DNA from: a virus
Taxonomy: Duplodnaviria; Caudoviricetes
Strand: one strand, 5' to 3'
IMG/VR virus record: IMGVR_UViG_3300027804_000136
Coordinates: 1 to 34,270 of that record
DNA: 34,270 bases
Below are positions 1-34,270 of the stretch, one piece after another; position 1 is the first letter of the stretch, and every line of letters begins with the position of its first letter. A model generated the notes under the pieces. It was not told the DNA's origin. It did no database searches and was given only the letters and a program-made list of their open reading frames with translations. Both the position numbers and the translations under genes were made by a program.

Positions 1-191
1 ACAACCTTCTCTTTAGTTTTAAAGACAGTTAGTGTATCTCTAATAGTATCTGACTTATGAATAGTCAAAGTGTCTGAGATTGGCTTAAAATCATTTTTAG
101 AGCCATTTACACAATCCTTAAGTAATAATATAACTATTATAACTAAAATTAATGTTATTATTGACTTTGAGTATTTTGACTTTTTTTCCAT
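1..191 (-). CDS. Partial membrane-anchored protein of the lysis cassette (spanin-like); runs off the window edge
   Basis: Manual translation from ATG at 191: MEKKSKYSKSIITLILVIIVIILLKDCVNGSK...; N-terminal hydrophobic helix followed by Cys; lies downstream of the holin/endolysin genes. Confidence 0.5.
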   Translation of the reverse strand, partial: MEKKSKYSKSIITLILVIIVILLLKDCVNGSKNDFKPISDTLTIHKSDTIRDTLTVFKTKEKV

Positions 192-275
192 TTAAATAGT
201 TTAAAACTAAGGTAGGGTACAACGTGTACCCCACACTAGCTGGTGATATATAAGAAATCCCTGTTAAGGGAAGAA

Positions 276-548
276 TTACTCAGTCTCTAATTCAATCTCT
301 TTAGGAAGAATTGCTGAAATCTTGTAAATGTTATTCTTAATAATGTTCAAATTTTTAACATAATACTCATCTTTTACTAAAAACTGATTATCTAACTTTG
401 TTATTTTTGCTTCTAAATTGTCTTGACGTAATTCCATAAGGGATTGTCTAGTGTCTATTTTAGTTAAAGCAAATATGTATGAAGATATAACAGCTATTAT
501 ATAAATAACTTCTTTTGTGTTAAATGTTAAATCAAAAAATTTAGGCAT
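276..548 (-). CDS. Small membrane protein with coiled coil (holin/lysis accessory candidate)
   Basis: One N-terminal TM segment (VIYIIAVISSYIFAL) followed by a heptad-like region; lysis cassette context. Confidence 0.45.
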   Translation of the reverse strand: MPKFFDLTFNTKEVIYIIAVISSYIFALTKIDTRQSLMELRQDNLEAKITKLDNQFLVKDEYYVKNLNIIKNNIYKISAILPKEIELETE

Positions 549-559
549 AATTAATGTTT

Positions 560-682
560 TTATCTACCTTGACCACGGTATTTTTTAGTTAATTTTTGTT
601 TTGGACTTAATGACTTTTGAGCTTTACCAACTCTTCTTTTACCAAAAACAACTTTGGCTGTTTCTGCGCTATTCTTTTTCAT
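560..682 (-). CDS. 40-aa basic peptide ending KKYRGQGR (not in ORF track)
   Basis: Manual translation MKKNSAETAKVVFGKRRVGKAQKSLSPKQKLTKKYRGQGR*; fills the gap between adjacent genes; the C-terminal YRGQG motif recurs in small phage proteins. Confidence 0.65.
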   Translation of the reverse strand: MKKNSAETAKVVFGKRRVGKAQKSLSPKQKLTKKYRGQGR

Positions 683-914
683 CAGTACTTTTGCTTTTTA
701 AACTAAATTTATCAATAGTAGTTAGACCTAAACAACCAAATGCTAATGCTGTAACACACTCAACTAAAACGTCAGATGGTTTTATATGCTCTGGAGTAAA
801 TTGATTAGCAAAAAGAGTAGCACAAAGCATAATAGTGCAAATAAGACCACATACTCTTTTGCTGGATACTGATCCTGTTTCATCTTGTAATATTTGTTTT
901 ATAAAATTTTTCAT
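669..914 (-). CDS. Putative holin (2 TM)
   Basis: Two hydrophobic segments, N-terminal SSKR motif, charged C-terminal tail; adjacent to cell-wall enzymes. Confidence 0.6.
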   Translation of the reverse strand: MKNFIKQILQDETGSVSSKRVCGLICTIMLCATLFANQFTPEHIKPSDVLVECVTALAFGCLGLTTIDKFSLKSKSTDEKE

Positions 915-931
915 TGTAATTATTTTTAAAA

Positions 932-1180
932 TTATTCATTTTTTTTACCTCTACTTTTAGTGATTTTACTTTGTAACTTTTCAATTAACATTTCAATCCT
1001 TTGTTCTAAGACTTCTATTCTTTTCTTCAGTTCATTAATCTGATCTTCATAAATAGATATAACCTTGTTATTCCCAGATGCTTTTAATTCATTTCTACTC
1101 TTAAAGTATTCCCAAACATCTTTGCCTTTTAGTACACCTATTAAGGCTACTACTATGCCAATAATAGAAATTTGGTCCAT
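932..1180 (-). CDS. TM plus coiled-coil protein (holin/antiholin-like)
   Basis: N-terminal TM (ISIIGIVVALIGVL), C-terminal coiled coil and basic tail. Confidence 0.45.
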   Translation of the reverse strand: MDQISIIGIVVALIGVLKGKDVWEYFKSRNELKASGNNKVISIYEDQINELKKRIEVLEQRIEMLIEKLQSKITKSRGKKNE

Positions 1181-1729
1181 TTAGAATTCTTTTAATAGTG
1201 TGTAAGTAAATGCTGGCTTCTTTGATTTTTTGGCAGCTGCTAAAACTTTACTAAAGTCAATAGGATTATTTAATACTTGACAACCAGCGCTCCATTTGTC
1301 TACTATACTTGATATGCTTTTTTCACTAGCTCTATGTATATTTATTCCAAACAACCCTGTATCAGTTACTAAACTTTCTTCTGCTTTATCATTAAAGTTT
1401 TTATCTCTATAAACAGTTACTGGTTTTACTTGACAAAATGCTTCATACTTACCTTGGTGCATTCCTATCTTCCAAGTATTAAGATATTGAGCTGGCTTTA
1501 ATAAAGCTGTTCCTTTTGAGTTTAACAAGTTTTTTAACCAATGAGTACCTGCATTTGTAGTACAAGTAAACCATTCTATTGTGTCTTTATCTATGATTCC
1601 AAATAAATCATCAAATTGATTAGGTAAATTAGCAGTTGAACGGATACCAACAAAATTAATGTCAGTAAACCAAGTGTGTTTATTTAATAAAAATTGAGAT
1701 TTTAATTCTTCTATTGTATATTTTTTCAT
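1181..1729 (-). CDS. Putative peptidoglycan enzyme with an L,D-transpeptidase (YkuD)-like His/Cys motif
   Basis: GINIH-x13-SAGC resembles the YkuD catalytic H...S-x-G-C signature; sits between the amidase and the holins. Confidence 0.5.
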   Translation of the reverse strand: MKKYTIEELKSQFLLNKHTWFTDINFVGIRSTANLPNQFDDLFGIIDKDTIEWFTCTTNAGTHWLKNLLNSKGTALLKPAQYLNTWKIGMHQGKYEAFCQVKPVTVYRDKNFNDKAEESLVTDTGLFGINIHRASEKSISSIVDKWSAGCQVLNNPIDFSKVLAAAKKSKKPAFTYTLLKEF

Positions 1730-1748
1730 TATTTATGTTTTAAAATAT

Positions 1749-2405
1749 TTATAAACTTAATAACATTTCTACTAATTCTTTTTGAGGGAACATGTCTATC
1801 TTATCTTTTCTAACATTAGTGTGTGTCCATAATCCTTTATGAGAAGCACAATATGCTAAGTCAAAAAAATCAAAAGCAGCATGAGCACCTTTTGTTTTAA
1901 TTAATTCAACAAGTCCTTTAGTAACATCTATTGAATCACGCTTTGCAATAAACAAAATCCATTCTTTTAAAACTTTAATTTGTTTATCACTATACTTATG
2001 AAAAAACTGATGACCTCTAAATGGCTTATCTAATTTAACTATTTGATCTGCAGGTACAGGTACCTTTACATAGTTTAATCCATTAACAACTTGTCCAAAA
2101 TTACACACTTCAATTCCAACAGAATTCTTGTGCATTGAATTATTACCAGTTCCTAAATGCCATGCATAACCACCAGTAGGAAATGCTTGAACCATAACAC
2201 CATCCCAAACATGTTCTTTGTTTTTAATACTAGGTCCACCTAAAACAAACTCAGTTGCTATTTGACCTTGAGTATCTCTATTCCATATATCAATAGTTTG
2301 AATAGGATTATCCCATCCAGCAGTATGATGTAAAAAAACCCATTCTTTTTTAGTTGGGCCAGCAAAATATTGCTTTGGTGATAAAAAATGTTCTTTGATT
2401 TCCAT
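1749..2405 (-). CDS. Endolysin, N-acetylmuramoyl-L-alanine amidase (Amidase_2 type)
   Basis: VFLHHTAG, AWHLG, SVGIEVCN and THTNVRKDKID Zn-amidase motifs. Confidence 0.85.
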   Translation of the reverse strand: MEIKEHFLSPKQYFAGPTKKEWVFLHHTAGWDNPIQTIDIWNRDTQGQIATEFVLGGPSIKNKEHVWDGVMVQAFPTGGYAWHLGTGNNSMHKNSVGIEVCNFGQVVNGLNYVKVPVPADQIVKLDKPFRGHQFFHKYSDKQIKVLKEWILFIAKRDSIDVTKGLVELIKTKGAHAAFDFFDLAYCASHKGLWTHTNVRKDKIDMFPQKELVEMLLSL

Positions 2406-2558
2406 AGTAAATGTTTTAAAATTTTAACACTAATAGTGTAGATAAATTTTAAATTAAAGCATAATAGTTTGTCTTTTTTCTTGTTATTATTATTTTAACT
2501 TTGGCTAATGCCTGACAATACCTAATATGCTTTAATTATTATAATTCTTAATTTAAAA

Positions 2559-2741
2559 CTAAACCTCTTCTGTAGCAGTTAGTTCACTAGGAACTTCTTC
2601 TTCATCTACAGGAGCTGATTTGATTGCAGCTTCAAATAATAACTTTAATCCATCGACTAATGTATTACGTTGAGCTGTTGTTAATGGAGAATTGTGTATC
2701 AATATCTCCAAGTTTTGAGTTGCTTCTTTTACTTTTTTCAT
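2559..2741 (-). CDS. Hypothetical protein
   Basis: 60-aa ORF with an A-rich leader and an upstream TATATTTG motif. Confidence 0.55.
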   Translation of the reverse strand: MKKVKEATQNLEILIHNSPLTTAQRNTLVDGLKLLFEAAIKSAPVDEEEVPSELTATEEV

Positions 2742-2764
2742 GTTATTTTGTTTTAAAATTTATG

Positions 2765-2772
2765 CAAATATA
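2765..2772 (-). promoter_or_regulatory. Bacteroidota-type -7 promoter element (TATATTTG) ahead of the lysis cassette
   Basis: Exact TAnnTTTG match in an intergenic gap, about 24 nt upstream of the 2741 start. Confidence 0.5.
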
Positions 2773-2784
2773 TGGATTTTTTTG

Positions 2785-3708
2785 TTATGGACTATAATAT
2801 GCTATAACAATTATTCCACTACCTCCGTTACCTCCAGTTCCAGCACCATTTCTTTCTGCTCCTCCTCCACCCCCTCCAGTGTTTACAGTTCCAGAAACTC
2901 CATCTCCCCCTAATCCTCCATCTCCACCTCCACCAATTCCTCCAGTACCTGCTGTGCCAGAAGTAGTATAAACTGAACCACCTCCTCCACCACTATAATA
3001 ATTACTATCTATTGCTGATAATACTCCACTACCACCATTTCCTCCATTTGTTCCTGTGCCAGTTCCTCCAGATGATGAAAATCCTCCTCCTCCACCTGCT
3101 CCATAATATGGACCTGAACCTGAACCATTGCCTCCAGAGTTACCTTGTCCTGCTGTTCCCGATTCACCTAATTCATTTGCTGCTGGACCTACTGTTACAC
3201 CACAACCTCCTCCTCCTGATCCCCCAGTAAGTGCTAAAGAACCATGACTTGCTCCTCCACCTCCACCTACTGAAACATTAGAATCAAATGATGAGTTTGC
3301 TCCATTTGTACCAGAAACTAAATAATTATTACTTCCTACTCCTCCTGAACCAATTACTACAGCATATGTTGTTGCACCACTAGATAAAGAATAACTTGTG
3401 TTTTCTATTAATCCTCCTGCGCCTCCGCCTCCTCCTACATATTGTCCTCCTCCTCCTCCACCTGCACCAACAACTAATATTTTTATTACATTGTTTGGTG
3501 CTGATGATGCTAATTGAGTTACAACAAAACTACCAGTAGAAGTAAATGTTCTTATCTTATAATTTCCAACTTGAGTTAATGTACCTCCAGTTGCAACAAT
3601 ATAAGAAGCTCCTGCTGGTAAACTAACTCCTCCAAATTTTGAAATTAAAGACAATGATGTGCCATTTAATTTAGAAATACTTGTTGTATCTACTCCGTTA
3701 ATTTTCAT
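2785..3708 (-). CDS. Glycine-rich virion/fibre protein
   Basis: ATGG..TF.S..FVV..LVVGAGGGGG...GGNGGSGIIVIAY glycine-rich domain; paralogous to the N-terminal half of 6697-8400. Confidence 0.7.
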   Translation of the reverse strand: MKINGVDTTSISKLNGTSLSLISKFGGVSLPAGASYIVATGGTLTQVGNYKIRTFTSTGSFVVTQLASSAPNNVIKILVVGAGGGGGGQYVGGGGGAGGLIENTSYSLSSGATTYAVVIGSGGVGSNNYLVSGTNGANSSFDSNVSVGGGGGASHGSLALTGGSGGGGCGVTVGPAANELGESGTAGQGNSGGNGSGSGPYYGAGGGGGFSSSGGTGTGTNGGNGGSGVLSAIDSNYYSGGGGGSVYTTSGTAGTGGIGGGGDGGLGGDGVSGTVNTGGGGGGAERNGAGTGGNGGSGIIVIAYYSP

Positions 3709-3711
3709 AAC

Positions 3712-6081
3712 TTATGTTAATTCTATCCAAGTTTTATCTGGATTAAAATGTAAAATACATTTTGCATTTGTTTGTAATGCTGTTGTCCAAAAAGTATTTC
3801 CTATTATTCTAACTATATTACCTGATGATGCTGGTGCTGATTTACTCATACTACCAGCAGTTGTTGTCATATATTGAGGCTCACCTACTTTAAAATCAGC
3901 AACATATGTACTTTCAACAAACCCATTAATTAAAATAGAAGTTGGTTGAGATGGTCCTGTTGTTGTTTTAAGACAAATACCTAACATGTAATATGCTGCT
4001 GCAGCAAATGAAGTTGCGTCTGCTAAACCCCATTGACCTACATTTGTTCTATAACACAATTGACCAAATGTTATTGTTGTAGAAGAAGTTTCAGAATATA
4101 AAACATTTCCTTGATAACAACCAGTAGTCCAAGTGCTTAAATCTCCTAATATACTTGTTACACCATCTTTAATTGCTCCTTCTAAAGGAGTAGTATTGTA
4201 ACCAGAAATTGTAGACCCATTTACAGTTATTGAATTAGTAAATGTTGGTGATGTACCAAAAACTAAACTTCCACTTCCAGTTTCATCAGTCATTGCAGAA
4301 GCTAAATTAGCTGAAGATGGAGTTGCTGCCCAAGTACCTACTGCTGCTGTTGAGAAACTTATTGTTCCTGAGCCTGTTATAGTACCACCAGTTAATCCTG
4401 TTCCTGTTGCTACACTAGTTACAGTTCCAACATTAGTTGTATACCCATTAGGATTTGTAGCATTATATGGTGTATATCCTAAAGCTGTAGTTACATTTAA
4501 AGATGTTAAACTTAATGTTCCACCTAAAGTTAATGAACCACTATTAGTAACAGTTCCTGTTAAAGTAAGACCACTTATAGTTCCAGTCCCAGAAACTGAT
4601 GTAACAGTTCCTGTATTATTTGTATAACCAGATGGATTAGTTGCATTATATGGTGTATACCCAAGCGCTCCTGCTATTGTATTATTTTGATATCTATCAT
4701 TTGCAGTATTCCAAAATATTCCATCGTTATTTAATGGAGTTGGCGCATATACATCATGTAATTCTGATAACTCATAACCATTATCTACTTTAACAAATAT
4801 AGTTCCTTGTGTTATATGAGCATGAACAACATAACCAATAATAACTAAATGATTTGGTGCACTTGGTTTTACTTTTGTTATTCTACCAGCAACTGCTGGT
4901 GACAAATATAAAATGTCTCCATCTGCCCAAGCTTCACTTTGTAAACTTCCAGTTGTATTAATACCTCTAACTAATCCACTTGTGGTTACAAATCCTTCTT
5001 GATTATTTGCTATTGTTTCAGTAACTAAACCTATTGTTTCAGCACTTAATCCATCTGTTGTAGATAATGCTAAATCAACTTTTAATCTTTGACCTTGTAC
5101 TCCTGTTAATCTAACTGCTTGATAATTTGATTCTAATAATGTTATATTAGTAGCTGTTTTATTAACAACTCTTACAAGTTGTTCTTGACCAATTTGTAAA
5201 GTAACATTTCCACCTTTTAATCCTAAATCAACTGTTCCATCAGTATCATTCCATCTCATTACACCTACTCCAGCAGTTCCAGTTGGTGTTTGGTCAAAAG
5301 TAATTTGCCCTGAAATAAGACCAAATTCACCTAAATTAACATTTGCTACTGCTCCAGTATAAGGAACATATCCAGTTAATGAAGGAAATGTTGATAAAGT
5401 ACCATCACCTCTAATGTATTCTAAAGTAGTTCCAGCACCTGTTATTGCAATAGTACCTGAACCTGTTATAGGACTATTAGTAACTGTAAAAGCAGTTGGC
5501 ATTGATACCCCTACACTTGTTACACTACCAGTTGTTATATTTCCACTACCTAATAAAGTAGTTGAATTAATAGTCTTAATATTAGTACCTGAAACTAATG
5601 TATCTTGTTTACTAGCAGCTAAACCACTATATTGTGAGTTAGTTGCATTATCTCCAGTATTAGTACCACTTGTGTTACCAATAATAGTTTGTTGTGCATC
5701 AGTTACATAACGCTTATTTAAGCTATCTGCTATATCAGCAGTAGTTGCATCTGCACCTGAAGTTACTAGACCTTTTGAGTCATAAGTAATCTTAGTTTTA
5801 GTTGCTCCTGTAATTGATGCATTGCCAGTTACTTTAGCTAGTAATGCAGTATTTAAGTCTGTTTGACTTGTTAATGTTCCAGTAATTGAACCCCATGAGG
5901 TAGTTCCACCACCAGAATACACTGGTATATTTAAAGAGTTACCAATAAGAGTTGATGCACCACTTGTTCCTGATGTTGTTAATGTTATTGAACCTTGTGA
6001 ACTACCTAATCTTTTTTGTAAATCTGTAAGTATACTTCTGTGAAGTTGTAATATGTCAGTTATACTTGTATTAAAATTCAT
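3712..6081 (-). CDS. Long mosaic tail/head fibre protein
   Basis: Thr/Gly/Ser-rich, repeated GTVTSV units, two ALGYTPYNATNP.GYT repeats, capsid-cement-like beta domains. Confidence 0.75.
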   Translation of the reverse strand: MNFNTSITDILQLHRSILTDLQKRLGSSQGSITLTTSGTSGASTLIGNSLNIPVYSGGGTTSWGSITGTLTSQTDLNTALLAKVTGNASITGATKTKITYDSKGLVTSGADATTADIADSLNKRYVTDAQQTIIGNTSGTNTGDNATNSQYSGLAASKQDTLVSGTNIKTINSTTLLGSGNITTGSVTSVGVSMPTAFTVTNSPITGSGTIAITGAGTTLEYIRGDGTLSTFPSLTGYVPYTGAVANVNLGEFGLISGQITFDQTPTGTAGVGVMRWNDTDGTVDLGLKGGNVTLQIGQEQLVRVVNKTATNITLLESNYQAVRLTGVQGQRLKVDLALSTTDGLSAETIGLVTETIANNQEGFVTTSGLVRGINTTGSLQSEAWADGDILYLSPAVAGRITKVKPSAPNHLVIIGYVVHAHITQGTIFVKVDNGYELSELHDVYAPTPLNNDGIFWNTANDRYQNNTIAGALGYTPYNATNPSGYTNNTGTVTSVSGTGTISGLTLTGTVTNSGSLTLGGTLSLTSLNVTTALGYTPYNATNPNGYTTNVGTVTSVATGTGLTGGTITGSGTISFSTAAVGTWAATPSSANLASAMTDETGSGSLVFGTSPTFTNSITVNGSTISGYNTTPLEGAIKDGVTSILGDLSTWTTGCYQGNVLYSETSSTTITFGQLCYRTNVGQWGLADATSFAAAAYYMLGICLKTTTGPSQPTSILINGFVESTYVADFKVGEPQYMTTTAGSMSKSAPASSGNIVRIIGNTFWTTALQTNAKCILHFNPDKTWIELT
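4411..4672 (-). repeat. Intragenic duplicated fibre repeat (ALGYTPYNATNPxGYTxNxGTVTSV x2)
   Basis: Two near-identical peptide copies with synonymous DNA divergence. Confidence 0.7.
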
Positions 6082-6083
6082 TA

Positions 6084-6458
6084 TTAGTTTAAGGCTCCTG
6101 TAATAATTTCTTCCCAGTCACCATCTTTCCAAATATAATGATTACCATCATTTGGATAAGGTATTGGTGCTGTCCATTTAAAATCTACTAAAATCCAATC
6201 TTCGTATGGCTTAGGCGAAATAAAAACATCATTTACACTATCATAAGTAAATCCTATTCCAGCATAAGTATTTCTAAAGTTAGAATTATAAGATGTTTGT
6301 CTTATAGTATCATAATCATAAATACTTTTAATATTTAAAGAATCTATAAAGTCAATACCTAATTGTTCAACTTCAACTCCATTAGAGAGTAATTTTTCAT
6401 TATCAATAACTATTACAGCTATCACAATGCTTTCTTTTATAAGTGCAAAATTTGCCAT
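6084..6458 (-). CDS. Conserved partner of Gly-rich fibre proteins (putative fibre assembly protein)
   Basis: QTSYN..FR..YAGIGFTYD...D.FI.PKPY..W.....W.AP.PYP motif commonly found beside Gly-rich phage genes. Confidence 0.6.
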   Translation of the reverse strand: MANFALIKESIVIAVIVIDNEKLLSNGVEVEQLGIDFIDSLNIKSIYDYDTIRQTSYNSNFRNTYAGIGFTYDSVNDVFISPKPYEDWILVDFKWTAPIPYPNDGNHYIWKDGDWEEIITGALN

Positions 6459-6460
6459 GC

Positions 6461-6709
6461 TTAAATTGAAGTTTCTTTAGTATTTATTTGTGTTTTATCA
6501 ATTATTTCTAATTGAATCCAATCAACTTTTTTAATATTTTCGTTATCTTTTAATTGTTCAACTAAATCAACGCTAACTAAATAAGTTCCATCAACTTGTT
6601 CAGAACAAAATGGATTAAATTCATAACCTACTTCATACTCAAAACTGCTAACCTTGTTAGCATCTAATTTTGATATTTTATAAAATGTATTCATAATTAA
6701 ACTGCCCAC
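6461..6709 (-). CDS. Hypothetical protein
   Basis: ORF tightly packed in the operon; true start may be the second Met (about 6694). Confidence 0.55.
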   Translation of the reverse strand: MGSLIMNTFYKISKLDANKVSSFEYEVGYEFNPFCSEQVDGTYLVSVDLVEQLKDNENIKKVDWIQLEIIDKTQINTKETSI

Positions 6710-8400
6710 CCTATTGAAGTTCCTAATGTTTGAATTGCTGTATAAAAATTAGCTTGATTTATTATTCCACTACCTATAAAAGAAGCACTAATTTTTCTTG
6801 ATGAAAAATCAGAAGACCCTCCACCATAATTATTATGTCTTGCTAACATATAAAAACTAATATTAGGCAACCCTGAACTTGCTACAGTATAATTACTAAG
6901 CAAAGAACCAGCTCTATAAATATTATTTGTAGTTGAAGAAGTTCTAACCGCTGAAAATAAAGAAGTTGAAGATGCATTAGTAATAGATTGTGTTGCACCA
7001 GCATCATTTATACTTACATAAGCCAAACCGCCTTCTCTTAATCTTAATTGAGAAAAATTACCATCATATAATCCAATATCAATAGCCAATTCATTTGTAT
7101 TAGTTAAAGAATAAACTCCAAAACTACATGAATTTCTTGTGTATTTATTAGTTCCTATTGATGGGTTAAAATTAGATTCAAGATAAGAATTAACATCATT
7201 TCCTGTATAACCTTGACTTGCTGTAAACGTAGGAGAATTAACCGCTGTAATCATTGTACTTGTTGGGTTTACTAAACTTGTTCTTGCAGCAACTGAATCA
7301 CTTAATCCATGAATCCACAATCTATCAAACTCAGCAAAGTCAGTTCCTAAAGCACCAATAAAAGTATTGATATTAACTTTTTCACTTTCTGTTAAACTTC
7401 CACCATTAGCAGTTACTTGAGTAAAATATGCTTGTGCATTTACTGAATAAGGACCAGCTGGAGATTTATATTTTATTATTACTATTCCACTTCCACCATT
7501 ACCACCTTTTGCAAACCCACCATTATACCCACTTCCACCACCACCACCACCAGTATTAACAGTTCCAGGAAGTCCAGCAGAAGCATTATTAGTTCCATTG
7601 CCACCGCCTCCAGTACCGCCAACTCCAGCTGTTCCTGCGTAAGAACCACCGCCACCGCCACCAGCATAATATGTAGTTGTTCCTGTTATTGAATTTTGTA
7701 AACCAATACCTCCAGTTCCACTAATAGAACCAACACCATTAGCTCCAATAGCACCAGCTCCACCACCACCACCAGCAACTGAACCACTACTTGTTCCACC
7801 ACCATTTCTTCCTTGACCTACAATTCCAAGGCCTCCAACTGCAATTTGACCTGGATAAGAATTTCCACCGCCACTTCCACCATTTGCTCCAACTACTATT
7901 GCCGCATTATAAAAACCATCATTATCACTTCCACCGCCACCGCCACCCGTTGATACTATTGCATTAAATGATGAATTAACACCACTTGCTCCACGAGAAG
8001 TTCTTACTGTAGAACCACCACCGCCACTGCCTATTACTACTGGATAAGATTGAACTGATATTGATAATCCTGTTGCTGTTAATAACCCACCAGCTCCACC
8101 ACCAGCAGAAATTAAAATCCCACCTCCACCTCCACCAGCTACTACCAAATATTCTACAGTATTGTCAGTTCCTAAAGTAGAAACTACAAAGTTAGCACTT
8201 GAATTAAAGGTATGAACCTTATAATCACCAACTTGGGTAATAACTCCTCCTGTTGCAACTGTATAAATTGTTGAACCTAAAGGAGGTGCAAAAATATCAG
8301 ACGTTGTTTTAAAGCCAAATGGGTTGTTACTTCTTGTTTTTAAAAAAGAACTACTACCAAGTATTTGGCTTTTAACTGGACGTTTTATTAATTTACCCAT
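6697..8400 (-). CDS. Gly-rich domain plus C-terminal beta-sandwich (LamG/lectin-like) fibre or receptor-binding protein
   Basis: Gly-rich domain followed by a helical linker and a beta-rich domain. Confidence 0.65.
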   Translation of the reverse strand: MGKLIKRPVKSQILGSSSFLKTRSNNPFGFKTTSDIFAPPLGSTIYTVATGGVITQVGDYKVHTFNSSANFVVSTLGTDNTVEYLVVAGGGGGGILISAGGGAGGLLTATGLSISVQSYPVVIGSGGGGSTVRTSRGASGVNSSFNAIVSTGGGGGGSDNDGFYNAAIVVGANGGSGGGNSYPGQIAVGGLGIVGQGRNGGGTSSGSVAGGGGGAGAIGANGVGSISGTGGIGLQNSITGTTTYYAGGGGGGSYAGTAGVGGTGGGGNGTNNASAGLPGTVNTGGGGGGSGYNGGFAKGGNGGSGIVIIKYKSPAGPYSVNAQAYFTQVTANGGSLTESEKVNINTFIGALGTDFAEFDRLWIHGLSDSVAARTSLVNPTSTMITAVNSPTFTASQGYTGNDVNSYLESNFNPSIGTNKYTRNSCSFGVYSLTNTNELAIDIGLYDGNFSQLRLREGGLAYVSINDAGATQSITNASSTSLFSAVRTSSTTNNIYRAGSLLSNYTVASSGLPNISFYMLARHNNYGGGSSDFSSRKISASFIGSGIINQANFYTAIQTLGTSIGWAV

Positions 8401-8407
8401 TTTATTT

Positions 8408-8755
8408 TTATTTGTAATAAACTACATTCAAAACATGTGTTCCTGCTTGAGCTTGAGTTGCTCTAAAGTTTGTTAAATTTTGAGCTCCTTGAATATCAAA
8501 TGAGTCTCCAGTAGACCTAGGTAGGCCTGTAGTTGTTGTAGGCAAAGTTAAACCACCTAATTCTAAATATCTAACAGCAATACCTGTTGCAGTTGATTCA
8601 AGTACACATAGTGCATATTTAGCATCTGCTGGTACTGTGAAACTAGATACTGAACCAGTAATGGTTATTTGTTGATAACCAATTGCTACTAGATTACGTT
8701 TGCTTAAACTGACTAGTTCCGATAAATAACTTTTGCTTTGATCTGATCTTACCAT
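8408..8755 (-). CDS. Small beta-rich virion protein
   Basis: LGYQQIT-like start and beta-strand pattern; structural module context. Confidence 0.5.
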   Translation of the reverse strand: MVRSDQSKSYLSELVSLSKRNLVAIGYQQITITGSVSSFTVPADAKYALCVLESTATGIAVRYLELGGLTLPTTTTGLPRSTGDSFDIQGAQNLTNFRATQAQAGTHVLNVVYYK

Positions 8756-8773
8756 TTTTTTAAATTTTTAATA

Positions 8774-9034
8774 CTAACAGTCACATAATTTACATAACAC
8801 AGATGCATTATTATAAATTAAATCAAACTCATTAGCAGTCAAACAATTATTAGCATCAACTGTTAAATCATATTTAACTAATTGGTCTATATAATCATTT
8901 ATTAATAATATATTATCTATTTTTGTTTTACAAGATTTATCACCAGATACTAATAATGTAGCTACTTCTTCAGCCATATTACCAGAACAGCACATAAACT
9001 TATATATATTTGTTGTTAATTCTGTTTGAGTCAT
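8774..9034 (-). CDS. Small Cys-rich virion-associated protein
   Basis: CC, NCL and C-terminal CKLCDC motifs. Confidence 0.55.
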   Translation of the reverse strand: MTQTELTTNIYKFMCCSGNMAEEVATLLVSGDKSCKTKIDNILLINDYIDQLVKYDLTVDANNCLTANEFDLIYNNASVLCKLCDC

Positions 9035-9036
9035 TA

Positions 9037-10095
9037 CTATACTTGTTCATAAGTAAATGATAAATAAAGAACTGTATTTGTATCTACTGTAAATGGAGAT
9101 GTTGAATTAATAGCAAGGTCTGTTGTTGTGGTTTGCCTTATAGTATATAATTCAAATTTATTAGTAGCTGCTATTAATCTAGCTTTTAATGTATAATAAT
9201 CACCAAGTGTTCCATTATAAATACTACCACAAATATATTGATTAGATCTTGCAGGATTTTTACCAGATGGTAATGTTAAACTGTAAATAGTTCCATTTCC
9301 AAATCCACTAGCAGGAAAATCTACATTTATCTCTACATGAACTAATTTCCCTGTTTCAATAAAAAAACCAGTATTTGTTGAAGAAATTACAGTAGGAACA
9401 GCATCAGTAAGTACTGGAGAATATGTTCCAGTAGTTTGACCTAATCCAGAAATACCTCCAGGACTTATATTTAAATTTGGGACTAAGTTTCCAGGATTAT
9501 TTCCAGGATATAACAAGTCTAATACTTGTACTATAGCTGTTGGACTAAATGAAAGAACTTGAAAATAACCACAATTTTCAATGTAAAGAACTTGACCAAC
9601 AGACATCCACAAAGTAGATGTTGATACTGTTATTATGTATTCATTAACTGGACCAGCAGCAATTACTGATGTTTTTGTAAATGCATTTACACCTGCTGTT
9701 CCATTAGTTCCATTTGTTCCATTAGTTCCATTTGTACCATTTGTACCATTAATTCCTGTTGCTCCAGTAATAGATAATGTCCAAGATGCAAATGTTCCAC
9801 TTCCAAAAGAATAATCTGAAGTAATTGTTACACTGCTAGAACTAACTGCAGTTATTAAACCCTCCATATAAGCAACATTACCTATTGCTGAAACACGTAT
9901 TCTTGTTAAAACAGTCCACCCTAAATTTAATAAATTTGGTGTTAATGCAAATGTTATTGATCCAAGTGAAGCTATTGTATTAGAAGTAACGCTAGCTGCA
10001 GTCATACTAGCATTTAACCCAGCAACACCTTGAGGTCCTGCAGGGCCAGAATAAACAACTACTGCGTTTACATTATCATTACAATTTACACACAT
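9037..10095 (-). CDS. Collagen-like fibre protein
   Basis: G-X-Y runs (GPAGPQGVAG; GATGINGTNGTNGTNGTNGTNGTAG) and N-terminal CxxC. Confidence 0.7.
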   Translation of the reverse strand: MCVNCNDNVNAVVVYSGPAGPQGVAGLNASMTAASVTSNTIASLGSITFALTPNLLNLGWTVLTRIRVSAIGNVAYMEGLITAVSSSSVTITSDYSFGSGTFASWTLSITGATGINGTNGTNGTNGTNGTNGTAGVNAFTKTSVIAAGPVNEYIITVSTSTLWMSVGQVLYIENCGYFQVLSFSPTAIVQVLDLLYPGNNPGNLVPNLNISPGGISGLGQTTGTYSPVLTDAVPTVISSTNTGFFIETGKLVHVEINVDFPASGFGNGTIYSLTLPSGKNPARSNQYICGSIYNGTLGDYYTLKARLIAATNKFELYTIRQTTTTDLAINSTSPFTVDTNTVLYLSFTYEQV

Positions 10096-10127
10096 TTTAT
10101 TATATATTAATATAGTTTATTTTTAAT

Positions 10128-10700
10128 TTAATTGCAAGTTTTACAATTAGAATTTCTGCATATTTTTTCTAATAAAGCTTTTGCTTTTAAATAATTTGTA
10201 TTATTTAAACATGAAGCAGCATTTTTTAAAGATTGTAAAAGGGTTTTAGCCTTAGTATAATCATCTAAATTTTTTGTATTTTGTTTATTGCACATGCAGT
10301 CATCTAAATCTATTTTAGTTAATAGTTTAGCAACACAACATTCTGATTGGCAATAAAAATAGTAACCTTGTTCAACTACATATTGAGTTGTGTATACATC
10401 AGTTATAGTGTATTCAAAGTTCCAAAAACCATCTTCTACAGAAGTTCTTCCACCAAGAGTAGCTAAAACTATTGTTGTTGATAAGTCTGGATTGTCACTA
10501 GGGGGTATTGAGATTGTATAGGTAGTTAAATCTGGTGCAGTTATAACTAAAGAACCACTAACAGCATTAGCTATAGTTATATTAGGAGCACCATACCCAT
10601 AAGGGTTTGTTGTTGCATTATACACACCAGTTGTTTCAGTAAATGATAGTGTAGAACAATTTGCTGTTAAGCAGAGTTGTATTGTGGGTCTTAATGCCAT
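10128..10700 (-). CDS. Cys-rich structural protein (crAss-like virion module)
   Basis: Ig-like N-terminal half and helical Cys-rich C-terminal half (CC, CMC, CRNSNCKTC). Confidence 0.55.
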   Translation of the reverse strand: MALRPTIQLCLTANCSTLSFTETTGVYNATTNPYGYGAPNITIANAVSGSLVITAPDLTTYTISIPPSDNPDLSTTIVLATLGGRTSVEDGFWNFEYTITDVYTTQYVVEQGYYFYCQSECCVAKLLTKIDLDDCMCNKQNTKNLDDYTKAKTLLQSLKNAASCLNNTNYLKAKALLEKICRNSNCKTCN

Positions 10701-10714
10701 ATTTAGTTTGATTT

Positions 10715-10758
10715 AAAAAAATCCCAAGCCGAGATATATAAATAAAACGGCCTGGGAT
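10715..10758 (-). terminator. Rho-independent terminator after the 423-aa capsid-associated gene
   Basis: On minus strand ATCCCAGGCCG / CGGCTTGGGAT stem followed by a T-run. Confidence 0.75.
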
Positions 10759-10779
10759 AAACAACAAAGGGTAAAAGTA

Positions 10780-12051
10780 TTATATAGAAATGTTGGCAAA
10801 GGCTCTTGGAGTAGTTGTCATCCAACCATCAAGAACAGCCTTTAGATTTGTGCCAGCAGTGGAGAGTGAATTGTATGCTCCAGCAGCATTAATTGCAGGT
10901 ACAGCTATAGTTACTGATTTATTAGCTACAGCAACAACTCCTGTTGGAGTGTTAATAGCATCATTAAATTCAATAGTTATAGTATCATACTTATAACGAA
11001 CTTTTGCAGCAGAAGTAGTCATTGTTGAACCAGTAATTACACTAGTTAAAATAGCTACAGTAGCACTTATAAAATATTTAATTTCATAATTAATACCACC
11101 TAATTCCACTTTTTCTCCTGCACGAACAATTGCAGCAACAGTAGCACTAAAAGTAACTTTGTCTTCACCTGCAGTTCCTGCAACAGTTGGAGTAATTGCT
11201 AAACTTGATACAAGCGCAGAAGTACTTGAATAATCAAGAACTGGAATAGGCCATTGACGTCTGTTCATAACTCCTTCAGTTCCAAAACACTTATTCTCTA
11301 AAGAATAAACTTGATTGTAAGTACCAGTTCCATAAGCAAATGCTTGTATTTGAGTACAAGTAGTTGTAGTTCCAAAACCAGTAGCATCATTTACAAATAC
11401 TGCAAAATAAACTTGGTTTAAGGTATAAGTAGTATTGATAAATTGTTCAACATCTTTAGATGTAATTTCAACACCATAGTTACTTGCACCATTTAATCCA
11501 TAAGCTAAATTTCCATCACCAACAACAACAGCAATAACATTCTTTTTAAAAGAACTATTGTTAATTGAACTAGCAACTTGAGTTGCAATAGATAATTGAG
11601 TTGCAGTAGTTGAAGATGTAAAAGATACATTTAATACTTCTGGACGCTCAGAATAGATAAATTTATCATTCTTAAAACGGATTGTGTAGTTGTAAGTAGT
11701 ATCAGGATTAACTTCAATAGTTCCTGTTGCTGCAGAACGACTGTATCCTAAAGCCCAAACTTCACGTTTAGCTGGAGAATAAGAATCTGCTTGATAAGAA
11801 ATAACTGAAGCTCCATCAATTTTACTTGAACGCTTTACATAACTAGTTCCTGAAGAATCAGTTTTGCCTTCTACAATATAAATTGCAGGTTGTGTTGTGA
11901 TTGTATCTCCTCCAGCAGGATTCAATGCAGTCATATCAGCTCCATAAACACCAACGATGCCTGAAGTTACTGAAGAAATTGTAGCATTATCAGCTGGTAA
12001 CCCTGTACCATCACCAATAAAAATGCTTTGTACTCTGTTTAAATTATTCAT
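10780..12051 (-). CDS. Putative auxiliary capsid protein (crAss-like)
   Basis: Size, Thr/Ala/Ser-rich beta composition, position downstream of MCP/ring genes, own terminator. Confidence 0.55.
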   Translation of the reverse strand: MNNLNRVQSIFIGDGTGLPADNATISSVTSGIVGVYGADMTALNPAGGDTITTQPAIYIVEGKTDSSGTSYVKRSSKIDGASVISYQADSYSPAKREVWALGYSRSAATGTIEVNPDTTYNYTIRFKNDKFIYSERPEVLNVSFTSSTTATQLSIATQVASSINNSSFKKNVIAVVVGDGNLAYGLNGASNYGVEITSKDVEQFINTTYTLNQVYFAVFVNDATGFGTTTTCTQIQAFAYGTGTYNQVYSLENKCFGTEGVMNRRQWPIPVLDYSSTSALVSSLAITPTVAGTAGEDKVTFSATVAAIVRAGEKVELGGINYEIKYFISATVAILTSVITGSTMTTSAAKVRYKYDTITIEFNDAINTPTGVVAVANKSVTIAVPAINAAGAYNSLSTAGTNLKAVLDGWMTTTPRAFANISI

Positions 12052-12076
12052 TATTTTTTAAGTTTAAAATTAATAT

Positions 12077-12487
12077 TTATATTATTTGAAAATTTACTGT
12101 TAATGCACTATTAAGAGCTGTTGCTGTATGAACATTTCTTAATTTTACTACAAATGAACCATTAGAAGTTGATGTAATTGTTGCTACTGGACAACCTGTT
12201 CCAGAATTACCAACAGTTACTATAACTACTGAATTAGAAAAACATTTGTTATTAGTTACTGTAAATGAACCACAATCTGTACTAGCAGCTGTAGTTAAAG
12301 CAAATGTTGTAACAACACCTGATTGTGCATTTAAACTAACACCTGTGCTTATTGATGTTAATTGAGTAACAGTCTTTTTTTCTGTCATTGCAGTTATCAT
12401 ATCTGCAACCTTACCACCCAAGACTTTAGGGTTGGTTATCATAGTTCCTAAGAAGTATGCTGGTTTAATATTGCTTATTTTAGCCAT
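12077..12487 (-). CDS. Small beta-rich virion (head fibre/decoration) protein
   Basis: VTQLTSISTGV.LNA.SGV.TT motif; all-beta composition. Confidence 0.55.
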   Translation of the reverse strand: MAKISNIKPAYFLGTMITNPKVLGGKVADMITAMTEKKTVTQLTSISTGVSLNAQSGVVTTFALTTAASTDCGSFTVTNNKCFSNSVVIVTVGNSGTGCPVATITSTSNGSFVVKLRNVHTATALNSALTVNFQII

Positions 12488-12507
12488 TTTTTTAAATTTT
12501 TTTTTAG

Positions 12508-13167
12508 TTATTCTTTTTGATTATCTATTATTGGTGTAAATGTTTGATTACGTTTTCCTTCTATTCCTTCTAATGCTATCTTAATAGCTTCATCTACTAT
12601 TTCCTGATGAGTATGTTGTGATAGTGAGAATGTCACATTACCTGATAAAGAAACTGGTGTTGGAGTTCTAATGTATCTATAAACATATTTTAAAACTGTA
12701 CAATCACTTGCTGGAATAATCTCTACATAATTTTTATATAACAATCTAAGAACTTTTGTTTTGTCTGGCCCTTTAAATGGATCATTTTTAATCAGTTCAA
12801 GTTGCATATGTGTTGCTGGCCTAACCTCAACTTCAATTCCATTTATTGTTATATAGTCATTAACTATAACTGTTGAACCTTCAAAAACAATTGTTCCAGA
12901 AGTACTTACTGTCCTTAATTGAACTATAAGTGTTTCACCAGTATCAGAAAACAAATCTACAGCAGCAGTTCTTGTTAATGTTCCAGTATTATTTGTAATT
13001 GCTATAGAACCACTATTTAAGTTATCTGAAAAATCAGCAGCTACAGTTGTTCCAGAATTAGTCCAATATAATGTTCCAGTTCCAAAATCAGTAGTTACTA
13101 CTGAATAAGTTACAGTTTCTCCTTCTCCAATAACAGACTTGTCTTTAGTATAAGTATAAGTTGGCAT
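12508..13167 (-). CDS. Calx-beta/Ig-like domain fused to the C-terminal half of a crAss-like ring (gene 74-like) protein
   Basis: Residues 1-105 Ig-like (EGETVTY, LYWT, ADF, SGSI, ETLIVQL); C-terminal DPFKGP...YIRTPTPV...HTHQEIVDEAIKIAL resembles ring-protein C-termini. Confidence 0.6.
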   Translation of the reverse strand: MPTYTYTKDKSVIGEGETVTYSVVTTDFGTGTLYWTNSGTTVAADFSDNLNSGSIAITNNTGTLTRTAAVDLFSDTGETLIVQLRTVSTSGTIVFEGSTVIVNDYITINGIEVEVRPATHMQLELIKNDPFKGPDKTKVLRLLYKNYVEIIPASDCTVLKYVYRYIRTPTPVSLSGNVTFSLSQHTHQEIVDEAIKIALEGIEGKRNQTFTPIIDNQKE

Positions 13168-13172
13168 ATTAA

Positions 13173-13541
13173 TTAAGTTGAAATTGTAAATGTTGTATTA
13201 CAAGTTGCACAATTTATATATGCTTTTTCCCAAATTATAAACCAATTATCAGAAGGAAGTGTAAAAAACGCAGAATTAATTGCAGTTCTACCACTTGAAA
13301 TTGTTGTAGAAGGTGAAAGAATCTTGCTTTCTAGTATCTCTTTTAAATCTTCAGTCCTTTTTTCATCTTGCTCAAAACCAGTTCTTTTAATATTAGTGTT
13401 ATCATAACGCTGTTTAATAAACCTTTCTTGAGCTTGATTTAAAAGCAAGTCGATTTCTTCAGGCAAGAAGTTTGGTGCATTTAAACCATCCATCTTGTCT
13501 AAACCAAATCTAAATGCTCTATGTGCTTCACTTATAGTCAA
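13173..13541 (-). CDS. N-terminal half of a crAss-like ring (gene 74-like) protein
   Basis: F...LDK......FLPEEIDLLLNQAQERFIKQRY...GFEQDEKRTEDL motif; TTG start; two genes after MCP. Confidence 0.65.
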   Translation of the reverse strand: MTISEAHRAFRFGLDKMDGLNAPNFLPEEIDLLLNQAQERFIKQRYDNTNIKRTGFEQDEKRTEDLKEILESKILSPSTTISSGRTAINSAFFTLPSDNWFIIWEKAYINCATCNTTFTIST

Positions 13542-13542
13542 T

Positions 13543-14346
13543 TTATTCTGTTTTTTTAGATTTCTTTAATTTACCTTCTAATGATAGTTTAACAGATTGA
13601 TTCTTAGGGTTGTTAAAAAACTGTACACATTCTTCAGTACTATTTGCAATAGTGTCATCACCATGAACGTAGTAATTACCTGAGCGTTTTATTAACTTCC
13701 TTTCAACCAATTCTTGAACAAACATTTTACCTTTAATTTCTTTATCAGTTATGATATCAAAAAAGGTTTTTGGGTTTTTCTTCATTTCTTGCATTAAATG
13801 TGCTGATGCAACATCATCACTCATTAAGTCAAGACCTGATTTACCAAATAAACGTAGAGCTCCTTTTTTCTCTTCTCCTGTTAAAGATAAGATTAGTTTC
13901 ATTCCTTCTAGTTCAAAGTTTAAGGTCTTAAGTTCTTCCTTAGCTTTTAATTCTTCATCATCAATGTAGAACAATATGCCTGGTTTACTTCTTCCTATTT
14001 CTGAATTAGCCACATCTGTGTGAGCTAAAAGCACTTTATATTTTAACTGATTTAATGGATTATCCAATACAATCTCAGTTTTTTTATCATTAAACAATCT
14101 AAAAGGATGTTCAACGTTAAAAATTTCTCCCCACCATTTGCTATGTTTTGTTAGCTCATTGGGTTTTAAATCTAGTGCTTTTTCAAAATATCTTTCTTCA
14201 TCTTCAGTTATTCCTGTATTAAATCCACCCTTTGCACCCAACTGGCAAGTTAATACTGTTACTGACTTTGGATAAGATACTAATCCAAAATATCCTACTT
14301 TAGGATTTCTTTTAATCTTTATTAATTCTGGTCCTTCAAATTTCAT
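13543..14346 (-). CDS. Conserved crAss-like capsid-module protein (gene 75-like)
   Basis: Directly downstream of MCP; TG.T..EE..FEK.L, W, LD..NP and VANS motifs. Confidence 0.6.
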   Translation of the reverse strand: MKFEGPELIKIKRNPKVGYFGLVSYPKSVTVLTCQLGAKGGFNTGITEDEERYFEKALDLKPNELTKHSKWWGEIFNVEHPFRLFNDKKTEIVLDNPLNQLKYKVLLAHTDVANSEIGRSKPGILFYIDDEELKAKEELKTLNFELEGMKLILSLTGEEKKGALRLFGKSGLDLMSDDVASAHLMQEMKKNPKTFFDIITDKEIKGKMFVQELVERKLIKRSGNYYVHGDDTIANSTEECVQFFNNPKNQSVKLSLEGKLKKSKKTE

Positions 14347-14403
14347 ATGATTTTTTGTTTGTTGTTTGTTTTTTAAATTACTTTTACCTTTTTAAAAAAA
14401 AAT

Positions 14404-14430
14404 AAAAGGTGTATTGGAGGCACACCTTTT
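14404..14430 (-). terminator. Terminator/attenuator hairpin after MCP
   Basis: AAAAGGTGT...ACACCTTTT inverted repeat followed by T-runs on the minus strand. Confidence 0.7.
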
Positions 14431-14445
14431 AAAGCCTTTGAATTT

Positions 14446-15906
14446 TTAAGAAATAGATTCTACGTCTAAGATGAATTGACCTGCATCAGTTGGATCTTTC
14501 AACATGATACCACACTCACTTAATACGTGGAATTCATAACCATCTACTGGGCTAGATGAAGTACCGTTTTTCTTCATACCATATGGAGAAGCTAATCCTT
14601 CAATATAAGTTGAAGCCATTTCACGACCATTGTGGTATACTTTCATAACGTTAGACTCACCATTGCTATTCATCTTAAAGTTTAAGAAAGTAGCTTTGTA
14701 TGATTCAGCTGGTTTACCAGTTTGTGGATGTAAAGTACGGTTACGTACTACAGAGTTATATAAAGGACATTCTTTAAGTGTAATTTTATCACCATTCAAA
14801 CCTACATAAGTTTTGAACTGACCACCTAAAGCTAATTCTTGACCTGTACCAGTAATGAATTTGCTATCTACTAAAGTGTAGTTAGACATTGATTTTTTCA
14901 TAGCTTGGTCAAACAAGTTCATAAATTGACGTCCACAAAGTGCAACGTATTCACGAGGTCCATCTTCAGTACCATTGTATGATAAATCATCCATAAAGTC
15001 ACGAAGAACTTGTTCAGTTAAGTTTGTATACTTACGCTTGTTAGCTGGAGCAATTTGCTCTTCTAAACCAGCACCAGTAAAGATAGGATTACCAGAAGTA
15101 CCTTTCATAGAAGTAGTACCGTTTTTATTAACGTTACCCTTACCATAGATATAAGCAATTTCCATTTCATCCATCCATTGAGCCCAAAATTCCCACTCAG
15201 CGTATTTCACCCAAGTATAAGAAACTTCTTTGCCAGTTGGATTCATCATTCCAATTTTTAATACTTTTGCTTGTGCAGCACCTGAAACAGAATACATTTT
15301 ACGAAATGTAGTCATGTAATTCTCCATCATAAATGGTGTAGCATAAACTGTATCTCCTGAAGTACGAGAATGATCATGTTCAACAACGTTGAAATCTTTT
15401 GATAATTCTTTTCCTTGAGCCAATAAAGACTGAGGAACATACATAGTAGGATCTTTTGTTACTAATTGTAAAGTGTATACAAAATCAGTACCATCAGAAT
15501 AAGGCTCTTCCATTACACGAACAGAGTAGCTATTATCATCTAATACTAACACGTCACCTAGGCTAAACCATTTTTCAGGTAAACCAATGCGGAAAGTTGT
15601 ATTAGCAATACCAGGAGTTGAAGCACCATCATTATAAGTTGATTGAGCTACTGAAATAGGAACAGCTTTTTGGCTATCTCCCATTAAAGGCCAACGGTAA
15701 ACAATATTGTCTAATCCTTTGGTTCTTCCAGTTCCTGAAGTTAAAAATGATAAAGCGTTTTTGTAGCCATTCATTTTGTTATACACACGAACAATTACTT
15801 CTGAAGCCAATGCTGGCTCAGTTAAGAAAAAGTTTGATAAGTGAGATGCCTGAGTTAAACCTGTGTGCCAGTTACCAGTACTTATCTGTAAGTCATTTAA
15901 TTGCAT
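14446..15906 (-). CDS. Major capsid protein (crAss-like, HK97 fold)
   Basis: 486 aa; GAGLEEQI and ECPLYN motifs; terL-portal-scaffold-MCP order; highly expressed codon style. Confidence 0.85.
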   Translation of the reverse strand: MQLNDLQISTGNWHTGLTQASHLSNFFLTEPALASEVIVRVYNKMNGYKNALSFLTSGTGRTKGLDNIVYRWPLMGDSQKAVPISVAQSTYNDGASTPGIANTTFRIGLPEKWFSLGDVLVLDDNSYSVRVMEEPYSDGTDFVYTLQLVTKDPTMYVPQSLLAQGKELSKDFNVVEHDHSRTSGDTVYATPFMMENYMTTFRKMYSVSGAAQAKVLKIGMMNPTGKEVSYTWVKYAEWEFWAQWMDEMEIAYIYGKGNVNKNGTTSMKGTSGNPIFTGAGLEEQIAPANKRKYTNLTEQVLRDFMDDLSYNGTEDGPREYVALCGRQFMNLFDQAMKKSMSNYTLVDSKFITGTGQELALGGQFKTYVGLNGDKITLKECPLYNSVVRNRTLHPQTGKPAESYKATFLNFKMNSNGESNVMKVYHNGREMASTYIEGLASPYGMKKNGTSSSPVDGYEFHVLSECGIMLKDPTDAGQFILDVESIS

Positions 15907-15935
15907 TTTAAGTTATATTTTAAGTTTATAAATAT

Positions 15936-17111
15936 CTATTGTATTTTTCTGAAAGCAGCAAATGGATTACTTCCATCTTCATTTCCATAAGTTGATCCTC
16001 CTGAGATTTTCTCCTTACTTGTCTTGCTGTAATTTTTAAGCATTTTACCAAATTTGTTACTAACCTTAGTCTCAACTTGTTTCTCTAATTTAGAGATGTC
16101 AAAGTCTAACATTGATTGTAAAGCAAATAAAAGTGATGCTTCATTGTTATTGTCTATTGAGTTTTGATATGCAGTTTTACCTGTACTTCTATCAATAGCT
16201 GTCATATGGTCCCAAAGCTTTTCTTTTAATTTTGGAGTAAGTTTAAAACCTTTAATATTTTCTCTTGAAAACAGGTCATTTTTAAATCCATCCCAATATT
16301 GCTTTTGAGCTTCCTTTTGCTTAACAGCTTGTTGTTTTTGAATTTCAACAATCTCTTGCTTTTGAATAGCTTCATTTTTTTGTAGTTTAACTAATGCAGA
16401 TTTAGCTCTTTTTTCTAAAGTACCATTATCTCTCCATTCATCAACCATATCTCTTATTTCATCTTCATCTTCACCACTTAATCTTAATGACTCTTCAACA
16501 GCTAATGCTTGTTTGTTTTCATCTTCAATATCAAATGACTCCCATGAATGATTGCCATAATAAACATTTAAAAAATCTTTAGGCTTACCACCACTTTGAA
16601 CAAATTCTAAAAATTTAGAGTAATCTGCAGGTAAATCATTAACCCATTTAGTAATCCTGTTTCCAACAGTTTTATTAACTAGCTTTTCAATACCTTCTTC
16701 TGATTCTTCAAAATCTTCATCTGAATCATCAAAATCAAGGACTCCTTTTTGATAAAGGTTCTTTGTGAATTCTTTAAAAGCTGAGGTCTCTTCATTATCT
16801 GAATCATCTGAATAATCAGAATCATCTTCAAAATTACTTTCTTTGAATTGACTGCTTTGAATTGTTTCACCTTTAGCCTTTTTAGCTGTTCTTTCAGCTA
16901 TCTTCTCAAGTGCCTTGTCAGCTTTCTTTAAACGGTCTTCTTCTGTTTCAGAAGTTTCAGTTAAATCATTAGGTTCTTCCTTAAGAATCCCCTCTTCACC
17001 ATCCTGAATATCATCTTCATCAGATGGTGGTGCAAACTCTCCTTTTAGTATTTTAAATGCCCCAAAAGGATTGTCTATTAGGTCTGTTGTGTTGTTTTTA
17101 CTTTTTCCCAT
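15936..17111 (-). CDS. Acidic coiled-coil scaffold-like protein (gene 77-like)
   Basis: Very D/E-rich N-terminus, coiled coil; immediately upstream of MCP. Confidence 0.7.
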   Translation of the reverse strand: MGKSKNNTTDLIDNPFGAFKILKGEFAPPSDEDDIQDGEEGILKEEPNDLTETSETEEDRLKKADKALEKIAERTAKKAKGETIQSSQFKESNFEDDSDYSDDSDNEETSAFKEFTKNLYQKGVLDFDDSDEDFEESEEGIEKLVNKTVGNRITKWVNDLPADYSKFLEFVQSGGKPKDFLNVYYGNHSWESFDIEDENKQALAVEESLRLSGEDEDEIRDMVDEWRDNGTLEKRAKSALVKLQKNEAIQKQEIVEIQKQQAVKQKEAQKQYWDGFKNDLFSRENIKGFKLTPKLKEKLWDHMTAIDRSTGKTAYQNSIDNNNEASLLFALQSMLDFDISKLEKQVETKVSNKFGKMLKNYSKTSKEKISGGSTYGNEDGSNPFAAFRKIQ

Positions 17112-17199
17112 GTTGTTATAGTATTAAATATAATAATAATTGTTATATTTTGCAAGCTTTAGAGTAAATTAAATCTTTACCCTTATGGCTATTTGTTTT

Positions 17200-17724
17200 T
17201 TACTTTTCTTTTAATTCATGATCAAATAGACGTAATGCTATCTTATCAGTACCAAAAGTTTCTAATTGATCAACTAAGGTTTGTACTTTACCCATCTCCT
17301 CTTGTTGTTCATTTAAGAATTTAATAGCAAGTTGATAAAGCAAATGATTACCTTGTTTTAAGGCTTGAACTGCTAAATCATTACATTGCTTAGTAACCAT
17401 TACTTCATGATCAAATGACTTTCTTATGATGTCAGGAAGACCTGCAAATGATTGAGGTGGTTCTTTTAATGAAGGTACTTTAGGCATAACGCCCATATCT
17501 AACAAGAAAGTCTTAGCCCAACCTGCATGAACCATTTCTCCATCAGCATCTGTCTGCCAAACTTTATGAGCATGAATATACCCATTATCATTTAACCATA
17601 AAGACATTGCGTGGTAAAGTCTACTAGAATACTCTTCTTGTTCTATTCTGTAGTTTAAAATATCAATACACTCTTTTGTTGCAAAAGGGTTTTTTGATAC
17701 ATTTGTAAAAGCTGGTAATGCCAT
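17200..17724 (-). CDS. Ferritin (non-haem FtnA-like)
   Basis: LN.RIEQEEYSSRLY.AMS.W, EMVHA, HEVMVT, FLNEQQEE ferroxidase-type four-helix bundle motifs. Confidence 0.85.
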   Translation of the reverse strand: MALPAFTNVSKNPFATKECIDILNYRIEQEEYSSRLYHAMSLWLNDNGYIHAHKVWQTDADGEMVHAGWAKTFLLDMGVMPKVPSLKEPPQSFAGLPDIIRKSFDHEVMVTKQCNDLAVQALKQGNHLLYQLAIKFLNEQQEEMGKVQTLVDQLETFGTDKIALRLFDHELKEK

Positions 17725-17729
17725 TTTTT

Positions 17730-20246
17730 TTATTTTTTATTGTTAGATGATTTTATTTTTAATTTTTCTATTTCCATTTTTTTATTCATTAAATCTCTAT
17801 CTAGACTAGCTTTTTTATTAGCTAATTCTATTTGATTTTGATTTTGAATCTTAATGGCTTGAATCTTCTTATCTTCAATATCACTTTTCAGCTTTATTTC
17901 TTTTTCTTTTATGCTAAGTTCTTTGTCATGTTTTTGTTTATCATGAATTAACTTACTTTGCTCCATAAATGCTTTAGATGATATATCTCTTTCTTTTAAA
18001 GCTAAATTAGCAACTTCTGAAGCATCAGGTATTAAGTTCTCATTAACATCACTAGGACCAGTCATACTTCTCATTGCATTAATCTCAGCAACTTGAATTC
18101 TAGTTTGATTAGAAGTATCAGTTTTATATTGTTCAAGGTCTCTATCAGCTTGTTTCTCTTGAAGTTGCATTTGTTGCATTTTTTCTTGAGAGTCAAGTTG
18201 TTGTTTTTGAGAGTCAGCCATACGTTTGTATTTAGCCTCTTCACCTTGTTGTATTGCTCTTATCATATCTTTAGGACTGTCATTAACTAAACTATTAATG
18301 ATAGTACTTAAATCAGCTTTATCAGCTTGTAATGCAGATTGAGCTAATTGCTTTAATGCTTGTAATACACTTTGATCTTTTGATGAATCAGTAACATAAA
18401 CATTAAACTCAGAATTGTCTAATTGAGATTCTTCAATGTTTAATAATTCAATACCCATGTCATCTAAAACAAATTGTACCTTCTTACCTTTTCTAAAGGC
18501 TATTTTAGCACACTCTATTAATCCCACATAAACTTTACGCTTACATTCATCATGAGAGTCAAACAAGTACTCTGTGCCTAATGAAGACTGTTCTACTGAA
18601 CGTTCAACATTACCTACAAGTTCTCTATTTTGTATAGCGCCTAATCTTTGAGGAGATACACCACTAATAAAAGCAGCTTGACTTTTAATATAATCTAAAG
18701 TTTGAATGTATTGTTGAATGGTGTTAGATAAACTTAAGTCAATTGATTGGAATTGATTAAAGTGTGATATCTTACCAGTTTGACTTCCTTTACTAGCTTC
18801 TTCATGAGAGTTAATAAAAGCTATCTTCATTGCTTTAAGATAATACATCCATCTTTCAATATCCATTCCTTCAGACCTAGGTATTTGTGCTAAGTCCATT
18901 AAAAATATCCTACCTTGATCACTAGCAAAAGCTAATTCTAATCTATAAGATATAATGTTGTAAAGATATTGATATGGTTTTAATCTATCTAAAAGAGAAA
19001 CAGAAACACTGTTTGTTGCATTGTAAATAGTACCAGTATAACCTAACTTGCAGTAATATGGATTATCCATTCTTCTACGTTGGTTCTCTTTAGGCTGAAC
19101 ATTTACATATATTCTATCTCCAATCTTTATTCCTTCCCAAGCTTCGTTAATCCAAAACTCTTCTACTTTTGCATTTACATAAACTTGTTTAAATATACTA
19201 ATCTTAAAAGATTCATCTACTATTTGTTCAACAGGTAAATCATTTTCATCAGTATATTCTAAATGGTATAATTTCTTAAAAGATTTCCACTCTATTCTAA
19301 CTACACGTATTAACTCTGAATTAAATGCTCCAGCAGTTGTGTTAATTGTTGAGAAATTAGATAAACCAGTATCAACAACACCATTAGTTCTATCTAAACT
19401 AAATGTTGGGTTATTGTTTACTAAGTTATAACTAGATGTAAATCTTTTAGATATTTCTTCAATCTCACCAACTTGATCAGCAGTTAAATCTGAACCAAAC
19501 TCATCAATAATAGATGCTGGTGCTAACATCCTAACCTCAATAACAGCTAATGCGTCATCAATGTATTCTGTATCACCATCTAATATTACTGTAGTGTTTA
19601 ATGGGTTACAACGTCTAAACAAAACCTCATCATTTGCTACACCAGTCCAATAAATTTCTTCACCTGCTATTAAAGCATCTTTCCATCCACGCTTAAATGT
19701 TTCTTTAGTGTTTAATGATTTCTTTAAATATTTTAATATCTTATTTGCTTGAGATTCAATTAAATCAGATATATTGTGTTTCTCATATTTAATTATTTGC
19801 TCAGGAGTTGGAGGAGGATTGTTTGGATCAATGGTACTAGGATCTATTTCCCCCATTAACCTTTGTTGTAACATCTCTACAATCTTCTTCTTTAATGATT
19901 CTTGCTTTCTATTAATATCTAATGGAGTTTCAGAAACAACAATAAAATTATCTGATCTCTTTGTCTCTTCACCAATTAATAAATTTAAAGAAGGAGAAAT
20001 AATATCATAGTGTTGTAATGTAGCAGGGAAGTCATTGTCTTTTAATCCAAGTGGATTTGAAACATATTCTAAGTCAGCTTTATTAAACCTTCCGTTGAAT
20101 AAGTCATAGTTAATCTTCTTATTATAATTAGTGGTTCTATTAGATGCAACAGAACTATAAGACATTCTCTCATAGTAGTTTATTGTATCCTGTTTCCAAC
20201 TTTCATCCTTTTTACTAAAAGGTAATTTTTGTACTGGTAAAGCCAC
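17730..20246 (-). CDS. Portal protein (crAss-like)
   Basis: 838 aa directly after terL; EAWEG.KIG, LKPYQYLYNI, SGVSPQRLGAI..RELVGNVER motifs. Confidence 0.85.
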   Translation of the reverse strand: MALPVQKLPFSKKDESWKQDTINYYERMSYSSVASNRTTNYNKKINYDLFNGRFNKADLEYVSNPLGLKDNDFPATLQHYDIISPSLNLLIGEETKRSDNFIVVSETPLDINRKQESLKKKIVEMLQQRLMGEIDPSTIDPNNPPPTPEQIIKYEKHNISDLIESQANKILKYLKKSLNTKETFKRGWKDALIAGEEIYWTGVANDEVLFRRCNPLNTTVILDGDTEYIDDALAVIEVRMLAPASIIDEFGSDLTADQVGEIEEISKRFTSSYNLVNNNPTFSLDRTNGVVDTGLSNFSTINTTAGAFNSELIRVVRIEWKSFKKLYHLEYTDENDLPVEQIVDESFKISIFKQVYVNAKVEEFWINEAWEGIKIGDRIYVNVQPKENQRRRMDNPYYCKLGYTGTIYNATNSVSVSLLDRLKPYQYLYNIISYRLELAFASDQGRIFLMDLAQIPRSEGMDIERWMYYLKAMKIAFINSHEEASKGSQTGKISHFNQFQSIDLSLSNTIQQYIQTLDYIKSQAAFISGVSPQRLGAIQNRELVGNVERSVEQSSLGTEYLFDSHDECKRKVYVGLIECAKIAFRKGKKVQFVLDDMGIELLNIEESQLDNSEFNVYVTDSSKDQSVLQALKQLAQSALQADKADLSTIINSLVNDSPKDMIRAIQQGEEAKYKRMADSQKQQLDSQEKMQQMQLQEKQADRDLEQYKTDTSNQTRIQVAEINAMRSMTGPSDVNENLIPDASEVANLALKERDISSKAFMEQSKLIHDKQKHDKELSIKEKEIKLKSDIEDKKIQAIKIQNQNQIELANKKASLDRDLMNKKMEIEKLKIKSSNNKK

Positions 20247-20262
20247 TTTATTTTATATTAAG

Positions 20263-22278
20263 TTAGTATTGTGTTCTGTTATGTATGTTTTTCTGAAATA
20301 GCTTCTTTGAAAAAAAGGAGTCCATCTCAAGTAATGTTTTAGGCATTGAATCTCGTAAGTGTAATTTATGCATTTCTTTAGATTGCAATATACACAACAT
20401 AAAAGCAATAACCCTGTCCGTATTATTTTGTCTATCATAAGAAATTAATTCTTTTAACAAAGGTACGGATTTTATTGTATGTAAGTTTAATATTTTTGTT
20501 CCATCTACATCTTCACGCTCTTCATATAACCATTGCTTTAAATAAATTTCACATTGGTCTTTTATTTGCTGTGACATGTGAATGCCATATCCTCTTGTTA
20601 CCTTAGAATTGCTTACAATGTCTTTAATAATCTGAGGTTGTTCACATAAGTAATGTAAACTGTTCTTCATTTCAAAATAACCTTTAAGGCCTTTTAATTG
20701 ATTTTCATATAAGCACTTAGCATTATAGTAGATACACATTCTTCTGCATATCTCATAAAAATCATCAGCTCTTTCTGGTCTTCCAGTAAATTCTGCAACA
20801 ATCTGATCATAAGTTTGAGCATTACTCATAAACCTTTTATACACAAAAAATGATCCCAAGGATTCACTTGTTTCTGCTTTATCTTGATCATATGGGTCAC
20901 AACCTGCAATGTATAATCCATAAGGTGGATTAGGAACAGGGTCTTCCCAAAGAACAATACAGCCAGTTTTTAACCTATCTTTTGGTAAAGGATAATCTAT
21001 CACATCTACCAAGTCTGGATTTAACCTTGCTTTAATCTCATTGTTAATATCAAAATATAACTCTACCTTTTTCTTATTCTCTTTAATAGATGAAGTTGTT
21101 TCAATCTTACCTAACCATTCATGCATTTCAAAACTAGCAAATATGGTACCAGAGTTTCTTAAAAAAGATTCACTTGGAGTTAATGGATACTGAGTAATAG
21201 CATCTTGTAATGCTTTAGGATCATGTCCAGTTTTCTTTGCTTCTCTTAAGTTTAAGATAGAATCTAAAGCTAATGCCTCATCTGAGTTACCATCTTCATC
21301 TACCATTGGTGTGTTTTTAAAAGAACCTAACCTACCTTTTGTTGCTGGTATAAACCAACCACATAAAGCTTGTTCTTTTCCTTCCTCCCAAACATTACTA
21401 AACTCTAATAGATTGTATTGTTTAGGGTTATTAAACATATAAGCAAAGTCTGCAGTACCACCTTCCATATCTCCACCTGTACCAAATATAATTGGTATTC
21501 CAATCATATTCTCTCCATCTTTCCAACAAGGTTCTGTCATTCCATAAGCTTCCTTTAAGTTTATTAAAGTACCAGCTTCTTCAAATACAAAAACACTTGT
21601 AGTTAATCCTACAGATGCAAATGGGTTGTCTTTAAAAGTTAATTTTGTAACCTCAGACATATATCCTTTCCAAACCTTAACACCATCTACATGGGATTCA
21701 AATCTAGCCTTTACATGATCTTTAGTATCTGGACTTCTTTGCTTTCTCCATTCAGTATTAGCATTTAAGAAGTTTAAATTATCAAGAACCATATTCATAG
21801 TGGTAGTTGATAACCTATCTAAATAAGCTCCTATAACACATTTAGAATCCCTGTAAAAATTATACTCATGTGCAACTAGTGCGGCATTCTTATAACTAAA
21901 TCCAGTTCTTCTAGGTTTAGAAAATATCAATCCTTTTTTCTTAATCCTACAAACATCTATTAAATGAAAGTAGTCATAATCAATATCTAGGAATCTAGGA
22001 AACATCATTTTCTTTCTTCCAGTTTCAACGTCTTCAGCTTTAATCTGAATGTAGTTTAAATAGAAATAATGAATACCTGTTACTCTAATGCCTACTGAAT
22101 TTGTAAATCCATGTCTGCATCTAAAGTCTTCCTCTTCCCAAAACTCTTTATACTGACTAGTACCTTTAGGTAAATCTGTATACATCTTGTGCTTATTAAA
22201 GTAGATTGCTCTTTCTCTAAATTCACTAGTAAGTTCAAACTTATCTACTTGAGGTACATGCTGTGTATTAGATCCCAT
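20263..22278 (-). CDS. terL: Terminase large subunit
   Basis: Walker A-like KPRRTGFS, Walker B VFVFEEAG, GTGG, nuclease GCDPY and DRV motifs. Confidence 0.9.
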   Translation of the reverse strand: MGSNTQHVPQVDKFELTSEFRERAIYFNKHKMYTDLPKGTSQYKEFWEEEDFRCRHGFTNSVGIRVTGIHYFYLNYIQIKAEDVETGRKKMMFPRFLDIDYDYFHLIDVCRIKKKGLIFSKPRRTGFSYKNAALVAHEYNFYRDSKCVIGAYLDRLSTTTMNMVLDNLNFLNANTEWRKQRSPDTKDHVKARFESHVDGVKVWKGYMSEVTKLTFKDNPFASVGLTTSVFVFEEAGTLINLKEAYGMTEPCWKDGENMIGIPIIFGTGGDMEGGTADFAYMFNNPKQYNLLEFSNVWEEGKEQALCGWFIPATKGRLGSFKNTPMVDEDGNSDEALALDSILNLREAKKTGHDPKALQDAITQYPLTPSESFLRNSGTIFASFEMHEWLGKIETTSSIKENKKKVELYFDINNEIKARLNPDLVDVIDYPLPKDRLKTGCIVLWEDPVPNPPYGLYIAGCDPYDQDKAETSESLGSFFVYKRFMSNAQTYDQIVAEFTGRPERADDFYEICRRMCIYYNAKCLYENQLKGLKGYFEMKNSLHYLCEQPQIIKDIVSNSKVTRGYGIHMSQQIKDQCEIYLKQWLYEEREDVDGTKILNLHTIKSVPLLKELISYDRQNNTDRVIAFMLCILQSKEMHKLHLRDSMPKTLLEMDSFFSKKLFQKNIHNRTQY

Positions 22279-22280
22279 TC

Positions 22281-22595
22281 TTATTGTTCAAATAAACTTG
22301 TTTCAGCAGTTCCTTTTCTAACTGTAGTCTCTTTCTCATCACGCTTAACTTTTTCTTCTAAGACGTCAAGAGAACTAATGCTATCTCCTAAAACTTTACC
22401 TGCATCTAAGATAGACTTGGCTGTTTTAATCTTTAACTCCATCTCTTCTATTTGAGTAAAATCTATGGAATCAAAAAATATTTTTATTTGATATAAAACT
22501 CTTCTATAAGACTCTAAGAGACTCATAGAAATTGTTTTATTTGGATTTGACAATACTTCTGTTACTTTTACTTCCTCTGTTTGTTTCTTAGCCAT
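22281..22595 (-). CDS. Helical protein upstream of terL (possible terminase small subunit)
   Basis: Position and helical/coiled pattern; C-terminal RKG...LFE. Confidence 0.4.
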   Translation of the reverse strand: MAKKQTEEVKVTEVLSNPNKTISMSLLESYRRVLYQIKIFFDSIDFTQIEEMELKIKTAKSILDAGKVLGDSISSLDVLEEKVKRDEKETTVRKGTAETSLFEQ

Positions 22596-22840
22596 TATAT
22601 TATTAATTTAGTTGTATCACCAGCTAAATGTTCTGGGACTAGTATGTTTACTCTCTGAGTCTTGTTATACCATTCTGAAAAGAATTGCATAGCTTCCTCA
22701 AGTCCTTCAATCCTAGATCTTAACTCTTTATTTACACGTTCTAACTCTAACAGAGCTGAACCTATTTTAAAGTTACCATCTATTGTAAATTTTTCTATAA
22801 TGTTTTTTTCTTCTAAGCTTTTATCTAACTTTACTTTCAT
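22595..22840 (-). CDS. Hypothetical coiled-coil protein
   Basis: Overlapping start/stop with both neighbours. Confidence 0.6.
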   Translation of the reverse strand: MKVKLDKSLEEKNIIEKFTIDGNFKIGSALLELERVNKELRSRIEGLEEAMQFFSEWYNKTQRVNILVPEHLAGDTTKLII

Positions 22841-23130
22841 TTCCCTTTTTTTATACTTTGTTTACTTTTAAACTTATCAGCAAATCCTAATACAGGTATT
22901 GATTTATTTAATATAACGTCTTTTAAGTCTTCATAAGATTTATTAACCTTATAGCAAATGTTATTTTCATATATTAAAGAATATTTCTTAACATGCTTGT
23001 TTGTCTTTTCATTAACAAACTCCTCTACCTGTATATTATCTAAATCAAAAAGCTTCTTAATAGTATTGCTGTTTTTAGTCTTGCCATTTAAAACAACGTT
23101 ACTGATTATCTCTAATTCATATAACCTCAT
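22837..23130 (-). CDS. Hypothetical protein
   Basis: Translationally coupled ORF. Confidence 0.6.
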   Translation of the reverse strand: MRLYELEIISNVVLNGKTKNSNTIKKLFDLDNIQVEEFVNEKTNKHVKKYSLIYENNICYKVNKSYEDLKDVILNKSIPVLGFADKFKSKQSIKKGK

Positions 23131-23131
23131 C

Positions 23132-23419
23132 TTACCACTTACCTAAAGGACATAAAGAATCAGGTGATTTTGTTTTAGCCACTAATGGACAACCACAACC
23201 AGGATAAATTTGTCCTTCAATCCTCAGTTCACCATTATACTTAAATGTTTTAACTGCTGATTCAGAAACTAATTTAGAACAGGTTTTATCAACCATAACA
23301 AAACAACCATTACATATGTTTATCCTATGATTAGCTAAATCTTTAACTTCATCATTATCAGTTATGTGATTCTTCCACCCCTGGAATATCTCTTTTGTTT
23401 TTTTTATGAACTCTCCCAT
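23132..23419 (-). CDS. Zn-binding Cys-rich protein
   Basis: R..IC..C ... GCGCPL.AKT.S....CP.GKW motif. Confidence 0.7.
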   Translation of the reverse strand: MGEFIKKTKEIFQGWKNHITDNDEVKDLANHRINICNGCFVMVDKTCSKLVSESAVKTFKYNGELRIEGQIYPGCGCPLVAKTKSPDSLCPLGKW

Positions 23420-23612
23420 CTTTTAGTGCTATTAAAAATGTTGTTGGTTTAAACTTTCCTAATCCTTTAAAGTACACTTGCCTTAAATCCTTATTCTGAA
23501 TTGAAGTCTGTAATACTTTAAACTGAGAATCAATTATCTTCTCTAGCTCAAACTTAGTTACCCCATGCTTGAGTTTCATCTCTGATAATATATCCTCAAT
23601 TAGCTGATTCAT
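23358..23612 (-). CDS. IHF/HU-like DNA-binding protein
   Basis: Helix-helix then V...GLGKF signature; typical of crAss-like capsid modules. Confidence 0.65.
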   Translation of the reverse strand: MNQLIEDILSEMKLKHGVTKFELEKIIDSQFKVLQTSIQNKDLRQVYFKGLGKFKPTTFLIALKDGRVHKKNKRDIPGVEESHN

Positions 23613-23772
23613 TAAATCTAATTGTCTTAAGTTCTATATTATCCTTTGTATAAGTAATCTTAAATTTAAAATTCTTATGTCTTGTCTGGTAATACTTTAA
23701 ACCATTAAACAGTTTGTTTAGAAACTCTTCAAAGTTTTTTATATTACTTATCTTATAATTAGTTACTGTCAT
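23596..23772 (-). CDS. 58-aa hypothetical protein (not in ORF track)
   Basis: Manual translation MTVTNYKISNIKNFEEFLNKLFNG...NESAN*; fills the gap and overlaps both neighbours. Confidence 0.55.
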   Translation of the reverse strand: MTVTNYKISNIKNFEEFLNKLFNGLKYYQTRHKNFKFKITYTKDNIELKTIRFNESAN

Positions 23773-24097
23773 TTAGCTTGAATTCAAAACTAACCTTACG
23801 GTCTTTAATTATATTTAAAATAATTGGATTTATGTAGTACACCCTATTTAACTCTGGGTGGTCTAATAACATTCCTTTGTTTCTTAACCGCTTAATGTAG
23901 TTATTAGTCATGAACTTATCTTTATTAAGCACCTTCCTAATATGTTCCCTAGAATCTATATTAACCTCTAGCATATTGTTATTTAACATTGTGCAAAGGA
24001 TATCTAGTTCTAATGATGATAGGTTTAAATTAAAATTCAAAACCATCAATATTGCCTTATAATAATCTTTTTTACTAACTGGTATGTTGTATTCCAT
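23759..24097 (-). CDS. Winged-helix DNA-binding protein (RepL/MarR-like)
   Basis: LS..ELDIL...NNYIKRLRNKGML...YYINP pattern. Confidence 0.6.
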   Translation of the reverse strand: MEYNIPVSKKDYYKAILMVLNFNLNLSSLELDILCTMLNNNMLEVNIDSREHIRKVLNKDKFMTNNYIKRLRNKGMLLDHPELNRVYYINPIILNIIKDRKVSFEFKLNDSN

Positions 24098-24118
24098 AAT
24101 GCTTATATATTCACATTA

Positions 24119-24150
24119 CAAATATAACAATAATTATTATATTACACAAA
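24119..24150 (-). promoter_or_regulatory. Bacteroidota-type promoter (TTTG -33; TATATTTG -7)
   Basis: Both elements present about 20 nt apart, upstream of the 24097 start. Confidence 0.6.
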
Positions 24151-24175
24151 CTTATTATATAATAGGGATTATTAT

Positions 24176-24457
24176 CTATTTACTACCATCCTGTAAATGC
24201 ATGTCTGTACTATTGTCTATTTTCCTATAGCCCTCAGACCATAATGTTTTAGTTAGCACAACACTTAACCTTACAATCTCTTCCTCTGATAAGTTGGGAA
24301 GCAATATATGAAGTGACTCATGAGCCAGTATCTCCAAATGCTTCTTCCCCTTTAACCTAGTGTCAAGTTCTATTAAGTTGTTACCACAATGGGCAACACC
24401 CCAGATATTCTCCCTGCCTAGTTTAGAGTATTTAACCTTTATCTTGGAATTCTTCAT
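24176..24457 (-). CDS. Small HExxH metallopeptidase-like protein
   Basis: WG.A....IELD ... LAHESLH zincin motif. Confidence 0.6.
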   Translation of the reverse strand: MKNSKIKVKYSKLGRENIWGVAHCGNNLIELDTRLKGKKHLEILAHESLHILLPNLSEEEIVRLSVVLTKTLWSEGYRKIDNSTDMHLQDGSK

Positions 24458-24850
24458 TTTAGAGTGTATTTATTATAGCTAACACATTAACTTAAAGGAC
24501 ATGACTTTCCCCTTCTAAGATTGACTTAATATTACTACTAAGCGTTTTTAACCTTTGTAATTATAATAGATTAGTTTTTAGCCCTAGTTATTTCTAACTA
24601 TCTGGTTGCTTTATCCTGTTAATGCAGGGGGATACTTCTTACCCATTGAACCAGTTATCTATCTTTCTCACTTTAAAGGTCCTTTGCTGGGATATTGGGG
24701 ACAACTTCAGTTTTATTTAAACCTATTAACCCAACTTCTAACCTCCTATTTACATTTCTGCCTTCAGAGGTGGTGTAGATAAAACTACTCCCATAATATA
24801 AATATAACTGTTTATTTCCATATATGCAAATAAATGTTACTTTATTTTGT

Positions 24851-25105
24851 TTAATTGTTTGAAAAATCATCTATACCCATAATTAGCTGATAGTATAACG
24901 TCCACTTCTCATAACTAATCATCTCCTGGTTCAACTGCTCCATTTTCTCTGGATCTGCATGGTCATTATATCTCTTACGTTTTACCCCCTCCTTTAAATA
25001 TACAACCCTCTTACCATCCAAATTCATGTAACCCCTAACCTCATCTTCATTAAAATGTTTACTCTTTTCAAAAAAACTTCTGTGTTCATATTCATCATTA
25101 CTCAT
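24851..25105 (-). CDS. Hypothetical protein, first gene of the leftward arm
   Basis: 84-aa ORF directly behind a consensus promoter. Confidence 0.6.
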   Translation of the reverse strand: MSNDEYEHRSFFEKSKHFNEDEVRGYMNLDGKRVVYLKEGVKRKRYNDHADPEKMEQLNQEMISYEKWTLYYQLIMGIDDFSNN

Positions 25106-25109
25106 GATG

Positions 25110-25139
25110 CAAATCTACACATTATTTTAATACAAACAA
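25110..25139 (-). promoter_or_regulatory. Bacteroidota/Flavobacterium-type promoter TTG-N19-TAGATTTG
   Basis: Exact consensus and spacing; a second TATATTTG lies at 25177-25184 (-). Confidence 0.65.
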
Positions 25140-25323
25140 TAAACTAACTAATATATCCCCCTTATTAGTCTATAGCCAAATATAATTTTTTGTAAATTTT
25201 TTTGTAGATTTTTTTAGACCCCCCCCCTTCTAAAAATTTTTTATGTGGATGTTAAGACGAGGGTCCCCCACATCACCACCCTGACTAATCTTTGCAGGAA
25301 ACCAAAGCTGCAAAACCTTAATT

Positions 25324-25554
25324 ATGTTAGTAAAAATTAATCACATTAGCGAGAGTAAGACTCACGCTATACTTGCAGCTGAAATAGAGTTTGGCAAGAT
25401 TACGCAAACAGTATCTGGCTGGGCCAAAGTGGACTGCATTAAGCATGGGCTTGAGCTTAAGTCTACGTTTGATGTACCTGCTGATACAGTTACTGTAGAC
25501 AAGCGTGTGGACCGTAACACAGGTGAGACCTGGGAATGGTTAGTGTTTGCGTAG
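25324..25554 (+). CDS. Hypothetical protein, first gene of the rightward arm
   Basis: Clean ORF, visibly higher GC than neighbours, followed by a GGGG-TAAAA-CCCC hairpin. Confidence 0.7.
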   Translation: MLVKINHISESKTHAILAAEIEFGKITQTVSGWAKVDCIKHGLELKSTFDVPADTVTVDKRVDRNTGETWEWLVFA

Positions 25555-25610
25555 TGTTAGGGGGTAAAACCCCAACCTAGCATCTGCCTATTCAGTGCAT
25601 TCAGCGTGAA

Positions 25611-25691
25611 TTTGCATAAAGTTGTAATATAGAATAAATGTAAGCTCAATAAAATGTTAAGTAAACAACAGCTATTACAATTTAATGCAAT
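25611..25691 (+). ncRNA. Degenerate twister-derived stem (P2/P5 shell, no core)
   Basis: TGCA..AAAGTTGTAATA-[43 nt]-TATTACAATTT.ATGCA. Confidence 0.45.
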
Positions 25692-26111
25692 TTAAACCAG
25701 GTAAACGTGAGCTTCTTGTTAAGCTGCCTGGAATATGAGTTATAACCATTTGGGCGTCGTAATTGACTTAAATATAGCAGAAGTATTGTAGACCGTTTGC
25801 ACTTAATGATGCTAAATGCTTGGTAGTATTGGGTTTGAGAAGATACACTCCTCTCACCCAAACATTACCCTATTATATTCAAATGGTCCAATTTGGGTAT
25901 TCTTAATATATTATGGCCAATAGTAAGCATAAACAAGTAAGAGACAATAAGTTATACAAACAATAGTGACAACTGTATAACCTCTGTTGAGTATTGGGTT
26001 TAAATCCAAAAACTTGTTAATTAATAGTTGATACTAATAGATATAAGCCTGTCTATTTATCCTGGTTAGAGCTAATGTAGGTAAAACAACTACAATAAAG
26101 GATTAGTATTA

Positions 26112-26250
26112 ATTCCAATGCACAAAGTTGTAATACTAATAATTTCTGCTTCAAGAGCAGTTTTGTATTAGCAATAATACTTGTTGACAGGAGCTTTGTA
26201 GGCATACAAGGAAACAAAAACAACAGTATTACAACTGAGTGCAAAGGAAT
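26112..26250 (+). ncRNA. Twister-derived shell (P1/P2/P5 retained, P4/L4 absent) with an 87-nt insert
   Basis: ATTCC-AA-TGCAC..AGTTGTAATACT / AGTATTACAACT-GA-GTGCA-AA-GGAAT; 17 nt identical to the 3' side of the 26525 twister. Confidence 0.55.
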
Positions 26251-26524
26251 ATTTATGTTGAATAGTTCAACTATATATTTGCTAAATATACAAGTAAATA
26301 CGAATTAACCAATGCTAGGTATACCTAGATTCTCCTTTAGCAAGAGATATTGTTAGTATATTAACAAAGAATTGCAGTGGCTTGACAACCATAATATGTA
26401 AAGTTGCGGTCTTATGAAAACACAACAACATCTATTAGCAGGATGAACCATTAGTGGTGCAAAGCTTGGGGAGTCCTAATCCTCATTAATGGGCATACTA
26501 GAAATAGTATTGCCCTAAATACAT

Positions 26525-26671
26525 TGGGTTAATGCACCATTTCTACTTCCCAAGGGTAGACAGTTGTAATATAGTTCAGCATTGCTGAGAACACCATGAT
26601 TAGTATTAAATTACGTCCGTGGAGGTCATAGGTTCAAGTCCTATTATTACAACTGAGTGCAGAGGGATAAT
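26525..26671 (+). ncRNA. Twister ribozyme (P1-type) with a tRNA-like cloverleaf forming P5
   Basis: UAA-UGCA-CC...UCUAC-UUCCCAAGG-GUAGA-P5-AG-UGCA-GA-GGG; pseudoknots CC/GG and CCC/GGG; P1 is weak. Confidence 0.8.
26565..26652 (+). tRNA. tRNA-like element with an oversized (19-nt) anticodon loop; isotype undetermined
   Basis: Acceptor TGTAATA/TATTACA, D stem GTTC/GAAC, CCATG/CGTGG stem, AGGTC variable loop, ATAGG-TTCAAGT-CCTAT T arm. Confidence 0.65.
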
Positions 26672-26888
26672 TACCTACAGATTATATAAGTGTAGGCACT
26701 AGCATAAGGTGATAACAATGTCCAATGAAAAAAGATGGAAGACCTCAAACACATTTAATGTGGAGCTAATAGAACTGCTTGTTGATGACCGTGACTAGTC
26801 GGGCTCATTGGGAAAATTTAAATTTACAATAAATAAATTTGTATGGGACATCCATATACTAGTCTATCTAGTCACTGGCTATACAAAC

Positions 26889-26962
26889 AGTCATATAGCT
26901 TAATGGTAAAGCTCTAACTCGGGTTAGGATGATGCGTGGTTCAAATCCTGCTATGACTGCAA
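26889..26962 (+). tRNA. tRNA-like element with a shortened anticodon loop (pseudo-tRNA)
   Basis: AGTCATA/TATGACT acceptor, TAGCTTAATGGTAAAGC D arm, CTAAC-TCGG-GTTAG arm, GG-TTCAAAT-CC T loop with a bulged stem. Confidence 0.65.
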
Positions 26963-26966
26963 ATTA

Positions 26967-27002
26967 AAGGTGTAATCTACTACCTAAGAGTGTAGATAAA
27001 AT
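26967..27002 (+). promoter_or_regulatory. Repeated leader motif / H-type pseudoknot, copy 1
   Basis: AGGTG/TACCT and ATCTAC/GTAGAT pairings; 20/21 identical to 27649-27669. Confidence 0.55.
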
Positions 27003-27037
27003 AACAAGCAACGACAGTTGTAAAAATGTAAAACAAA

Positions 27038-27430
27038 ATGAGATATTTTCAATTAATTAACCCAATTAGAAATCAATATCCTTTAGTAGGAGAAAAAGAA
27101 ATCTATATTGAAGAAAATGGTGTACAAACACTAATTTTAAAACGTAATATTATTGCTAACTTTCCTAACGAAACAATGGAAATAGCACATGATTTATTTT
27201 TAGAAGATGTTCAACGTGAACAATCTTATAATTCTATTAAAAATACAATAGAAAAAAGTTCATTTGAAAGACTTGGTTGGATAATAGACAAGTTTAAAGA
27301 TTTTAAAAAAGATTGTTATACTAATGAGCAAACAGATATTATAGATAATATTTTATATGCTTGTAGATATCAATATAAAATGTTTTTATTAGAACAAGAA
27401 AATTTAAAAAATCAATCTAATGAGTCTTAA
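27038..27430 (+). CDS. Hypothetical early protein
   Basis: ORF with an A-rich leader. Confidence 0.7.
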   Translation: MRYFQLINPIRNQYPLVGEKEIYIEENGVQTLILKRNIIANFPNETMEIAHDLFLEDVQREQSYNSIKNTIEKSSFERLGWIIDKFKDFKKDCYTNEQTDIIDNILYACRYQYKMFLLEQENLKNQSNES

Positions 27431-27647
27431 TAATACCTATTGGAAAATGCGTAATGGTGATTTAATATCTATAGATGATATGGATATTAATCACCTACGT
27501 AATACCTTAAAAATGATTGTGAAGAATAGTAACAAACATAAAAAGCAAATAGCATTTGAACTTAAAGGTGATATGGCTAATGAATTTAATGATAATTACA
27601 TAGCTGATGATTTTCAAGAATTAAATGATGAATATGATGGATTATAA
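27420..27647 (+). CDS. Conserved phage hypothetical protein (W...G..I.I.DM...HL.N family)
   Basis: YWKMRNGDLISIDDMDINHLRN motif. Confidence 0.65.
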   Translation: MSLNNTYWKMRNGDLISIDDMDINHLRNTLKMIVKNSNKHKKQIAFELKGDMANEFNDNYIADDFQELNDEYDGL

Positions 27648-27648
27648 T

Positions 27649-27686
27649 AAGGTGTAATTTACTACCTAAATAAATGTAAATAAAAT
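27649..27686 (+). promoter_or_regulatory. Repeated leader motif / H-type pseudoknot, copy 2
   Basis: AGGTG/TACCT and ATTTAC/GTAAAT pairings, compensatory relative to copy 1. Confidence 0.55.
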
Positions 27687-27700
27687 TAAAACCTGATAAA

Positions 27701-27973
27701 ATGAACGTAAAAACAAAAATTCCATTTGGAATAAACTCAGTATCAATTGGTGACTATGTAATCACTACAATTAAATTAATTGTTGGCAATGATTTCATAT
27801 TAGATAAATTACCAATGGAAGTAAAAGTGTTAGCAACTAGAAAAGGATATATGCTAACATATGAATCTATTGCTAATGATGATTCAATAAGTGTATGTCA
27901 AGAATTAGGCAAATGCTTAAAAGAACATAGTAAATTAAAACTAGAACGTAAATATTCTTGGGTTCAAATTTAG
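27701..27973 (+). CDS. Hypothetical early protein
   Basis: ORF with an A-rich leader. Confidence 0.65.
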   Translation: MNVKTKIPFGINSVSIGDYVITTIKLIVGNDFILDKLPMEVKVLATRKGYMLTYESIANDDSISVCQELGKCLKEHSKLKLERKYSWVQI

Positions 27974-28073
27974 TAATAATAATACTTATAGGTTGTCCAT
28001 TAACTTGGCTTAGCATGAAACCTACAGTAGAGTGAAAAGCTCTTTTATTTAAAAACCAATTTAAAAGTATATT

Positions 28074-28292
28074 ATGAATAAATTAAGCAAAGAAACAGTA
28101 TTAAAAATTATCAAGATGCTTGATAAGCAGATAAATGTAGTCAATAAAAGAAATATTATTGACACTCAAACTAAAAAAGGTCTTATAGAATATTATTTAT
28201 CTATAGGAAAAGAACTTGGTCAAATAGAACTAAGAGACCATCTTCAATCTTTTATAGAAACAAAAGAAAAAAACAATTTAAAAACAATTTAA
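28074..28292 (+). CDS. Hypothetical early protein
   Basis: ORF preceded by the CAATTTAAAAGTATATTATG leader repeat. Confidence 0.65.
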   Translation: MNKLSKETVLKIIKMLDKQINVVNKRNIIDTQTKKGLIEYYLSIGKELGQIELRDHLQSFIETKEKNNLKTI

Positions 28293-28301
28293 AAGTATAT
28301 T

Positions 28302-28397
28302 ATGAAAAACGTAGACTATTATGAAAACCTGTATTATCAATTAATACAAAGATTGCTTGCAGAACAAGCAGTATTACATACATTATTAACTAATTAA
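28302..28397 (+). CDS. 31-aa peptide (not in ORF track)
   Basis: MKNVDYYENLYYQLIQRLLAEQAVLHTLLTN*; same leader as the 28074 gene. Confidence 0.5.
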   Translation: MKNVDYYENLYYQLIQRLLAEQAVLHTLLTN

Positions 28398-28417
28398 CAA
28401 TTTAAAAGACAATTAAA

Positions 28418-28642
28418 ATGGAAAATGAACAATTATTAAATCTCTTAGATGAAATACAAATGTCCTTAGAACTAGGTCATAGATCAGAATACACAATAAA
28501 AAATGACATATTTCAATATGACACTAGGGATGCTTATGACCAACATTGGTATAAGTTTGTACACCCTAATGAAGATGCAGATTATACTGAGCATCCTTAT
28601 TTTGAAAAAGTTCAACAATGGTATATATCTGCATATACCTAA
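28418..28642 (+). CDS. Hypothetical acidic protein
   Basis: ORF with an A-rich leader. Confidence 0.65.
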   Translation: MENEQLLNLLDEIQMSLELGHRSEYTIKNDIFQYDTRDAYDQHWYKFVHPNEDADYTEHPYFEKVQQWYISAYT

Positions 28643-28761
28643 TGGAAATAACTAAAAAAGAAAAAATACTATTTGCAGGATTAGTAGTATTAACAGCAGT
28701 GTCATTTATACTTTTAGTATTTATGTCACTGCTATTTATTAAATCAATTATTAACAATTAA
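28642..28761 (+). CDS. 39-aa single-TM peptide (not in ORF track)
   Basis: MEITKKEKILFAGLVVLTAVSFILLVFMSLLFIKSIINN*; TAATG coupling with the upstream gene. Confidence 0.55.
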   Translation: MEITKKEKILFAGLVVLTAVSFILLVFMSLLFIKSIINN

Positions 28762-28770
28762 AAAACAATT

Positions 28771-28878
28771 ATGAACAATTTAAAATCAAGATTAAAAAAT
28801 TACGTAGACCAATTAACAGTTGGTTTAATACTTGTAACAATAATGGTAATTATTAACTTAATAATAACAAGATTATGA
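28771..28878 (+). CDS. 35-aa single-TM peptide (not in ORF track)
   Basis: MNNLKSRLKNYVDQLTVGLILVTIMVIINLIITRL*; ATGA coupling with the next gene. Confidence 0.5.
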   Translation: MNNLKSRLKNYVDQLTVGLILVTIMVIINLIITRL

Positions 28879-29243
28879 AGAAAATAATAATAATACTGGC
28901 AATATTGTCAATTTCAATAAGCAATTCATTTGCTCAAAAAGCTAAAAAGGAAATTCCTATTAGATTTAAAATATACTTAAATGGATATTATGTTGAAACT
29001 GACCAAGTTGAAATAGGTAAGATAACATCAAGTGGTGTTAAATCAAAACATAAACTAAATAATGATTTCACAGGATGGTTTCATATTGATGAAGTTTATA
29101 ATATGTATATAACACATCCTAATTATCAGACACAAAAGTTTAAGTTAAGTATAACTAAAAAAATTAAAAAGAAAACAATTGTAATTTATCTTTTAAGCAC
29201 TGAACCAGATGTAGATTTAGGAGATATAACAGCTTGTATATAA
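28875..29243 (+). CDS. Exported beta-rich protein with a Sec signal peptide
   Basis: MKKIIIILAILSISISNSFA|QK, a Bacteroidota-style signal peptide with Q at +1. Confidence 0.65.
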   Translation: MKKIIIILAILSISISNSFAQKAKKEIPIRFKIYLNGYYVETDQVEIGKITSSGVKSKHKLNNDFTGWFHIDEVYNMYITHPNYQTQKFKLSITKKIKKKTIVIYLLSTEPDVDLGDITACI

Positions 29244-29392
29244 AAGAATTAAACAATAAATATAAATCACTATATCATTGAGATATTAAATAGTGCAATG
29301 TTATATTTATTGTTTAAAGTCTAAATGTAGACTTAAAATAGATTAAAACAATTAAACAAATAAAATCAATTAACAATTTAAAACAAACAATT

Positions 29393-29851
29393 ATGACATC
29401 AACAGTAAAATTAACAGTAAATCCAGCTAATGGTCAAATCTTCACAGCTAATGAAAATTTAGGTAAAGATGGTAAAGTATATGGTTTCTTACGTTTTGAA
29501 CAAGAAATATTAAATTTTAGTTCATCAGTAATAAACGTTAAAACATTATCTGCATTAAAATCAATATCTTTAGAAGCTTATGAAAAAGCTCAAAAATCCT
29601 TAATTGAAGGGATGGAAATTGGTGGTAAAATTATTATCACTGAAAGTTTAACAGAAGGTATTGGATTTAAAGTTAAACGTGCAGGTGGTGATGAAAATTC
29701 TCCAGTATGTACATTTAATGGTAAACCAATTTACCGTAAAACTGAATACAGTGATGTAGAAGGTGAAACACACAGTTTAATTGCTCACACAAATGGTGAA
29801 GAAATTAAAGCATACAATGCAATGAAAGTTAGTGCAAAAGCGCTTAACTAA
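29393..29851 (+). CDS. Conserved phage hypothetical protein (beta-rich)
   Basis: YG..R.EQ, GKI...ESL, K.AG....VCT..G.PIYRKT.Y motifs; highly expressed codon style. Confidence 0.75.
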   Translation: MTSTVKLTVNPANGQIFTANENLGKDGKVYGFLRFEQEILNFSSSVINVKTLSALKSISLEAYEKAQKSLIEGMEIGGKIIITESLTEGIGFKVKRAGGDENSPVCTFNGKPIYRKTEYSDVEGETHSLIAHTNGEEIKAYNAMKVSAKALN

Positions 29852-29864
29852 TAACTAATAAATT

Positions 29865-29891
29865 AAGGGTAGCTGTAAAAGGCTACCTTTT
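29865..29891 (+). terminator. Terminator-like hairpin overlapping twister P1
   Basis: GGTAGC-TGTAAAAG-GCTACC-TTTT. Confidence 0.6.
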
Positions 29892-29998
29892 ACTAATGCA
29901 TCACAACTTGTTTTCAAAGGACAAGCAGTTAGGTTTGGTTTCCATTTTATTCATTATTTGATTATTAATAAAATTGACTGAATGCAGATGAGTAAAAG
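29887..29998 (+). ncRNA. Twister ribozyme (P1-type)
   Basis: P1 CUUUUAC/GUAAAAG, UAA, P2 UGCA/UGCA, P4 CUUGU/ACAAG, L4 UUUCAAAGG, P5 CAGUUA/UGACUG, GA-UGA; pseudoknot UCA/UGA covaries with CCC/GGG of the other copy. Confidence 0.8.
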
Positions 29999-30085
29999 TA
30001 TGTTAGTTTAAATGGTAAAACAATATAATAATTTAGTAGGTTTTTTTATTATAAGATTTTAGGTTCGACTCCTAAACATACTTCA
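29997..30085 (+). tRNA. tRNA-like element with an AT-rich extended arm replacing the anticodon arm
   Basis: AGTATGT/ACATACT acceptor, TAGTTTAAATGGTAAAAC D arm, TATAATAA/TTATTATA stem with a 14-nt loop, TTAGG-TTCGACT-CCTAA T arm. Confidence 0.65.
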
Positions 30086-30120
30086 ATTAATTAATTATTA
30101 ACAATTTAAAACAAATAAAG

Positions 30121-30318
30121 ATGAATCCAAAATCATGCGTTAAATGCTGTAGATCAAACTATATGCATAGTATAAAATTTAGTAAATCAAGATGTAGTCA
30201 AGATATTTGTATAGAATGTAGTAATAATACTATTAAAATTAAAGAAAAATCTGGGCTTAGTTTTTCTAGCTCACATTTAATAAATGGCGTAAGACAACAT
30301 ATAACAATATCAATTTAA
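30121..30318 (+). CDS. Small Zn-ribbon protein
   Basis: CVKC...CIEC motif pair. Confidence 0.55.
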   Translation: MNPKSCVKCCRSNYMHSIKFSKSRCSQDICIECSNNTIKIKEKSGLSFSSSHLINGVRQHITISI

Positions 30319-30322
30319 AATT

Positions 30323-30559
30323 ATGACACTAATACACGAATTACAGCAAATGCTTTGGGTTACAACTCCTCATGGAGATGGCATAGCTTTGTTTATAATG
30401 GATTATGGTATTCATAATAATACAATATGGGTTGTAAGCCTTGAATCTGATGGTTCTATTAAACATTATGATAGTAATCAAATAAAACTATGTTTTAATT
30501 ATACAATAGATTTTAATAAAAATAAACTAAATAATGATGACACTGATAAAAGAAATTAA
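30323..30559 (+). CDS. Conserved phage hypothetical protein
   Basis: WV.TPHGDG.A.F..DYG...N..WVV motif. Confidence 0.65.
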   Translation: MTLIHELQQMLWVTTPHGDGIALFIMDYGIHNNTIWVVSLESDGSIKHYDSNQIKLCFNYTIDFNKNKLNNDDTDKRN

Positions 30560-31427
30560 CAGAAACTCTATGATAATAAGGCCTAGTGGTAGAAGCACAG
30601 ACTTTATTTCACCAAGCTTTGGTTATGGTTGTTTATATAATTGTAGCTATTGTTATATGAAAAGACATAAACCTCAAGGTTTAGATATTGCAAAGAATAC
30701 TATGAATATATTAACTGAAATTAATAATCATTGTATGTTTGCTGAAGTAGATAAGCCTAATCAAACTCATAATAACTATACAACGTATGATATATCTTGT
30801 AATGAAGACTTTGCATTGCATGCTAAATATCATGAATGGGAAACAATATTTGATTTCTTTAAGAATCATCCTGTAGCAATGGGTTCATTTGCAACTAAAT
30901 ATGTTAATGTGGACTTAATAAACTATAATCCTGAAGATAAAATTAGAATAAGGTTTAGTTTAATGCCACAGAATATATCTGATGAGTTAGAACCTAATAC
31001 ATCTAAAATAATTGATAGGATTAAAGCTATTGATGCATTTATAGATGCTGGTTATGAAGTTCATATAAACTTTAGTCCAGTTGTTGTTTATGATAATTGG
31101 TTAAAAGATTATGAATATTTATTTCAAATGGTTGATAATTATGTAGATTATCAAAATGAAGTTAAGTGTGAAGTTATATTCCTTACACATAATGAAAATA
31201 AACATAATTATAACTTAACAAATAATATAACAGGAGAGTCTTTATTATGGAATACAGATATTCAAGAAAATAAGATATCACAATATGGTGGTAAGAATAT
31301 TAGGTATAAACATAATCTTAAAGCTGAATACATTAAACAATGGATTAATTTACACAATAGAATAATAAATTGGAATAAAATTAGGTATTGTTTTACTTTA
31401 TTATTACCTTTACTTATAATATTATAA
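30534..31427 (+). CDS. Spore photoproduct lyase-family radical SAM protein
   Basis: GCLYNCSYCY (CxxxCxxC), SFATK, RIRFSLMP, GYEVHINFSPV motifs. Confidence 0.85.
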   Translation: MMTLIKEINRNSMIIRPSGRSTDFISPSFGYGCLYNCSYCYMKRHKPQGLDIAKNTMNILTEINNHCMFAEVDKPNQTHNNYTTYDISCNEDFALHAKYHEWETIFDFFKNHPVAMGSFATKYVNVDLINYNPEDKIRIRFSLMPQNISDELEPNTSKIIDRIKAIDAFIDAGYEVHINFSPVVVYDNWLKDYEYLFQMVDNYVDYQNEVKCEVIFLTHNENKHNYNLTNNITGESLLWNTDIQENKISQYGGKNIRYKHNLKAEYIKQWINLHNRIINWNKIRYCFTLLLPLLIIL

Positions 31428-31429
31428 TT

Positions 31430-32017
31430 ATGGCAGGAAAATATATAGACATAACAAGTCAAAAGTTTAACAAGCTTACAGCTATAAACTATGAAGGAAA
31501 TGAAAAATGGTTGTTTCAATGTGAATGTGGTAAGCAAATTATAAGAAAATCTTATGATGTAAAAAGAGGAGCTATACAATCTTGTTCAAGAATTTGTACA
31601 ACAGGTAATTCTAGTAAACATCCTTTGTATCAAACATGGGATGGTATTAAAAAAAGGTGTTACCAAAAAACTGCTACAGGTTACAATAATTATGGAGCTA
31701 GAGGTATTAAAATGTGTAATGAGTGGAAAGAATCTTTTTGGAATTTTGTAAAAGATATGGGTAAAAAACCTTTTAAAGCTTGTAGTATTGAAAGATTAGA
31801 TAATAATAAAGATTATTGTAAAGATAATTGTACTTGGGCTTCATCTAAAGAACAATCTGAAAATAGAAGAAATAATATTTACATTGTTTACAAAAATGAA
31901 ACTTACACTCTTTACACGCTTTGTAAACTTTTAAATTTAAAACACAGCACAGTATATTGGAGGTTAAAAAAATCTTCTTTAACACCACAAGAGTACTTTA
32001 ATAAAAATATATTTTAA
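31430..32017 (+). CDS. HNH-type homing endonuclease (start reassigned to ATG 31430, MAGKYID)
   Basis: W.FQCECG, W..IK.RC, YGARGI..C.EW, SIERLDNNKDYC.DNC.WA...Q..N motifs; C-terminal HTH-like segment. Confidence 0.8.
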   Translation: MAGKYIDITSQKFNKLTAINYEGNEKWLFQCECGKQIIRKSYDVKRGAIQSCSRICTTGNSSKHPLYQTWDGIKKRCYQKTATGYNNYGARGIKMCNEWKESFWNFVKDMGKKPFKACSIERLDNNKDYCKDNCTWASSKEQSENRRNNIYIVYKNETYTLYTLCKLLNLKHSTVYWRLKKSSLTPQEYFNKNIF

Positions 32018-32029
32018 AACAAAAACAAT

Positions 32030-32248
32030 ATGAAAATAATAAGACAAACAAATAAGTTTATTTTAAATGAAAAGCATTATTTAGAATTAAAATACAAAGA
32101 ATATGTAGTTTATCAAATTGTATATTTCTTAGGTATATTTAAATTACAATTAAGAACTTATGATTTTAATTCATTAAGTAAAAAAGATAATTTAAATAAT
32201 ATCTATATGAATTTCAATATTGTCAAAGTAAACACAAAACAAATTTAA
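32030..32248 (+). CDS. Hypothetical protein
   Basis: ORF with an A-rich leader. Confidence 0.55.
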   Translation: MKIIRQTNKFILNEKHYLELKYKEYVVYQIVYFLGIFKLQLRTYDFNSLSKKDNLNNIYMNFNIVKVNTKQI

Positions 32249-32264
32249 CTTAAAACAAATTAAT

Positions 32265-32777
32265 ATGGATAGAATAGAATTAAATGGTGTTTGGTATATA
32301 AAAGAAAGCTTAACATTTAAAAAAAAATATTATCAACCTGATTACTCAATAACAAATCTAGATGTAATAACTTATAGAAATGGTGATGCTATACCTGAAG
32401 TAAAAAGCCCTGAAAAGTGGCGTGAATTAACTACAGGAGCATATTGTTATTGTGATAATGACAAAAGTAAAGGTATATTATATAATTGGTATGCCGTTAA
32501 TGACCCTAGAGGATTAGCACCATTAGGTTGGAAAATACCTGATAATAAAGAAATATATTTATTAGATTTAAAAATAAATCCTCAATTTAATGGTTATCGT
32601 TACGAAGATGGAGATTTTTTAGAAATTGGTGATCATTGTTACTGGTGGAGTTCATCAGAAGAAAATCCCGATAATGCTTGGTACTGCTATTGGCACGGCA
32701 ATAATAGCAATGTATTTAGTTCCAACTACTATAAGCAGGTTGGCTTTTCTGTGCGTTGTATTAAAGAAAATATTTAA
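32265..32777 (+). CDS. FISUMP (Fibrobacter succinogenes major paralogous domain)-like protein
   Basis: NLDV..YRNGD.IP, LYNWYAV.DPRGLAP.GW.IP, YWWSSS, GFSVRCIK motifs. Confidence 0.85.
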   Translation: MDRIELNGVWYIKESLTFKKKYYQPDYSITNLDVITYRNGDAIPEVKSPEKWRELTTGAYCYCDNDKSKGILYNWYAVNDPRGLAPLGWKIPDNKEIYLLDLKINPQFNGYRYEDGDFLEIGDHCYWWSSSEENPDNAWYCYWHGNNSNVFSSNYYKQVGFSVRCIKENI

Positions 32778-32797
32778 ACAATTAAAACAAATTTAAC

Positions 32798-33043
32798 ATG
32801 AAACCAAAAAAAAAAGCACAACAGCTATACACAGATGCATATATGAGATGGTGTAATGAACTATCTCATGAAGAAAACTCTATGAATGCTAAAAACATAT
32901 CTCAATACATTTGTAATGAAGTAATGGGATATTTAGAATGTTTAGAGAAAGATAAAGAAGAACTACTTGAAAATTATGTATTTTGGTTAAACGTAAAAGA
33001 CATACTAGATGAAAGTAGTCATAAAAAATTATATAAATATTAA
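32798..33043 (+). CDS. Hypothetical phage protein (M.PK.KA..L family)
   Basis: MKPKKKAQQL...FWLNVK motif. Confidence 0.6.
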   Translation: MKPKKKAQQLYTDAYMRWCNELSHEENSMNAKNISQYICNEVMGYLECLEKDKEELLENYVFWLNVKDILDESSHKKLYKY

Positions 33044-33054
33044 AAAAAACTAAT

Positions 33055-33306
33055 ATGACACCAAAAGAAATACAAAAACTAGTAGACAACTATCCAGCTA
33101 AATATGAAGATGGACTCACAGATGCTGAGATAAAAGATATAACAAGTAAAATACCTAACATAAACATGGATAAGGTTTATGATGCATTATGTGGTAATAC
33201 TTGTATGATGATTGATAATAATATGATTAATTATCATCATGATGTAGCATTAGCCATAACATGTGGAGTACAAAATAGAGATATTAACGCAGAAGAATGG
33301 GATTAA
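33055..33306 (+). CDS. Hypothetical protein
   Basis: ORF in the operon. Confidence 0.65.
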   Translation: MTPKEIQKLVDNYPAKYEDGLTDAEIKDITSKIPNINMDKVYDALCGNTCMMIDNNMINYHHDVALAITCGVQNRDINAEEWD

Positions 33307-33307
33307 T

Positions 33308-33577
33308 ATGAAAAAACAGAGAAATAAACTAAAACAATCTGATATACAGACAATTAACAATGCTTATTTTTCTAAAGTAGAAGAATATAATAAATTATCA
33401 TTAGATGAACTTAGAACTCTTTTTACTGATTCATTAGTAACAGGTGCTAAGCGCATTAATGGTATATATAAAAGAGCATTGTTTGATGTTGTTACAGAAA
33501 AAAGACAACAAGAAATGGTTGATAATGCAAAAAATGGTTTAACTAACACTAACACTAAAGAAAATGAAACAGACTGA
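33308..33577 (+). CDS. Hypothetical protein (start probably MKKQRN at 33308)
   Basis: In-frame ATG just after the upstream stop. Confidence 0.6.
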   Translation: MKKQRNKLKQSDIQTINNAYFSKVEEYNKLSLDELRTLFTDSLVTGAKRINGIYKRALFDVVTEKRQQEMVDNAKNGLTNTNTKENETD

Positions 33578-33803
33578 TTTACTAGAGCTTAAATTTAACA
33601 AAGAATATTCAGAAGAAAAAGATTGGTATTATTATTATTATAATCTTACTAATGATATTACATTAATATCTCCAGCAAGTGATGAAGTAGTTAATGACAA
33701 TTGGTTTGTTTGTATAATGGAATCAAGTCCTGAAGTTGAATTTAATAATTTAAAAGAATTAAAAGAGATTATTAACCTTATAGAAAAAAACAAAAGAAAA
33801 TGA
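33564..33803 (+). CDS. Hypothetical protein
   Basis: Overlapping operon ORF. Confidence 0.6.
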   Translation: MKQTDLLELKFNKEYSEEKDWYYYYYNLTNDITLISPASDEVVNDNWFVCIMESSPEVEFNNLKELKEIINLIEKNKRK

Positions 33804-34054
33804 AAGTAATAATAGAATACAACTTAGATAACCCAGAATCAAAGAAAGCTCATTTAAGAGTTGTTAAATCAACTGATATGGCTATAGTGTTATTTGAAAT
33901 ATTAAATAATGTTAAGAAAAAGGTAACAAATTCATCTTCTGTACTTAGAAATAACAAAGAATTGTCACACGAACAAGGTGTGGAAGATGTTATGTATGAG
34001 ATCAGAAAGTTATGTGAAGATTATAACCTTAATATTGATGAATTACTAGATTAA
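33800..34054 (+). CDS. Hypothetical protein
   Basis: ATGA-coupled ORF. Confidence 0.6.
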   Translation: MKVIIEYNLDNPESKKAHLRVVKSTDMAIVLFEILNNVKKKVTNSSSVLRNNKELSHEQGVEDVMYEIRKLCEDYNLNIDELLD

Positions 34055-34150
34055 TGGACGTTAGTGTTAAAATAATTGAAATGGCTAGTAAAGTTCTAGC
34101 TATGATAGTAATACTAACTTGTTTTGGTTTTTTGATTAAAATAAATAAAA

Positions 34151-34270
34151 ATGAAAAAAAATGAAAAACTAAGTCCGTATAATTTTGCACCTTGGGTATT
34201 AAAGAAAGATGACATTGAATCCTATCAACCTGTTAATGATGAAAATAGAAAAGAAATCATAACAATTGGT
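34151..34270 (+). CDS. Partial hypothetical protein (runs off the window)
   Basis: Open frame MKKNEKLSPYNFAPWVLKKDD... to the window end. Confidence 0.5.
   Translation, partial: MKKNEKLSPYNFAPWVLKKDDIESYQPVNDENRKEIITIG

Follow-up and report, generated by a model that had tools for sequence, protein, structure and literature searches.

The presence in a phage genome of a twister ribozyme motif, whose last bases are also the first bases of a tRNA-like RNA, raises two questions: whether the ribozyme is real and active, and whether the tRNA-like RNA takes part in its job or simply lies beside it. The window (the whole stretch of DNA analyzed, 34,270 nucleotides in length) covers a 34-kb part of a crAss-like phage genome, in which the terminase, portal and major head protein were identified among the genes; its capsid matches the Pfam Crass_capsid family (E 1.6e-134) and displays approximately 40% identity to gut crAss-like capsids. 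The minus strand carries the structural genes; the twister and tRNA-like RNA lie on the plus strand, among small open reading frames. The nearest of these upstream encodes a protein of 152 residues for which protein family searches found no match, and those located downstream begin at 30121-30534. The parts of the locus are:

29393..29851, plus strand: 152-residue open reading frame upstream of the twister, with a 75% identical relative in locus L001
29865..29890, plus strand: P0 hairpin of 9-10 bp, then a U-rich tail (fold z -4.0, equaled by 0 of 200 shuffles; pairing 0.95-1.0 in context)
29887..29893, plus strand: P1 5' strand, pairing with 29992-29998 (inner ~4 bp predicted in context)
29894..29896, plus strand: 5' side of L1, comprising U-1, A1 (general acid) and A2, with roles as described in PMC11662667 and PMC5408937
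29894/29895, plus strand: predicted cut site, U-A (U29894, A29895 and A29896 present)
29897-29900 with 29983-29986, plus strand: P2, UGCA/UGCA
29901-29902 with 29919-29920, plus strand: pseudoknot T2, 2 bp, a C-G pair plus a U-G wobble
29907-29911 with 29921-29925, plus strand: P4, 5 bp, enclosing L4
29912-29920, plus strand: L4, 9 nt, carrying the 5' side of T1 (29914-29916) and the 3' side of T2 (29919-29920)
29914-29916 with 29989-29991, plus strand: pseudoknot T1, 3 bp (UCA/UGA), joining L4 to the 3' side of L1
29926-29930 with 29976-29980, plus strand: P5 stem, closing a 45-nt A/U-rich variable loop
29987-29988, plus strand: general-base G29987, then A29988 (GA)
29992..29998, plus strand: P1 3' strand, its last 2 nt within the tRNA-like RNA
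29997..30083, plus strand: tRNA-like cloverleaf (Rfam tRNA 37.8 bits, cut-off 29; also called by ARAGORN)

The twister class is described as comprising stems P1, P2 and P4, two pseudoknots and a U-A cut site (PMC5408937). At the level of sequence, a type-P1 twister fold with P0 and P5 was confirmed at 29887-29998, where P1, P2 and P4 stand in type-P1 order and every sequence and structure feature of the class is present. P1, the UAA, P2, P4, L4, the GA and T1 were all found where a preliminary description had placed them; P5, the second pseudoknot T2 and the upstream P0 hairpin are additions to it. The bases of this copy presumably map one by one onto those of solved twisters. The loop of P5 itself folds no better than shuffles. 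The hairpin at 29865-29890, which has 29887-29890 in common with the P1 5' strand, occupies the position of the upstream hairpin described as P0 (PMC11662667). Its identification as an intrinsic terminator was considered and rejected: the tail has four U, and no plus-strand terminator is listed there, so the hairpin was treated as P0.

Additional twister and tRNA-like elements are found elsewhere in the window:

25609..25693, plus strand: second degenerate shell, a P2/P5-like hairpin only (family model 15.0 bits)
26108..26256, plus strand: degenerate twister shell, with P2 and P5 kept and P4/L4 lost (family model 21.4 bits)
26522..26674, plus strand: sister twister copy, predicted cut 26530/26531 (family model 86.6 bits)
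26565-26652, plus strand: tRNA-like RNA in the sister copy, its acceptor stem being the twister P5 stem (Rfam tRNA)
26889..26960, plus strand: third tRNA-like RNA, with a 4-nt loop for the anticodon loop (Rfam 45.1 bits; ARAGORN)

The two shells, together with the copies at 26525 and 29887, form a four-member series in one genome; in an RNA-library contig from a relative, loop 26135-26230 is replaced by 93 other letters.

The preliminary description had proposed a search with twister covariance models, and Rfam twister models gave no match to either window copy (0 of 2), nor to any of two further sets of loci (0 of 20 and 0 of 13); an Rfam scan of the window returned three tRNA-like RNAs and no twister. 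The models likely miss these elements because of the long P5 loop. A family pattern designed on the two window copies matches the window at those same two sites (26530 and 29894), versus 0 matches in 100 shuffles, and it matches at least 120 viral loci, with approximately 280 estimated. Among the matches listed, 125 (including the window and L001) were examined, of which 116 close into the full fold and 107 are unique. T1 is fully Watson-Crick in 104 of those 107 listed elements, versus 73% after partner shuffling; the general-base G is present in the same number; and the P1 run, in unrelated flanks, averages 2.93 bp versus 1.35 with shuffled partners (largest of 2000 shuffles, 1.75). Five compensated forms of T1 and two of P2 occur in the family; the two of P2 (4 and 2 cases) and one of those of T1 (6 cases) come from a looser scan, in which 69 of 120 loci (64 unique) displayed the full fold under a parse that required P2 to pair.

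Covariation was assessed in an alignment of 40 rows, corresponding to 44 members with 20-62 nt loops minus four of the window's own clade. Across the core of that alignment 93.9% of cells are paired and two-sided changes occur in 17 of 28 pairs; none of 500 shuffles reached as high, and slid controls paired 31-44%. Since shared ancestry by itself can lift an alignment above its shuffles, this result leans on the slid control and on the variety of pair types. Covariation was seen in P1, P2, P4, P5 and T1, and T2 is 100% paired with no two-sided change, its G side having been fixed by the search pattern. A model built from the 40 rows, without the window's clade, scored this copy at 69.1 bits and the 26525 copy at 86.6 bits and also found the two shells, a score that is not fully independent because the seed pattern came from the window. 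The family covariation and the model score of 69.1 bits lend good support to two claims of the preliminary description, that the element is a twister and that its structure is under selection. Relative to the 26525 copy, pairing is kept, as had been stated, while four of five P4 pairs and two of three T1 pairs are altered on both sides; of the pseudoknots said to be compensatory, T1 is compensated, but T2 displays only a one-sided change (C-G to U-G).

Similar to the type-P1 twister of Rfam (RF03160), the subfamily possesses P1, P2, P4, two pseudoknots, the U-A site, the acid A, the base G and optional P0 and P5; it differs in lacking P3, in a T2 of CC/GG or UC/GG, in escaping the Rfam models, and in a P5 whose stem is conserved in sequence and whose loop is hypervariable (22-172 nt, 90 clusters among the 107 listed; P5 length 36-178 nt, median 75). 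Natural twisters that accept large P5 inserts and are missed by catalogue models number in the hundreds in this family. A crAss-type capsid gene was found in four of five carriers checked, and five larger genomes hold one or two twister copies each. In 185,579 prokaryote genomes the pattern produced 115 matches, of which 100 were tested and nine are real, all of them in metagenome-assembled or small contigs where named; the subfamily thus occurs almost only in phage contigs. In an annotated phage collection, matches to this copy and to the 26525 core stayed at chance level, and hence no cultured carrier was found. The 45 nt preceding the predicted cut fold with z < -2 in 29% of 106 elements, versus 9-14% further upstream.

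Self-cleavage of the 29887-29998 twister is predicted with high confidence from its sequence. In assays of approximately 1950 natural twisters, P1 was described as dispensable and wobbles in the 2-bp pseudoknot as tolerated, A1, A2 and the general-base G as essential or nearly so, and P5-bearing twisters as all active, while P0-bearing ones cleaved less (mean fraction 0.40 versus 0.85) (PMC11662667).

The tRNA-like RNA contains an acceptor stem of 7 bp, plus A29996-U30083, a 4-bp D arm with G18G19, and a 5-bp T arm with a canonical 7-nt loop. In place of the 5-bp stem, 7-nt loop and stable anticodon by which a tRNA is recognized, it carries an 8-bp stem and a 14-nt loop, and the anticodon arm is abnormal in each of the window's three tRNA-like RNAs. 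The one at 29997-30083 folds weakly relative to shuffles (z -0.6); CCA is absent from the DNA (30084-30086 being CAA) and could be added by the host. ARAGORN reports a tRNA-Thr, but a functional tRNA-Thr was rejected on account of the 14-nt loop and a drifting 'anticodon', the call changing from Thr to Ile in locus L140. Across 29866-30090, five near-identical copies (the window, L001, L138, L140 and L149) differ at nine positions: T-loop 57, 59 and 60, D-loop 20 and the middle base of the mechanical 'anticodon' within the tRNA-like RNA, three in the P5 loop, and one in P0 (29881), where U-G becomes U-A in two of the five copies and pairing is kept. None falls in the 67-nt twister core or in the tRNA stems. 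Small as these numbers are, they follow the pattern predicted for an RNA in which the elbow is important and decoding is not. RNase P is described as measuring from the elbow along the stack of T arm and acceptor stem, and as cutting non-tRNA mimics (PMC4919913); the A-U pair at -1/73 of the tRNA-like RNA could shift its position.

The P1 3' strand overlaps the cloverleaf at 29997, as first described, by 2 nt, and the perfect 7-bp P1 of that description exists on paper. Such a helix forms only in isolation, where predicted probabilities for 29887-29998 alone are 0.91-1.0; once P0 is added, with the tRNA not yet made, the outer three pairs fall to 0.02, 0.17 and 0.48, and in the full transcript to 0.00-0.13, with the acceptor at 0.94-0.98; a separate calculation with P0 and the acceptor stem present gave 0.00, 0.01 and 0.15. 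In context, then, a P1 of about 4 bp is predicted, its outer pairs lost to P0 and the acceptor stem, and this state (P0, 4-bp P1 and 8-bp acceptor) is favored by 13.7 kcal/mol in a model that leaves pseudoknots outside. Ribozyme and cloverleaf are accordingly predicted to coexist rather than to exclude one another, so that the fusion would not be a switch in which one fold must be undone for the other. The overlap of P1 and acceptor is found in this clade only, one of the six abutting lineages compared.

The reading preferred here, to which roughly an even chance is assigned, is that the twister cuts itself, that host RNase P cuts the tRNA mimic, and that the pair thereby punctuates a long phage transcript. 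The twister would cleave the plus-strand transcript at 29894/29895, leaving the upstream mRNA for the 152-residue protein with a terminal P0 hairpin and a 2',3'-cyclic phosphate, and giving a 5'-OH to the RNA downstream. Once the 3' strand of the tRNA-like RNA had been made, its acceptor stem would take A29996-G29998 from P1, and a 4-bp P1, of a kind tolerated by twisters, would remain between P0 and the acceptor helix. RNase P, reading the stack of T arm and acceptor and ignoring the anticodon, would then cut at 29996/29997 and release the remaining 102 nt of the twister, P5 loop included, and host 3' trimming would separate the mimic from the downstream genes. The locus therefore predicts two exact ends, 29895 with a 5'-OH and 29997 with a 5'-phosphate, for which one 235-nt transcript suffices, as well as a strand swap among P1, P0 and the acceptor stem. 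Unlikely in its entirety is a more elaborate proposal: that the element is a two-ended excision device, with a ribozyme-made 5' end and an RNase P-made 3' end, yielding a 102-nt small RNA with swappable P5 cargo plus a tRNA-shaped RNA, that this coupling was built repeatedly in crAss-like phages, both after the twister and inside P5, and that it is the 5'-side counterpart of theta ribozymes.

A possible though somewhat doubtful alternative is that an active twister merely splits the transcript, and that the tRNA-like RNA is a neighbor brought in by deletions in a packed RNA island, without part in the twister's job. Contact with tRNA is indeed rare in the family: a T arm lies near five of 107 unique elements (an unbiased set, among the matches listed), and 47 of those 107 instead have an A-rich ATG start at most 200 nt downstream. 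As most members lack a nearby tRNA, the family can do its job without one; and the confinement of the P1/acceptor overlap to this clade further favors an incidental neighbor. Furthermore, in four of the five genomes under comparison (L124 lying within G010), tRNAs and twisters sit together in one island of a few kb, and compaction of that island could account for part of the adjacency.

The close abutment, however, recurs. A directed viral scan produced 11 matches, five of them a family twister with a complete or partial tRNA behind it and six attributable to chance, and a metagenome scan produced 20, seven with a twister and 13 without the twister 5' half, adding one lineage; L141 is the window's own record, L139 and L144 repeat L125 and L126, and L152 (a tRNA with no twister) was left out of the count. 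The gap from T1 to the first tRNA base, for which 2-14 nt was allowed, is 5 nt in this clade and 6, 6, 5, 3 and 11 nt in the others, such that a tRNA or tRNA-like RNA begins 3-6 nt after T1 in five lineages and 11 nt after it in a sixth. A wider control gap of 15-45 nt (a 31-nt interval) gave 15 matches, including two twisters, with no tRNA at any match. Because L125 and L148 carry related tRNA-like RNAs, the independent origins may number four or five, and in two abutting cases (L128 and L131) the twister 5' half is degenerate. Also counting against an incidental neighbor are tRNA-like RNAs fused inside P5, with P5 as the acceptor stem, in the window, L123 and L124 (two of three scan matches). 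The preliminary description had tied both window twisters to tRNA mimics in two geometries; both geometries do recur in other phages, but as a minority feature, the tie to tRNA being rare but recurrent, in a few percent of the family.

Several of these loci display further peculiarities. The twister-abutting tRNA at L128 622-696 carries a TTA (ochre-reading) anticodon, in a record with no crAss capsid match; L129 421-697 contains a twister with a long P3-position insert that includes a tRNA T-arm motif, and immediately after this twister stands a tRNA-Trp whose acceptor stem is weak; and a pistol ribozyme (Rfam 57.7 bits) lies at L124 215-275, minus strand, approximately 250 nt downstream of the twister with a tRNA-like RNA in P5.

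RNA-library contigs bear both on the preferred punctuation reading and on a further alternative. Five runs, all with a small share of matching sequence, were searched as assembled contigs that carry neither ends nor strand and may be DNA. In one of the five, a 172-nt contig (X2) covers 29907-30078 at depth 5 with three differences and spans the twister-tRNA junction, and uncut molecules, or DNA, therefore exist at that junction; the contig is compatible with an uncut 5'-OH precursor and speaks slightly against rapid cleavage by RNase P. The other four runs did not cover 29890-30080 and no piece among those listed spans 29894/29895, although gaps between contigs prove nothing, and pieces from X1 and X3 that both end at 29812, 80 nt from the predicted cut, were given no weight. 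Such a contig would also be expected if the product were a stable RNA of about 190 nt (29895-30083), with a protective 5'-OH made by the twister and RNase P slow or absent, serving as a tRNA-shaped decoy for host defense proteins that cut or sense tRNAs. This is judged improbable, notwithstanding a conserved elbow, a free anticodon loop and the abnormal anticodon arms of all three window tRNA-like RNAs: the contigs themselves may be DNA, a decoy aimed at anticodon nucleases would presumably have retained an anticodon-like loop, and some abutting partners (L128 and L129) are ordinary-looking tRNAs.

Very unlikely is a scaffold that has been kept but does not cut here, misfolded by P0 and the acceptor stem together with an additional pair, U29894-A29991 (predicted p 0.92), that competes with T1. 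P0 lowers cleavage on average (PMC11662667), degenerate shells lie in the same window, and in this copy T1, with two A-U pairs, is weak, T2 contains a wobble and the long P5 extension of the family has been lost; the pairs of T1 and P4, however, have not eroded but were exchanged with full compensation, the catalytic bases are intact, and the five near-identical copies display no change in the core. Scarcely credible, finally, is circularization by RtcB of a 3.4-kb RNA, from a 5'-OH at 26531 to a cyclic phosphate at 29894: the end chemistry of twisters fits that enzyme, but RtcB or an RNA ligase was found in none of five related genomes searched (a Bacteroides thetaiotaomicron control gave a positive match), and in three of these genomes only a single full twister is present. 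The same verdict applies to mimicry by P5 stems of type VI-B CRISPR repeats, 36-nt hairpins with GUUG/CAAC ends (10.1101/092577) and a U run; GUUG at the start and CAAC at the end are seen in 84 of the 107 listed stems, 81 of them 32-33 nt past the cut, but only three of the 84 are of repeat-like length (34-38 nt), a U run occurs in 16, and this copy lacks those ends.

The twister variant is real and probably active, and its link to tRNA processing is a minority feature that can be tested. The use of tRNAs as processing marks is familiar from the tRNA punctuation of mitochondrial transcripts. RNase P cuts a number of tRNA mimics, including tmRNA, 4.5S RNA and the ends of MALAT1 and Men-beta (PMC4919913), in which, as proposed here, a stack of T arm and acceptor, a conserved elbow and a dispensable anticodon serve as a processing mark; the present case differs in its phage setting and in its pairing with a self-cleaving ribozyme, and cleavage of it by RNase P is inferred. 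The closest precedent within phages is provided by theta ribozymes, HDV-like elements of Bacteroidota gut phages that are proposed to trim the 3' trailer of tRNAs (PMC10879173), and which likewise place a self-cleaving ribozyme in cis against a phage tRNA with a proposed role in processing. The word 'twister' occurs 0 times in that paper, and no HDV-like Rfam match was found in 29800-30150. In contrast to theta ribozymes, the twister lies 5' of the tRNA, whose normal anticodon loop is lacking, and cuts approximately 100-200 nt upstream of its first base, so that it cannot make the mature tRNA end. If the preferred reading is correct, ribozyme cleavage would be linked to host tRNA processing in an arrangement so far known, through theta ribozymes, for the 3' side only. 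Twisters near phage genes were suggested earlier to split polycistronic RNA, and the role of phage-associated twister and hammerhead ribozymes is acknowledged as an open question (PMC6765202). A literature search, mainly of open-access papers, identified no paper on twisters abutting phage tRNAs or on this subfamily, some members of which may appear in published twister lists.

Additional observations were made along the window and the family. The distance of 32-33 nt from the cut to the P5 stem resembles the placement of type VI-B repeat ends after a 30-nt spacer. A ferritin-like gene lies at 17200-17724, between the portal and scaffold genes, and a spore-photoproduct-lyase-like radical SAM gene at 30534-31427, downstream of the element. 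A 21-nt intergenic repeat is present at 26967-26987 and 27649-27669, and a 13-nt A/T-rich repeat is found 5' of small open reading frames at 28395, 29371 and 30099; both are possibly phage promoter or translation-start signals.
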